From assembly GCA_026989375.1 (NCBI GenBank), contig JALSJJ010000074.1:4850-68849 (forward strand): a DNA stretch of 64,000 bases, in the 5' to 3' direction. This DNA comes from Rhodothermus sp. (lineage in GTDB: Bacteria > Bacteroidota > Rhodothermia > Rhodothermales > Rhodothermaceae). The translations under genes were made by a program, and so were the position numbers. Under the pieces are notes generated by a model that saw only the letters and a list, made by a program, of their open reading frames with translations, searched no databases and was not told the DNA's origin. This document shows positions 1-64,000 of the stretch, in pieces (position 1 is the stretch's first letter; each line of letters begins with the position of its first letter).

Positions 1-80
1 AGATGCGCCAGCACCTTGAGGGTGAACCATCCGACTTTCCAGCTCAAGTTTCCTTGCCGCCGGTCGATAAAAAACGTTAG
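1..80 (+). CDS. 3' end of an upstream gene (partial), product unknown
   Basis: Frame 3 is open from the window edge (...MRQHLEGEPSDFPAQVSLPPVDKKR) to TAG at 78-80, just before the PqqD gene. Confidence 0.4.
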   Translation, partial: MRQHLEGEPSDFPAQVSLPPVDKKR

Positions 81-126
81 CTTTCTGTATCCCGCTATGC
101 GTATACTGAGCCGAACAGCCACACCT

Positions 127-429
127 ATGGAGCGTACCGCGCTGACCCTCGAAACCGTCGTCGTCGCTTCTCCCGAACAGGTCTCCTCGAAGTTGGGCGA
201 TGAGGTGGTCATCCTGAACCTGCGAAACGGGGTGTACTATGGACTGGACCCTATTGGCACGCGCATCTGGGAGCTGATCCAGGAGCCGCGCTCCGTACGC
301 CAGGTGTGTGAGGTGCTGCTGGAAGAATACGACGTAACCTTCGAGCAGTGCGCCGAGGATGTCCTGGCCCTCATGCGCGACCTGCACGCCCAGGGGCTGA
401 TCGAGACCCACGAGGATCAGGGTACGTAA
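127..429 (+). CDS. PqqD-family / RiPP recognition element (lasso B1-like) protein
   Basis: ~100 aa with pattern SSKLGDEVVILNLRNGVYYGLDPIGTRIWELI...LLEEYDV...DVLALMRDLHAQGLI. ATG at 127 (alt. 97) preferred over the track's GTG at 16. Confidence 0.85.
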   Translation: MERTALTLETVVVASPEQVSSKLGDEVVILNLRNGVYYGLDPIGTRIWELIQEPRSVRQVCEVLLEEYDVTFEQCAEDVLALMRDLHAQGLIETHEDQGT

Positions 430-1190
430 ACAAGGACCTGTTGAAAATGCCGGTTGCCCGCTTTCAACCGAACGACATACAGACCGGCCGGCAGCTTGTC
501 GGGATGCCAGGTGTACCGGTAAGTGCCTGGCTGTAAGAACGCGGTAAGCAACCGTGCTACTTCCTGGCCCATCAGGTTGTACACCACCAGCCGCACGTCG
601 GCCACTTCGGCCAGATCGACCTGCAGGGTAACACGCGTGCGAAAGGGATTGGGAAAGGCCGGATGCAGTTGGGTCACGGCCGGTAGCTCGGTGAAAGGAG
701 CTACCGGGGTGGCCCGATCAGGAAAGACCACCATCCGAGCCACTTTGTACAGCGCATTGGGCTGGTAACGGCCACTGTCCAGGAATACGTTGCCCGAAGC
801 GTACTGCACCTCAATTCGTCCATTGTCCGGACCGATATGTTGGTCCCGAGCCCGATCCCACACATGAAACAGAATGGTGTCGCCGGGCGCAAATCCTTCC
901 TTGGTGTCGGGCGTGATCAATGGGTCGTCACCCCATAGCGTCAGCACCATTGGCTGCTCCCCATCCCATACGGCCACTCCGGCACAGATACCTTCCGGCG
1001 TGTAAGCGGCCAGCTCGCTGCCTGGGGCTATGGGAATACCATCGAGCAGCGGAGGTGTCTCGAGAGGAATCGTCAGGGTTGCATTGTTGTCGGTTTCTTT
1101 GGCACATCCGGTAAAAAACTGTTGGCTTTTTGCAGGAAATGCTATCAGCAGGCTCACAGACAATACCCATCTGTACCACAGCCCCTTCAT
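417..1190 (-). CDS. Secreted protein with C-terminal T9SS (type A CTD) sorting domain
   Basis: N-terminal signal peptide; C-terminal LHPAFPNPF...VVYNLMGQEV...LPAGLYVVRL motif typical of Por secretion tails. Confidence 0.85.
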   Translation of the reverse strand: MKGLWYRWVLSVSLLIAFPAKSQQFFTGCAKETDNNATLTIPLETPPLLDGIPIAPGSELAAYTPEGICAGVAVWDGEQPMVLTLWGDDPLITPDTKEGFAPGDTILFHVWDRARDQHIGPDNGRIEVQYASGNVFLDSGRYQPNALYKVARMVVFPDRATPVAPFTELPAVTQLHPAFPNPFRTRVTLQVDLAEVADVRLVVYNLMGQEVARLLTAFLQPGTYRYTWHPDKLPAGLYVVRLKAGNRHFQQVLVYVP

Positions 1191-1411
1191 ATTCCTGAAC
1201 GTGTTGGTGGAAGCTCAAGAAGGCGGGAAGCGAGGGGTTCAATTGAGATGCCATCTCCTCTATGGTTGATATATTGAAAAAATGGCCCGGTTTTGAAAAA
1301 GACAGCAGCGTGAAAGCGAAACCAACGGGTAAAAAAGAAGCAGATAGCTGTAACTGGTGTCCTGCCCTGCTCGTAGGAAAGGACATGGAGGTACCAGGTG
1401 GTGGAGTTCCT

Positions 1412-2320
1412 ATGCAAAAGCGACGGATAAGGATCGGGCTTCTGAGTGGACTGCTCATGCTGGTTGGCGTAGCACGGGCGGAGGGGGTGGTCGAAATCAC
1501 CGATGTGGTCAAGCGGGCTTTCAAGGCGGCACCTGGGGGCTATCTGGAGTTAGAAGCCGATCGGGCAAATCTGGAGATTCGTGCCACCGAGGAAGCGGCC
1601 GTTTACGTCGAAGTCATTCGCACCCTGCAAACCGAACGGCATGAAGAGGCTGAGCGTTTGCTGAAAGGACACCAGCTTGTCTTTCGACAGGAGGGCGAAG
1701 CGATTTACATCAAGTCGCAGCTTTCGGAGGACGGAAGCTGGCGTTTCTGGAAGCGCAAACGTACCCGGATCAAAGTGACAATCCGCATTCGGGTGCCTCG
1801 GCGTTTCAACGTGACGTTCGCGAACGGTGCCGGCAATGTGGAGCTCGGTGAGCTGGACGGTACGATTGAAGGGGAAACCGGTGCCGGAAACGTGACGCTT
1901 CGCCATCTGCGGGGAACGATCCAGATCAACACCGGAGCCGGTAATGTGGAAGTGACCGAACTGGAAGGACGGTTGGAGGTGAAAACCGGAGCTGGCAATA
2001 TAACGATCAAGGGGTTGCGCGGAAGTGCTGAGGTGAAGACCGGGGCTGGTAACATTACGGCCGAATTTTTGACACCTCCTGAAAAGGATAGCCGCCTGGA
2101 GTCGGGGGCAGGCAATGTAACAGTCTGGGTACCGGCGCAGGCCGGCTTTGAGCTGGACGCCTCTACAGGGATTGGATCGATCAGCACCGATTTCGACCTG
2201 CACACCGATCGCGACTGGATCAGCGCCAAAGCGCGTGGAGTGGTGAACGGGGGTGGGCCTACGCTTCGTCTGGAGGCAGGACTGGGCAACGTATCGATCC
2301 GTCGATTGCCGAGCTCCTGA
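1412..2320 (+). CDS. DUF4097-family beta-strand repeat (adhesin-like) exported protein
   Basis: Signal peptide from ATG 1412; about six (T/N/S)GAGN(V/I) repeats at ~18 aa spacing; C-terminal GGGPTLRLEAGLGNVSI. Confidence 0.8.
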   Translation: MQKRRIRIGLLSGLLMLVGVARAEGVVEITDVVKRAFKAAPGGYLELEADRANLEIRATEEAAVYVEVIRTLQTERHEEAERLLKGHQLVFRQEGEAIYIKSQLSEDGSWRFWKRKRTRIKVTIRIRVPRRFNVTFANGAGNVELGELDGTIEGETGAGNVTLRHLRGTIQINTGAGNVEVTELEGRLEVKTGAGNITIKGLRGSAEVKTGAGNITAEFLTPPEKDSRLESGAGNVTVWVPAQAGFELDASTGIGSISTDFDLHTDRDWISAKARGVVNGGGPTLRLEAGLGNVSIRRLPSS

Positions 2321-2423
2321 AGCCGTTGTGGCGCTCCCTGGATTTCTGTCTCTTTTTGCTGAAGCTGAAACAAGGAGGGGGCCCTCTCGTTGGAGCGACG
2401 GCGTTAATATCGGGGAGCGGCCT

Positions 2424-3068
2424 ATGAACGCCGGGAGCGGGCAACGTTCAGCGTATTATGTAGACACCCCGCGTGGGTTGTTTACAGCGGCCGGTCACTG
2501 GTTCCGCACCACCGAAGCGTTGCTGCGATCCTACGCCGGGCCCCTCCTGGAAAAAGAACCGCTGGACCGATTGCTGCGCCAGGCTGATACGTGGCTGAAG
2601 CTCCCCGCCGTGTTGATGCTCTGGACACTTTTGCCGCTGCTGTGGGTGTGGGAGCCGGTAAAAGCTGTCGGTACTGCGCTGGGATTGTATCTGCTAAGTA
2701 ATCTGCTGCTACCCCTGTTGATTCTACGGCCGCTAACTCCGATACTGACAAAACTGGCGACCCCTTGGCTCCAGGGAGCGGCTTATGTCGTGGGGTTGAC
2801 CGGCCTGGCTTGGCAGGAAAACTTCGCGGCTGTCTGGATGGGACTGGGCGCGTTTGTACTGGTGCGGTGGGGAGTGCTCGAGCGTTTGCTGTGGCCACTG
2901 CTGGATCGGCTGGGGGCGGCGCTGTATCGTCTGCCCCTGCCTGATCAGGTGTTGCGGTCGCTGATACTTCGGGCGGCCCTGGCGCACCGCATCCCGCTCC
3001 CCGAGCTGCAGGCGATGGAGCAGGAAGTGCTGCGGCACCTGCGCCAGCTTCCCTGGAATCGAAATTGA
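2424..3068 (+). CDS. Hypothetical integral membrane protein
   Basis: Several hydrophobic segments; ATG at 2424; first gene of the run leading into menF. Confidence 0.65.
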   Translation: MNAGSGQRSAYYVDTPRGLFTAAGHWFRTTEALLRSYAGPLLEKEPLDRLLRQADTWLKLPAVLMLWTLLPLLWVWEPVKAVGTALGLYLLSNLLLPLLILRPLTPILTKLATPWLQGAAYVVGLTGLAWQENFAAVWMGLGAFVLVRWGVLERLLWPLLDRLGAALYRLPLPDQVLRSLILRAALAHRIPLPELQAMEQEVLRHLRQLPWNRN

Positions 3069-3076
3069 CCGGATGT

Positions 3077-3742
3077 ATGGCTGTAACTACGCTGTATCTG
3101 GTGCGGCATGGCGAGACGGACTACAACCGCCACAACATTGTACAGGGACGGGGAGTAGATGCCCCGCTGAACGAACAGGGCCGGCGCCAGGCTAAAGCGC
3201 TGGCGCGACGCTTTGCGTCGATGCCGTTGGAGGCCATTTATACGAGTCCGCTGCAACGAGCCGTGGCTACGGCCGAAGCCGTGCGCCTCTATCATCCCGA
3301 GGTGCCGCTCTACCGGATGGCCGATCTGGCGGAAATGGACTGGGGACATCTGGAAGGCAAGCCGTATGCACCGCCCTATGATGCGCAGATTCGCGCCATC
3401 TATGAGCGCTGGCGGGCTGGTGCGTACGACTACCCGGTGCCCGGAGGCGAGTCCATTCTGGACGTACAACGTCGGGCATTGCGAGCACTGGAAACCATCC
3501 TGACGCAGCACGAAGGCGAAACGGTGCTGGTGATAACGCATGGTCGCTTTCTCCGAGTTCTGCTGGCTTCTGTGCTGCCCGAGTATGGACTGGCCCGTAT
3601 GGACGCCCTGCCGCATACGAATACGGCCGTCAACCATCTGGTGTACGAAAACGGTCGCTTCAAAGCCCTCCGGCTGAACTGTACGGCCCATCTGGAAGAA
3701 GCGACAGTAGACGACGCGGTCAGGACGGAGGTGGCGGCATGA
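3077..3742 (+). CDS. Histidine phosphatase (phosphoglycerate mutase-like) family protein
   Basis: LVRHGETDYN catalytic motif, SPLQRA, and VITHG second His. Confidence 0.9.
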   Translation: MAVTTLYLVRHGETDYNRHNIVQGRGVDAPLNEQGRRQAKALARRFASMPLEAIYTSPLQRAVATAEAVRLYHPEVPLYRMADLAEMDWGHLEGKPYAPPYDAQIRAIYERWRAGAYDYPVPGGESILDVQRRALRALETILTQHEGETVLVITHGRFLRVLLASVLPEYGLARMDALPHTNTAVNHLVYENGRFKALRLNCTAHLEEATVDDAVRTEVAA

Positions 3743-5133
3743 AGCGGTTGGAGCCATCGGCGGCAGCAGGCACTATGCCGGTGTGCGCACCGGAGGAGCT
3801 GCCCCGTGTGCTGGGCAGCCGCATCCGGCAGGTGCTTCGCGCAGCAGACAATGATCACATTGTATGCCTGCGCTGCCCGATCTCACCGATTGAGTTGCCG
3901 GTCTGGCTGGCCGCGCAGGACGTCCCGGTTAAGTTTTACTGGGCTGATCGCGAAGGTACTGAGGCCGTGGCTGCACTGGGCATCGTGGTACAGTATGCGC
4001 TGGAGACGCCTCTTACGCGCCAGGCCCTGCAGCCGCTGGAGGACCGACTCCAGCGAGCCGATCCCGAGGTCCGGTTTTATGGAGGAGCCCGTTTTGACGG
4101 ACAGGCGGCCACTGCGGCCTACTGGAGGCCATTTGGCATCGGACGCTTCTGGCTGCCACGCTTTGAGGTGCGTCAGCAGGCATCGCGCTACTGGCTGGTC
4201 TGTAACCTGATCCCTGCACTGGATCGAGATCGCGAGGCGTCAATTATCGAAGCGCTGGCTGCGTTGCAGTGGCCCGAGGTGCCGCTTGCGTCGGTATTGC
4301 CACTGCCGGTGGACCGCTGCGACGCTCCAGATAGAACAGGCTGGATACACAATGTTAAGCGGGCACTGGATGCCTTCCGGAAGGGGCAGATGGAAAAGGT
4401 GGTGCTGGCCCGGCAGGTACGGTATGCGTTTGGAGAACTCCTGGACGGATTAGCTCTGCTACAACGGCTGCAGGAGGCAACGCCCGGCTGTTTCCATTTT
4501 TATTACCAGCCCGACCCGGACACGGCTTTTCTGGGCGCTTCGCCGGAACGGCTGTTCCGGCGTGCCAATGGCTACGTATGGAGCGAGGCGGTTGCCGGTA
4601 CCAGACCGCGAGGTCGAACAGAGGCGGACGATGCGCGCTTGGCTGCGGAACTGCTGCAGAGCGAAAAAGATCGACGCGAGCAGTATTATGTGCAGCAGAG
4701 CATTATGGAGGAACTGGATCCGCTATGTGAAACGCTGGAGGCCGACGCCCAGCTCTCTGAAATGACGCTGGCCCGTGGTCGGCATCTGTACACGGGCATC
4801 CGGGGACGACTGCGGGCAGACGTGTCCACGGGTGCGTTGCTGGAAGCGTTGCATCCCACGCCGGCCGTCGGAGGCTATCCGCGTGCGGTCGCCATGGAAG
4901 CCATTCGTGCTTGGGAACCGTTCGACCGCGGATGGTACACGGGGCCCATCGGTTGGATGAGCAGCCGGACGGCCGAGTTTGCCGTAGCCATTCGATGTGG
5001 GCTGGTAGCGAAGCATTACCTGTATCTTTACTCCGGCGCCGGTCTGGTGGAAGGCTCGGTGCCCGAGTTGGAATGGGAAGAGATCGAGCACAAAATCAGT
5101 GACTTTGTGAACGTGCTGGGCCTTGAGCTTTGA
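3739..5133 (+). CDS. menF: Isochorismate synthase
   Basis: KVVLAR, FLGASPERL, EAVAGT, ALHPTPAVGG, WYTGPIG and GAGLV chorismate-binding motifs; adjacent to menD. Confidence 0.9.
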   Translation: MKRLEPSAAAGTMPVCAPEELPRVLGSRIRQVLRAADNDHIVCLRCPISPIELPVWLAAQDVPVKFYWADREGTEAVAALGIVVQYALETPLTRQALQPLEDRLQRADPEVRFYGGARFDGQAATAAYWRPFGIGRFWLPRFEVRQQASRYWLVCNLIPALDRDREASIIEALAALQWPEVPLASVLPLPVDRCDAPDRTGWIHNVKRALDAFRKGQMEKVVLARQVRYAFGELLDGLALLQRLQEATPGCFHFYYQPDPDTAFLGASPERLFRRANGYVWSEAVAGTRPRGRTEADDARLAAELLQSEKDRREQYYVQQSIMEELDPLCETLEADAQLSEMTLARGRHLYTGIRGRLRADVSTGALLEALHPTPAVGGYPRAVAMEAIRAWEPFDRGWYTGPIGWMSSRTAEFAVAIRCGLVAKHYLYLYSGAGLVEGSVPELEWEEIEHKISDFVNVLGLEL

Positions 5134-6871
5134 CGTTCGTAACCAACAGGACTGGGCAGATCAACTCATCGACGAGCTGGTGCGCTGCGGCGTAACGCAC
5201 TTCTGCATTGCGCCCGGCTCGCGATCCACGCCGCTGGTGGCAGCCGTCGCCCGTCACCCGGAGGCCCGGGCCATTGTCCATTATGACGAACGGGGAACCG
5301 CTTTCTGGGCCCTGGGCTATGGACGGGCTACCGGACGTCCGGCCGCCTGGATCACCACCTCGGGCACCGCCGTCGCCAATGGATTGCCGGCCGTTGTCGA
5401 AGCCAGCCAGGACGAGGTGCCGCTCCTGCTCCTTACGGCCGACCGGCCACCAGAGCTGCGCGACACCGGCGCCAATCAAACCATCGACCAGGTCAAACTC
5501 TTCGGTTCCTACGTGCGCTGGCAGTTCGAACTGCCCGTGCCCGATCCCGACCTGGATCCGGCCCTGGTGCGTACCACGATAGACCAGGCCGTTTATCGAA
5601 GCATGCGGTCCCCGGCCGGTCCCGTCCATCTGAACTGTCCGTTCCGGGAGCCGCTGGTGCCCGAGCCCGGTAAGCTTGCCCCCATCAAGGCTTTCAACGA
5701 ACCTCATACGCGCTATGCAGCGCCCGTTATGGCGCCTGATCCGGTCGCCCTCTCCGAGCTGGCGGCCACGGTCCGGTCCGTGGAACGGGGATTGATCATA
5801 GCCGGACGCCTGCGCACGGCCGAAGCGGCGACGGCTGTCGCAAAGCTGGCAGCCCATCTGGGCTGGCCCCTGCTACCCGACGTGACCTCTGGGCTGCGGC
5901 TGGGCGCCGATGGATTCCCCCTGGTGCCGTTTGCCGAACTGCTGTTGCGCGACCCAGAACGCGCCGCCCGTGCCTTGCAACCAGAAGCCGTGCTGCACAT
6001 AGGCGGACGCTTCGTCTCCAAACGCCTGTTGCAGTTCATAAAAGCTGCCCGGCTGCGCTGCTATGCCCACGTGCATGATAGCCCGATCCGGCTTGACCCG
6101 GTGCATCGGGTAACGTTTCGGCTGGAGGCCGACGTTGCCCGTACCTGCACGGCGCTGGTCGAGACCCTGCCGGCCACAGGCAGGCCGTCCGCCTGGACCC
6201 GACACTGGCGGCGGGCCGATGAAGCTGTCCGCAACCGACTGCAGCAGCAGTTCCAGCACAGAGAACTGGCCGAGCCAGACGTTGCCTGGCATCTGGCCCG
6301 ATGGTTACCGTCCACGCACGGGCTCGTGCTGGCCAGTAGCCTGCCTGTCCGGCTCATGCACACCTGGGCCGCTCCCGACGGGACGCAACCCCCGGTGGCT
6401 GCCAACCGGGGCGCCAGCGGGATCGATGGCACGGTGGCCACCGTGGCTGGCTTTGCCATGGGACTGGAACGCCCGGTAACCCTACTGATCGGCGACCTGG
6501 CGTTGCTGCACGACCTGAACAGCCTGGCGTTGCTGCGCGACCAACCTGTTGTCGTGGTCGTGCTGAACAACGACGGTGGCGGTATTTTTTCGTTTCTGCC
6601 AATTGCCGCGCATACCGAACTGTTCGAGCCGTTTTTCGGCACGCCACACGGGTTGCAGTTTGCACATGCAGCCCACCTGTTCGGGCTGACTTACGAGGCT
6701 CCCCGAACCCTTCAGGAGCTGGAACAGGCCTATCGCGAAGCCTGCAGCCGACCCACAGCTACGCTGCTTGAGGTGCGTACCCATCGTTCACGCACCTATA
6801 CCCGCTGGCTAGAACTGGAGGCAACGCTGGCCGACATCTGTGAAGCCTTCTACGAACCACTCAGCTCCTGA
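5123..6871 (+). CDS. menD: SEPHCHC synthase (ThDP-dependent)
   Basis: APGSRSTPL, DERGTAFWALG, TTSGTAVAN, TADRPPELR, NRGASGIDG, GDLALLHDLN and NNDGGGIF motifs. Confidence 0.95.
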   Translation: MSFDVRNQQDWADQLIDELVRCGVTHFCIAPGSRSTPLVAAVARHPEARAIVHYDERGTAFWALGYGRATGRPAAWITTSGTAVANGLPAVVEASQDEVPLLLLTADRPPELRDTGANQTIDQVKLFGSYVRWQFELPVPDPDLDPALVRTTIDQAVYRSMRSPAGPVHLNCPFREPLVPEPGKLAPIKAFNEPHTRYAAPVMAPDPVALSELAATVRSVERGLIIAGRLRTAEAATAVAKLAAHLGWPLLPDVTSGLRLGADGFPLVPFAELLLRDPERAARALQPEAVLHIGGRFVSKRLLQFIKAARLRCYAHVHDSPIRLDPVHRVTFRLEADVARTCTALVETLPATGRPSAWTRHWRRADEAVRNRLQQQFQHRELAEPDVAWHLARWLPSTHGLVLASSLPVRLMHTWAAPDGTQPPVAANRGASGIDGTVATVAGFAMGLERPVTLLIGDLALLHDLNSLALLRDQPVVVVVLNNDGGGIFSFLPIAAHTELFEPFFGTPHGLQFAHAAHLFGLTYEAPRTLQELEQAYREACSRPTATLLEVRTHRSRTYTRWLELEATLADICEAFYEPLSS

Positions 6872-7743
6872 TAGACTGCCCGGATGGCGTTCGGAATGCC
6901 CTGGCGCCAGCTCTCAAGGTAATGTTCTGGAAAGTCCGGCAGTCGGTCGACCACCAGCTCGTCAATGGATTTGCCTGCCTTGATTCCGGCATCCACATAG
7001 CGCCACAGGCCTTCCAGAAAGTCGCGCATCACCAGTAAATCGGCGCGGCTTCCGACAACGCCGTACTTCGGGTTGCCGTGCCCAAAGATGAACTGGGTCT
7101 CGTCGTCGTAGGTGGCATGCAGCCGCTCCAGCGCCGCAATCCATCCCCGAGTTGTGGCACCCCCGGGCAGGTCAATGAAGCAGGGCATCCGATTGAAGAC
7201 GAGATCGCCCACGTGCACGATGTTGGCTTTTTCAAAGTAGATGATGGCATCACCGCCGGTATGGGCCGGTCCGTAGTAGATAACGTGCACGCGCTCGTCG
7301 CCCGCGTCGAGCGTGAGCTGTGTGTCGAAGGTACGGTCGGCGTAAACCTGTTGGTCCAGGGTGTTTTGCCGCTGGGCCGCGCGACGCTGGAGCTCCGGGA
7401 CGTTACGGTGGGCAATGATCTGGCGAGCATGTGGCTTCAGCGCACGGTTGCCCGCTGTGTGGTCCCGGTGATGGTGCGTGTTGATGAGCGCATCGATCAT
7501 GCGATCGGTTCGCCTGCGCAGGCCCTCCCAGCACTGCGTGGCTGTTTCGGGAAATTGCGCGTCCACCACAATCAACGCGTCGGTCGTGGCCAGCCAGCCG
7601 ATGGTGCCGCCGCGTCCGGTAAAAATCCCGACGTTCCGGCGAAGCAGACGAAATGGATCGTCCTGCAGGTGCAGTCCGCGGGGGGCAACCAGCGGCAGCA
7701 ATGCGGCGGCAAGGGTCTGCTGCAGAAAGGTGCGACGGTTCAT
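6850..7743 (-). CDS. Tat-exported MBL-fold metallo-hydrolase (cyclase/glyoxalase-II-like)
   Basis: Twin-arginine signal MNRRTFLQQ; HxHxDH motif (THHHRDH), AHTGGD, GDLVFN, FGHG. Start 7743 (alt. 7764); the track's extension to 8079 overlaps iorA and is not credible. Confidence 0.85.
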
Positions 7744-7831
7744 GGCCCTGCGCGATTGGTTCATAGATACTTGCAAGATGGTGGATTTCGTTGTAACATG
7801 CAAGAAATACGCACTTGCCAGCGGAGAGATC

Positions 7832-8308
7832 ATGACGCGCTTTGAACTGCTGGTCAACGGCACCCGACACGTGGTCGAGGTGCCGCCCGACATGCCGCTG
7901 CTCTGGGTGCTGCGCGACGTGCTGGGGCTTCGCGGGACCAAGTTCGGCTGTGGCAAAGCGCTTTGCGGGGCCTGCACGGTGCATCTGAGCGGTACGCCGG
8001 TGCGTTCGTGCGTACTGCCCGTTTCGGCGGTGGTCGGCCAGCCTATCACCACCATCGAAGGACTGGATGCCGCGGGCAATCATCCATTGCAACGGGCCTG
8101 GCGTGAGCTCAACGTACCCCAGTGTGGCTATTGCCAGGCCGGTCAGCTTATGACGGCCGCTGCCCTGCTGCGGCAGAACCCGAATCCCACCGACGAAGAC
8201 ATCATCGCCGCCATGGCCGGTAACCTGTGCCGTTGCGGTACCTACCACCGCATTCGGCAGGCGATTCATCGGGCCGCGGAGATCATGCGGCAGGAGGGGA
8301 CGCGATGA
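7832..8308 (+). CDS. 2x[2Fe-2S] small subunit of xanthine oxidase-family enzyme (IorA/CoxS-like)
   Basis: [14 protein letters not shown]...SC and QCGYCQAG...NLCRCGTY cluster motifs. Confidence 0.92.
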
Positions 8309-10527
8309 ACGGCTATGAATTGATACGGGAGCGTCTGGAGGCCCGCCGTAATCCGGCGAGGCTCAGCCGTCGGGACTTCCTGAAAGTAGGCATGGCCGCC
8401 ACGGGGGGGCTGTTGATCGGGCGTCTGGTGCCGCATAGCGGGCAGGTACATGCAGCAGCCCTCGTAGAACTGAATCCTTATGTGCAGATCGACCCGGACG
8501 GTACGGTTCGCATCTATGTCCCGAAGTCCGAGATGGGACAGGGCGTGCGCACCACACTGGCGCTGCTGATCGCCGAAGAATTAGACGCCGACTGGGAGCA
8601 GGTGCGCGTCGAGCAGGCCCCGCTGGACCCGAAGTATGGCAACCAGGGAACGGGGGGTAGCAGCAGCGTGCGCACGCGCTGGCAGGAGCTGCGCGAGGCT
8701 GGTGCCATGGCCCGGGCGCTGCTTGTCGAGGCCGCCGCTCGGCGCTGGAACGTCAAGCCTTCCCACTGCCGCACCGAAAAAGGCCGCGTGCTGCATCCGA
8801 ACGGTCGTGACGCCCTGAGCTATGGCGAGCTGGCGACTGAAGCAGCTCGGCTGGAGCCACCGGCTTCAGTCCGCCTGAAGGATCCGGCCGACTTCCGGCT
8901 GATCGGCCATTCCCAAAGTAGCGTGGACATCCCTGACATCGTCACGGGACAGGCTACCTACGGCATCGACGTGCGCGTGCCGGGCATGCTGGTGGCCAGC
9001 GTAGAGCGGTGTCCGTACGTGGCCGGTCGGCTGCTCCGGTACGACGATACGTCCGCTCGTCAGATCCCCGGCGTGCGTGCGGTCGTCGAGGTGCCGGCTA
9101 TTGGTGACGATGTGCACGTTCGGCCGGGCGTGGCGGTGGTGGCCGAGCATACGTGGGCGGCGATGAAAGGACGACAGGCGCTGCAGGTCGAATGGGAGCC
9201 CGGCGATACCGATCGGCACCACTCGGCGGCCTACCTGGAGCAAATGCAGGCGCTTATAGCCGAACCGGGACAGGTGGTGCGTGAACGGGGCGCGGTGGAG
9301 GAGGCCCTGGCGCAGGGGAACCGGCGTGTCGAAGCGACCTATGCCCTGCCTTTCCTGGCGCATGCGCCCATGGAGCCCATGAATGCAACGGCGCACGTTG
9401 AAGGCGACCGGTGTACGATCTGGGCGCCTGTGCAGATTCCGGCCTGGGCAGCCCGTGCGACTGCCCGTGCTCTGGGCATTCCCGAGCGGAACGTGCGCGT
9501 CTTTATCACGCTGCTGGGGGGTGGCTTTGGACGCCGCCTGAACCCGGACTATGCCGTCGAAGCCGCGCTGATCTCAAAGGCCGTGGGAGCTCCTGTTCAG
9601 GTGGTCTGGACACGTGAGGACGACCTGCAATTCGATTTCTATCGTCCCATGGCCGTGCACCGCATCCAGGCCGCCCTGGACGCCGACGGACGGCCGCTGG
9701 CCTGGTACCACCGTCTTGTTTCCACGTCGATCCGGGCCACGCTGCAGGGACCCGATGCCCCCGAACAGCACCGCTCGGAAATCGGAGGCGCCGATCTGCT
9801 TCCGTATCGCGTGCCGAACTGGCGGCTCGAGTATCGGCCGTTCCAGAGTCCGCTGCCGCGCGGCTGGTGGCGCTCGGTCGATCACACGCACACGGCCTTT
9901 GCGGTCGAAAGCTTCATCGACGAGCTGGCAGCCGCGGCCGGACGCGATCCGCTGGCCTATCGCCTGGAACTGTTCGATATGGATGCCCGCACCGACGGGC
10001 CATACGGCTACGATCCGGTTCGATTGCGGCGGGTGCTGGAGCTGGCAGCCGAAAAGGCCGGTTGGGGACGAACGCTTCCCGAGGGCCACGCGCTGGGCAT
10101 TGCCTGCCACTGGTCGTTTGCCAGCTATGCCGCTGAGGTGGTCGAGGCGTCTGTGGACGACAACGGCCAGGTGCGCGTGCATCGCGTGGTCGCCGCGATC
10201 GACTGCGGCCGCGTCGTCAACCCGAGCGGTGCCGAAGCCCAGGTAATCGGTGGCGTACTCGATGGCCTCTGGACGGCACTCAAGGCCGAGATTGTGCTGG
10301 AAAACGGTCGCGTTGCCGCGACGAACTTCGATACCTACCCGCTGCTTCGCCAGAACGAGATCCCTCCAGTGATCACGGTCCATTTTGTGCAAAGCGATGC
10401 CGCGCCCACCGGCCTGGGTGAGCCTCCGGTACCACCCGTGGCTCCCGCGCTGGCCAATGCGGTCTACGCGGCAACAGGCCGCCGCATTCGCCAACTTCCT
10501 ATCCGGGCCGAGATGCTGCGCGGATGA
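8305..10527 (+). CDS. Molybdopterin-binding large subunit, isoquinoline 1-oxidoreductase beta (IorB)-like, Tat-exported
   Basis: SRRDFLK Tat motif; [21 protein letters not shown] and [17 protein letters not shown] motifs; ATGA overlap with the small subunit stop. Confidence 0.92.
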
Positions 10528-10533
10528 GGAAGC

Positions 10534-11124
10534 TCAGAAGTCGCCTTCGCGGGCATAGGGATAGCTCCATAGCACCACCTGCAGCGTAACGGCCTTGAAC
10601 CAGGCCTGGTGCATTTTTTCTACTACGTCCGGTGGATGCCCCTTACGGGCCAGAAAGTCACGCATGGTTAGGGTGATGGGCACAATGAAGGCGATCAGAT
10701 AACGCAGCGGAATGTGCAGAGGCGCTGCAACCCCGTCGGTCTGGTTCTTCTTGGTCCGGTGATGCCGGAGACCGATTTCCATCTGGTAGTTGAGCCAGTC
10801 CTGATTGTACGGACGCCGGCAGGTATCCAGAATCCACTGACCAAAGCGCGCCCGCACCCGTTCCAGGTACTCCGGGATGGGACGACCGTCAGGGCCCTGA
10901 AAGTAATAGATCAGATGCGGATGGCTGCCCACAAAGCCGTACCATAGATCCAGTACGGCCTCAATCTGATCTTCCAGCACGTCGCCGGCCATGCGCAGGT
11001 AGCGCACGTCTTCGTCAGTAAAGAGTACGGTCTGTTTGAGTCGGGCAAAGTCTTCCATGGAGAGCGGCGAACGAGCTACGTCAGGCTGTCCGTAGGTATA
11101 GCCGGGAATCGTCTGCGTGGCCAT
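10534..11124 (-). CDS. Protoglobin (single-domain archaeal-type globin)
   Basis: IPGYTYG N-terminal loop, WYGFVGSHPHL, EIGLRHHRTKKNQTD (proximal His) and QAWFKA...LWSYPY..GDF match the Methanosarcina protoglobin as I recall it. Confidence 0.92.
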   Translation of the reverse strand: MATQTIPGYTYGQPDVARSPLSMEDFARLKQTVLFTDEDVRYLRMAGDVLEDQIEAVLDLWYGFVGSHPHLIYYFQGPDGRPIPEYLERVRARFGQWILDTCRRPYNQDWLNYQMEIGLRHHRTKKNQTDGVAAPLHIPLRYLIAFIVPITLTMRDFLARKGHPPDVVEKMHQAWFKAVTLQVVLWSYPYAREGDF

Positions 11125-11210
11125 GGCTGCTTCGTGGTTGGTGCAACTTGCTATCGGAAAGCTTAACACTTTATCTTCAATAAGTGAAATATTTTGAATT
11201 TCTAATCATG

Positions 11211-11225
11211 ATAACATTTTCTTAT
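11211..11225. promoter_or_regulatory. LysR-type operator (T-N11-A, ATAA-N7-TTAT dyad)
   Basis: ATAACATTTTCTTAT lies in the AT-rich divergent gap and overlaps the LysR start codon; a second ATAAG half-site is at 11180-11184. Confidence 0.6.
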
Positions 11226-12132
11226 GGAGCTACGGGCATTGCGATACCTGTTGGCGGTGGCCGAGGCAGGGAACTTCACGCGGGCAGCCGAGCGCTGTTT
11301 TGTTTCGCAGCCGGCCCTTTCGCAGCAGATTCGCAAGCTGGAGGAGGAGCTGGGCGAGGTGCTTGTGGATCGGTCGCTGACGCCGGTCCGGCTGACGGCA
11401 GCCGGTGAGGTAGTGGTGGCCCATGCGCGGCGCGTGCTGGCCGAGCTGGCGGCCATGCGTGTAGCGCTGGACGAGCTGCAGGGGTTGCAGCGCGGGCACC
11501 TGGTCATTGGGGCCGTCCAGACGGTGCGCACGTACTTGATGCCCTATGCCGTGACCACCTTTGCCCGCACCTATCCCGAGGTGCGGCTGCAGGTGCTGGA
11601 GCTGCCGGCCGACGACGTGGAAGCCGGGGTGCTGGAAGGGTGCTTTCACCTGGGATTAAGCTTTGTGCCGACCGTGCAGGAGGGACTGGATGCAGATCCG
11701 TTGTTTACAGAGGAGCTGGTAGTGATCGTACCGCCCGACCATCCGCTGGCCGGCCAGCACGTAGCGTCGCTGGAGGCTCTGGCGCGGACGCCGCTGGCCC
11801 TGTTGCCGGCCACGTATTGCACCCGACGGTTGTGGGATCGGTGGGCGCAAGACGTGGGCCTGCAACCCGAGATCAGCCTGGAGATGAATACCATCGAAGG
11901 GCTGCTGTATGCGGTCCGGACGCTGGGCATGGCGACGGTGTTACCCGCCCTGACGCTGCATCTTGAGATCGCGCATAATTTGCGGGCCGTGCGGCTTCCG
12001 AAGCCGCTGTGCCGTACGGTGGGCGTCATTTATCGCAGGGGGGCATATCGTTGCCTGGCCGCGCGGGCTTTTGAAGACGTGTTGCGCGCCTGGAGCAGAA
12101 AGGTGCGGAACGGACAGGCGACTGCTGCGTGA
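11224..12132 (+). CDS. LysR-family regulator, CynR-like
   Basis: HTH NFTRAAERCFVSQPALSQQIRKLEEELG; effector domain segments (PLFTEELVVIV, YCTRR, EMNTIE) resemble E. coli CynR by eye. Confidence 0.9.
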   Translation: MELRALRYLLAVAEAGNFTRAAERCFVSQPALSQQIRKLEEELGEVLVDRSLTPVRLTAAGEVVVAHARRVLAELAAMRVALDELQGLQRGHLVIGAVQTVRTYLMPYAVTTFARTYPEVRLQVLELPADDVEAGVLEGCFHLGLSFVPTVQEGLDADPLFTEELVVIVPPDHPLAGQHVASLEALARTPLALLPATYCTRRLWDRWAQDVGLQPEISLEMNTIEGLLYAVRTLGMATVLPALTLHLEIAHNLRAVRLPKPLCRTVGVIYRRGAYRCLAARAFEDVLRAWSRKVRNGQATAA

Positions 12133-13091
12133 AGGAGGCCGTCTCTGCAAAGCCGGAACGTAACGACACCATGGCGGACGGATTCGGTTCGACGGCTTCG
12201 GTGCCGGCACTGCCGCGCTGGCGCATCTGGGTGCTGGCGGCGCGCCCCAAGACGCTGGCGGCAGCCGTAGCGCCGGTGCTGATGGGCACGGCCATGGCCT
12301 GGGCTGATGAAGGCTTCCATTGGCCTTCGGCGTTGCTGGCCCTGATCGGAGCCCTGCTCATTCAGATCGGGACAAACTTTGCCAACGATTACGCCGACTA
12401 CCTGAAGGGAGCCGATACGGCCACGCGCAAAGGGCCACTTCGGGTAACGGCGGCCGGCCTGGTAACGCCAGAGGCCATGCGGCGGGCTACGGCGCTGACG
12501 TTTGCGCTGGCCGTTGTGGCCGGACTTTACCTGATCTGGCGGGGCGGATGGCCGGTGCTGGCTATTGGAGTGCTTTCGATCCTCTTTGGCATCCTGTACA
12601 CGAGCGGGCGCTATGCGCTGGCCTATCTGGGACTGGGCGAGCTTTTCGTGCTCATCTTCTTCGGACCGGTGGCTGTGGGCGGTACCTATTACGTGCAGAC
12701 GCTCGCCATTACGGGGGAGGTGCTGCTGATGGGGTTGGCGCCGGGGCTGATTTCGACGGGCATCTTGCTGGTGAACAATGTGCGGGACATAGAGGAAGAT
12801 CGGCAAGCCGGGAAGCGAACGCCTGTGGTGCGCTTCGGACGCACCTTCGGGGTGGTGCTGTATGCTTGCTGCTTGCTGGGAGCGCTCTTGCTGCCGGTCG
12901 TCTGGTACCTGCTGACCTATCGGCATGGCGGTGCGATGGCCGTTCTGGCGTTGCTACCGGTCAGTGTACGCGCCATCTGGACGCTGGCGCGGGAGCGGGA
13001 GGGCACGGTGCTGAACGCGCTGCTGGCCGCTACCGGACGTCTGCTGCTGCTCTACAGTCTGCTGTTTTCGCTTGGGTGGATCCTGACCTGA
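12129..13091 (+). CDS. menA: 1,4-dihydroxy-2-naphthoate polyprenyltransferase
   Basis: AARPKTL, QIGTNFANDYADYLKGAD and NNVRDIEEDRQAGKRT UbiA-family motifs. Start GTG 12129 or ATG 12171. Confidence 0.93.
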   Translation: MKEAVSAKPERNDTMADGFGSTASVPALPRWRIWVLAARPKTLAAAVAPVLMGTAMAWADEGFHWPSALLALIGALLIQIGTNFANDYADYLKGADTATRKGPLRVTAAGLVTPEAMRRATALTFALAVVAGLYLIWRGGWPVLAIGVLSILFGILYTSGRYALAYLGLGELFVLIFFGPVAVGGTYYVQTLAITGEVLLMGLAPGLISTGILLVNNVRDIEEDRQAGKRTPVVRFGRTFGVVLYACCLLGALLLPVVWYLLTYRHGGAMAVLALLPVSVRAIWTLAREREGTVLNALLAATGRLLLLYSLLFSLGWILT

Positions 13092-13098
13092 TGCTGCG

Positions 13099-14178
13099 AT
13101 GCCCGGGGTTTCCTGGCGCCTGTTTCGTTTTGCATTGCCGCTGCGGGTGCCGCTTCCGTCAGGGGCCAGGGTGCGGCAGGGCTGGTTGGTACAGGTTCGG
13201 CAGGCGGAGGCGGTCGGATGGGGAGAAGTGGCGCCGCTTCCAGGCTTCAGCCGCGAGACGCTCGAGGAAGCCGGCCGGATTCTGCGGGATCAATTGCCCC
13301 GTCTGGGGTCTTTTCCACAGACAACCACCTTTACAGAATGGGCGGAAGCGATCGCGTCCCTCCCCAGAACCGTGCCTGCTTCGGTGCGGTGGGGCCTGGA
13401 GCTGGCCCTGGCGCAGTGGCAGGCCGCACGTCAGGGAAAGCGCCTGGACACCTGGCTGGCGCCTGATCCGCTGCCGGTGGTTTCGATCAATGCGCTGGTT
13501 CCACCGGACTGGCGGGAAAATCCGGAGCGACTGCATGCGATCCGGAGGGCCGGATATCGGACGGTGAAGCTGAAGGTGGGACAATACACGCCGGAGGAAG
13601 CCGTGCAGTGCGTGCGGCTACTGCGCGAAGTGCTGGGACCGACGGTGGCGTTGCGGGTGGATGCGAATCGGGCCTGGTCACTGCGTGAAGCGCTGGCGTT
13701 TGCTGAGGCGGTGGCCGATCAGGGGATTGCCTACATTGAGGAACCCCTGCGCGATCCGGCGCAACTGCAGGCGTTTGTGCGACAGAGTTCGGTGCCGGTT
13801 GCCCTGGATGAGACGCTGGCTGAGCAACCGGAAACACCGCTGCATCACTGGGAAGGGGTGGCGGCTGTGATCCTGAAGCCGGCCCTGATCGGTGGGCTGT
13901 GGCACGCCTGGCAGCGGGCGCGGGAAGCAGAGGTGCTGGGGATGCAGGTGGTCTGGAGTGCGGCCTTCGAGACCGGGATTGGCACCCGCGGCCTGCTGGC
14001 GCTGGCGGCCGCTTCTCGCAGCACAACCGCGGCTGGACTGGATCCGTACCACTGGCTGGCCGACGACGTGGTACATCCCCGGCTGGCGCTGCAGCCAGCG
14101 ACCCCCGTGACCGAAGCGCTGACTGGACCCTGGCAACCCAACCCGGACGTACTGGAGGAGATCGATGTCGGCGCATGA
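13099..14178 (+). CDS. menC: o-succinylbenzoate synthase
   Basis: Enolase superfamily: GEVAPLPGFS, KLKVG, LRVDANRAW, YIEEP, ALDE, ILKP. Confidence 0.92.
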   Translation: MPGVSWRLFRFALPLRVPLPSGARVRQGWLVQVRQAEAVGWGEVAPLPGFSRETLEEAGRILRDQLPRLGSFPQTTTFTEWAEAIASLPRTVPASVRWGLELALAQWQAARQGKRLDTWLAPDPLPVVSINALVPPDWRENPERLHAIRRAGYRTVKLKVGQYTPEEAVQCVRLLREVLGPTVALRVDANRAWSLREALAFAEAVADQGIAYIEEPLRDPAQLQAFVRQSSVPVALDETLAEQPETPLHHWEGVAAVILKPALIGGLWHAWQRAREAEVLGMQVVWSAAFETGIGTRGLLALAAASRSTTAAGLDPYHWLADDVVHPRLALQPATPVTEALTGPWQPNPDVLEEIDVGA

Positions 14179-15610
14179 GATCACTTGTCCACTCTTTCGG
14201 TGGAGCAGCCAGATGCCGGATCGGCCGGTGCTCTGGTTGCCATCAGGGCCTCTTACGGCAGCGGACCTGGAGCAGCAGGTGCGCAGGGTTGTCGCGCGAC
14301 TGCAGCGCGAAGGAGTCGGGGCAGGGGATCGGATCGGGCTCTGGCTGGAGGATCCGGTGGCTACGATTGTCTGCCTGCTGGCGCTCTGGCGGCTTCGGGC
14401 CGTGGCCTGTCTGGTAAGCACGCGTATGCCATCCGGCGGACTTGACGAACTGGTTCTGCAAATTGGACTGCAGGCACTGATTACCGATCGTCCCTCATCG
14501 ACAACGTTGCCCTGCTGGCATCCTGAAAATCTGGCGGAGGGTAGGCCAGAGGCGGTAGAAGCGGTTCCGCGACTGGCGCTGGAGCAGGAGGCCACGGTCT
14601 TTTTTACCTCGGGCAGCACAGGCGTGCCTAAAGGCGTATTGCATACAATTGGCAACCATATCTACAGTGCGCGAGGCGTGATACAGCACCTACGGGTACA
14701 GGCTGGCGATCGCTGGTTGCTGGTACTACCGCTTTATCATGTGGGAGGAATGGGGGTGGTTCTGCGTTGTCTGCTGGCCGGCGCAGAAATCGTGATTCCG
14801 GAGCGTCAGGAGCCGCTGGGGCAGGCGCTCACGCGTTATGCGCCCACGCATGTTTCGCTGGTGCATACGCAGCTCTGGCGTCTGCTTCGCGATTTTCGGG
14901 AGGCGCCGCCGCGCGCGTTGCGAGCGGTTTTGCTGGGAGGCAGTGCCATTCCGGAAGCGGTGCTTCAGGAAGGCGTAGCCCGCGGATGGCCGTTGCGCAC
15001 CAGTTACGGCCTGACGGAAATGGCGTCAACGGTTACGGTGACGCCGGCCGGGGCTTCGCTGGCATTGCTGCGGACGGCCGGGCAGGTGTTGCCCTATCGG
15101 GCTGTAAAGATCGGAGCGGACGGCGCCATTCTGGTGCGTGGCCCGGTGCGGTTTGTCGGGTATCTGGAGCGAGGGCAGCTACAGCAGCCTTTTGACGAGG
15201 CTGGCTGGTTTGACACCGGTGACCTGGGCTGGTTGGATGAGCAGGGCCTGTTGCACGTCGCGGGGCGCCGTGACAACCGGTTTATTTCGGGTGGGGAAAA
15301 TATTCAACCTGAGGCGATCGAGCAGGCGCTGCAGCGTCTGACCGGCATTGCTGAGGCCGTTGTGGTGCCGGTTCCGGATCCGGAGTTTGGCCAGCGACCG
15401 GCTGCTTTTGTGCGGTTAAGCGACGCGGCACTATGGGCACCTGAACGCTGGCGAACGCAATTGCGCCGGGAGTTGCCGGGCTTCATGGTGCCGGTTGCGT
15501 TCTGGCCCTGGCCCGAGGAGAGGGCCGAAGGGATCAAACCGTCGCGTCGCTGGCTGCAGGAAGAAGCACGGCGCCGGTGGCGGGCATCCCATCCGAATCG
15601 CATGGATTGA
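14165..15610 (+). CDS. menE: o-succinylbenzoate-CoA ligase
   Basis: FTSGSTGVPKG, LPLYHVGG, SYGLTE, TGDLG and GRRDNRFISGGENI adenylation motifs. Confidence 0.92.
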   Translation: MSAHEITCPLFRWSSQMPDRPVLWLPSGPLTAADLEQQVRRVVARLQREGVGAGDRIGLWLEDPVATIVCLLALWRLRAVACLVSTRMPSGGLDELVLQIGLQALITDRPSSTTLPCWHPENLAEGRPEAVEAVPRLALEQEATVFFTSGSTGVPKGVLHTIGNHIYSARGVIQHLRVQAGDRWLLVLPLYHVGGMGVVLRCLLAGAEIVIPERQEPLGQALTRYAPTHVSLVHTQLWRLLRDFREAPPRALRAVLLGGSAIPEAVLQEGVARGWPLRTSYGLTEMASTVTVTPAGASLALLRTAGQVLPYRAVKIGADGAILVRGPVRFVGYLERGQLQQPFDEAGWFDTGDLGWLDEQGLLHVAGRRDNRFISGGENIQPEAIEQALQRLTGIAEAVVVPVPDPEFGQRPAAFVRLSDAALWAPERWRTQLRRELPGFMVPVAFWPWPEERAEGIKPSRRWLQEEARRRWRASHPNRMD

Positions 15611-15687
15611 GCCCGCCTTCGAGCAGATCCCATGATGGCCGGGCCCCGTCCTTTGGAAAAGCCTGACCGTGCTCTGGTCTGGAACGA

Positions 15688-16803
15688 TCAGCTCAGGCGC
15701 TCCATCCAGAAAAAGAGAATGTCGTCGTCGAACGTGTCGGTGTTGCAGCGGCTCAGGATCCCGTCCAGCAACGTCTGCACGGGGTCTTCAGCCCCGACCA
15801 TGTGGGGGGCCAGTTCGACAAGTCCCTGTTCGCCGACCATCTCACCGCTGGCCGTGCGTTGCTCCATCAGCCCGTCCGTGTAGAGCAATAGGCCACCACC
15901 GGCCGGAATGGTTAGGGTAGTATCCTGGAAGGTGGCATTGGCATCCAGGCCCAGAATCAGATCGCTGTGTTCGACCACTTCGGCCGTCTGATGGTCTTTG
16001 ACCAGAATGGGACGACAGTGGCCGGCGTTGGCATAGGTGATTTCATGCGCGTCGGGATTCCATCGCACGATCAGGAGCGAGGCGAACGTTTCCTCCATGA
16101 CGGTATCTTGCATCAGCACGTGATTGACGCGCTGAAGCAGTTCGGCCGGCGACTGCGAGGTCTGAAGCATGGCGTAGAGCGTGCCCCGGATGTAGCTGAG
16201 AAAACTGAACGCATAGAATTTGGCATGTAGGCCTTTGCCCATTACGTCGCCGATAGTAAGGAAGAAAGCACCACTCGGATGTTGTGTCCAGTCGAAGAAA
16301 TCCCCTCCACCATATTCTTTGGGGCTGTTGTGGAAGTAGAGACGGTAGCCCGGGACGGAAGGAAGTTCTTTCGGCATAAGCTTCTGGGAGAAGTCCTGTC
16401 CGATCCGAGCGTCAAGTTGGGTCTGAAAGAACTTGGTACGTTCCAGCAGACGTTCGATCCGTGCCAGCAGTTGGTCGATGTCGAACGGTTTGGTGATGTA
16501 GTCGTCCACGCCCATGCGCATGCCGCGCATGCGGCTTTGATCGTCTGCTTTTGCCGTTAGAAAGATAAACGGAATGGCTCGGGTGTCTTTACGGGCCTGG
16601 AGGGCTTGCTGCAGGGCAAACCCATCCATCTGGGGCATCATGATGTCCGAGATGATCAGGTCGGGAATCTCCTCCAGCACCAGCTGGAGGGCCTCTTCGC
16701 CGTTGGCGGCTGAGCGTACGCGATAGTACTTACTCAGGCGGTATTCGAGCAGACGGCGAAGCGTGTGCTCATCCTCGACCACTAAAATGGAATATCGAGC
16801 CAT
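15688..16803 (-). CDS. Response regulator receiver fused to a PP2C (SpoIIE/RsbU-type) phosphatase
   Basis: REC motifs VEDE, SDIMMP, FLTAK; PP2C motifs GGDFFD, GDVMGKG, YTDG, DDD. Confidence 0.9.
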   Translation of the reverse strand: MARYSILVVEDEHTLRRLLEYRLSKYYRVRSAANGEEALQLVLEEIPDLIISDIMMPQMDGFALQQALQARKDTRAIPFIFLTAKADDQSRMRGMRMGVDDYITKPFDIDQLLARIERLLERTKFFQTQLDARIGQDFSQKLMPKELPSVPGYRLYFHNSPKEYGGGDFFDWTQHPSGAFFLTIGDVMGKGLHAKFYAFSFLSYIRGTLYAMLQTSQSPAELLQRVNHVLMQDTVMEETFASLLIVRWNPDAHEITYANAGHCRPILVKDHQTAEVVEHSDLILGLDANATFQDTTLTIPAGGGLLLYTDGLMEQRTASGEMVGEQGLVELAPHMVGAEDPVQTLLDGILSRCNTDTFDDDILFFWMERLS

Positions 16804-17231
16804 GGATCCTCGTCTTTAGCCATGGTGAAGATCAAGCGGTGCCGCCCATCTTTCAGGCGCACATAGTTAAGCTCGCGCGTGCAGGCGCGAATAAAGTGCA
16901 GGCCCATGCCTCGTTCGGGGAAAGCTTCCTGAATGGAAGGGTTGGACTTCAGGCGTCCGTTCAGGTCAAATCCTTCTGAGTTGTCGTCGATAAAACATTC
17001 TACCAGGTCACCGTTGCTGCGAATGGTGAGCTCAATGGAGGGACGTCGATTGCCAAAGCGGGCATGTTGAATTAGGTTGGCCAGCCATTCATGGATGGCC
17101 AGTTGCACCCGATACCGCATTTCCCCTTCCGGAGGAAGCGGCAGATCGGCGTCCGGTCTGGAGAAAAGCGCGTGGACCCGATCGATAAGATCTTCCAGAT
17201 TGTCGAAGCAGTAACGCACTTCTTTCATCAT
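16782..17231 (-). CDS. Anti-sigma-factor-type Ser kinase (RsbW-like HATPase)
   Basis: LAIHEWLANLIQHA N-box, DDNSEGFD G1 box, ERGMGL G2 box. Confidence 0.82.
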   Translation of the reverse strand: MMKEVRYCFDNLEDLIDRVHALFSRPDADLPLPPEGEMRYRVQLAIHEWLANLIQHARFGNRRPSIELTIRSNGDLVECFIDDNSEGFDLNGRLKSNPSIQEAFPERGMGLHFIRACTRELNYVRLKDGRHRLIFTMAKDEDPWLDIPF

Positions 17232-17293
17232 AGGTTCGGCCGCGTCCGGGTAAGGGGGATGCGCTCACCCGCAGCCGGAGCCTGTTGTGCCCG

Positions 17294-17656
17294 TCAGGCC
17301 TGCTGCAATGCTTCCTGCGCCGCCTCAACCGAGGGAAACTGGCGAAAAACCTTATACGTTCGTGTCAGCTGTACCACCACCTGCACAGGCCGGGAAACCG
17401 ATGCAAAGACCACCTGGCCATTACGCGGCGAAACTTGCCGGTACAGGGAAAAAATGGCACCCAGGCCGGTAGAGTCGAGAATGCCTGTTTCTGAAAAATC
17501 CAGAATGAAGTTGCGGACGCCTTTTTGCACCTGTTCCTGGCAGATGGCCTTGAATTCGGCCGCGTTGCGAAAGTCCAGGGCCTTGCCAATGCGAATAACG
17601 ACCGTTTCGGCGTTCAGCAGTTCAACCGTAAAACTCATGACCGACGGGTTGTGCAT
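17294..17656 (-). CDS. STAS-domain anti-anti-sigma factor (RsbV-like)
   Basis: ILDFSETGILDSTGLGAI containing the phosphoacceptor Ser. Start 17656 or 17638. Confidence 0.88.
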   Translation of the reverse strand: MHNPSVMSFTVELLNAETVVIRIGKALDFRNAAEFKAICQEQVQKGVRNFILDFSETGILDSTGLGAIFSLYRQVSPRNGQVVFASVSRPVQVVVQLTRTYKVFRQFPSVEAAQEALQQA

Positions 17657-17817
17657 CACACGTTTGGGGGCTGGTTCCGGGTGGCTTACAGTATCGACCG
17701 GTTGGGAGGCAGCTAAAGGGTACGTCTCCAAACCGACCGGGAAGGGCTTCAAACTCCATACCACCCGGCGCGTCTTTATACTACAACCTTTCTACTGAAA
17801 AAGAAAGTGCTGAGCGC

Positions 17818-18516
17818 ATGAAGGTTCAAATTGAACATATAATTCCGCGTCGTGACGCGTTGCTCGGGCTGGTGCGGGCCGAAGGCCTGACGGTTGCCAT
17901 CGAGCCCGCCGGGTTTTCGGAAGCCCTGCAGCAAGTGCTGGTCGCGCGGCAAGATTTGCCGCCTGAACTGGAAACAAGACGACAGGCTGTGCGGGACCTA
18001 CTCCGCAACGGACGATATAAGCCCACCGGTCGGGCCAAGCCTGCCAGCGAATACCTGCTGCGGGAGGCACAGGCCGGGCGCTTTCCACGCATTAACGGAC
18101 CAGTGGACGTGGCCAATTACATCAGTCTGCAGCACATGCTACCGGTATCGCTCTGGGATCTGGATCGGGCCGGTAGTACCTGCTTTCGATTTCGGCTGGG
18201 ACGGGAAGGTGAAGCGTACGTGTTCAATACAGCCGGGCAGCAGATCGCGCTGACGGATCTGATCATTGGCTGTCGGGTGGATCCAGAGACGGGCACGGAC
18301 GTGCCCATTGTCAATCCTGTCAAGGACAGCCTGGCTACAAAGACCGACGAGACGACTACGCGGGTGATGGCCTGTGTCTACGCGCCGGCTTCGGCCGTGT
18401 CGGCGGAGACACTGGCGAACATTTGCCAGGATTTTGCTGTCTGGCTGGGACGCTGTGGCGCTCATGTCGAGACGGCCTGGGCGGTTGTGCAACCGGAACA
18501 GACCAGCATCCTATGA
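17818..18516 (+). CDS. Free-standing B3/B4 (PheT editing-domain-like) protein
   Basis: RNGRYKPTGRAKPASEYL, PRINGPVD and SLWDLD motifs. Confidence 0.8.
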   Translation: MKVQIEHIIPRRDALLGLVRAEGLTVAIEPAGFSEALQQVLVARQDLPPELETRRQAVRDLLRNGRYKPTGRAKPASEYLLREAQAGRFPRINGPVDVANYISLQHMLPVSLWDLDRAGSTCFRFRLGREGEAYVFNTAGQQIALTDLIIGCRVDPETGTDVPIVNPVKDSLATKTDETTTRVMACVYAPASAVSAETLANICQDFAVWLGRCGAHVETAWAVVQPEQTSIL

Positions 18517-19085
18517 GCCATCCGGCATATTACGGCCTGCTGATGTGTGGCCTGCTGGTGACGGCCTGCCGGCAGCCGCCTGCGCCCGAGGTGATGGCGG
18601 CCGTCCAGGCCGAACAGCAGCCGGAGCAGGAGAGCTGGCAGGTGGACTATCGGCTTTCTCTGGAGGGCAGGCCCCGCGCCCGTTTGCTGGCTGCCCATCT
18701 GATTCGCGAAGAGTCTTCTGAAAGCACGTACGTGGTGCTTGAAGGAACGGCCCAGGAGCCGGTGCGGGGGTGGATTTTCACGTCAGCGGGTGATTCGGCA
18801 GCGACGCTTCAAGCCCGTCGCATCGTCTATTACGAAAACCGTCGTCGCTTTGAAGCCGAAGGCGCAGTAGAACTGGTTACCCGGGAAGGACGGCGGCTGC
18901 TGACTGAACGGCTGCGCTGGCTGGAGGATCGACAGCGGCTCTACGCGCCAGGCTTTGTGCGCATCCTGGCCCCTGACGAACAGATCGAAGGCTTTGAGCT
19001 GGATGCCGACGAACAGCTCCGCGCGTATCGGCTACGCCGCGTGACCGGACATGTCGTGCTTCGCGAGGAATCGGATACTGAATGA
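18513..19085 (+). CDS. lptC: LPS export periplasmic protein LptC (lipoprotein)
   Basis: Lipobox LLVTAC; LLTERLRW...LYAPGFVRI..GF pattern; ATGA overlap; upstream of lptA/lptB. Confidence 0.78.
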   Translation: MSHPAYYGLLMCGLLVTACRQPPAPEVMAAVQAEQQPEQESWQVDYRLSLEGRPRARLLAAHLIREESSESTYVVLEGTAQEPVRGWIFTSAGDSAATLQARRIVYYENRRRFEAEGAVELVTREGRRLLTERLRWLEDRQRLYAPGFVRILAPDEQIEGFELDADEQLRAYRLRRVTGHVVLREESDTE

Positions 19086-20581
19086 TGATGCGTCTGCTCG
19101 GTCTGCTGGTGGGGATGTGGAGCCTGTTTGGTGGATCATTGGGGCAGGCGCAGCCGGCCGACACAAGTCGGCGCCCTATAGCGCTACAGGCCGACTCGCT
19201 GGTCGGAGGGGTCGACGCGGCGGGTCGACGCTTCCGTGAACTGATCGGCCATGTCTTTTTACAGCAGGAAGCCACACGGCTCTGGGCTGATCGGGCGACG
19301 CAGTGGCCTGACCAACAGCGTATCCGCTTTGTCGGTCGCGTGCGTATTGTGGAACGGGGCGACTCGCTCGAAGCCGACACGATCTATTACGACAGCCGCC
19401 AGAAAGTCGGAAGGGCTGTCGGGCGCGTGCGCCTCTGGGATGGCAGCGTGACGGTAGAAGCGCCGTTGGGATGGTACTACACACGGGAAAAACGGGCTGT
19501 CTTCGAGGCCGGGGTGCGCCTGGCTGACAGTGCTGCCGTACTGACCAGCCAGCGCGGCGTGTACTGGTCCGATGAGAAACGGGCCGAGTTTTACGGAAAC
19601 GTACGGCTCGAAGGTAGCAACCGTTATCTGGAAGCCGATACGGTTGTTTATTTCCGGGAGACTGAAGTGGCGCTGGCCCGGGGACGCGTCTTTATCGAAC
19701 AGCAGGATACAAGCGAAGACGGTACGATCACGCGCGCGCTGCTCTTTGGACGTCAAGCCTTCAATAATGAACAAACAGGCTATAGCCGACTGACAGGACG
19801 ACCGCTGCTGGTGCTATTACGACCAGATTCGACCGGGCAGATTGATACGCTGCTGGTTCGGGCCGGACAGCTACACTTTACCCGGATGGATTCGCTGCGC
19901 CGATTGATAGCCGTCGATTCCGTTCGGCTCTGGCAGCGACGGTTGGCAGCGCGGGCCGACTCGCTGGTGTACGACCGGATCGTGCAGGGCGGTGCAGTGG
20001 TTCGGGAGGAAGTGTGGTTGTTCGGCAGCCCGATCGCCTGGTTGGATGCAACGCAGGTGTCGGGCGATACGCTCTGGTTGCGCGGCAGTCCCGAAGGCGG
20101 AGATACGCTGCAGGTGTTTCCGAACGCGTTTGTGGTGCAGCGTGATACTGTGCTCGACCGTTTGCAGCAGCTAAAAGGACGGCGACTGGTGGGGTATTTC
20201 GAGCAGGATTCACTGCGCCAACTTGTGGTCGGGCCCAACGCGGAGGCCATCTACTACCTGCGTGATCGAAACGATTCACTGCGAGGAGCCGTGCGCGTCT
20301 CCGGAGACACGATCACCTTCTGGTTTGCCGGCAACCGGGCACGCCGCGTACGGGTGGCGGGGGGGGTCCAGGGGGTGCAATACGACCGTGAGCGGATCCC
20401 GGAGCCGTTTCGGCTGGAGGGCTTTCGCTGGGTGCCGGAACTTCGGCCTGACCCGGCCGATTTGCTTCAGGAAACCTGGATGCGGCAGCGGCTACGCACG
20501 CTTCCGGAATGGCAGCGTCCCGTGCCGCCGGTGAAGCCAACCGCGAACCCTACCGCCTATGAACGCCCGGGAAATCACTGA
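19082..20581 (+). CDS. OstA/LptA-like multi-beta-jellyroll protein
   Basis: Signal peptide; repeated ADSL/ADTI/GDTL motifs; LIGHVFLQQ...LWADRA; lies between lptC and lptB. Confidence 0.8.
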
Positions 20582-21308
20582 GCTGCGGGCCGAGGGACTC
20601 ACCAAACGCTACCGCAGGCGCTTTGTGGTGCAGGATGTCAGCCTGCATGTGCGGCAGGGAGAAATTGTGGGGCTGCTTGGCCCCAACGGCGCCGGTAAGA
20701 CAACCACCTTTTACATGATTGTGGGCATGGTGCGTCCCAACGCCGGTAAGATTTTTCTGGGCAATCGGGAGATCACGCACCTACCCATGTACCGGCGAGC
20801 ACGGTTAGGGATAGGCTATCTGTCGCAGGAAGCTTCAATTTTTCGACAGTTGACGGTCGAGGAAAATCTGGAAGCTGTACTGGAATTTCAGCCGATGAGT
20901 CGGGCCGAGCGTCGCGCCCGCGTGGAACAGTTGCTGCAAGAGTTCGGTCTGGAGCGTGTACGTCACTCTAAAGGCTACATGCTATCGGGCGGCGAGCGAC
21001 GACGTACAGAGATCGCACGCGCCCTGGCCACCCGGCCACGTTTTCTGTTGCTGGATGAACCCTTTGCCGGGATCGATCCGATCGCTGTGGAGGAACTCAT
21101 GGCGCTGGTGGCGGATCTGCGGGCCCGAGGGATCGGGGTGCTCATCACCGACCATAACGTCCATGAAACGCTGGCCATTACTGATCGGGCCTATCTGCTC
21201 TACGAAGGACGCATCTTTCAGCATGGGACCGCCGAAGAACTGGCGGCCGATCCTGAAGTGCGCCGTCGCTACCTGGGCGAAAAATTTACACTCGAACGCT
21301 ATCGCTAA
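20559..21308 (+). CDS. lptB: LPS export ABC ATPase
   Basis: [48 protein letters not shown]. Confidence 0.96.
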
Positions 21309-22810
21309 AGCTCTGGGACTTCAATGCCCCGGGCCTGGGCGTAAGCTTTGAGGGCCGGCAGGCCGCCTTTGAACGAGTAGGCCTCGTAGCCTTCGCGCTG
21401 CATGACTTCGGCTACGTAAGCCGACTGCAATCCACGCGGGCAGTAAAGCACATAGACCCGGTTGCGGTCCAGATCCCGGAATTGCTGGAGCAGTTGCCAG
21501 GGATCCATATGACGGGCGCCCGGATAGTGCCAGTGTTCATAGAGGGCCTCGCTCTGACAGTCGATCACTTCAGCCCCTTCCGGAATTTCCTCGATAAAGA
21601 GATAGGGCGTTACCAGTTCCGAGGCGGATAGCGCGCGCAGATCGTACACCTCCGCCGAAGCAACAGCCTGCTCGAGCACCGACAGGTTCATCCTGGCCAG
21701 TTCAGCATCGACGGCCTCAGGACGCGTGGCCGTCACCGGACGGTCGGGCGTCAGCGCACAGTATTCGCGCACGCGCTCTGAGAGCGTAGCGGTGCCAATC
21801 TTGCGAGCCAGATGAATAATCTCTTCCTTGTCATAAGTGAGCAGGGGGCGCAGCACGGGCAAGGAGGTGCCAGCCTCAATCGCCTGCAGGTTTTTGAGCG
21901 TCTGGGAAGAGACCTGACCGAGCGATTCACCGGTGATGAGCGCCAATGCTTCAGTCTGGCGAGCTACGGCCTCACCGGCCCGGTACATCAGCCGTTTAAG
22001 GACCACCTGCCAGTAGGCCGGACGCACCTGGCGGCGCATCTCATCAACCACTGGCCCAAAGTCCACCGAGTAGAAACGAGGACGCGTACCAAAACTCCAC
22101 GCATCGGCCAGTACTTTGGCCACTTGCAACACAGCCCGTTCGTAGGCTTTGCCCCCCAGGTTGCAGAACAGATAATCCACAGCCACGCCGCGCCGCATGG
22201 TCAGCCAGGCCGCTACGGCCGAGTCGAAGCCCCCAGAAAGGAGAACCAATGCCTGTCCCTGGCTGCCGAGGGGCAGTCCACCTGGACCTTTGAGGATCGT
22301 TGTGTAGAAGTACGCGCGGTCTTCGCGCACTTCTACGTATACCGTCACTTCCGGATTAGTTAGATCGACCCGTTCTGCAAAGGGGCGTAGCGCAGCGCCG
22401 AGCGCTACCTCAATGTCCCGCGAGCGATAGGGATGATCCCCGCGCCGCCGCGCCCGTACAGCAAAACGACGGTTGCGCACACGCTCGGCAAACACTTCGG
22501 CACCACGCTGCACGATTTCCTCCAGCGACGGGCCGGTAACCAGCTCCACCGGCATGATGGGACCAATACCCGGCACATGACGCAGCGTCTCAATGGCCTG
22601 CAGGGGAGCCTCGGTCTCAATCAGGAACCAGCTCCAGGATCCCTGAAACCGGAACGGAATGCCCTGACTGCGCAGGGCGTCTTTCAGGTTGCGCACCAGC
22701 AACTGCTGGAAGCGACGACGCGTCCGGCTCGACTTCAACGTCAGCTCAGCAGCCGGCCGAAGAAACAGAAGCGCTTGGGCATGTTGTGTGTCAGGGGTGC
22801 GCTCGGTCAT
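21305..22810 (-). CDS. thiI: tRNA 4-thiouridine synthase with C-terminal rhodanese domain
   Basis: THUMP domain; [10 protein letters not shown]-loop; [12 protein letters not shown]; rhodanese YCPRG. Confidence 0.93.
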
Positions 22811-23113
22811 AAGCCCCGTGGCGTTTGATCCTACAATCTCTTCTCAGTAGCCGTTCGTCGATACAGGTCTTGGCCGTAGCCCTTCAGGTCCGGTTTGCGG
22901 CCGGCCTCAGGCACTTTCTGCTGGTCCTGGCGCATCAAGGCGCGCAGCGCACGCGCCTTTGCCAAAAACAGATAACGCTGATAAATCTTTGTAAATGGTT
23001 AAAAGGTGCTCAGGTTCGGCAAAAAACATACGTAGATTTTCACCGCAGTCGAAACTTTTGTATCTTGAACTGCCATAGAAACCCTGTCTTGGAACACGCA
23101 ACGGTAAGGGGGT

Positions 23114-24151
23114 ATGGTTGTCGTGATGCAACCTGGGGCCACCGAGGCTCAGATCCAGGCGGTAATTGAACGGCTCAATGCCTATGGTTTTGACGTACAC
23201 CGTTCAACCGGCGTCAACCAGACCGTTCTGGGGGCAATTGGCGTGAAGCCGGATTTTGACATTCGGCATATTAAAGTGCTTGAGGGAGTGGCCGACGTGT
23301 ATCGGGTGACGGAACCATACAAGTTTGCCAGCCGCACCTGGAAAAAAGAGGATACGCAGATTGAGGTCAACGGGGTCGTTATTGGTGGCTCCGAGGTAGT
23401 GGTGATGGCGGGTCCCTGCTCGGTTGAAAGCGAGGATCAGATTATGGCCACGGCAGCCCATGTGGCGGCGCAGGGAGCGACCTTTCTACGGGGAGGTGCC
23501 TTTAAGCCCCGTACTTCTCCATATTCCTTCCAGGGACTGGGTGAAGTGGGACTGAAGCTGCTGCGAGAGGCGGCCGATCGATACGGCCTGCGGGTGATTA
23601 CCGAGGTGATGGAAGTCAATCAGATTGAACTGATTTACCCCTATACCGATATCTTTCAGGTCGGCGCCCGTAACATGCAGAACTTCGCCCTGCTCAAAGA
23701 GCTGGGCAAGGTCGATAAGCCGGTCTTTTTGAAGCGGGGGCCGGCTGCCACCATTGAAGAGTGGTTGATGAGCGCTGAATACATTATTGCGCACGGCAAC
23801 CCACAGGTGATTCTCTGCGAGCGGGGCATTCGTACTTTCGAGACGCAGACCCGCAACACGCTGGATCTTTCCGCGATTCCGGTGATCAAGCAGAAAAGTC
23901 ATCTACCTATCGTAGCCGATCCCAGCCATGGCACGGGATTACGCGACAAGGTGATCCCGATGGCACGGGCAGCGGTGGCAGCCGGTGCCGATGGCATCAT
24001 GGTTGAAGTGCATCCGGATCCTCCCTCAGCGAAAAGCGATGGGCCGCAGTCGCTTTATTTCGACCAGTTTGCCAGGTTGATGCATCAGCTTCGGCTCATT
24101 GCACAGGTGATCGGACGTACGGTTCGGGAGCCGCTTTCGGAAACTGTATGA
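23114..24151 (+). CDS. aroF: DAHP synthase, class I-beta with N-terminal regulatory domain
   Basis: [47 protein letters not shown]. Confidence 0.93.
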
Positions 24152-24287
24152 GGCCTCTCGGGTTGCCTATCCACGTGCAGCCGGCCCGGTGGGAGGCGTT
24201 CACCTGCTGCCGGGCCGGCAAGTATTTTGCAGACAGGAAGCACGAAGTGCCTGACGGCATCCTGCAAACCCAAGCTTCTCATAACCT

Positions 24288-26123
24288 ATGTGTGGAATTG
24301 TTGGATACATTGGCCATCGTCCAGCCGCCGAATTACTGCTGAACGGTCTCAAGCGGCTGGAATATCGTGGGTATGATTCTGCCGGCATTGCCGTGGTGGG
24401 CAATGGTTGCCTGCAGGTCTACAAGCAGCAGGGGAAGGTCGACGAGCTGGCTGCGACGCTGCGGGCGCGTCTGCCCGAGGGTACGCTGGGAATCGGACAT
24501 ACCCGATGGGCCACGCACGGCGAACCTAACGATGTCAATGCACACCCGCATGTCAGTAGTGAGGGCGACTTTGCGCTGGTGCACAATGGCATCATCGAAA
24601 ACTATGCAGCATTGCGCAAACGCCTACAACAGAAAGGCTATGTGTTTCGCAGCGAGACCGATACCGAGGCACTCGTACATCTGATTGACGATGTGCGGCG
24701 TACGACAGGCCTTCCGCTTCCTGAGGCCGTCCGTCAGGCCCTGACACAGGTAGTGGGGACCTATGGGCTGGCGATCGTGTCGGCCTCGGATCCGGATCTG
24801 TTGATTGCTGCTCGAAAAGGAAGCCCGCTGATTCTGGGAATCGGTGAGGGAGAGTACTTTCTGGCATCGGATGCAGCCCCCATTGTGGAGCATACGCGCC
24901 AGGTGGTTTACCTGAACGATGGGGAGGTAGTGGTCGTGCGTCGTAGTGGCTACGAAGTGCGCACCACCGACAACGTATTGCTCGAAAAAGAAGTCCACGA
25001 GCTGGAGTGGGACCTAGAGCAAATTGAAAAAGGGGGCTATCCCCACTTCATGCTCAAAGAGATCATGGAGCAGCCTGAGGCGCTGGAGAATTGCCTGCGC
25101 GGGCGTCTGGATCTGCAGCACAACACGGTGCAGCTGGGTGGTTTGATCGACGTGATGGACCGCATTCGGGCGGCCGATCGCATCATCATCTGTGCCTGTG
25201 GCACCTCGTGGCATGCCGGGCTCGTCGGGGAATACCTGATTGAGGAATTCGCCCGCATCCCTGTCGAAGTGGAGTATGCCAGTGAGTTCCGCTACCGCAA
25301 TCCCGTGCTGCGGCCCAACGATGTAGTGATTGCCATTTCGCAGAGTGGGGAGACCGCCGACACACTGGCGGCGGTGCGCGAGGCCAAACGGCAGGGGGTG
25401 CTGACCCTGGGGATCTGTAACGTGGTGGGCTCGACGATTGCTCGGGAGACGGACGCCGGCGTCTATCTGCATGTTGGGCCGGAAATCGGAGTGGCTTCCA
25501 CCAAAGCGTTCACGGCCCAGGTGGCTGTGTTGACCCTGCTGGCGCTCAAGCTGGCCGAAGGCCGTACGCTTTCGGCGGCAGAAATTGCGCAGATGTTGCA
25601 GACCCTGGCCGAAATTCCTGACAAGGTACGCCAGGTGCTGACCCTTGACGACGAAATCCGACGTATTGCGCACGTTTATCGCTATGCGTCTAACTTTCTG
25701 TATCTTGGTCGAGGCTACAACTTCCCCGTGGCGCTTGAAGGGGCCCTGAAGCTCAAAGAGATTTCCTACATCCATGCCGAGGGTTATCCGGCCGCCGAAA
25801 TGAAGCACGGGCCGATTGCGCTCATCGACCGCTTTATGCCGGTGGTCTTTATCGCCATGAAAGACCGCACCTACGACAAGGTGGTCTCCAACATCGAAGA
25901 GGTCGTGGCGCGTCAGGGATCTGTTATTGCAATTACAGATGAGGGAAATGGTGAGCTGGATACGCTCTGCGAATACGTCATTCGCATACCCCCGGCGCCG
26001 GAATTTCTGACCCCGCTGTTGACGGTGGTGCCGCTGCAGCTACTGGCCTATCACATTGCCGTGATGCGTGGTTGCAATGTGGACCAGCCGCGTAACCTGG
26101 CCAAAAGCGTAACGGTGGAATAG
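24288..26123 (+). CDS. glmS: Glutamine-fructose-6-phosphate transaminase
   Basis: MCGIVGY, HTRWATHG, SQSGETADT, EIGVASTKAFT, C-terminal RNLAKSVTVE. Confidence 0.97.
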   Translation: MCGIVGYIGHRPAAELLLNGLKRLEYRGYDSAGIAVVGNGCLQVYKQQGKVDELAATLRARLPEGTLGIGHTRWATHGEPNDVNAHPHVSSEGDFALVHNGIIENYAALRKRLQQKGYVFRSETDTEALVHLIDDVRRTTGLPLPEAVRQALTQVVGTYGLAIVSASDPDLLIAARKGSPLILGIGEGEYFLASDAAPIVEHTRQVVYLNDGEVVVVRRSGYEVRTTDNVLLEKEVHELEWDLEQIEKGGYPHFMLKEIMEQPEALENCLRGRLDLQHNTVQLGGLIDVMDRIRAADRIIICACGTSWHAGLVGEYLIEEFARIPVEVEYASEFRYRNPVLRPNDVVIAISQSGETADTLAAVREAKRQGVLTLGICNVVGSTIARETDAGVYLHVGPEIGVASTKAFTAQVAVLTLLALKLAEGRTLSAAEIAQMLQTLAEIPDKVRQVLTLDDEIRRIAHVYRYASNFLYLGRGYNFPVALEGALKLKEISYIHAEGYPAAEMKHGPIALIDRFMPVVFIAMKDRTYDKVVSNIEEVVARQGSVIAITDEGNGELDTLCEYVIRIPPAPEFLTPLLTVVPLQLLAYHIAVMRGCNVDQPRNLAKSVTVE

Positions 26124-26181
26124 CCGTGGTACTTTCGGCCTGATCCTGACGTTAGCAGCCGCGGAAACCATGCAGTAGCGT

Positions 26182-27264
26182 ATGATTCCGAAAGAGCCGC
26201 TGGAAGAAATCAAACGGCGTTATGCAGAGGTCACGCGGGCGCTGTCGGATCCGACCGTCGCCGCCGACCCCCGACGGCTGGCCGAACTGGGACGCGAGCA
26301 CGCCAGCCTGCGGGCTGTGGTGGAAGCGATCGAGGCTTATGAACGGTTGCTGGCCGAACAGGAGAGCTTGCGCGAGCTGATCCGTACCGAGTCGGACCCA
26401 GAGCTTGTGCGCATGGCGCGGCATGAGCTGGAGGAACTGGAGAAACGGTTGCCGGCCGTCGAGGAAGATCTGCGGTTGCGCCTGATTCCCCAGGATGAGA
26501 TGGATCGGCGCAATGCCATTGTGGAGATCCGGGCCGGAACGGGCGGAGACGAGGCGGCCCTGTTTGCCGGCGATCTGTTTCGAATGTACAGTCGCTTTGC
26601 AGAGCGAAAAGGCTGGAAGCTGGAAGTGCTCGATGCTTCACCGGGCACGGTGGGCGGCTTCAAAGAGGTCATCTTCAGTCTGAAGGGGCCGGATGTGTAC
26701 GGCACCATGAAATACGAAAGCGGCGTGCATCGTGTGCAGCGCGTGCCGGTTACCGAATCACAGGGCCGCATCCACACGTCGGCAGCCAGCGTGGTTGTAC
26801 TGCCCGAAGCAGAAGCGGTGGACGTGGAGATCCGCCCCGAGGACCTGCGTATCGATGTCTTTCGCGCCAGCGGGCCGGGCGGCCAGCACGTCAACCGCAC
26901 CGAGTCGGCCGTCCGCATTACGCATATCCCGACCGGGATTGTGGTTTCCTGCCAGGACGAAAAAAGTCAGCACCAGAATAAGGAAAAGGCCCTGCGTATT
27001 CTGCGGGCCCGCCTCTATGAGCTGGAGCGTGAGCGTCAGCGGGCTGAACGTGATGCGATGCGGCGGGCCTCCATCCAGACCGGCGACCGATCGGCCAAGA
27101 TTCGCACGTACAACTTCCCACAGGATCGCGTGACCGATCACCGGCTCGAAGGCGAGCTGAAGAACTGGCCGCTACACCGCGTCATCGAAGGGGAACTGGA
27201 TGAACTGATCAATGCGTTGCGTACGGCCGAGCACGCTGAACGTCTGGCACAGCTCAAGGCCTAA
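26182..27264 (+). CDS. prfA: Peptide chain release factor 1
   Basis: GGQ motif; PVT tripeptide anticodon (QRVPVTE). Confidence 0.96.
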
Positions 27265-27289
27265 TTTTCCGCAAAGAAGAACCGTCCTT

Positions 27290-27318
27290 TTGTATTCTGC
27301 GTTGAAGCCCCGTACCTT
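27290..27318 (+). promoter_or_regulatory. sigma70-like promoter for rpsF-rpsR-rplI
   Basis: TTGTAT-N17-TACCTT, just upstream of the leader structure. Confidence 0.5.
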
Positions 27319-27325
27319 GCGTACC

Positions 27326-27385
27326 TCCCTGCTCCCGCGGCAGACGGGGGCATGAACCGAACCGGTAATCATTCCACAGGGAAGG
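27326..27385 (+). promoter_or_regulatory. S6:S18-binding ribosomal protein leader (candidate)
   Basis: Outer stem TCCCTG(27326-31)/CAGGGA(27377-82) next to the RBS; inner hairpin CTCCCG/CGGGGG; unpaired CCG motifs at 27357 and 27362. Confidence 0.6.
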
Positions 27386-27388
27386 ATC

Positions 27389-27808
27389 ATGTCGGAAACC
27401 AAGAATTTCTACGAGCTGACCTACATCATCAACGCAGCGCTCAGCGACGACCAGATCAAGGAAGTCGTCCGCCGCGTCAATCAGTACATCGAGGAGCACG
27501 GCGGCGAGATCGTTGAGGTCGATGAGTGGGGCACGCGGCGCCTGGCCTATCCGATTCAAAAGCGTCGAAACGGCTACTACGTGAACATGTACTTCCGGGC
27601 GCCCGGCTCGTTTATTGCCGCCCTGGAGCGCTTCCTGGAGATCGACGAGCAGGTAATGCGCTATCTGACGCTGCGCATGGACGCGAAGATGCTGCGCCAC
27701 TACGAGCGACGTAAGCAACGGGCTGTCGAGGAGGCGCAGCCGCAACCAGCAGATGTAGAGGTGGAGGTGGAAGAGGAAGAAGAAGAAAAAGAGGAAGCAG
27801 CGGGGTAA
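27389..27808 (+). CDS. rpsF: 30S ribosomal protein S6
   Basis: YELTYII, WGTRRLAYPIQK, acidic C-terminal tail. Confidence 0.96.
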   Translation: MSETKNFYELTYIINAALSDDQIKEVVRRVNQYIEEHGGEIVEVDEWGTRRLAYPIQKRRNGYYVNMYFRAPGSFIAALERFLEIDEQVMRYLTLRMDAKMLRHYERRKQRAVEEAQPQPADVEVEVEEEEEEKEEAAG

Positions 27809-27844
27809 TCGTCGGTCTTTATCAAACTGAAGCAACACAGAGCC

Positions 27845-28042
27845 ATGGCACGCAAGCGTGATCTGGAATACGTCGACTACAAGGATGTTGAATTTCTGAA
27901 GCAATTTATTAACGAGCAGGGCAAGATTTTGCCGCGTCGGATCACAGGCGTATCGGCCAAGACGCAGCGGCAGATTGCCCGTGCCATCAAGCGAGCGCGT
28001 CACCTGGCACTGCTGCCGTTTGTGGCGGATGCCGTGAAGTAA
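27845..28042 (+). CDS. rpsR: 30S ribosomal protein S18 (no Zn-binding Cys)
   Basis: [41 protein letters not shown]. Confidence 0.96.
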
Positions 28043-28094
28043 GCCGCAGGGTGCGGCTGTAGGTGGACGCCTTACCCCTAACCGCAATGTTGCC

Positions 28095-28550
28095 ATGAAA
28101 GTACTCCTACTGCAGGACGTCGAAAAGCTGGGCCTGGAGGGAGAGGTGGTAACCGTACGCGATGGCTACGGACGGAACTACCTGATCCCGCAAGGCCTGG
28201 CCATTGAAGCGACGCCGGGTGTGCTCAAAGACCTGGAAGAGCGACGTCGCCAGCAGGCACGTAAGCTGGCCCGCCTGCGCGAAGAGGCTGAACGCATGGC
28301 TGAGGAACTGGCGAAGACCGAAGTGGTCATCCGAGCCAAAGTCGGTGAAGAAAACCGCATCTTCGGTACGGTTACCTCCAGCCAGGTAGCCGAATATCTG
28401 GCGCAGCGAGGCTTTCAGATTGATCGGCGTCGCATCGAGATGCCCGAAGACATTCGTATGCTGGGGGTCTATACGGCTCGCGTCAAGCTCCATCCCGAAG
28501 TGGTGGCGCAGATCAAAATTCGCGTTGAGCCAGAGACTTCCGAAAGCTAA
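28095..28550 (+). CDS. rplI: 50S ribosomal protein L9
   Basis: [30 protein letters not shown]; IFGTVT. Confidence 0.96.
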
Positions 28551-28578
28551 GCGGCTTTCCAAAGGGCAACAATTGGCG

Positions 28579-28611
28579 AAGGCGTTCGTTTCTCCGACGG
28601 ACGCCTTTTTT
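28579..28611 (+). terminator. Intrinsic terminator after rplI
   Basis: AAGGCGTTCGT-loop-ACGGACGCCTT followed by a T run. Confidence 0.75.
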
Positions 28612-28636
28612 GTTGTGAAGCCGTAATCGATCCGCT

Positions 28637-30661
28637 ATGAAAGCTGGACAACGGTTAGCATACATCGGCCTACTGGTACTGCTTGTGCTGCAGGCAGGGC
28701 CCGTACAGGCGCAGCGGGCGACCGATCTGGTACAGTGGCAGGCCCGGGCCCATCCGGCAACAGTGGCGCCGGGCGACTCGCTCTGGCTCTTCTTGGAAGC
28801 GACCATTGCAGAGGGGTGGAAGATGTATGCGCTCGACTCGCCGCCCCCCACGCGCGGCGTTCGGGTTCGCCTCGACTCGTTACCGGCCGGGATACAACAG
28901 GCAGGACCGCCACGCCAGCAGCCCCCCCGTGAAGGATATGATCCGTTTTTCGAACAGGTCGTTCGCTATTTCATGGATCGGGCCGTGCTGGCGGTACCGC
29001 TGGTTGTGATGCCGGACGCTACGTCTGGCCCACGTACGCTGATGGCTCGGGTCGAATTCACCATCTGCAACGATCGGATCTGCCTGCCTCCCACGGAGGT
29101 GCCCGTTGAGACGACCTTTCGCGTCGATCCACAGGCTCCTTCGACGGCTACCTTGCCACGCTTCGAACCGGCGGTACCTCCGATCGATCCGACGTCGCCT
29201 GCGCCAGCTACGGAAGATACACCCGTCCTGACAGAAGCTGCCACACAGGATCTGGCACGGGCGCGTTCCGGTGGACTCTGGGGGTTCCTGCTGCTGGCCA
29301 TAGGGGCTGGACTGGCAGCGCTGCTTACACCCTGCGTCTTTCCCATGATTCCCCTGACTGTTTCTTTCTTTACCCGACAGGGAGGGAGCCGGGCGCAGGC
29401 TGTCCGCATGGCGCTTGTCTATGGGCTGGCCATCGTGGCGACGTTTACCGGGCTGGGGGTGCTGACAGCCCTGCTCGTCGGTGCATCCGGAGCGCAGACT
29501 ATCGCAGCCAATCCCTGGATCAACCTTTTTATCGGGCTGGTTTTCATTCTGTTTGCGTTGTCGCTGCTCGGACTCTACGAACTGCGCCTGCCGTCGGGAC
29601 TGATCAACTACTTTAACCGCCAGAGCCAGACGCATGGCGGCTATCTGGGCGTGCTCTTCATGGGGCTGACCCTCACGCTTGTATCATTCTCCTGCACGGC
29701 TCCCTTCATAGGCGGCCTGCTGGCCGCTACGGCGCTGGGTGAATGGGGCTATCCCATACTGGGTATGGTAGCTTTCAGCCTGACGTTCGCGACGCCGTTT
29801 GTGCTGTTTGCGCTGTTCCCCCGGGCCCTGCAAGCCCTACCCCGGTCGGGTTCCTGGATGCAGACGATCAAGGTGATCCTGGGCTTTGTGGAGCTGGCGG
29901 CCGCCCTGAAGTTTCTCTCAAATGCGGACCTGGTATGGGGCTGGGGGATCCTTTCCCGGCCACTGGTGATTGCGCTGGTGGTCGTCCTGTTTTTCCTGAC
30001 CGGTCTCTACCTGATCGGTAAGCTACGTCTGCCGCATGAACCGCCCGTTGAAACCGTGGGAGTCGGACGGTTGCTGGTGGCTGTGCTGTTCTTTGGCCTG
30101 TCGCTCTACATGTTGCCCGGTCTGCTGGGGGCCCCTCTGGGCAATCTGGATGCGTATCTGCCGCCTCGTCGGGCTACGGATGTAGGGTTGGTGGCGCTAC
30201 TCCAGAGCAACGGTGGTGCCGGGAATACGGCAGAGCTGAGCTGGCATGAAGACCTGGAAGCAGCTCTGGCTGAAGCCCAGGCCACGGGACGTCCCGTGTT
30301 TATTGACTTTACAGGATACACCTGCACAAATTGCCGCCAGATGGAAGCCACGGTGTTTCCGCATCCGGAGGTGGCGCGGCGGTTGCAGGAAGACTTCGTG
30401 CGGCTTCGACTCTACACGGACGATGCATCGGTAGGGCCAGAATGGCAGCGCTACCAGCTCCAGTTGACCGGTACGGTGGCGCTGCCGACCTATGCTATTG
30501 TGCCTCCTGAGGGCAAACCCTTGCTGGCGCGGCATATGGGACTGGCCTCGGTGGAAGAGTTTGTAGCCTTTCTGGAAAAAGGACGGCAGGCGTTCAGACA
30601 GTGGCTGGCGGAAAAAGCCGGAGCGCGTAAGGCCTCTGAGACGACGGCTGCTCTGCGCTAA
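28637..30661 (+). CDS. dsbD: Protein-disulfide reductase DsbD family
   Basis: N-terminal ICNDRIC; TM domain LTPCVFPMIP and SFSCTAP; thioredoxin FTGYTCTNC. Confidence 0.92.
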   Translation: MKAGQRLAYIGLLVLLVLQAGPVQAQRATDLVQWQARAHPATVAPGDSLWLFLEATIAEGWKMYALDSPPPTRGVRVRLDSLPAGIQQAGPPRQQPPREGYDPFFEQVVRYFMDRAVLAVPLVVMPDATSGPRTLMARVEFTICNDRICLPPTEVPVETTFRVDPQAPSTATLPRFEPAVPPIDPTSPAPATEDTPVLTEAATQDLARARSGGLWGFLLLAIGAGLAALLTPCVFPMIPLTVSFFTRQGGSRAQAVRMALVYGLAIVATFTGLGVLTALLVGASGAQTIAANPWINLFIGLVFILFALSLLGLYELRLPSGLINYFNRQSQTHGGYLGVLFMGLTLTLVSFSCTAPFIGGLLAATALGEWGYPILGMVAFSLTFATPFVLFALFPRALQALPRSGSWMQTIKVILGFVELAAALKFLSNADLVWGWGILSRPLVIALVVVLFFLTGLYLIGKLRLPHEPPVETVGVGRLLVAVLFFGLSLYMLPGLLGAPLGNLDAYLPPRRATDVGLVALLQSNGGAGNTAELSWHEDLEAALAEAQATGRPVFIDFTGYTCTNCRQMEATVFPHPEVARRLQEDFVRLRLYTDDASVGPEWQRYQLQLTGTVALPTYAIVPPEGKPLLARHMGLASVEEFVAFLEKGRQAFRQWLAEKAGARKASETTAALR

Positions 30662-30673
30662 TCGCTTGAGATT

Positions 30674-31855
30674 ATGACAGCGCACCCTTTCGGGGTGGTT
30701 ACGCGACGGGCCTACTGGCTGATCGTGATCTTCGGGCTGGTCAGCCTGCTGGCTGATCTGACCTACGAGAGTGCCCGAAGTCTGATCGGGCCCTATCTGG
30801 GATGGCTGGGCGCGTCAGCCACTGCCGTAGGTGTCGTAGCAGGGGCTGGTGAGTTGGTCGGCTATGGACTCCGGCTGGTCAGTGGCTACCTGAGCGACCG
30901 GACACGGCGTTACTGGACGCTCACGCTGCTGGGCTATGCGATCAACCTGCTGGCCGTGCCCGCGCTGGCGCTGGCTGGTCGCTGGGAGGTAGCGGCTGCG
31001 CTGATTATCGCGGAGCGGGCAGGAAAAGCATTGCGCGCACCTGCACGTGATGTGTTGCTTTCGCATGCAACGGCTCAGGTGGGTCATGGTCGAGGATTCG
31101 GACTGCACGAAGCGCTGGACCAGATCGGGGCGATGGCCGGTCCCCTGCTAATGGCCGGCGTGCTGTGGCAGGGCGGGAGTTACCGAATCGCCTTCGCGCT
31201 GCTGTTGGTGCCCGCGCTACTGGCGCTATTGCTGCTTGGCGTGGCACGGCTACGCTATCCGCGCCCACAGGAGCTGGAGGCAACAGCGGCAACGCCTCCG
31301 GAAGATCCGGCCCTTCCGCGTACGTTCTGGATCTATCTGGTGGGTGCCGGATTGCTGGCAGCGGGCTATGCCGACTTTCCACTGATGGCCTTTCACTTTC
31401 GGGAAGCAGGGGTGCTGCCGGAAGCCTGGATTCCCCTGAGCTATGCCCTGGCAATGGGCGTCGATGCAGTAGCCGCACTGGGACTGGGTCGGCTGTTTGA
31501 TCGTTTCGGTCCCATTATACTGGCGCTGGTCGTGGCGCTGAGTGCAGCCTTTGTCCCGCTGGCATTTCTGGGAGGTGCCGTAGCAGTATGGGCAGCCATG
31601 GTGCTGTGGGGCATCGGCATGGGCGCCCAGGAGTCCATCCTGCGGGCTGCGCTGGCCCGAATGATCGGGCCGGGTCGGCGAGGCATAGCTTTCGGGTTAT
31701 TTCATGCCGTTTTCGGGGTGTGTTGGTTTGGAGGTAGCGCGTTGCTGGGCGTGCTTTATGATACCTCCATGCCGGCTCTGATCGTCGTAGCCGTAACGCT
31801 CCAGCTACTGGCCGCCCTGGTATGGGGCTGGATGAGCCGTCAACCGAAGCGGTAG
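30674..31855 (+). CDS. MFS transporter
   Basis: About 12 hydrophobic segments; GYLSDRTRR and RAGKALRAPARD motifs. Confidence 0.88.
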   Translation: MTAHPFGVVTRRAYWLIVIFGLVSLLADLTYESARSLIGPYLGWLGASATAVGVVAGAGELVGYGLRLVSGYLSDRTRRYWTLTLLGYAINLLAVPALALAGRWEVAAALIIAERAGKALRAPARDVLLSHATAQVGHGRGFGLHEALDQIGAMAGPLLMAGVLWQGGSYRIAFALLLVPALLALLLLGVARLRYPRPQELEATAATPPEDPALPRTFWIYLVGAGLLAAGYADFPLMAFHFREAGVLPEAWIPLSYALAMGVDAVAALGLGRLFDRFGPIILALVVALSAAFVPLAFLGGAVAVWAAMVLWGIGMGAQESILRAALARMIGPGRRGIAFGLFHAVFGVCWFGGSALLGVLYDTSMPALIVVAVTLQLLAALVWGWMSRQPKR

Positions 31856-32862
31856 TGGCTGCGGCGTAGTAGCATCAGGAAGAAGGGCACGCCACACAGA
31901 GCCGTTACAACGCCGACCGGCAATTCGACGCCTGGCAGCACCAGACGGGCAATCAGATCGGCCCAGATCAGAAAGATAGCGCCCAGCAGAAAGCTCAACG
32001 GCACCACCCGTCGGTGAGGAACGCCGGTCAGGGCGCGAACGACGTGGGGGATGATTAGCCCGACAAAGCCGATCGTGCCGGAAAAAGCGACGAGCGTACC
32101 GGTTACCAGGGCCGCTATGAAAATCAAAAGACGCTTGGCGCGCTCGACAGGGACGCCAAGCTGAGCAGCTGGCTCTTCACCCAGCAACAGCAGATCCATA
32201 GGCCGCGTGAGGGCCAGCATGCCAAGCAGGCCCAGCAGGGCAGCCAGGGCCGGAAGGGGTAACAGGGACCAGCGGGCACCACTAAAGGAGCCCAGCAACC
32301 AGAATAGCACAGCGCGGAGCTTGTCCGGGCTGGGCGAGGCGAACGTGATGAATGACGTGATGGAGGCCATCAATGCTGAGATCGCCACCCCACCCAGCAG
32401 CAGCCGCGTAATCGAAAGCAGGCCGTTCTGACGGGCTACCAGATAGACGAGCGTTAGCGCGAGCAGTGCTCCCAGAAAGGCTGCCAGAGGCATCGATAGC
32501 GTTCGCGACAGCAGGGGAGGCAGAAAACCCAGGTAGAAGAGCGAGGCCCCGACACTTGCACCGCTTGAAAGTCCGAGAATATAGGGTTCGGCCAGTGGAT
32601 TACGCACCAGTGCCTGCATGGCTACTCCCACGATAGCCAGCCCGCCACCGGTCAGGAGTGCCATCAACACCCGGGGCAGCCGAAGTTGCCAGACAATCCG
32701 TTCGGCCACCGGATCAGCCGTCACATCCGCCAACCGGCCAACTAGCGCGTGCAGCACAACATCCGGAGCCAGCGAAACGCTTCCCAGCGCTACCCCGGCC
32801 ACTACCGAGACGAGCAACAGACCAAACAGCCAGAAGCCCAGGGACAGCGTGCGCAGTTTCAT
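31840..32862 (-). CDS. FecCD/BtuC-family ABC permease
   Basis: LRLPRVL, QALVRNPLAEPYILGLSSGA, IGFVGLIIPH, ELPVGVVTALCG. Confidence 0.92.
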   Translation of the reverse strand: MKLRTLSLGFWLFGLLLVSVVAGVALGSVSLAPDVVLHALVGRLADVTADPVAERIVWQLRLPRVLMALLTGGGLAIVGVAMQALVRNPLAEPYILGLSSGASVGASLFYLGFLPPLLSRTLSMPLAAFLGALLALTLVYLVARQNGLLSITRLLLGGVAISALMASITSFITFASPSPDKLRAVLFWLLGSFSGARWSLLPLPALAALLGLLGMLALTRPMDLLLLGEEPAAQLGVPVERAKRLLIFIAALVTGTLVAFSGTIGFVGLIIPHVVRALTGVPHRRVVPLSFLLGAIFLIWADLIARLVLPGVELPVGVVTALCGVPFFLMLLRRSHYRFG

Positions 32863-33773
32863 GGCAGCTTGCGAGCCAGTGCTGGATGTAGGCATTGCAG
32901 CAGGGCTTCCAGACCATCCAATAGACGAGGGCCGGGACGCAAGATAAGCGAAGGTTCCATCCCGCAAATGCGTCGATGGCGAACGGCTGGCAACAAGTCC
33001 CAGGATGGATGTCGTTGTAGCAGTTGGTCTGGATTGTAGCTGGCACCGGCTGCCACCACAATCACCTCCGGCTGAAGCTGCAGGACCAGCTCATCGCTCA
33101 GCACAGGTGCCGGATTGGGAAGCGAGGCCGTCAGACTGACCCCGCCGGCACGGGCCACCAGGTCGTGCACGTAACTGCCCCGTCCGAAAGCGTAGAGTGT
33201 TGCATCGCTGATCAACACCAGCACAGAAGGGCGCTGTCGAAGGGTATCGACCACTGCAGCCAGTTGGGTGAGACGGGTATAGAGTGAATCAACGGTGCGA
33301 CGAGCGACCGACTCGGTTCCCAGCAGCATGCCGGTAGTCAGGATCGCTTCCAGTACATCCTCAAGCGAAGCGTAAGCGAAAAAATACACAGGCAGTCCCA
33401 ACGCCTCAAAGGTGGTTGCATCTCGCGGATTGTTCACCTGGTCGGTGGCCAGCACCAGGTCTGGTTGCAGCGCAACGATCGCCTCAAAATTGACCGGTAG
33501 CGCGCTGAAGCGAGGAAGTGTATCCACAGCCGGAGGATAGTCGTCAGCAGTCGTGACACCAACCAGCTTATGGCCAGCCCCGGCTGCAAAGACGATTTCG
33601 GTCAGGCTGGGGGCCAGCGTTACCACACGCTCTGGCACACGGGGTAGTGTGACCACACGCCCCAGGTCATCAGTAAAGGACAACGTGCCGTCAGTCGGTG
33701 CGGGTGAAGGACGGCAAGCGCTAAGCCAGACCAGTAGTAACAGCAATAGCAGCCGGCGTGAAAAAAGCCGCAT
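32859..33773 (-). CDS. BtuF-like substrate-binding lipoprotein (cobalamin or iron chelate)
   Basis: Lipobox LSAC; DDLGRVV..PERVVTLAPSLTEIV; LRPGPRL; ATGA overlap with the permease. Confidence 0.88.
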   Translation of the reverse strand: MRLFSRRLLLLLLLVWLSACRPSPAPTDGTLSFTDDLGRVVTLPRVPERVVTLAPSLTEIVFAAGAGHKLVGVTTADDYPPAVDTLPRFSALPVNFEAIVALQPDLVLATDQVNNPRDATTFEALGLPVYFFAYASLEDVLEAILTTGMLLGTESVARRTVDSLYTRLTQLAAVVDTLRQRPSVLVLISDATLYAFGRGSYVHDLVARAGGVSLTASLPNPAPVLSDELVLQLQPEVIVVAAGASYNPDQLLQRHPSWDLLPAVRHRRICGMEPSLILRPGPRLLDGLEALLQCLHPALARKLP

Positions 33774-34053
33774 CGTCCAAACGCACTTCGTGTGCTCGTA
33801 AGATAGAAACAGCTCGTGAAAACAGCCTGAACACTTGAAGAGTTTCGTTTTTACTTGGTAGCGACTGATCTGAAACGTGTGGATATAAACCGCTGGCAAA
33901 AAGAAACCATCAACTACAAACAGGTCCAGATGCGAAGCCAGGCGGCATGCACATTTCCTGAACGGAATCACTTCAGTTCGAAACTACTTGGCCGATACTA
34001 TAAGCTGCGGAGGTGCCTTCGTAGGAATTGTTACCAAGTTACCCCCCTGTCCT

Positions 34054-35445
34054 ATGGCAAAAGCCTGTGTGTTTGTGGTAGATGATGAGCCCAAGCTGGG
34101 CGAGCTGTTTGCCAATGTGCTCCGGCGGGACGGTTATGAGGTATATCCTTTTGTACACCCACAGGCCATGCTGGAAGCCATAGAGCATGGCCGACAGCCC
34201 GATGTGATACTGGCTGATCTGATGATGCCGGAAATCAACGGCATCGAATTGCTGGAAATTTTGCGAAAGCGCCGGTTGCACGTGCCCGTGATCATCATCA
34301 CCGCGCATTCGTCGGTGCAGACGGCTGTTGAGGCCATGCGGCGGGGCGCTTTTCACTATCTCCAGAAACCCGTCAATCTGGAAGAGATGCGCATGCTCCT
34401 CAAAAAGGCCCTGCACCGCCAGGAGCGCACGCCCATCTCGTCGGCTTCGCCAGATGAAGCCTCGGCTTATCCCATCGCAGGTATCCTGGGAGAAAGCGAG
34501 CCCATTCGTAAGGTACGCCAGACCATCGAAATGCTGCGAGATGTACCGGGTACAATCGTGTTGATTCGGGGTGAGACCGGTACCGGCAAGAATCTGGTGG
34601 CTCGTACCATCCATGCCAATTCCTGCTACAGTGGCGGACGCTTTGTGGAGATCAACTGCGCGGCGTTACCCGACAATCTGTTGGAAGCCGAGCTGTTCGG
34701 GTACGAAAAAGGCGCTTTCACGGATGCCCGCACTTCCAAGCCGGGGTTGCTCGAAGTGGCCGATGGGGGGACTGTGTTTCTGGACGAGATCGATTCGATG
34801 AGCCTGGCCCTGCAGGCCAAGCTGCTATCGTTTCTGGAAAGCAGGACCTTCCGGCGCCTGGGAGGGATCGACGATATTCAGGTTAACGTACGCATTCTGT
34901 GTGCTACCAACGTCAATCTGGAGCAACTGGTGGCTGAGCAAAAATTTCGGCCCGACCTTTTTTATCGCATCAATGTAGTCAATATCTATTTGCCAGCGTT
35001 GCGTGAGATGGGAAAGGATGTCCTGCTGATTGCCCGCCACTTCATTGAACAGTTCAACCGAGAGCTGGGACGGCAGGTCAAAGGGCTGACGCCCGAAGCT
35101 GAAAAGAAGCTGTTGAGCTATCACTGGCCCGGTAATGTGCGTGAGCTGCGTAACGTGCTGGAGCGGGCCATGATTTTCAACCGTAAAGCGTGGATCGACG
35201 CGGACGATCTGCACCTGCTTCCAGCAAACGCGGCTTCTGGAGCAGCGGTACCACCATCCAATGGCATCTTCTACTTCCCCAGTGGCAGCACCCTGGAAGA
35301 GCTGGAGAAAGCCTATATTCTGCACACCCTCAAACACTATAAGGCCACCTTCACGGAGGTGGCGCAGATGCTGGGCATTTCGAAAAAGACGCTCTGGGAG
35401 AAGCGCAAACGCTACAACCTGGACCGCGAGCTGGCCCGGTCCTGA
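34054..35445 (+). CDS. NtrC-family sigma54-dependent response regulator
   Basis: REC (VDDE, DLMMP, ITAH), GETGTGK, GAFTDA, FLDEI, WPGNVREL, C-terminal HTH. Confidence 0.93.
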   Translation: MAKACVFVVDDEPKLGELFANVLRRDGYEVYPFVHPQAMLEAIEHGRQPDVILADLMMPEINGIELLEILRKRRLHVPVIIITAHSSVQTAVEAMRRGAFHYLQKPVNLEEMRMLLKKALHRQERTPISSASPDEASAYPIAGILGESEPIRKVRQTIEMLRDVPGTIVLIRGETGTGKNLVARTIHANSCYSGGRFVEINCAALPDNLLEAELFGYEKGAFTDARTSKPGLLEVADGGTVFLDEIDSMSLALQAKLLSFLESRTFRRLGGIDDIQVNVRILCATNVNLEQLVAEQKFRPDLFYRINVVNIYLPALREMGKDVLLIARHFIEQFNRELGRQVKGLTPEAEKKLLSYHWPGNVRELRNVLERAMIFNRKAWIDADDLHLLPANAASGAAVPPSNGIFYFPSGSTLEELEKAYILHTLKHYKATFTEVAQMLGISKKTLWEKRKRYNLDRELARS

Positions 35446-35524
35446 TGCCTGGCCGGTGGGCAAGCATATCGATCAGGCTGCCAGGCGCTTGTCGTTACCG
35501 GAGGAATGCGGCCGGGTGTGTCAG

Positions 35525-37201
35525 TTACCTGGCGTAGGCAACCGAGCGCACTTCGCGGATTACCGTTACCTTGATCTGCCCTGGATACTGCATCTCCTGC
35601 TGAATTTTTTTGGAGATGTCCAGAGCCAACTGTTCGGCCTGCGCATCGGAGACCAGATCGTGGTTGACGATCACGCGCACCTCGCGTCCGGCCTGGATTG
35701 CATAGACGCGTTCGACGCCGGGGAAAGAGGCAGCCAGTGCCTCGAGCTTTTCCAGTCGCTTAATGTAGGCCTCCAGCGCTTCGCGGCGAGCGCCTGGGCG
35801 GGCTCCTGAGATGGCGTCGGCTGCCTGTACGATGGGCGCGATCAACGTGGTCATCTCGATTTCGTCGTGGTGAGCGCCCACCGCATTGCACACTTCGGGA
35901 TCCTCCTTGTATTTACGGCAGAGTTCCATACCCACCAGGGCATGGGGGCGGTCAATTTCTTCCTCGACCACCTTCCCGATGTCGTGCAGCAGGCCGGCGC
36001 GACGGGCCTTGTCGGCATCCAGTCCCAGTTCGGCAGCAATGAGCGAGGCGATACGTGCCGTTTCAATGGAATGGGCCAGAAGGTTCTGGCCATAGCTCGT
36101 GCGGTAACGCATCCGACCGATGAGCCGGATTAGCTCTGGATGCATGCCATGCAGGTTCAGATCGATGACAGTCCGCTCGCCAATCTCCAGGATCTCTTCT
36201 TCAATCTCAGCCGCTGCCTTCTCGACCACTTCTTCAATGCGGGCCGGGTGGATGCGGCCATCCTGGATCAACCTGGTCAATGCCAGTCGGGCAATTTCTC
36301 GACGGATGGGATTGAAGGCCGAAAGGATGACGGCCTCAGGGGTGTCGTCGACGATCACCTCGACGCCGGTGGCCGCCTCGAAGGCGCGGATGTTGCGGCC
36401 TTCGCGCCCGATGATCCGCCCCTTCATCTCATCCGATTGAATATTAACCACCGAAACGGTGTTTTCAATGGTATGGCTGGCAGCGGTTCGCTGAATGGCG
36501 GTCAGAATAATCTTACGCGCTTCGCGGTTGGCCTTCAGACGGGCTTCGTCGCGAATTTCTTTGATCATGGAAGCCGCTTCCAGTTTAGCCTCTTCGATCA
36601 ACTGTGCCATGAGCATTTCTTTGGCTTCCTGGCGCGACAGGCCCGCGAGCTGTTCCAGCCGACGCAACTGTTCATCAAGCGTCCGGTCCAGTTCAGCCTG
36701 TTTGGCCGCAAGTTCTTCCTGAAGCCGACTGACTTCCGTTTCCCGTTGCGTCAGCGCTTCCTGTTGGCGGCGCAATGCTTCCAGGAGGGCCTGCGCCTGC
36801 TGATATAGCGCTTCTGCCTGGCGGAAGTTGGCATCGGCTTCACGGCGTAGGGCCTCAATGGCTTCGGCTGCCTTGGCCAGCGCCTTTTCGCGTTCGTTGA
36901 CGCGTAGCGTGCGGCGGTTCAGGGCTTCCTGACGTTCGGCCAGGCGTTCCTGGGCCTGATGCAGGGCCCTGCGTGCCTCGGCACGTTCCTGCTCAAAGGC
37001 CTGACGTTCGCGTTGTAGGACAGCCTGTGCTTCTTCCAGGCGAGCCCGCTGCTGAGCCTCCGCTTTTGCCTCTGCTTCGGCCAGAATCTGCCGCGCCTGC
37101 TCACGGGCGGACTTCAGCGTGCGGGTTAGCAACCATCTATCCAGGGCAATGCCGGCACCAACAGCCAGAAGGGCAAGGCCGGCCATGAGTAGCAGGTCCA
37201 T
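35525..37201 (-). CDS. rny: Ribonuclease Y
   Basis: N-terminal TM anchor, coiled coil, KH ([12 protein letters not shown]), HD (LLHDIGK), [10 protein letters not shown]. Confidence 0.96.
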
Positions 37202-37258
37202 AAGGTTGTACGGTCATCCAGGTTCGTGTCAGAGCCAACACAGGCATTAAGGAACATT

Positions 37259-37301
37259 AAAAAAGGACGCCCCGGCAGGTTCCGCAACCATGCCGGGGCG
37301 T
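37259..37301 (-). terminator. Putative intrinsic terminator between 6S RNA and rny
   Basis: Perfect 11-bp inverted repeat ACGCCCCGGCA(37267-77)/TGCCGGGGCGT(37291-301); minus strand continues CC-TTTTTT. Confidence 0.55.
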
Positions 37302-37319
37302 GGGAAATCCGGCTACAAA

Positions 37320-37509
37320 CCTGCAGTCCGGGTTCAAGGAACCCCCTCATCGACACAGTGGGTGCCGCTCCGACCGTTCCGACTTCCTCGGCCCCTTCCC
37401 TGAAGGAAGGAGATCCCGACACAGTCGGGACTGAGGCCTGTCGTCCGGGTCGGAAGGAAGGCTCCCTCGCGTATAAGTGTTAGGTCCCTTTATTACGCGT
37501 GACTGCAGG
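37320..37509 (-). ncRNA. ssrS: 6S RNA
   Basis: 190 nt closed by a 9-bp stem (CCTGCAGTC/GACTGCAGG); contains GGGAGCC, GAGCGGCACCCACTG and CCTTGAACC, which I recall from 6S RNAs; canonical position downstream of zapA. Confidence 0.75.
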
Positions 37510-37542
37510 CTTGCGCCGGCCTGCCAGATGCAGGCAGCGCCT

Positions 37543-37872
37543 TTATATGGCATCAGAGGCAGGCTGTTCCGGCAGGGTTGCAGCAGATTCCGGATGCTCC
37601 AACAGGGTCAGTAGCTCCTGGACAGTTTCACAAAGCGTTGCGTCCAGCGCGCGTAGCGTCTCGTGCGCTTCATGCAGCGCTTCAGCCAGCGAAAGCGCTA
37701 CAATTACAGCGGCCGTGAGTTCAGGCTGTTCCGGGTGGGCTGCCCGAAATGCCTGCATTTTTTCATCGACCACGGCGGCCAAGCGGTACATCAAAGCTTC
37801 ATCTGCAGGACGTACCCGGAGCGGGTACTTACGCCCCATGATGGTAACCTGTATGGACTTTTCCAGGGCCAT
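37543..37872 (-). CDS. zapA: Cell division protein ZapA
   Basis: IQVTIMGRKYPL...LAAVVDEKM...AAVIVALSLA; pheT-X-zapA-rny synteny. Confidence 0.88.
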   Translation of the reverse strand: MALEKSIQVTIMGRKYPLRVRPADEALMYRLAAVVDEKMQAFRAAHPEQPELTAAVIVALSLAEALHEAHETLRALDATLCETVQELLTLLEHPESAATLPEQPASDAI

Positions 37873-37887
37873 GGTCAGGCATGTGGA

Positions 37888-38235
37888 TCAGGAGGAGGCC
37901 GTTGGGGGTGAGCCTGCCGTACCAAGGTCCTGCTCCAGGTAGTAATCGACGGCTTCGATGAACGTCTGCACTTTCTGACGCAGCACTTCTGGATGCTCCG
38001 GAAAGACAATACGGGTGCCGCTGCCACCCGGTGGTAGGGCCGGCATTTCAGCGGCCAGGGCGCTGAGCTGCTCACGCAGCAACTGTTGCGCTTCGCGCAG
38101 ATGAGCCAGCTCATGGGCCGTAGCGACCACACGATCCCGCAGTTGTTCCAGCGCTTCCAGACTACGTAGATGAACCGGACCTGTGCGGTGCGGCCGCCGA
38201 TGACGGCGGGACTTTTTGTTTTTCCGGTTACCCAT
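37888..38235 (-). CDS. Coiled-coil protein at the ZapB position
   Basis: Basic N-terminus then heptad-like LEALEQLRDRV..ELAHLREAQQLL; lies between pheT and zapA. Confidence 0.6.
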   Translation of the reverse strand: MGNRKNKKSRRHRRPHRTGPVHLRSLEALEQLRDRVVATAHELAHLREAQQLLREQLSALAAEMPALPPGGSGTRIVFPEHPEVLRQKVQTFIEAVDYYLEQDLGTAGSPPTASS

Positions 38236-38274
38236 GATTGTGTTTTGTTTCCGTGCCTGCAACAATATACGACC

Positions 38275-40752
38275 TCAACGCCGAAGTTGCGCCCCGAATT
38301 GTTGCTGGAGTTGCTGCACAATGGCCGCTACGTGGGCGTCGACTTCTTCATCGGTCAGGGTTCGGTCGGCGCCAAAACGCAGCGAAAACGCCACGCTTTT
38401 TTTGCCGACCGGGATGCGTTCGCCTTCGTACAGGTCGAAAACGCCCACGTAGCGAAGCAGATCACCACCGGTCTGGCGAATGGTTTCCAGCAGGGGGCCT
38501 ACGGGCTGATCACGGTCCACGAGCACTGCGAGGTCGCGGTCCACTTCAGGGAAACGACTGAAGGGGTGGTAGCGGTGTTGCTGGGCTGGATAGGCAAGCT
38601 CAGCAAATGCTTCCCAGTTCAGCTCCGCATAGTAAAGAGGGGCGCGTAGCTCATAGGTTGCCTGCAACGTATCAGAAAGACGCGCCAGCGTACCCAGCAC
38701 GCGCCCATCGGCTACCAGATTCATCTGATAGCTTGCGGTCGGCGCAGGGGAATCGCATGGCACCAGCGCAATGCGATCATTCAGGTGCAGTGTGTCGAGC
38801 AAGGTTTCGATCAGCCCTTTGAGGTCAAAGAAGTCGGTCAGGCGGGGCGTCACGTCCCATCCTTCAGGGGCGTGTGGACCGCTCAACCCAATGATGAGCG
38901 CTTCATGCTCGGCAAAGCCAGGTACGGGCGTATCGGTACGATCCGTACGCATGAAAACGCGGCCGAACTCGAAAAAGCGCAACACCTGCTGCCCCCGGTT
39001 CTGGTTGTAGACGGCAGTCTGGACCAGGCCGGGGAGCAGTGATGGACGCAGTACGGCCATTTCGGCCGAGATGGGGTTCAGGGTTTCAACCAGGTAGGCC
39101 GCCGTATTTTGATGATCGGTTACATTAGTGGGCACAAAGTGGCGGACCACCTCGCGGGGTAGCAGGCTGTTCGTGTAGATTTCCCGCAGGCCCATTCCGG
39201 CCAGTAGCGTACGCACGCGGCGACGCAAGGCCTGCGCTGGTGGTTCTGCAGGCACGCGTGCTGGTACGGTGAAGGCGTCGGGCATGGGCAGTCGATCGTA
39301 GCCATGCACCCGGGCTACCTCCTCAATCAGATCGATCTCTTCGGTTACATCCGGGCGATGAAGGGGCACCGTACAACGGAGGCGCTGTTCCTCGAGCGTC
39401 GGGGCAAAGCCCAGACGATGCAGGATTCGGATTACTTCGGCGGTCGGAATGTCGGTGCCCAGCACGCGAGCCAGACGAGGCAGGCGCAGCGTTACGGTTC
39501 GCGGCTCGAAACGCCGCATTTGCACATCTACAACACCGGGCACGATTTCACCGCCGGCTACTTCGACGATGAGCTGGGCTGCGCGGGCTGCTGCCCAGCG
39601 CTGCATTCCGGCATCAACGCCACGCTCAAATCGGTAGGACGAATCTGTTTGCAGGCCCAGGGCTTTGGCGGTGCGCCGAATTGTAGCGGGGTCGAAGTAG
39701 GCGCTTTCGATCAGGATGTTGGTGGTAGCCTCGGTTACTTCGGAGTTTTCTCCCCCCATGATACCGGCCAGGGCGACCGGGCGTTCGGCATCACAGATCA
39801 GCAGGGCGCCTTCAGGGAGCTGGCGTGTTTTCCCGTCAAGCGTGGTAAATTGTTCGCCAGTATGGGCCCATCGCACATGGATGCGTCCGCCCACCAGTCG
39901 GTCAAAGTCGAAAGCATGCAGTGGCTGGCCGCATTCGTGCAGCACATAGTTGGTTACGTCCACCACGTTGTTGATGGAGCGCAGCCCGATAGCGGCCAGG
40001 CGCTGGCGCAGCCAGAGGGGAGAGGGACCGATCTGCACGTTGCGAACCAGCAGCGCTACATAGCGAGGACAGGCCTCCGGGGCGTCGATGGTAACCTGGA
40101 CCTGCCGGGCAACTTCGCCGCCGGCTTCGGGCACAGACACGTCCGGGCGCTGCAGCGGTCGGTCGAGCAGGGCCGACAGATCGCGAGCCACGCCGATGTG
40201 GCTGGCCGCATCGGCTCGGTTGGGCGTCAGGCTGACCTCCAGCCGGTAATCAGGCACCTTCAGGCCCTGTCGGTACAGATATTCCGTAAAGGGTTGGCCT
40301 ACCGGTAGGTCGTCGGGCAGCACCAGGATGCCGCTGTGGTCGTCTGAGAGGCCGAGCTCGTCCTCGGCACAGATCATGCCTTCAGATACTTCGCCCCGGA
40401 TTTTCGTTTTGCGGATCGTTACGTGCTGGCGGTTGCCTTCCCGATCGGTCAGAAGCAGGGTGGTGCCGGGCGTAGCCACAGCGACCTTCTGGCCGGCGGC
40501 CACATTGGGCGCGCCGCACACGATAGATACCGGTGCTCCATCCCCGAGGTCAACCCGGCAGAGCGTCAGCCGGTCAGCGTTGGGGTGGGGACGCACTTCC
40601 AGGACCTGGCCGATCACGACGCCCCGCAGGTCGGTTCCCAGCGGCTCCACCTCTTCCACTTCCAGGCCCAGACCGATCAGGGCTTCGGCCAGCTCAGCAG
40701 GCGACAGGTCCAGTTCGATGTATTGCTGTAGCCAGCGGTAGGAGAGCTTCAT
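38275..40752 (-). CDS. pheT: Phenylalanine-tRNA ligase beta subunit
   Basis: HPNADRL, CGAPNV, TPNRAD, RFERGVD, C-terminal FDX-ACB RDLAVLV..KKSVAF. Confidence 0.97.
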   Translation of the reverse strand: MKLSYRWLQQYIELDLSPAELAEALIGLGLEVEEVEPLGTDLRGVVIGQVLEVRPHPNADRLTLCRVDLGDGAPVSIVCGAPNVAAGQKVAVATPGTTLLLTDREGNRQHVTIRKTKIRGEVSEGMICAEDELGLSDDHSGILVLPDDLPVGQPFTEYLYRQGLKVPDYRLEVSLTPNRADAASHIGVARDLSALLDRPLQRPDVSVPEAGGEVARQVQVTIDAPEACPRYVALLVRNVQIGPSPLWLRQRLAAIGLRSINNVVDVTNYVLHECGQPLHAFDFDRLVGGRIHVRWAHTGEQFTTLDGKTRQLPEGALLICDAERPVALAGIMGGENSEVTEATTNILIESAYFDPATIRRTAKALGLQTDSSYRFERGVDAGMQRWAAARAAQLIVEVAGGEIVPGVVDVQMRRFEPRTVTLRLPRLARVLGTDIPTAEVIRILHRLGFAPTLEEQRLRCTVPLHRPDVTEEIDLIEEVARVHGYDRLPMPDAFTVPARVPAEPPAQALRRRVRTLLAGMGLREIYTNSLLPREVVRHFVPTNVTDHQNTAAYLVETLNPISAEMAVLRPSLLPGLVQTAVYNQNRGQQVLRFFEFGRVFMRTDRTDTPVPGFAEHEALIIGLSGPHAPEGWDVTPRLTDFFDLKGLIETLLDTLHLNDRIALVPCDSPAPTASYQMNLVADGRVLGTLARLSDTLQATYELRAPLYYAELNWEAFAELAYPAQQHRYHPFSRFPEVDRDLAVLVDRDQPVGPLLETIRQTGGDLLRYVGVFDLYEGERIPVGKKSVAFSLRFGADRTLTDEEVDAHVAAIVQQLQQQFGAQLRR

Positions 40753-40754
40753 CG

Positions 40755-41777
40755 TTAAAACTGCTCCAGAAAACGCAGGTCGTTCTCGTAAAACAGACGA
40801 ATGTCCTCAATGCCGTAGCGTAGCATGGCGATGCGTTCGACGCCCATGCCAAACGCGTAGCCGGTATAGCGTTCGGGATCGATACCCACGGCACGAAACA
40901 CGTTGGGGTGTACCATGCCGCAGCCGAGGATTTCCATCCACTGGCCCCCTTCCGGATGGTCGGGCAGTGGCCACCAGATGTCTACCTCGGCACTGGGCTC
41001 GGTGAAGGGAAAGAAACTGGGGCGAAAACGCATGCGCACGTCCTCGCCAAAAAGCGCCCGGGCAAACAGGTACAACACCTGCTTCAGATCACCCATCGAC
41101 ACGTTGTGGTCTACGTAGAGACCTTCGACCTGATGAAACAGGCAGAACGACTTGTAGGAGACCGCTTCGTTGCGGTAGACACGGCCCGGTGCAATGATGC
41201 GGATAGGGGGAGGCGTTTGCTCCATCACCCGAATCTGCACAGGCGAGGTATGGGTGCGGAGCACAACCGCATCTCGGTAGGATGCCCCCTGACGCAGGAA
41301 GAAAGTATCCTGCATATCACGGGCCGGGTGGTCAGGAGGGAAGTTGAGGGCGGTGAAGTTGTGCCAGTCGTCTTCGATTTCAGGGCCTTCGGCGACCGAA
41401 AAACCAAGCTGTTCAAAGACGCGCACAATGGCCTCCAGCGTCTGGGTCAGCGGATGGAGCGAGCCGGTGAAAGCGCGGCGGCCTGGCAGCGTCAGGTCAG
41501 GTACTTCGGTACGGGGACGGGCTGCCTGGCGCAGGCGTGCGCGAGCTTCTTCCAGTCGCTGCTCGGCCAGGCGCTTCAGCGCATTCAACTGCTGACCGAT
41601 GCGGGGACGTTCTTCCGGAGGAACTTCCCGGATGCGTTTGAACAGGTGCGTGATCTGACCGCTTCGCTGTCCTAAGAAGCGAATGCGGAACGTCTCGGCC
41701 GCCTCCTCCGAGTCGATAGGCGTGTTTTCGATAGCGTGACGTAACGCTTCGAGTTCTTTTTGCATGGAGATCGCCAT
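40755..41777 (-). CDS. pheS: Phenylalanine-tRNA ligase alpha subunit
   Basis: [35 protein letters not shown]. Start 41777 (alt. 41765). Confidence 0.97.
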
Positions 41778-41788
41778 GGCGTGTCTGG

Positions 41789-41826
41789 AAATAAGAAAGC
41801 CCGCCGACCTGTAACAGGGGCGGGCT
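41789..41826 (-). terminator. Attenuator terminator upstream of pheS
   Basis: Minus strand AGCCCGCC-CCTG-TTA-CAGG-TC-GGCGGGCT followed by TTCTTATTT. Confidence 0.8.
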
Positions 41827-41857
41827 GGGGATGCCTGCAACACGTTCAGCGCCCCGG

Positions 41858-41911
41858 TTACAGGCCAGCGGCGCGAACGCGGAAAAATCGGATGGCACGC
41901 AACGGCTTCAT
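41858..41911 (-). CDS. pheST leader peptide (PheM-like), [17 protein letters not shown]
   Basis: ATG overlaps the rplT stop (ATGA); tandem TTT-TTC codons at 41887-41882; stop codon lies inside the antiterminator arm. Confidence 0.7.
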
Positions 41912-42255
41912 GCCGAAACAGCGCGTACGATCTGACGGAAAGTATTGGGATCATTAACCGCCAGATCGGCCAACACCTTGCGATTCAGTTGAATGTCTGC
42001 TTTACGAACCGCTCCCATAAAGCGGGAATAGGTGGTACCGTTCTGGCGGGCCGCCGCATTGATGCGGATGATCCACAACCGCCGAAACTGGCGCTTGCGC
42101 TGGCGGCGATCCCGGTAAGCATACTGGAGTGCCTTTTCTACGGCGTGTTTGGCAATCGTGTAAATCTTACTCCGCCGGCCCCAGTAGCCTTTTGCCATAT
42201 TCAAGATCTTCTTCCGCCGGCGGCGTGCTGCGACTTTATTTGTGGCTCGTGGCAT
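41908..42255 (-). CDS. rplT: 50S ribosomal protein L20
   Basis: [37 protein letters not shown]. Confidence 0.97.
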
Positions 42256-42275
42256 GACCCTCGCTTCCTCCAGAG

Positions 42276-42482
42276 TTATCGCTTCGGACCAATATGCAGC
42301 AGGCGCCGGATGCGGCCCACATCGGTTGCATCAACCAGGGCGCTCTGGCGCAGGTGACGTTTCCGTTTTTTGGATTTTTTGGTCAGCAGGTGGCTATGGA
42401 ATGCCCGCCGCCGTTTGATCTTACCGGTAGCGGTTACCTTGAATCGCTTTTTGGCCCCACTGTTTGTCTTAACTTTTGGCAT
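42276..42482 (-). CDS. rpmI: 50S ribosomal protein L35
   Basis: [31 protein letters not shown]. Confidence 0.96.
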
Positions 42483-42526
42483 AGCTTCTGTAACTGCTCC
42501 CCTTTCGCAATCCAAAAGAGGCTGCC

Positions 42527-42555
42527 ATTATACGATCCAGACCTCCTTTCGGCAA
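42527..42555 (-). promoter_or_regulatory. sigma70-like internal promoter for rpmI-rplT-pheST
   Basis: TTGCCG-N17-TATAAT on the minus strand between infC and rpmI. Confidence 0.75.
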
Positions 42556-42606
42556 GCAGATCCACAGCGTCTTCTATGGAAAGCAGAGGAATTTATAATG
42601 AAACGT

Positions 42607-43125
42607 TTATTTCTTCTTCGTTGGTGAGAGAATCACCGTCATCCGTCGGCCTTCCATTTTGGGTGGTTGGTCAATCTTGGCCACATCCTGCAGCGCCTCA
42701 ATAAACCGGCGTAGCAGATCCAGCCCAGCATCCTGGTAGATGATGTCCCGTCCCCGGAACTGCACCCACGCTTTTACCTTGTGCCCGTCTTCCAGGAAGT
42801 GACGGGCGTGGCGCGTCTTGAACTCGAAATCGTGGGTGTCTGTGTGGGGACGAAAACGAATCTCTTTAATCTGCTGGGCATGTTGCTTACGGCGCGCCTC
42901 CTTTTCTTTTTTCTGCTGTTCGTAGCGGAACTTGCCGTAATCGATAATTCTACAGACCGGTGGGTTTGCATTAGGGGCAACTTCCACCAGGTCCAGCCCG
43001 CGCTGGCGGGCCATTTCCAGTGCCGTTTGCAGATCGTAAATGCCATGTTGCCCTTCGGGGTCAACGACACGAACGCGAGGCGCGCGGATCTCTTCGTTGA
43101 CCCGGAATTTGTCTACCTTAGCGAT
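42607..43125 (-). CDS. infC: Translation initiation factor IF-3, non-canonical ATC start
   Basis: Frame extends 37 codons above the track's ATG (IAKVDKFRVNEEIRAPRVRVV...). No ATG/GTG/TTG before the in-frame TGA at 43164-43162. The ATC at 43125 follows AGGTAGGAG. Confidence 0.92.
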   Translation of the reverse strand: MAKVDKFRVNEEIRAPRVRVVDPEGQHGIYDLQTALEMARQRGLDLVEVAPNANPPVCRIIDYGKFRYEQQKKEKEARRKQHAQQIKEIRFRPHTDTHDFEFKTRHARHFLEDGHKVKAWVQFRGRDIIYQDAGLDLLRRFIEALQDVAKIDQPPKMEGRRMTVILSPTKKK

Positions 43126-43219
43126 AGCTCCTACCTGGTTTGGTTCATGGATACAACAACCTCAATCGGGGCGGACTCACGCACAGCACGCCCAGGAGTT
43201 CCATCCAGTTCAAGCAAAT

Positions 43220-45208
43220 TTAAGCGTTTTCCGAGACGGTTGCACGTTGCATAGCCGCTTCGATTTCGCCGTGCAGGTGCTTGATAAAGTCTTCGAGCGT
43301 GCTGGCCCCCAGATCGCCTTCCCCATGTTTGCGGACGGCCACAGTGCCAGCCTCACGCTCCCGACGACCTACGATCAGCATATAAGGAATCTTCTGGACC
43401 TCTGCCTGACGAATTTTATAGCCAATCGTTTCGGTGCGGGTATCGACTTCCACCCGGAAGCCGGCCTCGCGCAGGCGCTGGCCTACCGCTTCGGCGTAGT
43501 CGTTCAGTTCGTCACTTAATGGCAGCACAGCTATCTGCACCGGCGCCAGCCAGAGTGGGAAGTTGCCGGCGCAGTGTTCGATGAGCACGCCGATAAACCG
43601 CTCCAGGGAGCCAAACGGCGCGCGATGGATCATCACAGGGCGGTGCTTCTGGTTATCGGCCCCGATGTAATACAGGTCAAACCGTTCGGGCAGTACATAG
43701 TCGAGCTGAACGGTGCCGAGCTGCCAGCGGCGGCCCAGCGCGTCGCGCACCATGAAGTCGAGTTTGGGTCCGTAGAAAGCGGCTTCGCCGATTTCTTCCG
43801 TGGCCTGGAGGCCCATCTCCGCCGCTGCCTCACGAATGGCCTGCTCGGCCTGCTCCCAGAGCGCATCGTCGCCCACGTATTTTTCGCGGTTGTTCGGGTC
43901 GCGCAGGGAGATCTGTGCCTCGAACTCGTCGAAGCCCAGCGCCCGGAAAACGTAAAGCGTCAGGTCGATGACGTTTTTGAACTCTTCTTTGACCTGATCC
44001 GGCCGGCAGAAAATGTGAGCGTCATCGATGGTAAAACCACGCACGCGGGTCAACCCACTCAGCTCGCCCGTTTGCTCGTAGCGATAGACCTGGCCGAATT
44101 CGGCCAGCCGGAGCGGCAGCTCGCGGTAGGAGCGCGGGCGGTCCGCATAGATCATGATGTGGTGCGGACAGTTCATAGGTTTGAGCAGGTAGCCTTCACC
44201 CGTCTCCGGATCTTCGATCATGGGAGGGAACTGACTATCCTTGTAGTAGGGATAGTGCCCGCTCGTCCGGTACAGCTCCAGCCGACCGATGTGCGGCGTA
44301 ACGACCGGCTGATAGCCCCGCCGAATTTGCTCCTCCCGCAGGAACGTGATCAGCGTCTCGCGTAGCGTCGCGCCACGGGGCAACCAGAGTGGCAGGCCTG
44401 GTCCCACCTTCTGGCTGAAGGTGAACAGCTCCAGCTCCCGACCCAGCTTGCGATGATCGCGTTTGCGCGCCTCCTCGAGCCGGTGGAGGTATTCGTCCAG
44501 CTCTTTCTTTTTCGGGAAGCTGATGCCATAGATGCGGGTGAGCTGGGGACGGCGCTCATCGCCTCGCCAATACGCTCCAGCGATGTTGAGCAGTTTGACA
44601 TGTTTGATGTAGCCGGTCGAGGGCACGTGCGGGCCCCGGCACAGATCGGTGAAGTTGCCCTGTCGGTAAAAGGTGATCGTGCCGTCTTCCAGCTCTTCGA
44701 TCAGCTCGACTTTGTACGGATCGCCTTTTTTCCTGAAATACGCCAGCGCTTCTTCTTTGGAGACTGGAATGCGCTCGTAGGGCACGTCGCGGCGCGCCAG
44801 TTCTCGCATCTTTTCTTCGATGCGCGCCAGGTCTTCGGCCGAGAGTTTCCGGTCGCCCAGGTCGACGTCGTAGTAAAACCCCTGCTCAATGGGCGGTCCG
44901 ATGCCAAACTTAACACCCGGATAGAGCGCCTCCAGGGCTTCGGCCATCAGGTGGGCCGTCGAGTGCCAGTAGACGGCCTTGCCCTCCGGATCCTTCCAGG
45001 TCAGGAGGCGGACCCGTGCGTCCTCTTCGATCGGACGGCTCAAATCGCGCACCTCCCCGTTGACCTCAATGGCCAGCGCTTCACGGGCCAGACGGGGGGA
45101 GAGCTGTTCGGCCAGTTCGCGTCCGGTGATCCCCTTCGGAAACGTACGCTCCGAACCGTCCGGGAGTGTAATGCGAATAACGTCGGTCTGTCCGTTGCCT
45201 GCCATCAT
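43220..45208 (-). CDS. thrS: Threonine-tRNA ligase
   Basis: TGS domain, [35 protein letters not shown]. Start MMAGNG (45208/45205). Confidence 0.97.
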
Positions 45209-45351
45209 CTTTTTTTGGTTTGCACGGCCCTTTCTACCCCCGATTGCATAGGGATGCTCCCACATATCGACAGGTTGTAACCTGGCCCCGACGGTTTCCG
45301 TAGACCGAGCAGCTTCTACCCGCTCTAAGTTTATCGCCTTCCTTCTGCGAC

Positions 45352-47844
45352 ATGGTACGGCGTGGTTGTATGTGGATGGTGGCGCTGTGCTTGTGGCTGA
45401 CAGGGGCCCTTCAGGCGCAGCCGCAGCAAGCACCAACGCTACGCGCTGTACGGCTTACCGGTGCTCTAAAATTGGACGGCCATGTTGACGAAAGCGTCTG
45501 GCAAAAAGCCCCGGCTGCAACAGATTTCTGGCAGCGCGAACCGCACGACGGCCGGCCCGCCACCGAGCGCACAGAGGTGCGCGTGCTCTACGACAACGCA
45601 GCGCTTTACGTCGCATTTGTGTGCTACGACCGCAAGCCCAACCGGATTTTGCGACGGCTGGCCCGGCGCGACCGGGTGGTGCTGGCCGATTGGGTGGGCG
45701 TGCTGATCGACAGCTATCGAGATCGCAAGACGGCCTTTGCGTTCTTGATTAATGCGGCGGGCACGAAGGCGGACTTCCTGATTCTGAACGACGGCAACGC
45801 AGAAGATTTCAACTGGGACGCCCTCTGGGAGGCCCGTGTGGCCCTGCGGCCTGACGGCTGGAGCGCGGAATTTCTCATCCCGTTTACCGCGCTGCGCTTC
45901 AGCCAGGCCGACACGCTGCGCTGGGGGATCAACTTCGTCCGTATTATCGGACGCAAAAACGAGCAGGTTTTCTGGGCCTACGTGTCCCGCGCTACCGGTG
46001 GCTTTGTCTCCCGATTTGGCACGCTGGAGGGGCTCGAAGGCATCCGGCCGCCCCGCGCCCTGCTGGTAACGCCCTATGTGGTCGCAGCCGGCACGCACTG
46101 GAGCACCGACCGTACGCCGCAGTACCTGCATCCTCTCAGCCCGACGCTCCGGATGGGCGGCGACGTGCAGTACAGCCTGACCCACAATGCGGTCCTGAAT
46201 CTGACCATAAACCCCGATTTTGGCCAGGTCGAATTGGATGAAGTTGTGCTCAATCTGACCGCTTTTGAAACGTTCTACCCTGAAAAACGCCCGTTTTTTC
46301 TGGAAGGAACGTCAATTTTTCGAACAGTAGAGAGTGGCGGAGATGGAGCGCTACAGACCTATCTCTTTTATTCTCGACGGATTGGTCGCCAACCTCGCGG
46401 CTACTACAGTCTGCCTGACACTGGCAATGTCGAGGACTGGCGCATTGTGGAAAATCCGGCCGCCGTCCCCATCCTCGGAGCGGTCAAGCTAAGTGGGAAG
46501 ACAGCCGATGGCTGGGCCTTTGGTCTGCTGAATGCGCTCACGCAGCGCACCTATGCGACCTTTGAACACGTAAATGGCCGGCGGCAACGCATCCGAACGG
46601 AACCGCTGACCAACTATATGGTGGGACGGCTCCAGCGAGCACTGTCGGCACCGGGTTCCTATCTGGGGCTTATCGGGACGGCTACCTGGCGGGAGGACGG
46701 GACGGTACGCCAGGCGTACACGGGCGGCTTTGACTGGCGCTGGAATCCCTGGGACTATGGCCTGGTTACCGAAGGGCTTTTCTCTTTCAGCCGTCGCATG
46801 CGCCAGGCCGGACCACCTCAGGTAGGGTATCAGGGACAGGCACGAGTCGGATCGCTCCGGCATCCTTACGTAGTGGGCCTCGTGGGCGCCAATTTTGCCA
46901 CCCGGGATTACGATCCCAACGATGTGGGCTTTCACACAATGACCAACTTTGCCGTTACCTATATCTGGATGCAATGGCGCTATCTGCGTCCCTGGGGTCC
47001 GCTATTGCAGGGGCGCCTGAATCAGAACTACTGGTGGATGTATCGGCTGGCCCCCTGGCTGCTCCTGAGCCGGGGAATCAGCCCGAACCTGCACCTGCAA
47101 TGGCGGAACTTCTGGTGGACCCGACTGGGGCTCAACCTGGAATCTGAAGGCTGGGATCTGTACGAATCGCGCGGGGGCGGGCTGTTTCGCAGTCCGCGAC
47201 GCTGGAACGTCTGGGTTTCCGTGAACACGGACGAGCGTCGGACGGTCGTGCTGTCCGTCTCCCTGAACCGACAGGCCGATCGGTATGGAGGGCGCGTTTG
47301 GGGAGGCAGCATCGGGTCGGTGGTGCGTTTCGGTGAGCGCACCGACCTGAGCCTGGACCTCGGCATGCGCTTCCGCCGACGCGAAGTGGCCTGGGCACAG
47401 AATGTACCTGATATGGAGGCACCTGGTGTTACCACCAGCGTGTTCGGACGGCGCGATGTTGATCGCATCAGTCTGACACTTCGAGGCGCGCACACGTTCA
47501 CGCGCGATCTGACGTTGCAGGGCTATCTGCAATGGTTCTGGGCGCGGGGGCACTACCGGGATTTTCAGAAGCTGGGCGATGACGGACGCCTGGTGCCCCT
47601 GCCGGTGCCGTATGACCGGGACCGCTACGGCAATCCGGATTTTCAGCAGGGCACGTTGAACATCAATGTGATCCTGCGCTATGAGTACCGGCTGGGCTCG
47701 ACGCTGTACGTGGTCTGGACCTGGGGCCAGCAGGCCTGGAGTGATCAGGGAAGCGCGGATTCATGGCGCTTTGCGTGGCGCACGCTACGGCGCTCGCCGA
47801 CCAGTGTGCTGCTGGTGAAATGGACCTATACCTGGGGCTTCTGA
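45352..47844 (+). CDS. Exported DUF5916-like protein (N-terminal CBM9-like sugar-binding domain, probable C-terminal beta-barrel)
   Basis: Signal peptide; [11 protein letters not shown]+[19 protein letters not shown] and [12 protein letters not shown] motifs; ends in KWTYTWGF. Confidence 0.75.
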
Positions 47845-47886
47845 AAAAAAGCCGAGGCGGGAGACCCTGCTGCCTCCCGCCTCGGC
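47844..47886 (-). terminator. Intrinsic terminator after tRNA-Val
   Basis: Perfect 13-bp stem GCCGAGGCGGGAG(47851-63)/CTCCCGCCTCGGC(47874-86), followed by T7 on the minus strand. Confidence 0.85.
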
Positions 47887-47889
47887 AGG

Positions 47890-47963
47890 TGGGTCCTAGT
47901 GGATTCGAACCACTGACCTCCACGATGTCAACGTGGCGCTCTAACCAACTGAGCTAAGGACCC
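47890..47963 (-). tRNA. tRNA-Val(GAC), CCA not encoded
   Basis: GGGTCCTTAGCTCAGTTGGTTAGAGCGCCACGTTGACATCGTGGAGGTCAGTGGTTCGAATCCACTAGGACCCA folds as a cloverleaf with anticodon GAC. Confidence 0.97.
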
Positions 47964-47977
47964 ACGGCACACCGAAA

Positions 47978-48007
47978 AATATACCGCTCCCGACGCGGGC
48001 ATTTCAA
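47978..48007 (-). promoter_or_regulatory. sigma70-like promoter of tRNA-Val
   Basis: TTGAAA-N18-TATATT, ending ~15 nt upstream of the tRNA 5' end. Confidence 0.6.
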
Positions 48008-48173
48008 GCCACAAGGCACGCCTGAAGTTCCCGGTCTGTCTGCTTTCACAGAAAGCCTACGCGTCGATGTTCGTATCTTGCAGAGGGCTAAACTGGCGTC
48101 GGCGTTAGCGGGTGGTTTTCATTCGGGTAGCTGGCAATGCTCCCGGAGTCCTTATGAGGGCGAGGCCATAGAT

Positions 48174-48839
48174 ATGGGACTGGCATCACGTTTATCGCAT
48201 TCCTGGCATCTGTCGCCCACTGAGGCGCAGGCGTTGCAACGTAAGCTGGCCCGACAGGTCCGCTTTGAGGTACCGGAGCGCATGGAGACGGTAGCCGGGC
48301 TGGACGTGAGTGTGCGAGGTGAGCGGGGACGGGCAGCCGTGGTGGTGTGGCAGGTGGCAACGCAGCAGGTGCTGGAAAGCATGACCATCGATGGCGTGGT
48401 ATCGTTTCCTTACATGCCCGGGCTGCTCAGTTTTCGGGAGGTGCCGTTATTGTTGGAAGTGCTGGCGCGGTTGTCTACCACACCGGATGTCCTTATGGTG
48501 GATGGGCAGGGGGTGGCGCATCCACGCCGGTGTGGACTGGCGACGCATCTGGGGGTACTGCTGGATCATCCCACGGTGGGCGTGGCCAAGTCGCGGTTAG
48601 TCGGGCACCATGCCGAACCGGGTCCGGAGAAAGGGAGCTGGGTGCCGCTTTATGACCAGGGTGAGGTAATCGGAGCAGTAGTGCGCACGCGCACGGGCGT
48701 TCGGCCCGTGTATGTGAGCGTGGGGCATCGCATGACGCTGGAGGCAGCCGTGGCACTGACGCTGCGTTGCACCACGCGCTATCGCCTGCCGGAGCCCACG
48801 CGTCTGGCTGATCTGCTCAGCCGGCAACGCGCGGCGTGA
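48174..48839 (+). CDS. nfi: Endonuclease V (deoxyinosine 3' endonuclease)
   Basis: VAGLDVS, FPYMPGLLSFRE, VDGQGVAHPRR.GLA, GVAKS, SVGH, RLPEPTRLAD. Confidence 0.95.
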   Translation: MGLASRLSHSWHLSPTEAQALQRKLARQVRFEVPERMETVAGLDVSVRGERGRAAVVVWQVATQQVLESMTIDGVVSFPYMPGLLSFREVPLLLEVLARLSTTPDVLMVDGQGVAHPRRCGLATHLGVLLDHPTVGVAKSRLVGHHAEPGPEKGSWVPLYDQGEVIGAVVRTRTGVRPVYVSVGHRMTLEAAVALTLRCTTRYRLPEPTRLADLLSRQRAA

Positions 48840-48864
48840 CAGGAGGCCGGAGGTAGTCTAACGG

Positions 48865-51318
48865 TCAGAAGCGCACGCGGATGCGCAGGTTGAACGTGCG
48901 GGGCGTCAGACGGGTAGGAATGCGTTTCCAGATCCCGTTCTGGCCAGGAATCCAGCTGTAGTCGACAGTGTTGGTCATGTCGAACATGTTGAGCAGCTCG
49001 CCGCTCAGTTCCAGATAGACGGGGCGACCGTCGGGCAGACGGGTCAGTTCCAGCGTTTTCGTGGCGCCGATGTCTACCCGGCGATACTCCGGATACCGGG
49101 CCGACATGCGGGGGCCAGGTACTTGCGCCACATACGTACCCACCCGACGACCGGGTACCGGCGGGGTGTAAGGTAAGCCACTTCCGAACAGAATGCGCAG
49201 GTGGAGTTTCCAGGTGGGGTCGCCAGGCACGTAGTCCTGCACAAAAAGCGATAAGGTATGCCGTTGATCCGTGGGACGCGGTCGCCAGCCCCGGTTGTAG
49301 TCATTCTGGTAGGCTGGTAGAAAGTGCTCGCGGGTGACCAGGAAACCGTAGTTTACCCAGCTTTCGACGCCGGGCACAAACTCACCCCGCACCTGCAGGT
49401 CAAGGCCGTAAGCGTAGCCGTAGCTATCGTTGAGGCCGCTGTATTCCAGGCGTACGTTTTCGACTTCGTAAGAAATCAGGCGATCCAGATTTTTCCAGTA
49501 GGCTTCGGCCCGCAGGTAAAGCCGCTGGCGCGGTAAGAAGTACTCAGCACCGGCCACTATAAGATGTGCCCGTTGCGCTTTCAGGTTACGGTTCAATTGA
49601 TCGCGCAGCGGACGTTCGGGTGTGGGTTGACCTCGCAGCTCCTGATAGGAAGGGGGCTGGTAATAGATGCCCCAGGCGCCGGTCAGCGTAAGTACTTCGG
49701 AAGCTTTGTAGCGAATCGACAGGCGTGGAGAGAAGGTCCACTCGCCGTTAAAGTCGAAGTAATCCAGGCGCGCGCCCAGTGTGAGGAGGAAGCGGTTGTC
49801 AGGGAGCAGTTCTATGGCGTCCTGCACATATGCTCCGGTCTGCCAGGTACCCAGGCGCGCGTGCGCCTTGAGGCTGTCCAGCACGACACGTAGCAGCCCC
49901 TGGCCGGAGGGATCGGCACCGATGGCCACGGCGCGTTCGTCGAGCCGGTCGATAAAGACGAGGCGACGTACGTAGACGCCCGCTTCAATCGCCTGGCGGT
50001 GGGGATAGAGCTGCCAGCGTTGGGTGGCCGTCCAGGTTTGTACACGCACCTGGTTATCGGCCGTATCCTGCTGGCGAGCGGCTCCTTCGGGTACGTGTTC
50101 ACCGCTGCCAGGATCTACCTGATAGAGTACGGCGCTGGCCCGCACGTCGCGAAATTCGTTCTCTACGGTTTCGAAATAAGCAATTTCATGGGCAAGACGA
50201 AGATTGGAGGTTAACCAGCTTGCGAGGCGTGCGCCTCCAAAGTAGGTGCGAAAGCCTGCACGCTCCTCGCCTTCGTAGTCCAGCCAGATAGATTCGAGGG
50301 AGGACGGTTGCGTTGGATCGAGACTGACCGTGCCGAAATAGGTCTTGCGCGTGCCAGGATCAAGCAGAAAATCGTGACGGGCTATGATACCAAGCAGCTC
50401 CAGGGTATGACGGGAGGAGGGGCGAAAGGTCAGCGTGCCCTGCAGGTCGGTGTAGTCCGGCTGGTAGTTCCCTTTAAGCTCCTGCGTGCTGAAAAAGCGG
50501 CGGGCCCGGGCCTTTCGGACGCCGATCATCCAGCCAAGCTTGCCGTCAAGGGCGGAGGCACCGGCTGCCAGCCCTGCATCCAGTAGCGACAGCGTCGCCG
50601 ATCCCCGCAACGGTTCCTGATAGGGACGTCGGTAGCGCACTTCCAGCGCCGAAGAGAGCTTGCCACCGTACCGGGCGGGAAAACCCCCTGCGTAGAGCGT
50701 GATCTGATCGGTTAAGGCCAGGTTCAGCAGGCCCAACCCCTCTTGTTCTCCTTTCTGAGCTCGGAAGGGCAGGTATACTTCGAAGCCATCAATGAAGACC
50801 AGGTTTTCGTTGTAGCCGCCACCACGGACTGAGTACTGGTAGGAGAGTTCGTTGTTAGAGACGACGCCGGGCAGTACTTTCAGCGCCCGGAAGCCACCAC
50901 TGAGCGGGGCCGGAATACGTTGGGCGGTTTCCGGGTCGATCGTAAAGACACCCGCCTCGGTTTCGGCCGCGCGTGCCTCAATGGTTACATCTTCCAGTTC
51001 AATAACTTCGACGACCAGCGCTATGTCGAGCCAGGTTGTCGCGTCACGTGCTACCTGTACCGTATCTCGTCGAGTCACGTAGCCGACAGCCGAAAAGCGC
51101 AGCACATAACGACCGGTCGGCAGACGGAGCTGATAGCGGCCAGCCTCATCGGTAGCCGTACCGTAGTTCGTACCATCGACGAGCACTGTTACGTTGACAA
51201 GCGGGGCGCCTGTCTCGGCATCGGTAACGCGTCCGGCCACACGTCCCCACCCCTGTGCCAGCACAGTTGCATCTGGAAGGAGCAGCAGCAAAGCAAGTAA
51301 ACGCACCAAACGCACCAT
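48865..51318 (-). CDS. TonB-dependent receptor with N-terminal carboxypeptidase-regulatory-like domain
   Basis: GRVTDAETGAPL..GTATDEAGRY; plug LPGV..SVRGG...N; GGFPARYGGKLSS; C-terminal Phe. Confidence 0.9.
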   Translation of the reverse strand: MVRLVRLLALLLLLPDATVLAQGWGRVAGRVTDAETGAPLVNVTVLVDGTNYGTATDEAGRYQLRLPTGRYVLRFSAVGYVTRRDTVQVARDATTWLDIALVVEVIELEDVTIEARAAETEAGVFTIDPETAQRIPAPLSGGFRALKVLPGVVSNNELSYQYSVRGGGYNENLVFIDGFEVYLPFRAQKGEQEGLGLLNLALTDQITLYAGGFPARYGGKLSSALEVRYRRPYQEPLRGSATLSLLDAGLAAGASALDGKLGWMIGVRKARARRFFSTQELKGNYQPDYTDLQGTLTFRPSSRHTLELLGIIARHDFLLDPGTRKTYFGTVSLDPTQPSSLESIWLDYEGEERAGFRTYFGGARLASWLTSNLRLAHEIAYFETVENEFRDVRASAVLYQVDPGSGEHVPEGAARQQDTADNQVRVQTWTATQRWQLYPHRQAIEAGVYVRRLVFIDRLDERAVAIGADPSGQGLLRVVLDSLKAHARLGTWQTGAYVQDAIELLPDNRFLLTLGARLDYFDFNGEWTFSPRLSIRYKASEVLTLTGAWGIYYQPPSYQELRGQPTPERPLRDQLNRNLKAQRAHLIVAGAEYFLPRQRLYLRAEAYWKNLDRLISYEVENVRLEYSGLNDSYGYAYGLDLQVRGEFVPGVESWVNYGFLVTREHFLPAYQNDYNRGWRPRPTDQRHTLSLFVQDYVPGDPTWKLHLRILFGSGLPYTPPVPGRRVGTYVAQVPGPRMSARYPEYRRVDIGATKTLELTRLPDGRPVYLELSGELLNMFDMTNTVDYSWIPGQNGIWKRIPTRLTPRTFNLRIRVRF

Positions 51319-51449
51319 ATGTGGCCCGCCTCGTCGGGCGTGGTCTTCTTGTTACAAAGAAGCTTCTGAGGTTGTAGCAATGGGAGCGGCCGAAGGCGGG
51401 CTATGGTGGGTGAAACTTTTTACAAATTATCGACGAAACGCTGGCATTT

Positions 51450-52940
51450 TCAATAGGCTTTGGCAAAAACTACGCGCTGTTTAGAGGGTTTTCCGGTCAG
51501 CATGTCACAGCCTTCCTCGCGGGTGCCGAGGGCTTCAGCGTCGCGATCAAGCGGAATGCACCGGATGGTGGCTTTGGTTTCCTCTTTGATACGGGCTTCT
51601 GTTTCCGGGGTCCCGTCCCAGTGGGCCAGGATGAAGCCGCCTTTTTCCTCCAGTACTTCTTTGAACTCTTCGTAGCTATCGACCCGTGTGGTCATTTCGT
51701 CGCGGAACGCCCGGGCACGAGCCAGCAGCGTCTGCTGGATGTCGTCGAGCAGGGCGCGTACGCGTTCGGCCAGCCCGGTCCCGGATACTGTTTCCTTGGT
51801 GCGTGTGTCACGCCGAGCCAGTTCTACCGTCCCTTGTGCGACATCGCGAGGGCCAATGGCTACCCGGACCGGGACACCCTGCACCTCGTATTCATTGAAC
51901 TTCCAGCCCGGCCGATACGTCTCGCGGGCATCGAGCTTTACGGTGAAGCCCGCGTCTTTCAGCTCGCGTTCGATAGCCTGGGCGCGCTCCAACACAGCCG
52001 ACTTTTCGGCGTCGTTCCGGAAGATGGGAATGATGACCACCTGGGTGGGAGCCAGACGAGGAGGGAGCACCAGTCCTTGATCATCCGAATGGGTCATCAC
52101 CAGCGCTCCGATCAGCCGGGTTGAGACACCCCAGGAAGTAGCCCAGACGTACTCCAGCTCGTTATTCTGGTTCTGGAACTTGCAATCGAATGCCCGGGCG
52201 AAGTTCTGCCCCAGGAAGTGGCTGGTGCCGGCCTGCAGCGCCCTGCCGTCTTGCATGAGAGCTTCGATGCAGTAGGTTTCGACTGCGCCGGCAAAACGCT
52301 CGCTGGGGGTTTTTACCCCTTGAATGACCGGCATGGCCATGTATTCTTCCGCAAAGGTCGTGTAGATGTCCAGGATGCGCAGGGCTTCTTCGATGGCTTC
52401 TTCGCGAGTAGCGTGCGCGGTATGGCCTTCCTGCCAGAGGAATTCCATGGTGCGCAGGAACAGCCGCGTGCGCATTTCCCAGCGCACGACGTTCGCCCAC
52501 TGGTTGATCAGAATGGGCAGATCTCGCCAGGACTGAATCCAGCGGCTGAATGTGTCCCAGATGATCGTCTCGCTGGTAGGGCGAACGATCAGATTTTCTT
52601 CCAGTTTGGAGTCCGGATCGGGGATGAGCCGGCCGTTTTCGTCAAGCTTCAGCCGAGAGTGCGTCACCACGGCGCACTCTTTGGCAAAGCCTTCCACGTG
52701 TTCGGCTTCTTTCGCCAGAAAGGATTCCGGGATAAACAACGGAAAGTAGACATTTTCATGGCCGGTTTCTTTAAACATGCGGTCGAGGACGGCCCGCATG
52801 TTTTCCCAGAGCGCGTAGCCGTTAGGGCGAATGATCATACAGCCCCGTACGGGCGAATAATCGGCCAGCTTAGCCGCCCGTACGACATCCACATACCACT
52901 GCGCGTAATCGACCGAGCGTGGTGTAATAGCGTCAGCCAT
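51450..52940 (-). CDS. proS: Proline-tRNA ligase (archaeal/eukaryote type)
   Basis: [45 protein letters not shown]-terminal FAKAY. Confidence 0.96.
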
Positions 52941-53164
52941 ACTGTACAGGGATTGAAAGCAAAACAGGACACGTCAGACCGCTGGCGCCTCTCTAACGCT
53001 TCAGGCGCTGCAAAAGTCGAAATCGGCCTGCATTTTGGTCCTTTTTTTACCGGAAGGCGTTTGCGAATATAGGAGCGAAGGGGTTGACAGACAAGCGCCA
53101 AACTTTTTAGGAAGCCCCGACGTTAACACCATGAACAATCCGTTAACCAGACCGGGCCCGAGCC

Positions 53165-54514
53165 ATGAACCGCCTGCTGCACCCTCTGCACACCACGAAG
53201 CCGGCCCGTGGTAGCGGCTGGAGCCTGCTACTGGCCGGTCTGCTGCTGCTGGGACTGACGGGCTGCTACACGCAGCTGGCGGCCACCGAACGGATCTACT
53301 ATGAGGAAGAGGAAGCCTACGAGCGTCAGCCGGACCGGGTCATTGTGGAGCGCTACAATGACGACAGCACGGTGGTCAAGGAGTACTATTACTACGACCG
53401 CCCGCCGTATTACTATCGCCGCTATTTTGCACGCTTCTATGGGGATCCGTTTTTCTACTACGACTGCTTTGATCCGTTTTATTACGATCCCTTCTACTGC
53501 GATCCCTTCTACTACGGGCCGACTTTCCGTCTCCGACTGGGCTTCTTCTTTGGGGATCCATTCTTTTTCTGGCCGCCTTTCCATCCCATACACCACGGAT
53601 ATTACTGGTTTTACGGCTTTGGATATTACTACAGCCCATATTACTGGGCCTACCATCCCGGCCATCTTTATGGCCGCGTTTACTTCTACGGGCTGGATCA
53701 GGGGCGAATTGCACGGAATTACGCGCCACGGGGAGCTTCGCTGGGACGTAGTGCCTGGATTGGCCGTAGTCCGCGTTCCAGGCGAACCCTGGGGGATCGG
53801 GATGATGCGTATGCACGCCCGCGGTCGATTGTCCGCACCACGCGGAGTACCGCAGTCACGCCACGAAGCTCTTCGACCGGTGTAGAACGGTACAGTACGC
53901 AGGAAGCGACGCGGACGCGTGCGCGTACGGTGAGACGCACGCGCAACCCGCAGGTACACGGCTCCGAGCGGACCCGTGCGGCAACAGGCCGTTCAACGAT
54001 AACGCGGCGTGCGCCGCGCTCCAGTGAACGAGCGCGTCCTAAGGTGACGCGTGGCACCACGCATCGGGTCGATAAAGGGCGCTCAAGATCCACCGAAAAA
54101 GGAAGGGCAACGGTAAGACGGACGCCCAGAAATCAGGGAACAAGGCCGCATGTCCAACGGGCGCCATCCAGGCGCTCCCCCAGGCAGTCGGCACGTCCGC
54201 CAAGGCATACGCGATCGCGTGGGGGCAACAACGACCGGCAGGAGCTTCAGTACCGTCCCGGAGCAGGACACACCTACCAGGTACCATCTGTGCGACGAAT
54301 GAGGTCGGAGCGTTCTCGAATGGTAATGCGCGCGCCATCGCCTCCGCCCCGGCTGCGGATGTCTCCATCGCGTACCAGTACGCCGGCGCTGCGCGTGCAT
54401 CCAGCACCAAGGAGGCATTCTTCGACTCCAGCTTTTCGGTCTTCTGGAAGTCGGTTCTCGGAAAGCAGCCGGGCAACGGCCCGCAGTAGGAGCGGATCGC
54501 GGCGTGGGCATTGA
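53165..54514 (+). CDS. Lipoprotein with a Tyr/Phe-rich region and a long Arg/Ser/Thr-rich tail
   Basis: Lipobox LTGC; DPF(Y/F)x repeats; low-complexity basic C-terminal half. Confidence 0.75.
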   Translation: MNRLLHPLHTTKPARGSGWSLLLAGLLLLGLTGCYTQLAATERIYYEEEEAYERQPDRVIVERYNDDSTVVKEYYYYDRPPYYYRRYFARFYGDPFFYYDCFDPFYYDPFYCDPFYYGPTFRLRLGFFFGDPFFFWPPFHPIHHGYYWFYGFGYYYSPYYWAYHPGHLYGRVYFYGLDQGRIARNYAPRGASLGRSAWIGRSPRSRRTLGDRDDAYARPRSIVRTTRSTAVTPRSSSTGVERYSTQEATRTRARTVRRTRNPQVHGSERTRAATGRSTITRRAPRSSERARPKVTRGTTHRVDKGRSRSTEKGRATVRRTPRNQGTRPHVQRAPSRRSPRQSARPPRHTRSRGGNNDRQELQYRPGAGHTYQVPSVRRMRSERSRMVMRAPSPPPRLRMSPSRTSTPALRVHPAPRRHSSTPAFRSSGSRFSESSRATARSRSGSRRGH

Positions 54515-54641
54515 ACGGCTCCTTACATGGCGGACGGCTTCTCCCCAAAAAGCCCGCGTATGGACACTTTCGCGGGCTTTCACATGGACAGAGGCAGCAC
54601 GGTGTGTCCGTTTCCTTTTTCACCAAGCATAACGTTAGGCT

Positions 54642-56243
54642 ATGAAGTACGTCTTACGGGATCTGCTGGGTGGATTCTGCGGGTTCATACTCTTCATGAT
54701 GCCCGTACATGCCCAGACTGTAGATGACGCCTGGCGCTTTTCACAGCGGCTGTCGGGCGTTGGAGCCCGTCTGACAGCGATGGCCGGCGCCAGCGCAGCG
54801 GGGGTCGCCGACTATGGTGTACTTTACAGCAATCCGGCGGGACTGGGCTACTATCAGAGCTCAGAGGTTGTGGGGGGGCTGAGCTGGCTCACTGCTCGGG
54901 ATGCTGCTACCTACTATGTGCCCGGTAACCGCTTTGACTGGGAAAGTAACCTGCGCACGACCAACCTGGATCATCTGGCGGCAGTTTATAAAGTGCCAAC
55001 GGTACGTGGTTCGCTGGTGCTGGCGATGGCCTATGCCCGTGTGGCTGACTTCTCTCGCCGCCTCTACTTCCAGGGCGATAACAATACCAACTCGATCACG
55101 GATTCCTATCTCCCGTATCCGGATGAGTACACCGTAACCCCCGACGGAACGTTACAATTCAATAACGACATTCCCTTCATTGCCTATCAGGCTGGTGCCA
55201 TCGAATTTTTGCCCTCAGAATACGAGGCTGGACGCTATCCGTTCTATCAGGCAGTAGCACCGGGGACGACCATCCGGCAGATTGGCGAGGTAACGGAGGA
55301 AGGCGGGCTCTACGAGTTGAGTTTTGGCGGCGCGGTGGAAGCTGCACCCAACCTGTTCGTGGGGGTTGCGGTCGGAATCGTCAATGGGAGCTATCGTTTT
55401 GAGCGACTGTACGAGGAGAACGATTTTCGTAACGAGAACACGCCGGATCTGTACGTGGTGGTCGTTGATGATGGTTTACTGCGCGGGTTCGACCTGCTAC
55501 AGGCGCGTGAATTTTTTGAAGCAGACCTGCAGGGCTTCAGCATCCGTACCGGATTGTCGGCGCGACTGTCGTCGGGCTGGCGTCTGGGGGTGGGCGTCGA
55601 AACGCCGGTCTTTTTTTCTGTGCGGGAAGATTACACCACAGAGCTGGCAACGTTCTTTGATGAGGGGGGATCGCTCCGATATGGCGGGCAGCCCGGGGAT
55701 GCAGGGACGGGATCGTTCGACTATGAGATACGCACACCCTGGCGATTACGGCTCGGGGTGGCTTACCAGACACAGCAGCTTTACATAGGGCTGGATCTGG
55801 AGTGGATCGACTGGTCCCAGATGCGCTTTGATGCTTCCACCAACCGTAGTTTCATCCAGGATCTGAACCGTCAGGTGCGGGATACGATGGAGCCAGTGCT
55901 CAATACGCGGCTGGGACTGGCCTACCACCTGGGAGGTACGACGCTGTACGGAGGCGTGGCCGTTTTTCCAGATCCGCACCGGGCTGGAATTCAAGAGGCA
56001 GAGGCCGATCGTCGGCGTGTCTTTGGTGCTCTGGGTGCTTCTATTCAGCTGGCCGAGTCGTTTCGGCTTCACATTGGCTGGACGCAGGAGCAGTTCAACG
56101 ACTACTATCAGCCCTATGGGGATGTCGAGACGCCGCCCCCCTACGTCCGCGAGGCGGTTCGGCGGAATCGGTTTGTCGTCGGGCTGACCTATACCCTGCA
56201 ACCCCCAAGGCCTCGCGCTACCCGTCCGCCTCGTCGCCGGTAG
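54642..56243 (+). CDS. OmpP1/FadL-family outer-membrane beta-barrel
   Basis: Signal peptide; GARLTAMAGA...NPAGLG hatch motif; YEIRTPWR; amphipathic C-terminal strands. Confidence 0.82.
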   Translation: MKYVLRDLLGGFCGFILFMMPVHAQTVDDAWRFSQRLSGVGARLTAMAGASAAGVADYGVLYSNPAGLGYYQSSEVVGGLSWLTARDAATYYVPGNRFDWESNLRTTNLDHLAAVYKVPTVRGSLVLAMAYARVADFSRRLYFQGDNNTNSITDSYLPYPDEYTVTPDGTLQFNNDIPFIAYQAGAIEFLPSEYEAGRYPFYQAVAPGTTIRQIGEVTEEGGLYELSFGGAVEAAPNLFVGVAVGIVNGSYRFERLYEENDFRNENTPDLYVVVVDDGLLRGFDLLQAREFFEADLQGFSIRTGLSARLSSGWRLGVGVETPVFFSVREDYTTELATFFDEGGSLRYGGQPGDAGTGSFDYEIRTPWRLRLGVAYQTQQLYIGLDLEWIDWSQMRFDASTNRSFIQDLNRQVRDTMEPVLNTRLGLAYHLGGTTLYGGVAVFPDPHRAGIQEAEADRRRVFGALGASIQLAESFRLHIGWTQEQFNDYYQPYGDVETPPPYVREAVRRNRFVVGLTYTLQPPRPRATRPPRRR

Positions 56244-57267
56244 GGGTACGGGCTTCTCGTCGGCGTTGCTGCATCAGGCGGCGATAGCGGTTGGCAGCCC
56301 GCACATGTTCACGGAAGGTGCGGCTGAAGATGTGTCCGCCTTCACCATCAGCCACAAAGTACAGGTAATCGTGCGCTTCAGCGTAGAGTACGGCATCAAT
56401 GGCATTGGGGGAGGGGTTGGTGATCGGACCGGGCGGCAGCCCGCGGAAGCGGTACGTGTTGTAAGGATGGGCAATGCGATAGTCTGCAAAAAGCAGGCGG
56501 CGTTTTTGCCCCTCACGCTGCAGGATAGCATACTGAACGGTAGGATCGGCCTGCAGTGGCATCCCCCGGCGTAGGCGGTTCAGATAGACGCCTGCAATGC
56601 GGGGCCGTTCGTCAGGCCGGGCTTCCCATTCGACGATGGAAGCCAGCGTAATGACCTCGTCAATGGTCAGGCCCAGGCTATCGGCGCGGGCGCGTCGCTC
56701 GGGGGTAAAAAACTCGAGAAAGTGCTGGTGCACCCGTCGAATCACTGTGCGCGGGTCGGTGAGCCAGTAAAAGAAGTAAGTGTCGGGAAGTAGCCGGCCA
56801 AACAGGTGGCTGGTGTCGGTGCCCAGTTCGGCCGCCAGACTGCTATCGCGCAATGCGACCAGCATGGAGTCGGGCACACAGGCAAGTGCCTTGCACACCA
56901 CGGCAGCTATGACTTCGGGACGAGAGCCCGGAGGGATCGTCACCCGAACAGGTGTCTGCAGGCCCCGCCGCAGGACGCTGAGCAGATGGTAGTTAGAAGC
57001 ACCGGCCTCAAACGTGTAGTAGCCCGCCTTGATCTGGCGATGCCAGCCAGTCAGACGTGCCAGCCAGACAAAGGGCTTCCGATAGCGCAGGATGCCTGCG
57101 CTCTGGAGCGAGTCCACAACCTGCGGGAAGGTAGCCGCTCGAGGAATTTTTACGCCACGCGTGCCCTCGAATGCGGGGGTATTGGGCGCCAGCGCGATTC
57201 CTACCAGCCCTCCAGCGAAAAGCAGAAAAATCAGCACAACGCCAGCAATCCAGCGCTTCATGTTCAT
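56218..57267 (-). CDS. mltG: Endolytic transglycosylase MltG
   Basis: G.LLPDTY, LASIVEWE, IAGVYLNRL..MPLQADPT, PYNTYRFRGLPPGPITNP. Confidence 0.95.
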   Translation of the reverse strand: MNMKRWIAGVVLIFLLFAGGLVGIALAPNTPAFEGTRGVKIPRAATFPQVVDSLQSAGILRYRKPFVWLARLTGWHRQIKAGYYTFEAGASNYHLLSVLRRGLQTPVRVTIPPGSRPEVIAAVVCKALACVPDSMLVALRDSSLAAELGTDTSHLFGRLLPDTYFFYWLTDPRTVIRRVHQHFLEFFTPERRARADSLGLTIDEVITLASIVEWEARPDERPRIAGVYLNRLRRGMPLQADPTVQYAILQREGQKRRLLFADYRIAHPYNTYRFRGLPPGPITNPSPNAIDAVLYAEAHDYLYFVADGEGGHIFSRTFREHVRAANRYRRLMQQRRREARTPTGDEADG

Positions 57268-57629
57268 TCGTGCGGAGCGTCCTGGTATTTCTGTCGTTCC
57301 AGTGCGCGTGTTTCGTCAATGACGCGTTCGAACAGGCGGCGTACCGCCTCATTGGAAAGGGGGCCTTCGTTGGCCGAGAGCACGTTACGCAGTACTTCTT
57401 CTTCACGCTCTGGCACATATACCGGCAATCCCAGCTTCTTTTTGATATAGCCAATAATATTGGCACAACGCGCGCGCTCGTTCAGCAGGCGCAGGATAGC
57501 CCGGTCGATTTCGTCGATGCGCCGCCGCCAGGGGATCATGTCGGCTTCGGTCGGCGATTCGGGTAGCGCCGGGCGGTGGTTCTGGGCGTGATCAATGACG
57601 CTGTGGAGTTGTTCGAACGACATAGGCAA
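57264..57629 (-). CDS. Monofunctional chorismate mutase (AroQ type)
   Basis: WRRRIDEIDRAILRLLNERA..IGYIKK..VYVPEREEEV. Confidence 0.88.
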   Translation of the reverse strand: MPMSFEQLHSVIDHAQNHRPALPESPTEADMIPWRRRIDEIDRAILRLLNERARCANIIGYIKKKLGLPVYVPEREEEVLRNVLSANEGPLSNEAVRRLFERVIDETRALERQKYQDAPHE

Positions 57630-57644
57630 AAGCGTAGTCGGATT

Positions 57645-58733
57645 TTAGTCAGACAGGGTAGGGGTGGCTGCCAGCGTCAGCGGGCTTTTCCATCCGGATT
57701 TTGCTTTAAAGTAGCCCGTAATGGCGATCATGGCGGCATTGTCCATGCAGTAGGGTAGCGGTGGAATATACAACTGCACGTCCAGCGATTCGGCCAACGC
57801 TTGGGCCGCGGCGCGTAGGCCTGAGTTAGCCGAGACGCCGCCCACGATGGCCACATGACGGAGACCGGTGTCCAGAATGGCCCGGCGAAGCGTGTCGATC
57901 AGTACATCAACGACAGCTTGCTGGAACGAGGCGCAGAGGTCGGCGCGGTGTTGTTCAAGGAGACGGATCCGTTCTGCCTGCGAAAACTGATCAAGGTAAT
58001 AACGCACGGCTGTTTTCAGGCCACTGAACGAAAAATCGTATCCTTCAAGCCGGGGACGTGGAAATGTTACAAAGTCGGGGCGGCCCTGGCGGGCCAGTCG
58101 GTCGATTTCTGGACCGCCAGGATAGCCCAGGCCCAGCAAGCGGGCAACTTTGTCGAAAGCCTCGCCGGCTGCATCGTCACGTGTGCGCCCCAGAAGCGTA
58201 TGGCGAAAGCCTGCGTCAACACGTACCAGTTGCGTGTGTCCGCCGGAGACGATCAGGCACAGATAGGGAAATGGCGGTGAGGGGGGCTCAATAAAGACCG
58301 AGTAAATATGACCCTCCAGATGGTTGACGCCGATGAGCGGGCGGCCCAGCCCCAGCGCAAAGGCTTTGGCAAAGCTCAGCCCCACCAGTAGCGATCCTAC
58401 CAAGCCGGGCCCATAGGTAACTGCAATGGCGTCGAGGTCCTGGGGATGCAGACCGGCTTCCTGCAGCGCCTGGCGAACAACCGGGACAATGCGCCGCTGG
58501 TGATCCCGAGAAGCCAGCTCCGGTACGACGCCCCCATAGCGCAGATGCGTGGTCTGTTGGGAAGCCACCACGTTCGCGGACAACTGACCCCCGATAACCA
58601 CGGCGGCAGCCGTGTCGTCACAGGAGGTTTCAATGCCGAGAATGACCTCAGGGAGTGCCACAACAATCCGGATTGATACCCAGGGAAAACCTCGGAGCTG
58701 AAAGGCATGCAGGAAAGCGCGAAAGGTTTCCAT
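57645..58733 (-). CDS. tsaD: tRNA t6A threonylcarbamoyltransferase subunit
   Basis: LGIETSCDDT, YGGVVPELASRDH, HLEGH, SGGHT, DDAAGEAFDK, SFSGLKT, DNAAMI. True start may be GTG 58661. Confidence 0.96.
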   Translation of the reverse strand: METFRAFLHAFQLRGFPWVSIRIVVALPEVILGIETSCDDTAAAVVIGGQLSANVVASQQTTHLRYGGVVPELASRDHQRRIVPVVRQALQEAGLHPQDLDAIAVTYGPGLVGSLLVGLSFAKAFALGLGRPLIGVNHLEGHIYSVFIEPPSPPFPYLCLIVSGGHTQLVRVDAGFRHTLLGRTRDDAAGEAFDKVARLLGLGYPGGPEIDRLARQGRPDFVTFPRPRLEGYDFSFSGLKTAVRYYLDQFSQAERIRLLEQHRADLCASFQQAVVDVLIDTLRRAILDTGLRHVAIVGGVSANSGLRAAAQALAESLDVQLYIPPLPYCMDNAAMIAITGYFKAKSGWKSPLTLAATPTLSD

Positions 58734-58763
58734 CGAAGCAACAATTGGACAGCAGGGCCGTTC

Positions 58764-58792
58764 TTGACAATAAAGGTCAGATCATGTACACT
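58764..58792 (+). promoter_or_regulatory. sigma70-like promoter
   Basis: TTGACA-N17-TACACT, ~30 nt upstream of ATG 58824. Confidence 0.7.
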
Positions 58793-58823
58793 ATAGACAC
58801 AAGCTTAACGGTAGCAAAAGCCA

Positions 58824-59326
58824 TGCGTAAGACCTTCCTGCTGATCGGACTGGTCGTGTTGCTGGGGGTAACGGTCCCCGCTCAGGCCCAGCTTCGCACT
58901 GAGGTTTCGTCGGCGGTACAACGCGCTCCCATGCGTCTGTATCGTCCGGGCACCGGATTTTCGTTGAGCGATCTATTCAGCCCGAGATATTTTCGGATGC
59001 AACATTCCTATGAAGTGAGCATGGGGAGCATCGGGGGATACAGCTACTCGCTGGGCGTGTACACCAACTCGATGCAGTGGCAGTTCAGTGACAAGCTGGC
59101 AGCCCGGGTAGATATTGGCATTGCGCATTCACCGTTTGGTGGAAGCCTGGGATTAAACCGCCGGCCGCAGATCTTTCTGCGCAATGCCGAGATTGCTTAC
59201 CGTCCCCGTGAGAACATGCTCTTTCAGTTTACTGTACGGCAGAGCCCTTATGGTTATTTCATGGCGCCGTATGGTTACTATCCGTTGCGTGCGCTGGAAC
59301 GTGCGCTGTTCTGGAACGACCGGTGA
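58824..59326 (+). CDS. Exported hypothetical protein
   Basis: Signal peptide MRKTFLLIGLVVLLGVTVPAQA; alternating aromatic beta-strands. Confidence 0.7.
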
Positions 59327-59360
59327 GATAGGCCGTATGCGCACCTGTTGATTGTGCGCT

Positions 59361-59840
59361 ATGACGAAGAAGATGGGGCGTAAGCCACGGGGGCGTTCCA
59401 GAGGATTTGAAACGCTGTTGCTCTTTCTCCTCCTTGGGAGTGTTGGCCTTTTAGTGTATGCACTGGGTGTGCGTCTGCTGGCGCCGCGCGTTGACCCTGT
59501 GCGGGAAGCAAATCCGGCACATCTGGTAGGTGATATTATTCAACTGGAAGTGCGTAACGGATGCGGTGTGGATGGAGTGGCAGCCCGCACGACGCGTTAT
59601 CTGCGGCGCCGTGGCTTTGATGTGGTGGAGGTGGGCGATTACACGTCGTTTGATGTGCCGCATTCGCTGGTGATCGATCGGGTGGGGGATCTGGAGGCTG
59701 CCCGTAAAGTAGCAGCCGTGCTGGGGATTCCTGCCGACCGGGTGCGCCAGCAAATTCGACCAGAGCTCTTTCTGGATGCCTCTGTTATTATTGGCAAAGA
59801 TTATGCGCAACTGGCGCCTTTCAGGAATAAGTCAGACTAA
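59361..59840 (+). CDS. LytR C-terminal domain membrane protein
   Basis: TM anchor, then LEVRNGCGVDGVAA..LRRRGFDV..VIIGKDY. Confidence 0.85.
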   Translation: MTKKMGRKPRGRSRGFETLLLFLLLGSVGLLVYALGVRLLAPRVDPVREANPAHLVGDIIQLEVRNGCGVDGVAARTTRYLRRRGFDVVEVGDYTSFDVPHSLVIDRVGDLEAARKVAAVLGIPADRVRQQIRPELFLDASVIIGKDYAQLAPFRNKSD

Positions 59841-59846
59841 AGGGGA

Positions 59847-60299
59847 ATGGATTCGATTCAAACAATGACGCAGACAGATCGTCGGCATCGTGTGCGGTCT
59901 TCGTCGCAGATGCTGGCGCGGCATGCTATCGACGCTGCACTGGAAAAGAAGGCGAAGGATCTGGTGATTATGGACATGCGCCAGGTCAGCGGGGTAGCCG
60001 ACTACTTTGTGCTCTGCACAGGAGAGTCGGATTTGCAGATTCGCGCGATTGCCGAAGCGATTGAAGAGCGCATCGAGCAACACTGCCAGGAGCGACCCTG
60101 GCATGTAGAGGGGCGGGAGCACCTGCAGTGGGTGGTGCTTGATTACGTAGATGTGGTGGTGCACATTTTTACGCCTGAAAAGCGAGCCTTTTATGGGTTG
60201 GAGCGGCTCTGGGGCGATGCGCCCCAGGAGCAGATAACCGAAGACCGTTCAGGGGCCGACGTTCAGCTTCTGCAGGAGCCCGTGGTAACCACAGGCTAA
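59847..60299 (+). CDS. rsfS: Ribosome silencing factor
   Basis: KKAKDLVIMD..DYFVLCTG..QIRAIA..WVVLDYVDVVVH.F..RAFYGLERLW. Confidence 0.95.
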   Translation: MDSIQTMTQTDRRHRVRSSSQMLARHAIDAALEKKAKDLVIMDMRQVSGVADYFVLCTGESDLQIRAIAEAIEERIEQHCQERPWHVEGREHLQWVVLDYVDVVVHIFTPEKRAFYGLERLWGDAPQEQITEDRSGADVQLLQEPVVTTG

Positions 60300-60311
60300 T
60301 CCCTTCCAAAC

Positions 60312-60815
60312 GTGCAATTGCTGTGGGGGTATGGGTGGCTGATGCTGGTGCTACTGAGCGCCTGCACCAGCTCCCGTTTGTTGGTGCCGGATGATCAGTT
60401 CGGGCATCGCTATACCGGGCAGGCGCCGGACGGCCGGGTAACGCTTACGCTAACACCGCCCGACCCAACCGTAACCTACTGGCGTTATCCGGTACCGATC
60501 GATACGGTCCATGTACGTCCGGCACCCTTTCGACGTGACCAGTCGTCAGCTATGCAGGCGGTGCCTGTGGAATTGCTTATCAAAGGAAGCCTTCCAGACG
60601 CCTGTTCAACGCTGGACACGGTCGCGCAGGAGCGAGCTGGCACCTTACTTCGGGTGCAGCTCTGGATGCGGCGGCCGCAGCGCGTGCGCTGTCGGCCGGT
60701 AGTGTATCCTTTTCGTTTTTATCTGATGCTGGCCGACAGCCTTTTACCTGGCAGCTACACCCTGAAGCTTAACGGCCGTGTTTTCACCTTTGAGATCCGC
60801 ATTCCTGAAGAATAG
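60312..60815 (+). CDS. Hypothetical lipoprotein
   Basis: Lipobox LSAC; KGSLPDAC...RCRPVVYPF cysteine pair. Confidence 0.7.
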   Translation: MQLLWGYGWLMLVLLSACTSSRLLVPDDQFGHRYTGQAPDGRVTLTLTPPDPTVTYWRYPVPIDTVHVRPAPFRRDQSSAMQAVPVELLIKGSLPDACSTLDTVAQERAGTLLRVQLWMRRPQRVRCRPVVYPFRFYLMLADSLLPGSYTLKLNGRVFTFEIRIPEE

Positions 60816-60883
60816 CCGAACTGGAAACGTGTGCCGAGGGCTGACGTAGGCGGAGCAACCTGTAACCGAAGACGGCAGCAACA

Positions 60884-61261
60884 ATGGCCCGAATATTCCT
60901 GGTGCTGGGTGCTCTGCTGGCCGGCATAGCGGTGGCGTTAGGAGCTTTTGCGGCGCATGGGCTGGCCCCACGGGTGACGCCCGAACGACTGCAGACGTTT
61001 GAGACAGGCGTGCGTTACCAGATGTACCACGCGTTGGCCCTGCTCCTGACCGGGTGGTTGTTGCACCAGCTCGGGACGTCGGGGCTGACCCTGGCCGGGT
61101 GGTGCTTCCTGACTGGCATCGTGCTGTTTTCCGGGAGCCTGTACATACTGGTGCTGACCGATACCCCATGGTTGGGCGCGTTGGCCCCACTGGGCGGCGC
61201 GGCCTTCATGCTGGGATGGGGATGGCTGGCCTGGGAACTCTGGAAGACGCTCCGTGCCTAA
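60884..61261 (+). CDS. DUF423-family membrane protein
   Basis: VALGAFAAHGL..FETGVRYQMYHALALL..LFSGSLY..LAPLGG. Confidence 0.9.
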   Translation: MARIFLVLGALLAGIAVALGAFAAHGLAPRVTPERLQTFETGVRYQMYHALALLLTGWLLHQLGTSGLTLAGWCFLTGIVLFSGSLYILVLTDTPWLGALAPLGGAAFMLGWGWLAWELWKTLRA

Positions 61262-61650
61262 CTGACTTCGTCTTCTTCAAAGAGTAGCGTAATGCTGGGA
61301 AGCAGGTCGTGCTCGCGGGCCAGCGCCAGCAATGCCTCGGCCGCTGCCTCGGGCGTATCGTAGATGCCGTACTCCTGGGAATCAACCGCCAGCGCGTAGC
61401 CTACTTCCTCGTCGACCTCCCCGTGCTCCCACGCCGTCGCTTCCTCAATCGTAAAGTGTCCCTCTTCCGGGATATAGGAAGCGATGAACCGCTCTTTGCC
61501 CTCTCGTGGATCGACCAGGCTGAGATTGCCCAGTGCGCCGTATTCTTCGTCATAAAAGAGGGCTTCGGCAATAAGTCGGCGTGTGAAGTGATCAAGATCG
61601 AAAGTAGCCATAACCCGCCCGTATAGGTTGACGAAGCGTTGTTCAGACAA
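61258..61650 (-). CDS. Acidic hypothetical protein
   Basis: Coherent Glu/Asp-rich ORF downstream of lipB. Start 61650 (TTG) or 61611 (ATG). Confidence 0.65.
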   Translation of the reverse strand: MSEQRFVNLYGRVMATFDLDHFTRRLIAEALFYDEEYGALGNLSLVDPREGKERFIASYIPEEGHFTIEEATAWEHGEVDEEVGYALAVDSQEYGIYDTPEAAAEALLALAREHDLLPSITLLFEEDEVS

Positions 61651-61683
61651 CCGAAATGGGTTGTCTGGGTTCCTGTTTATGCT

Positions 61684-62460
61684 TTATACAACATGGTCAG
61701 CTTTCACCCAATGCGCAAGGTCTGTTCGGCCCAGGTAATCCTCCAGAAACGCAAAGGCATCGCGGCCCTCATAGAAGGTCAATGCGGCTTCGAAGCGTTT
61801 GGCAAAATGGTGAAGCAGGCGCGTGCGCACTTCTGTCTCATTAACCGGATGGCCCAGCTCGACGGCCAGTGAGGTCACGCTACGATCGGCAATGCCGCAG
61901 GGGACAATATAGGAGAAAAAGCGCAGATCGGTGTTCAAGTTAAAGGCAAAACCGTGCATCGTGACCCAGCGGCTGCATCGAATGCCCATCGCACAGATCT
62001 TGCGTTCAGGGCCTCGGGCATCCGGTCCGATCCATACGCCGGTACGTCCGGCTATGCGGCCCGCCTTCAGCTTGTAATCGGCACAGGTGCGAATGACTGT
62101 CTCTTCCAGCTCGCGCAGGTAACGGTGAATGTCCGTGAAGAAGCGGTCCAGGTCCAGAATCGGATAGCCTACCAGCTGGCCCGGGCCATGAAAGGTGATG
62201 TCGCCGCCTCGATCGATATGAAAAAATTCGGCGCCACGGGCGCGCAGAGCGGCCTCGGAAAGTAGCAAATGCTCCAGACGGCCGTTTTTGCCCAGGGTAT
62301 AGACCGGGGGATGCTCAACCAGCAGAAAGACGTGGGGAATGCGAGCAGGTGGCTCCTGACGTTTGGCGTCAACCAGTCGGGCCTGCAGCAGCTTTTGCAG
62401 TTCCCAGGTCGGTTTGTAGGCCACGCGTCCCAGATCGCAGACAATAACCGGCTCAGCCAT
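61684..62460 (-). CDS. lipB: Octanoyltransferase
   Basis: [52 protein letters not shown]. Confidence 0.95.
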
Positions 62461-62513
62461 GGCACGTGGGGATTGTAGTGAGCCTTTTACGTCGGAAAAC
62501 GACCTGCGTGCCC

Positions 62514-63998
62514 TCAGTTCGAGATGCTTACACGAATATTGAAGCCGCCCTGCACGGTGGTAGAGGAAGGCACACGGCTGTCGGCGCTCTTGAAACGTTC
62601 ATAGCGCAACTGAAAGCTGGCCGAAACACGATTGCTGAGCTGATAAGAGATCTGAGGTGCAATGGTGGTGCGGGTCCAGGCGGTCAGGATGGGCGCGAAG
62701 TCCGGGCTCAGAGCGTCTCTGGGGTCGTAGGCCTCCGGATCGTCTGCAGCGGCTTGCAGGGCTCGGAAAAGCGAGTAACGGCGCTCTTCGGTGGAGGAGC
62801 GGGCAATGTTCAGGCTGATACCTACGCGATTGTTCAGGCGCTTGATGGGCAGGAATGGAATGCGCAGGCCCTGGCGTTGATAGCTGAGCGTGAAGCTCAG
62901 CTCGCTGGTGGCGCTGGTGTTTACTTCATTGTTCGTCGAAAGGGAATAAGTGCGGCTTTTGGACCAGGCCAGGTTGGTCTGGAGGCGATTTTTCCAGGTG
63001 ATGTCAAGTCCAATCAGTGGCTGGTAGCGTTCGTTGATGCGTACGGCGCTGACTTCATAGCGTGAGAAGCGGTAACGGATACGTCGGCCGCCCAGTACAA
63101 ATGTTCCGAAGGCTGCGTTCGGGTCTTCCACAAGGGCGTTCAAGTTGGTGCGATAGTCGCTGCTATAGTCGGCGCTGTAGCCATGCCGGATCGTTATGCT
63201 TTGAGCCAGCCGTTGCAGGAGGGACCAGTTCGACAGTCCTGTGTAGGTAAGCTGCCAGCCCGGCATGGGAATCGGGGTATGCGTGTTCAGGAAGCCCAGT
63301 GTATGAATGAAGGCACGCCGAAAGTCGGACACCACCGAGGCGTTGGTCAGAGCCACGCGCCCGTCGCCATTTTCGTCGCCGATTTCTGCTGAATGAGCGG
63401 CTTGGCGAAAGTCCTGGCGGTAGGTTTCGAGCTGGCGGCGGAACAGCTCCAGATACGAGGCGCCAAAGGCCCAGACCGATGCGCTGCTGCTACCCCGTTC
63501 GGTCTTGGTGGTATCCACCCCACTTCCTTCCAGCGGTCGATAGGAATAGTCGATGCGCGTGTTCCAGTTGACGTTCCAGTTCAGCGCCACCTGCAGGCTG
63601 GGGCTCAGTTGCAGTACGGTAGAGGCGCGTAGCTCGTAGGTATTGTTGAGTATGTCGGTCACCTGGAGGCTGGGATCCAGGATACGGTTGTCAAGTGGTA
63701 CGCGCCGAGCTAACCCAAAGCGATAGCCCACCGACGGGCCGCGTCCGCGTAGCGCATCCAGCAAGCTATAGGCAACCTGTACGCTGTCGAGGGGACCACG
63801 TCCGACGTTGCTGGAGGCGCTGCTCCAGCTTGCACGGCCCGTAAGCTGCAGGTTCTCGATGCCAGTAAGGGCCAGAAAGAGCCGGCGGAGTAAAGCGATG
63901 GGGTCCGGGAGGCGAACCAGGGGTTTGGATTGATCTTCGGTATCGTCTTGGGGCTGACGGCGACGCTGACGGGCGCGTCGTTCCTGTTCTTCCAGTTT
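62514..63998 (-). CDS. sprA: T9SS outer-membrane translocon SprA/Sov, C-terminal part (gene continues beyond the window)
   Basis: Frame is open to the window edge; [18 protein letters not shown]...KSRTYSLS and terminal [11 protein letters not shown] resemble the SprA C-terminus. Confidence 0.8.
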
Positions 63999-64000
63999 GC

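Follow-up and report, generated by a model that had tools for sequence, protein, structure and literature searches.

The window, a stretch of 64,000 nucleotides of Rhodothermus DNA, contains a protoglobin gene and a LysR-type regulator gene that face away from each other across a short intergenic gap. The features of the locus, in window coordinates, are as follows.

10534..11124, minus strand: protoglobin gene, 196 aa, a single-domain S-family globin (open reading frame, Pfam, 2veb alignment, motif positions)
11125..11223, no strand: divergent control region, 99 bp, 33% G+C
11148..11177, plus strand: weak promoter-like element directed toward lysR, TTGCTA, 18 nt, TATCTT (a candidate picked by eye)
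11180..11191, plus strand: putative operator half-site 1, ATAAGTGAAATA, which is ATAAG plus a conserved A-rich tail (cross-lineage conservation)
11202..11206, plus strand: putative operator half-site 2, CTAAT (CTTAT in most relatives)
11211..11225, plus strand: putative operator dyad ATAACATTTTCTTAT, ATAAC-N5-CTTAT, of T-N11-A form, half-sites 3 and 4
11224..12132, plus strand: LysR-type regulator gene, 302 aa, a CynR-like paralogue specific to protoglobin loci (family and structure matches, synteny, tree)
11818..11820, plus strand: codon of Cys199, motif Y-C-T-R-R-L-W, aligned with OxyR Cys199
12052..12054, plus strand: codon of Cys277, a residue shared by 23 of 24 protoglobin-linked regulators and missing from CynRs

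The globin reading frame spans 10534–11169 on the minus strand and opens with GTG; in every homologue, however, the start codon is the ATG at 11124 (MATQTIPGYTYG), for a protein of 196 aa. The Pfam Protoglobin model (PF11563) matches it with 133.2 bits against a cut-off of 25, placing it in the family, and its residues 1–196 align to residues 1–195 of the Methanosarcina acetivorans protoglobin, MaPgb (2veb, E 3e-86). The motif IPGYTYG lies at residues 6–12, Trp61-Tyr62 at B9/B10, and GLRHH at residues 118–122. The Trp-Tyr and GLRHH motifs pair with their equivalents in 2veb, which points to a proximal His F8 and a B9/B10 pair of protoglobin type; we take the first His of GLRHH to be the proximal His120 of MaPgb, in whose numbering the proximal His and the B9/B10 pair are presumably H120 and W60-Y61. 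Its length and single domain, together with the N-terminal extension and loop that bury the haem, agree with the ~195 aa architecture of protoglobins. Pfam, the 2veb alignment and the motif positions thus bear out a preliminary description of the gene as a full-length protoglobin with IPGYTYG, Trp-Tyr and GLRHH. Its label "archaeal-type" is misleading: close relatives (62–74% identity) are spread across many bacterial phyla, and in the globin tree the Methanosarcina sequences nest among bacterial ones. An archaeal origin of the globin is rejected on the same grounds.

The head-to-head layout with a 99-bp AT-rich gap is confirmed, at 33% G+C compared with 60% across the window. Four putative half-sites start at 11180, 11202, 11211 and 11221, the last overlapping the lysR ATG, and the dyad begins 31 bp after half-site 1. 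A search of the window for the dyad with one mismatch gives 3 matches where 0.32 are expected. When the gaps of 14 representative lineages are compared, 12 contain the dyad ATAAG-N5-CTTAT, allowing one mismatch at most (shuffled mean 0.11). In 12 of the 14, too, an ATAAG-like half-site starts 31 bp before it exactly, with a CTTAT half-site located between the two. This spacing, three helical turns, matches the distance usual between the recognition and activation sites of LysR-type regulators. The T-N11-A dyad and the second ATAAG at 11180, both reported earlier, are present and, because they are conserved across phyla, more than chance resemblances.

The box at half-site 1, ATAAGTGAAATA, has no second exact copy anywhere in the window or the whole genome, and its four one-mismatch matches genome-wide are at the level of control patterns. 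This whole-genome search for a wider regulon gives no sign of further targets, and since the box has no other exact genomic copy the regulator looks local. A sigma-70 consensus scan of the 99-bp gap finds no promoter for either the globin or lysR. The promoter-like element toward lysR, which is below the threshold of that scan, ends 2 nt before half-site 1; at the equivalent position Chloroflexus has TTGACA-N17-TATGAT, and the related genus g36 has TTGACA-N17-TATTTT. A lysR-directed promoter, strong in Chloroflexus and weak in the window, may thus lie here, proposed solely from its conserved position.

The regulator and its relation to CynR

The HTH_1 (82 bits) and LysR_substrate (158 bits) domains place the regulator among the LysR-type proteins, and its AlphaFold model has a pLDDT of 92.7. 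The resemblance to E. coli CynR noted in the preliminary description is real: the identity is 39% over 282 residues, CynR is the top NCBIfam match (264.4 bits, with the next family at 163 bits), and the top PDB match is 2hxr, which is CynR. Nevertheless, 264.4 bits falls short of the cut-off of 277 bits for the CynR equivalog, NF008416. Orthologues from Chloroflexus score 302 bits and are publicly named "CynR" because that score passes the NCBI model.

The phylogeny places these proteins elsewhere. In a quick tree of 69 regulator sequences with SH-aLRT support, a clade with 100% support unites the cyanase-linked CynRs (E. coli, L110 and L111) with their named relatives, and every protoglobin-linked regulator, including that of the window, falls outside it; the CynR-clade membership put forward earlier for a check by LysR phylogeny does not hold. 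Sixteen alignment positions, including 98–101, 199, 202–203, 245 and 267, separate the protoglobin-linked clade from the CynRs. CynRs are linked to cyanase and carbonic anhydrase genes, whereas the neighbour of this regulator is a protoglobin. The lack of cyanase genes near the regulator, already observed in the preliminary description, extends to the whole genome: a search for cyanase (PF02560) gave no match in the window's genome, which is 96% complete, and none in five further pair-bearing genomes (0 of 6 overall), while cynS was found in E. coli K-12 as a positive control. By these comparisons the regulator belongs to a distinct CynR-like clade found, with few exceptions, beside protoglobins, and the NCBI name "CynR" on the Chloroflexus, Caldilinea and R. 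profundi regulators is probably a mis-transfer of annotation.

These results bear directly on the cyanate or cyanide response proposed at first, which they do not support. In its general form, the regulator would be a CynR-type sensor that binds cyanate, azide or another small anion (nitrite, thiocyanate or cyanide) non-covalently, within its effector cleft, and induces the protoglobin. CynR is indeed the nearest characterised relative by bit score, identity and structure, the E. coli cynR-cynT gap contains ATAAG/CTTAT half-sites in what appears by eye to be a similar layout, and the haem of protoglobins binds cyanide and azide in vitro. Set against this, the score under the equivalog cut-off, the position outside a strongly supported cyanase-linked clade, the differing residues at the sixteen separating positions and the lack of any cyanase match in all six pair-bearing genomes, with the control working, make an anion sensor unlikely.

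Distribution of the pair

An orthologue of the regulator (45–53% identity) lies head-to-head with the globin at 8 of the 80 protoglobin loci taken from named genomes; the eight are from Chloroflexus, Caldilinea, Anaerolineae and an acidobacterium. The reverse test yields strict synteny. In 401 Chloroflexota genomes, all 12 regulator orthologues of at least 45% identity adjoin a protoglobin, while three weaker LysR matches (37–40%) do not; among 401 genomes from the phylum to which the window belongs, the figure is 6 of 6, comprising four Rhodothermus and two members of another genus. Metagenomic orthologues (44–52% identity) are likewise arranged with an adjoining protoglobin in 3 of 3 cases. 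The preliminary description had allowed that the pairing might be unique to this genome, which is clearly not so. Distances between regulators and between globins are correlated (r 0.56 over 14 representatives, Mantel p ~4e-4), and the regulator and globin trees both join Rhodothermus to the Bacteroidetes locus L104.

Comparison of seven Rhodothermus genomes reveals that the two genes are present or absent together. Both occur in G000, G001, G003 and G004, and neither occurs in G002, G005 and G006. All seven share one site, occupied or empty, which lies between menA and the gene for the Mo-hydroxylase large subunit. The flanks are common to them as well: on one side are genes for an MBL hydrolase and two subunits of the Mo-hydroxylase; on the other, menA-menC-menE and a response regulator gene. 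At the empty sites the hydroxylase and menA are separated by ~87 bp, and these sites retain ~35 nt that match the lysR 3' end exactly. In a flank tree, midpoint-rooted without an outgroup, the genomes that lack the pair fall among those that have it. The lysR remnant and this tree favour a single deletion of ~1.6 kb in the lineage of G002, G005 and G006 as the simplest history, with a gain also possible under a midpoint root that has no outgroup. Neither the regulator nor the globin was found in 34 other genomes of the order. Recent horizontal transfer as the source of the pair was considered and rejected: both genes agree with the flanks in G+C and GC3, and the pair follows the phylogeny of its flanks.

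Across many heat-loving bacteria the two genes are passed on, and lost, together. Synteny, joint presence and absence, and the conserved putative operator all support the earlier suggestion that the globin and the LysR gene are a target and its regulator, and it is very probable that the two form a self-contained regulator-target module. Rhodothermus thus offers a natural experiment, with close genomes that have and lack the 1.6-kb module at one site.

Other protoglobins appear to follow the same pattern with different partners. A MarR-family gene, whose product has four invariant C-terminal cysteines, adjoins the protoglobin in 47 of the first 80 loci, often with a monothiol glutaredoxin-like gene between the two. 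A divergent HxlR-type regulator with a conserved N-terminal cysteine is present at 11 of the 80, gammaproteobacterial loci contain an AhpD-like gene, and cyanobacterial loci a TetR gene. Across the 96 loci compared, a set that includes loci fetched via LysR itself, the adjoining regulators are MarR in 47, LysR in 24, HxlR in 10, and TetR in cyanobacteria. Regulator type is strongly clustered on the globin tree, with 15 changes compared with 43.5 when labels are shuffled. Judged from gene neighbourhoods, bacterial protoglobins usually adjoin a local regulator; at the other loci this is a cysteine-bearing MarR, HxlR or TetR protein, or the neighbour is a glutaredoxin-like or AhpD-like gene.

Cysteines of the regulator and a possible signal

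Two cysteines distinguish the protoglobin-linked regulators. All 24 have Cys199, as do 90 of the 92 homologues of at least 44% identity, within the clade motif [FY]-C-T-R-R-L; CynRs have Val, Ala or Ile at this position. Cys277 occurs in 23 of the 24; in R. profundi (L095) it is replaced by Ser. In the alignment Cys199 shares a column with the sensing Cys199 of E. coli OxyR, and the AlphaFold model predicts it at the first turn of a helix spanning residues 199–210. The resolving Cys208 of OxyR has no equivalent in the window protein, which has Trp207 and Ala208; a Cys207, one column before OxyR Cys208, is found in 11 of the 24 linked regulators. The OxyR NCBIfam equivalog scores 134.3 bits on the regulator, against a cut-off of 329. 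The window's genome also encodes a separate OxyR-like regulator.

Relatives of the window regulator face a superoxide dismutase gene or a thioredoxin-like gene. Those linked to superoxide dismutase have no Cys199; an oxidative-stress context in the wider clade is therefore independent of that residue. Genes for proteins of 242 aa and 250 aa face the related regulators L106 and L109, and neither has a Pfam match.

From these features we infer a course of events that runs from DNA binding and the choice between activation and repression to the signal sensed and the reactions of the globin. The LysR-type regulator would bind the four ATAAG/CTTAT half-sites in the 99-bp gap and, once bound, control the divergent protoglobin gene. 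It would probably repress its own gene as well, because the dyad overlaps the lysR start codon. The signal would be a change at Cys199, its oxidation or nitrosylation through peroxide, through NO or reactive nitrogen species, or through thiol-reactive stress, rather than the binding of cyanate. The protoglobin would then be made on demand and handle such species at its haem. The thiol switch is proposed because an invariant cysteine occupies the OxyR sensing position and because the genomic context of protoglobins involves thiol-redox genes; as a signal it has about an even chance of being correct. The statement as a whole, that a thiol-switch LysR-type regulator drives a stress-inducible protoglobin, we consider slightly likelier to hold than to fail.

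According to the title of PMC4020757, MaPgb has nitrite-reductase and peroxynitrite-isomerase activity in vitro, and in Naegleria a protoglobin is induced together with antioxidant enzymes (PMC7578549). The thiol-switch reading fits both.

A conserved cysteine in an effector cleft could also bind a ligand, a metal or haem. It is conceivable, for example, that the regulator matches globin synthesis to the supply of haem or iron, or senses a gas via haem. The target is itself a haem protein, the clade has two specific conserved cysteines, and HbrL of Rhodobacter capsulatus is a haem-binding LysR-type regulator. The motif [FY]-C-T-R-R, however, is not a Cys-Pro haem-regulatory motif, each subunit has just two conserved cysteines, and the other regulator families that adjoin protoglobins point to thiol redox sensing; binding of haem or metal is thus quite improbable. 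Beyond being a regulated product, the protoglobin could itself sense gas, as one half of a globin-coupled sensor split in two, in which a free haem domain acts in trans on the adjoining transcription factor. This would explain why stand-alone protoglobins are nearly always beside a regulator, but regulator families swap freely among protoglobins, and a split sensor is very doubtful. That the main target is the menACE operon, with the globin a bystander, is scarcely credible: lysR is co-directional with menA-menC-menE, its stop overlaps a possible menA GTG start (12129–12132) and read-through transcription is plausible, but menACE is in place without the regulator in three Rhodothermus genomes, in other phyla unrelated genes lie downstream of the regulator, often on the opposite strand, and its constant partner is the protoglobin.

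Ever since protoglobins were discovered their physiological role has been a matter of debate, and the abstract of PMC3680402 describes the biological role of MaPgb as "still unknown". The conserved cysteines and the thiol-redox neighbours turn this into a concrete question, namely to which oxidant or nitrogen species these regulators respond and how the globin acts on that species. Both protein families are known, and a divergently transcribed LysR-target pair is classical. A literature search found no paper linking protoglobin to LysR, MarR or other local regulators. Three elements appear to be new: a dedicated and widespread CynR-like clade for protoglobins that bears Cys199, the pairing, as a general rule, of bacterial protoglobins with redox-type regulators of their own, and the presence/absence polymorphism of the pair in Rhodothermus.

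Comparison with known systems

E. coli CynR, the activator of cynTSX, shares with the window regulator its LysR-type architecture, a divergent target, ATAAG/CTTAT-type half-sites beside the regulator start, and the standing of best family and structure match. The target differs, being a protoglobin instead of carbonic anhydrase and cyanase, as does residue 199, which is Cys in place of Ala or Val. Unlike E. coli CynR, the window regulator lies outside the cyanase-linked clade, in a genome where no cyanase was found.

With E. coli OxyR the regulator has in common the aligned Cys199, followed by x-R, at the start of a helix, as well as control of a divergent gene and a putative operator of four half-sites; the OxyR operator consists of four half-sites of ATAG/CTAT type. 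Unlike OxyR, the window protein scores 134 bits on a model with a cut-off of 329 and has no Cys208, and it appears to serve a single local target instead of a regulon, in a genome with a separate OxyR-like gene.

The globin resembles that of Methanosarcina acetivorans (2veb) in its full-length alignment, N-terminal loop, B9/B10 Trp-Tyr and proximal His motif. It differs in its bacterial host and its dedicated adjoining regulator; at the Methanosarcina locus L052, the gene upstream is a methyltransferase and not a regulator.

A further comparison is with the stress-inducible bacterial globins that have dedicated regulators, such as Hmp under NsrR or NorR, and Campylobacter Cgb under NssR. In each of these a transcription factor that is local or specific to a stress turns on a haem globin when it is needed, as would be the case here. 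The globin family differs, the window globin being an S-type protoglobin without a reductase domain, and so does the regulator family.

MarR-family, AhpD-like and TetR-family genes beside other protoglobins

A same-strand MarR-family gene encoding ~206 residues adjoins the protoglobin gene in 47 of the 80 loci compared. The C-terminal part of these proteins contains four invariant Cys residues, a CxxC motif followed by two single Cys, and returned no match in a family search; the four-Cys MarR protein next to protoglobin could sense redox state through Fe-S or zinc. At 20 loci (L056 and 19 others), a glutaredoxin-like gene of ~95 codons is present between the MarR gene and protoglobin, and its product has one conserved Cys, located within TDCDDT. 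In gammaproteobacterial loci an AhpD-like (CMD family) gene lies immediately upstream of protoglobin on the same strand, and in cyanobacterial loci its place just upstream is taken by a TetR-family regulator.

L029:4301-4924, plus strand: MarR-family gene, one of 47 such loci
L056:4405-4698, plus strand: glutaredoxin-like gene, example among 20 loci
L026:4442-4930 and L040:4190-4753, both plus strand: upstream neighbours of protoglobin, AhpD-like and TetR entries

The protoglobin and lysR genes and their own genome

The window protoglobin contains Cys102 within DTCRR (codon 102, window 10832-10834, minus strand). This residue aligns with Ser101 of the Methanosarcina acetivorans structure 2veb, a position that we take to be a native Cys mutated to Ser for crystallisation. 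Two more Protoglobin-domain matches are located at contig ends of the same genome (C109:17-289 and C108:4148-4309), and they may represent a single globin-coupled sensor gene divided by assembly. Among the four LysR-type candidates scored in the search of this genome, the only other match is OxyR-like (L085, at C150:3205-4101), with 215 bits on the OxyR model, under its cut-off.

At the 3' end of lysR, GTGA (window 12129-12132) provides a possible menA GTG start overlapping the lysR stop codon, and lysR transcription may read on into menA-menC-menE. The junction sequence GTGAAGGAGG and the ~35 nt preceding it are retained in Rhodothermus genomes without lysR.

Relatives of the regulator and the CynR group

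Relatives of the regulator, within 42-45% identity, face other genes: an Fe/Mn superoxide dismutase in a gammaproteobacterium, and a thioredoxin-like gene in Pelagicoccus. In the dismutase-linked relatives, position 199, an invariant Cys in protoglobin-linked regulators, is Ala. Public records name the Chloroflexus protoglobin-linked regulator CynR because it scores 302 bits on the NCBI CynR equivalog model, above the cut-off of 277. No cyanase was found in five other genomes searched that bear the protoglobin-regulator pair, a Chloroflexus and a Caldilinea genome among them.

L107:3166-3819 and L109:3617-3856, both minus strand: genes facing regulator relatives
L001:1357-2202, minus strand: Chloroflexus protoglobin-linked regulator

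The E. coli cynR-cynT gap (L103:3192-3299) contains, by eye, ATAAGG and ATTGGATTTACTTAT at a spacing of ~32 bp beside the cynR start. Also judged by eye, this half-site layout is much like that of the protoglobin operator, a sequence likeness that suggests a DNA recognition common to the wider CynR-like group.

Follow-up and report, generated by a model that had tools for sequence, protein, structure and literature searches.

In Escherichia coli, pheST-ihfA is reportedly governed by an attenuator with the leader peptide gene pheM, an element said to have been worked out by Fayat, Springer, Grunberg-Manago and colleagues in the 1980s. E. coli pheM has its own promoter. The locus described here, from a Rhodothermus genome, shares with it the location at the rplT-pheS junction, a short leader containing Phe codons, a terminator just before pheS and an antiterminator that depends on the position of the ribosome. 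It differs in other respects: five of the 14 pheM codons encode Phe, as opposed to two here, at codons 9-10 after a CGA, and the Rhodothermus leader starts in overlap with the rplT stop and has no 1:2 hairpin. Similar layouts occur in the classical four-segment leader-peptide attenuators trpL, hisL, pheL, thrL, leuL and ilvL. Some relatives of Rhodothermus, but not Rhodothermus itself, share their complete arrangement, in which a 1:2 hairpin follows the regulatory codons and is joined by a 2:3 antiterminator and a 3:4 terminator (L010-L012, L023, L024, L052 and L085, among others). Whereas the classical elements stand at the start of biosynthetic operons, the element in the order Rhodothermales lies inside a longer transcription unit and precedes an aminoacyl-tRNA synthetase operon. 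The T-boxes of Firmicutes pheS genes have in common with it the regulated gene, the signal (tRNA-Phe charging) and the output (terminator versus antiterminator), but they bind uncharged tRNA directly and need no translation. The L20 leader (RF00558), in turn, sits upstream of infC/rpmI-rplT, whereas the Rhodothermus element is downstream of rplT. Taken with sequence comparison and folding models, the layout makes it likely that the element is a ribosome-mediated leader-peptide transcription attenuator, which would set read-through from rplT into pheST by the supply of charged tRNA-Phe.

The window, the whole 64,000-nucleotide stretch of DNA analysed here, carries on its minus strand the genes thrS (45436-43220), infC (between thrS and rpmI), rpmI (42515-42276) and rplT, which encodes ribosomal protein L20 (42255-41908) and is the last gene of thrS-infC-rpmI-rplT. 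The regulated gene pheS (41777-40755, with its ATG at 41777) and pheT (40752-38275) follow downstream on the same strand, all as given in the list of open reading frames, and the gap between rplT and pheS is 130 nt. Two of the upstream genes have unusual starts. The listed thrS frame begins with TTG and carries an N-terminal extension of ~85 amino acids that is poorly ThrRS-like (45436-45200, minus strand); the true start is probably internal, leaving ~250 nt of possible leader upstream of thrS. The infC (IF3) frame stays open for ~38 codons upstream of its first ATG at 43014 (43014-43130, minus strand), and this stretch encodes a typical IF3 N-terminal sequence (KFRVNEEIRAPRVRVVD...) with no ATG, GTG or TTG in it. 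As with E. coli infC, which has an autoregulated AUU start, translation probably begins at an AUN (Ile) codon.

Within the rplT-pheS gap, the leader frame comprises 17 codons plus TAA (41911-41858, minus strand), as defined by the sequence, the reading-frame list and comparison with relatives. Its ATG (41911-41909) overlaps the TGA stop of rplT (41910-41908) as ATGA, and its own TAA lies at 41860-41858. An earlier note, made from the sequence alone, had proposed a frame of 17 amino acids at the rplT stop with tandem Phe codons, and the sequence bears this out, on the minus strand. The alignment of leaders delimits the sensor codons as CGA UUU UUC (R8 F9 F10; 41890-41882, minus strand), in which the Phe codons UUU UUC, codons 9 and 10, occupy 41887-41882. 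The motif is single-copy in the Rhodothermus genome to which the window belongs.

The leader is followed by an intrinsic terminator (41826-41789, minus strand), defined by folds and RNAalifold, with an 8-bp GC stem, an inner stem and a U-run. Its parts are AGCCCGCC (41826-41819), the inner stem CCUG/CAGG, GGCGGGCU (41805-41798) and then UUCUUAUUU (41797-41789). It ends 12 nt before the pheS ATG, where the earlier note had also placed a terminator with a U-rich tail. A simple terminator scan detects the inner part only, and we discarded it as stand-alone evidence, with 10 sites against 8.6 in shuffles. Mutually exclusive with this terminator is an antiterminator hairpin. Its 5′ strand, supported by folds, alignment pairing and a duplex test, consists of the last leader codons, the TAA stop and GGGGCG (41871-41847, minus strand). 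Its 3′ strand consists, in the folds, of the terminator 5′ arm, the loop and, in Rhodothermus, part of the 3′ arm (41827-41801, minus strand). At the core, GGCCUGUAAC-C-GGGGCG-CUG (41866-41847) pairs with CAG-CC-CGCCCC-U-GUUACAGGUC (41827-41806). Between the strands, the minimum-energy fold contains a small central hairpin (41843-41831, minus strand); a hairpin recurs at this place in other lineages, with a different sequence.

Folding of 41915-41770 gives the long antiterminator hairpin as the structure of minimum energy, at -64.3 kcal/mol; it pairs 41871-41847 with 41827-41801 and lies at z = -3.0 relative to dinucleotide shuffles, of which 1 in 200 folds as well. Sequence and fold thus agree with the proposal of the earlier note that the 3′ end of the leader pairs with the left arm and loop of the terminator. 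The Rhodothermus hairpin is extended by pairing of 41871-41857 with 41815-41801, with most of the terminator 3′ arm (41805-41801) sequestered, and it stops 3 nt short of the terminator stem end and 2-3 nt from the U-run; two members of the genus carry a mismatch in the extension. Judged from the folds, such a long hairpin abutting the U-run might itself terminate to some extent in untranslated Rhodothermus RNA. With G and C atop the RNA-DNA hybrid, however, the extended hairpin is expected to be a poor terminator.

We modelled the ribosome as an unpaired mask reaching out to 13 nt beyond the first base of the A-site codon. With F10 (41884-41882) in the A site, the leading edge falls at ~41872-41869 and the strand 41866-41847 is free; with TAA (41860-41858) in the A site, the ribosome covers ~41872-41845, the whole antiterminator strand. 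The leader RNA of the window folds as antiterminator both without a ribosome and with one stalled at F10 (terminator probability 0.00 in each case), and as terminator, at -17.8 kcal/mol, with the ribosome at the stop codon (terminator probability 1.00). These masked folds reproduce the geometry that the earlier note had read from the letters, in which a stall at FF frees the antiterminator and a ribosome at the stop masks it.

To see how far this arrangement extends, we collected the rplT neighbourhoods of 40 relatives from 27 families of the order and then of 20 more genera. L20 homologues are present in all relatives searched, and a PheS homologue lies downstream of rplT in nearly all of them. 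The leader is present in ~18 of the 24 Rhodothermales families inspected, and it is kept in 7/7 Rhodothermus genomes despite substitutions at codons 2-7. The gap in most families contains a short frame with a nearly invariant CGA UUU UUY (R-F-F), a stop codon and a terminator; examples of the encoded peptides are MIGCPAYQRFFGRPAPSL, MTPSPLHRFFTGSLLLGL, MPHPQGHRFFTVTLSRQGR, MTLPASIRFFTFAFPN, MSQRQTQRFFFLRPSFL and MSRRYKQLRFFSRHPSFL. In 33/33 distinct leaders, an in-frame start stands 18-27 nt (6-9 codons) before the CGA, mostly at 21 nt (7 codons), and in these 33 leaders an in-frame stop follows 8-14 codons after the R. The start is ATG, with GTG in L045 and L094. No residue conservation is seen between the start and R-F, and the leaders differ in length by multiples of three only. 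One lineage (L084) has CGT TTC TTT, the only synonymous variant observed, which speaks for a role of the amino acids or codon identities beyond that of a mere RNA motif. The leader stop codon lies inside or adjoins the GGGGCG strand, whose complement is the invariant CCCGCCCC of the terminator arm, and the terminator sequence itself is almost invariant, consisting of CCCGCCCCUG...CAGG..GGCGGG and a U-run. When the earlier note asked for a check of the FF codons and the pairing across relatives, the answer is that R-F(F), the stop position, the terminator and the alternative pairing are all kept across the order.

Two insertions were seen at the downstream side of the element. One Rhodothermus species (L003, positions 1848-2396, and L040) has ~410 nt of GC-rich, hairpin-rich DNA between terminator and pheS, and its rplT-pheS gap is 544 nt, as opposed to ~130, with leader and terminator intact. 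In L014 (about 1990-2750), eight tandem GGGTCTTG repeats and a ~120-amino-acid frame resembling a 'four-helix-bundle / 23S rRNA intervening sequence' protein (MSRTNFENLEVYQKAEEL...) are inserted after the attenuator, and pheS lies 874 nt from rplT.

The overlap of leader start and rplT stop is found in Rhodothermus and in L009/L080, L081, L085 and L094 (TAGTG), representing three to four other families. In these, the overlap would make translation of the leader nearly obligatory. In most families 14-100 nt separate the rplT stop from the leader start, so coupling to L20 is not part of the conserved mechanism; the suggestion of the earlier note that leader translation is coupled to L20 synthesis is therefore retained for Rhodothermus and a few other families and given up for the rest of the order.

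Not every family carries the leader. In our sample, six families (f3, f5, f9, f13, f18 and f27) are represented by leaderless genomes only, and leaderless genera also occur within f2, f4, f16, f24 and f26. These genomes keep the terminator, except for L097 (f3), in which pheS does not follow rplT, and L082 (f26), which has a 56-nt gap without a hairpin and U-run. About a quarter to a third of the sampled Rhodothermales families thus have a terminator without the leader, which counts against the attenuator reading. It fits instead a constitutive partial terminator that lowers transcription of pheST relative to the highly expressed ribosomal protein genes, with the frame conserved through the overlapping RNA. 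Not only several Rhodothermales families but also sister orders and other Bacteroidota have just a hairpin and U-run with no leader, and a bare terminator is evidently workable since leaderless lineages retain one. Such a terminator would, however, explain neither the fixed distance of an in-frame start across codons that are not conserved, nor indels restricted to multiples of three, nor an invariant Phe codon, nor a stop codon sited at the strand complementary to the terminator arm, and we regard this explanation as improbable.

Support for the pairings themselves comes from several comparisons. In the terminator consensus, RNAalifold finds covariation at the two bottom pairs (A-U/G-C and U-A/G-C/A-U). 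When the antiterminator pairing taken from the window sequence is scored on the alignment, standard pairs fill 81.5% of cells, as opposed to 37-49% when the partners are slid by 1-3 columns. Strict covariation of the antiterminator in the MAFFT alignment is weak, with column shuffles nearly matching the observed values, because the GGGGCG:CGCCCC core never varies. We consider a duplex test, which uses the variable flanks, more informative than counting strict covariation, and its outcome is clearer: the stop-codon region pairs with the terminator arm and loop of its own lineage at a mean of -22.0 kcal/mol, against -19.9 kcal/mol across lineages, the own-lineage mean being reached by 1 of 50,000 permutations (29 lineages). 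A smaller run of 22 lineages gave 4 of 20,000 permutations. These statistics are supportive and not proof, as related lineages are not independent. Individual matched changes can also be followed, such as CCUGUAAC:GUUACAGG in Rhodothermus, which becomes CCUGUAAU:AUUACAGG in L084, and, in family f4, a terminator arm CCGCCU facing a leader strand AGGCGG (L091). The compensatory changes called for by the earlier note were accordingly found in part, as two terminator pairs and as lineage-specific antiterminator complementarity, and strict covariation of the antiterminator fell short.

The balance between the two structures differs among lineages. Equilibrium folds of the full leaders are mixed, with the terminator winning in every ribosome state in roughly half of the lineages. 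In lineages where it wins thermodynamically in all ribosome states, switching has to be kinetic; Rhodothermales leaders often have the terminator as their most stable structure, as does E. coli trp. Because of this mixed result, we also folded transcripts truncated just before the terminator 3′ arm, which mimic the RNA at the point where the decision falls. When the ribosome occupies FF, the terminator 5′ arm is paired upstream in 25/26 lineages (P = 0.58-0.99), the exception being L008, which has a shifted register; with the ribosome at the stop, upstream pairing of the 5′ arm drops to P = 0.03-0.62.

Two architectures can be distinguished. In architecture 1 (L011-L014, L022-L024, L038, L048, L052, L085 and L090), a 1:2 hairpin joins the codons right after FF with the stop-codon region. 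RNAalifold finds compensatory changes in 4 of its 12 pairs, among them UUC...GAA against GUU...AAC, with which the stop alternates between UGA and UAA. Together with the antiterminator and terminator, this hairpin completes the classical four-segment layout, and untranslated RNA of this architecture should, according to the folding model, terminate. In architecture 2, which includes Rhodothermus, there is no 1:2 hairpin and the untranslated RNA folds as antiterminator. The ATGA-type overlap of the leader start with the rplT stop does not strictly follow the architecture group.

The most constant feature of the leader is the codon pair CGA-UUU, and CGATTT is invariant in an alignment (A1) of 26 leaders. 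In long reading frames of the genome to which the window belongs (59% G+C), CGA makes up 11% of Arg codons and UUU 48% of Phe codons. The tRNA-Arg anticodons found in this 96% complete genome are ACG, CCG, CCU and UCU only; tRNA-Arg(UCG) was not found in it, so CGA must be decoded via I:A wobble by the ACG tRNA in its inosine-modified form. In E. coli, decoding through the I:A pair is reportedly of low efficiency (Curran 1995, Nucleic Acids Res). In yeast, I:A wobble underlies inhibitory CGA-containing codon pairs. A single tRNA-Phe, with anticodon GAA, was found, and UUU is read here only via G:U wobble by this tRNA. We tentatively put forward, as an idea that is more doubtful than probable, that the invariant CGA-UUU pair is a built-in sensitiser, in which CGA in the P site slows decoding of the next Phe codon. 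If true, one or two Phe codons, always at positions 9-10, would suffice for a leader to respond to tRNA-Phe charging, and it would be a bacterial regulatory use of the 'inhibitory codon pair' of the yeast type.

The same codon pair raises the question of specificity. There are two Phe codons among the 17 of the window leader, and one to four in relatives; some lineages have a single-Phe leader (RFM, RFT, RFS or RFC), and Phe-richer leaders are AFFFF in L029, FRFAFAF in L020 and RFFTFAF in L011/L012/L024. Because the window leader has two Phe codons, and some lineages one, specificity for Phe stands out less than it does in classical leaders. The element could instead sense the status of translation, so that any slowing of the ribosome opens the antiterminator and couples pheST to the ribosomes leaving rplT; the slowing could stem from the I:A-decoded CGA, general starvation or lost transcription-translation coupling. 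That the most invariant element is the CGA-UUU pair and not a Phe run, that several lineages make do with one Phe codon and that untranslated Rhodothermus RNA folds as antiterminator would all suit such a sensor. The first Phe codon, however, is invariant in RF(F)-type leaders and the second is present in most; Phe codons recur in divergent leaders, ahead of genes for Phe-tRNA synthetase; the Phe content is expanded in the Phe-richer leaders just named; and the motif occurs nowhere else in the window's own genome. On this evidence, a sensor indifferent to Phe has little probability.

A different kind of reading would take the conserved RNA as a binding site for a protein or a tRNA, such as an L20 autoregulatory site, a T-box-like sensor of tRNA-Phe or another riboswitch, with the frame incidental. 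The invariance of CCCGCCCC, GGCGGG and CGAUUU across the order is unusual for a plain terminator and would be in keeping with a binding site. A cmscan of 38000-46000 against Rfam 15 at E<=10, however, found no Phe_leader (RF01859), T-box (RF00230) or L20_leader (RF00558), nor a match to any other gene-control family; the matches were chance microRNA, small-RNA and other unrelated ones. Moreover, the element lies downstream of rplT, where L20 feedback has nothing of its own to control, and its frame has a coding signature, which speaks against it being incidental. We hold a binding site to be very unlikely. The scan also bears on the term 'PheM-like' used by the earlier note, which is apt for function and position and does not extend to family membership, as the Rhodothermus element has no detectable sequence or structure homology to the Rfam Phe_leader at E<=10.

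Leader-peptide attenuation by Phe supply is the reading that we prefer, and three structural features of that attenuator class are found here: a short predicted frame with cognate codons, a terminator before pheS and a mutually exclusive antiterminator at the 3′ end of the leader. The analysis documents this anatomy, its conservation and a thermodynamic switch in silico; stalling at the Phe codons, kinetic competition and actual regulation by Phe are what we infer. RNA polymerase coming from rplT would transcribe the 17-codon leader, which in Rhodothermus would be translated by ribosomes that have just finished L20, given that its ATG overlaps the rplT stop (ATGA). When Phe-tRNA is plentiful, the ribosome would reach TAA and cover the GGCCUGUAACCGGGGCG strand; the terminator would then fold and transcription would end at the U-run, 12-20 nt before pheS. 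When Phe-tRNA is scarce, the ribosome would stall with UUU/UUC (codons 9-10) in the A site, ~18 nt upstream of the GGCCUGUAACCGGGGCG strand. This strand, left free, would pair with the emerging terminator 5′ arm and loop, and with the terminator blocked the polymerase would go on into pheS-pheT. The CGA ahead of the Phe codon may slow the ribosome, making a sensor of one or two Phe codons responsive.

Among the genomes sampled, the leader is confined to Rhodothermales. A strict pattern (CGATTTTT and CCCGCCCCTG 40-70 nt apart, then GGCGGG after a further 6-28 nt), run on one genome per species across 185,579 species, gave 28 matches, of which 16 lie between rplT and pheS. These 16 are all in genomes labelled Rhodothermales, Rhodothermia, Rhodothermus or 'Bacteroidetes bacterium'. 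The remaining 12, in Rhodobacterales, Desulfacinum, Streptomyces, Anaerolineae and others, have neither rplT nor pheS nearby and are chance matches. No Phe leader was found in 20 genomes of other families of the same class (L059-L078), probably Balneolales and relatives, which have rplT, a hairpin with U-run and pheS, nor in 20 families from the rest of the phylum (L099-L118), which have a plain terminator or hardly any gap, or in which pheS does not follow rplT. In these two leaderless sets, a strong hairpin and U-run mostly still stands between rplT and pheS. At the level of sequence, what settles that the feature exceeds chance is this comparison with relatives and not the single sequence. 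An origin independent of E. coli pheM seems likely, being the simpler account given that the Phe_leader model does not match and that the intervening sampled lineages are without the element.

Of the Phe loci checked in the window's own genome (pheA and pheST), only pheST has a Phe leader. The pheA gene, for prephenate dehydratase (contig C75, ~12870-12885), has none and starts 4 nt past the argS stop (ATGTAGTCATGG). The trpE candidate of this genome sits at the edge of a contig. A crude genome-wide screen of the same genome for further leader-peptide attenuators returned noise only. A literature search found no description of a pheST leader in Rhodothermales, Salinibacter or Bacteroidota; an article by Vitreschak et al. 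in 2004 (FEMS Microbiol Lett) is said to mention attenuators in Bacteroidetes/Chlorobi.

The mechanism is a textbook one; the novelty lies in the lineage, in the unrelated sequence and in the conserved CGA-UUU sensor. Rfam 15 lacks the element, which merits its own family and annotation, as genome annotations based on Rfam will not name the leader. The earlier note describes the leader as absent from the ORF track. The rare CGA before one or two Phe codons offers a handle on how few regulatory codons an attenuator needs and on tuning by codon pairs. Rhodothermus marinus grows near 65 °C, a growth temperature that makes the element a natural test case for the kinetics of RNA switches at high temperature. 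For the Rhodothermales, an order of the FCB group, the finding would mean that an essential aminoacyl-tRNA synthetase is controlled by classical ribosome-sensing attenuation through an element unrelated in sequence to that of E. coli, and it adds a case of apparently convergent evolution at the rplT-pheS junction.
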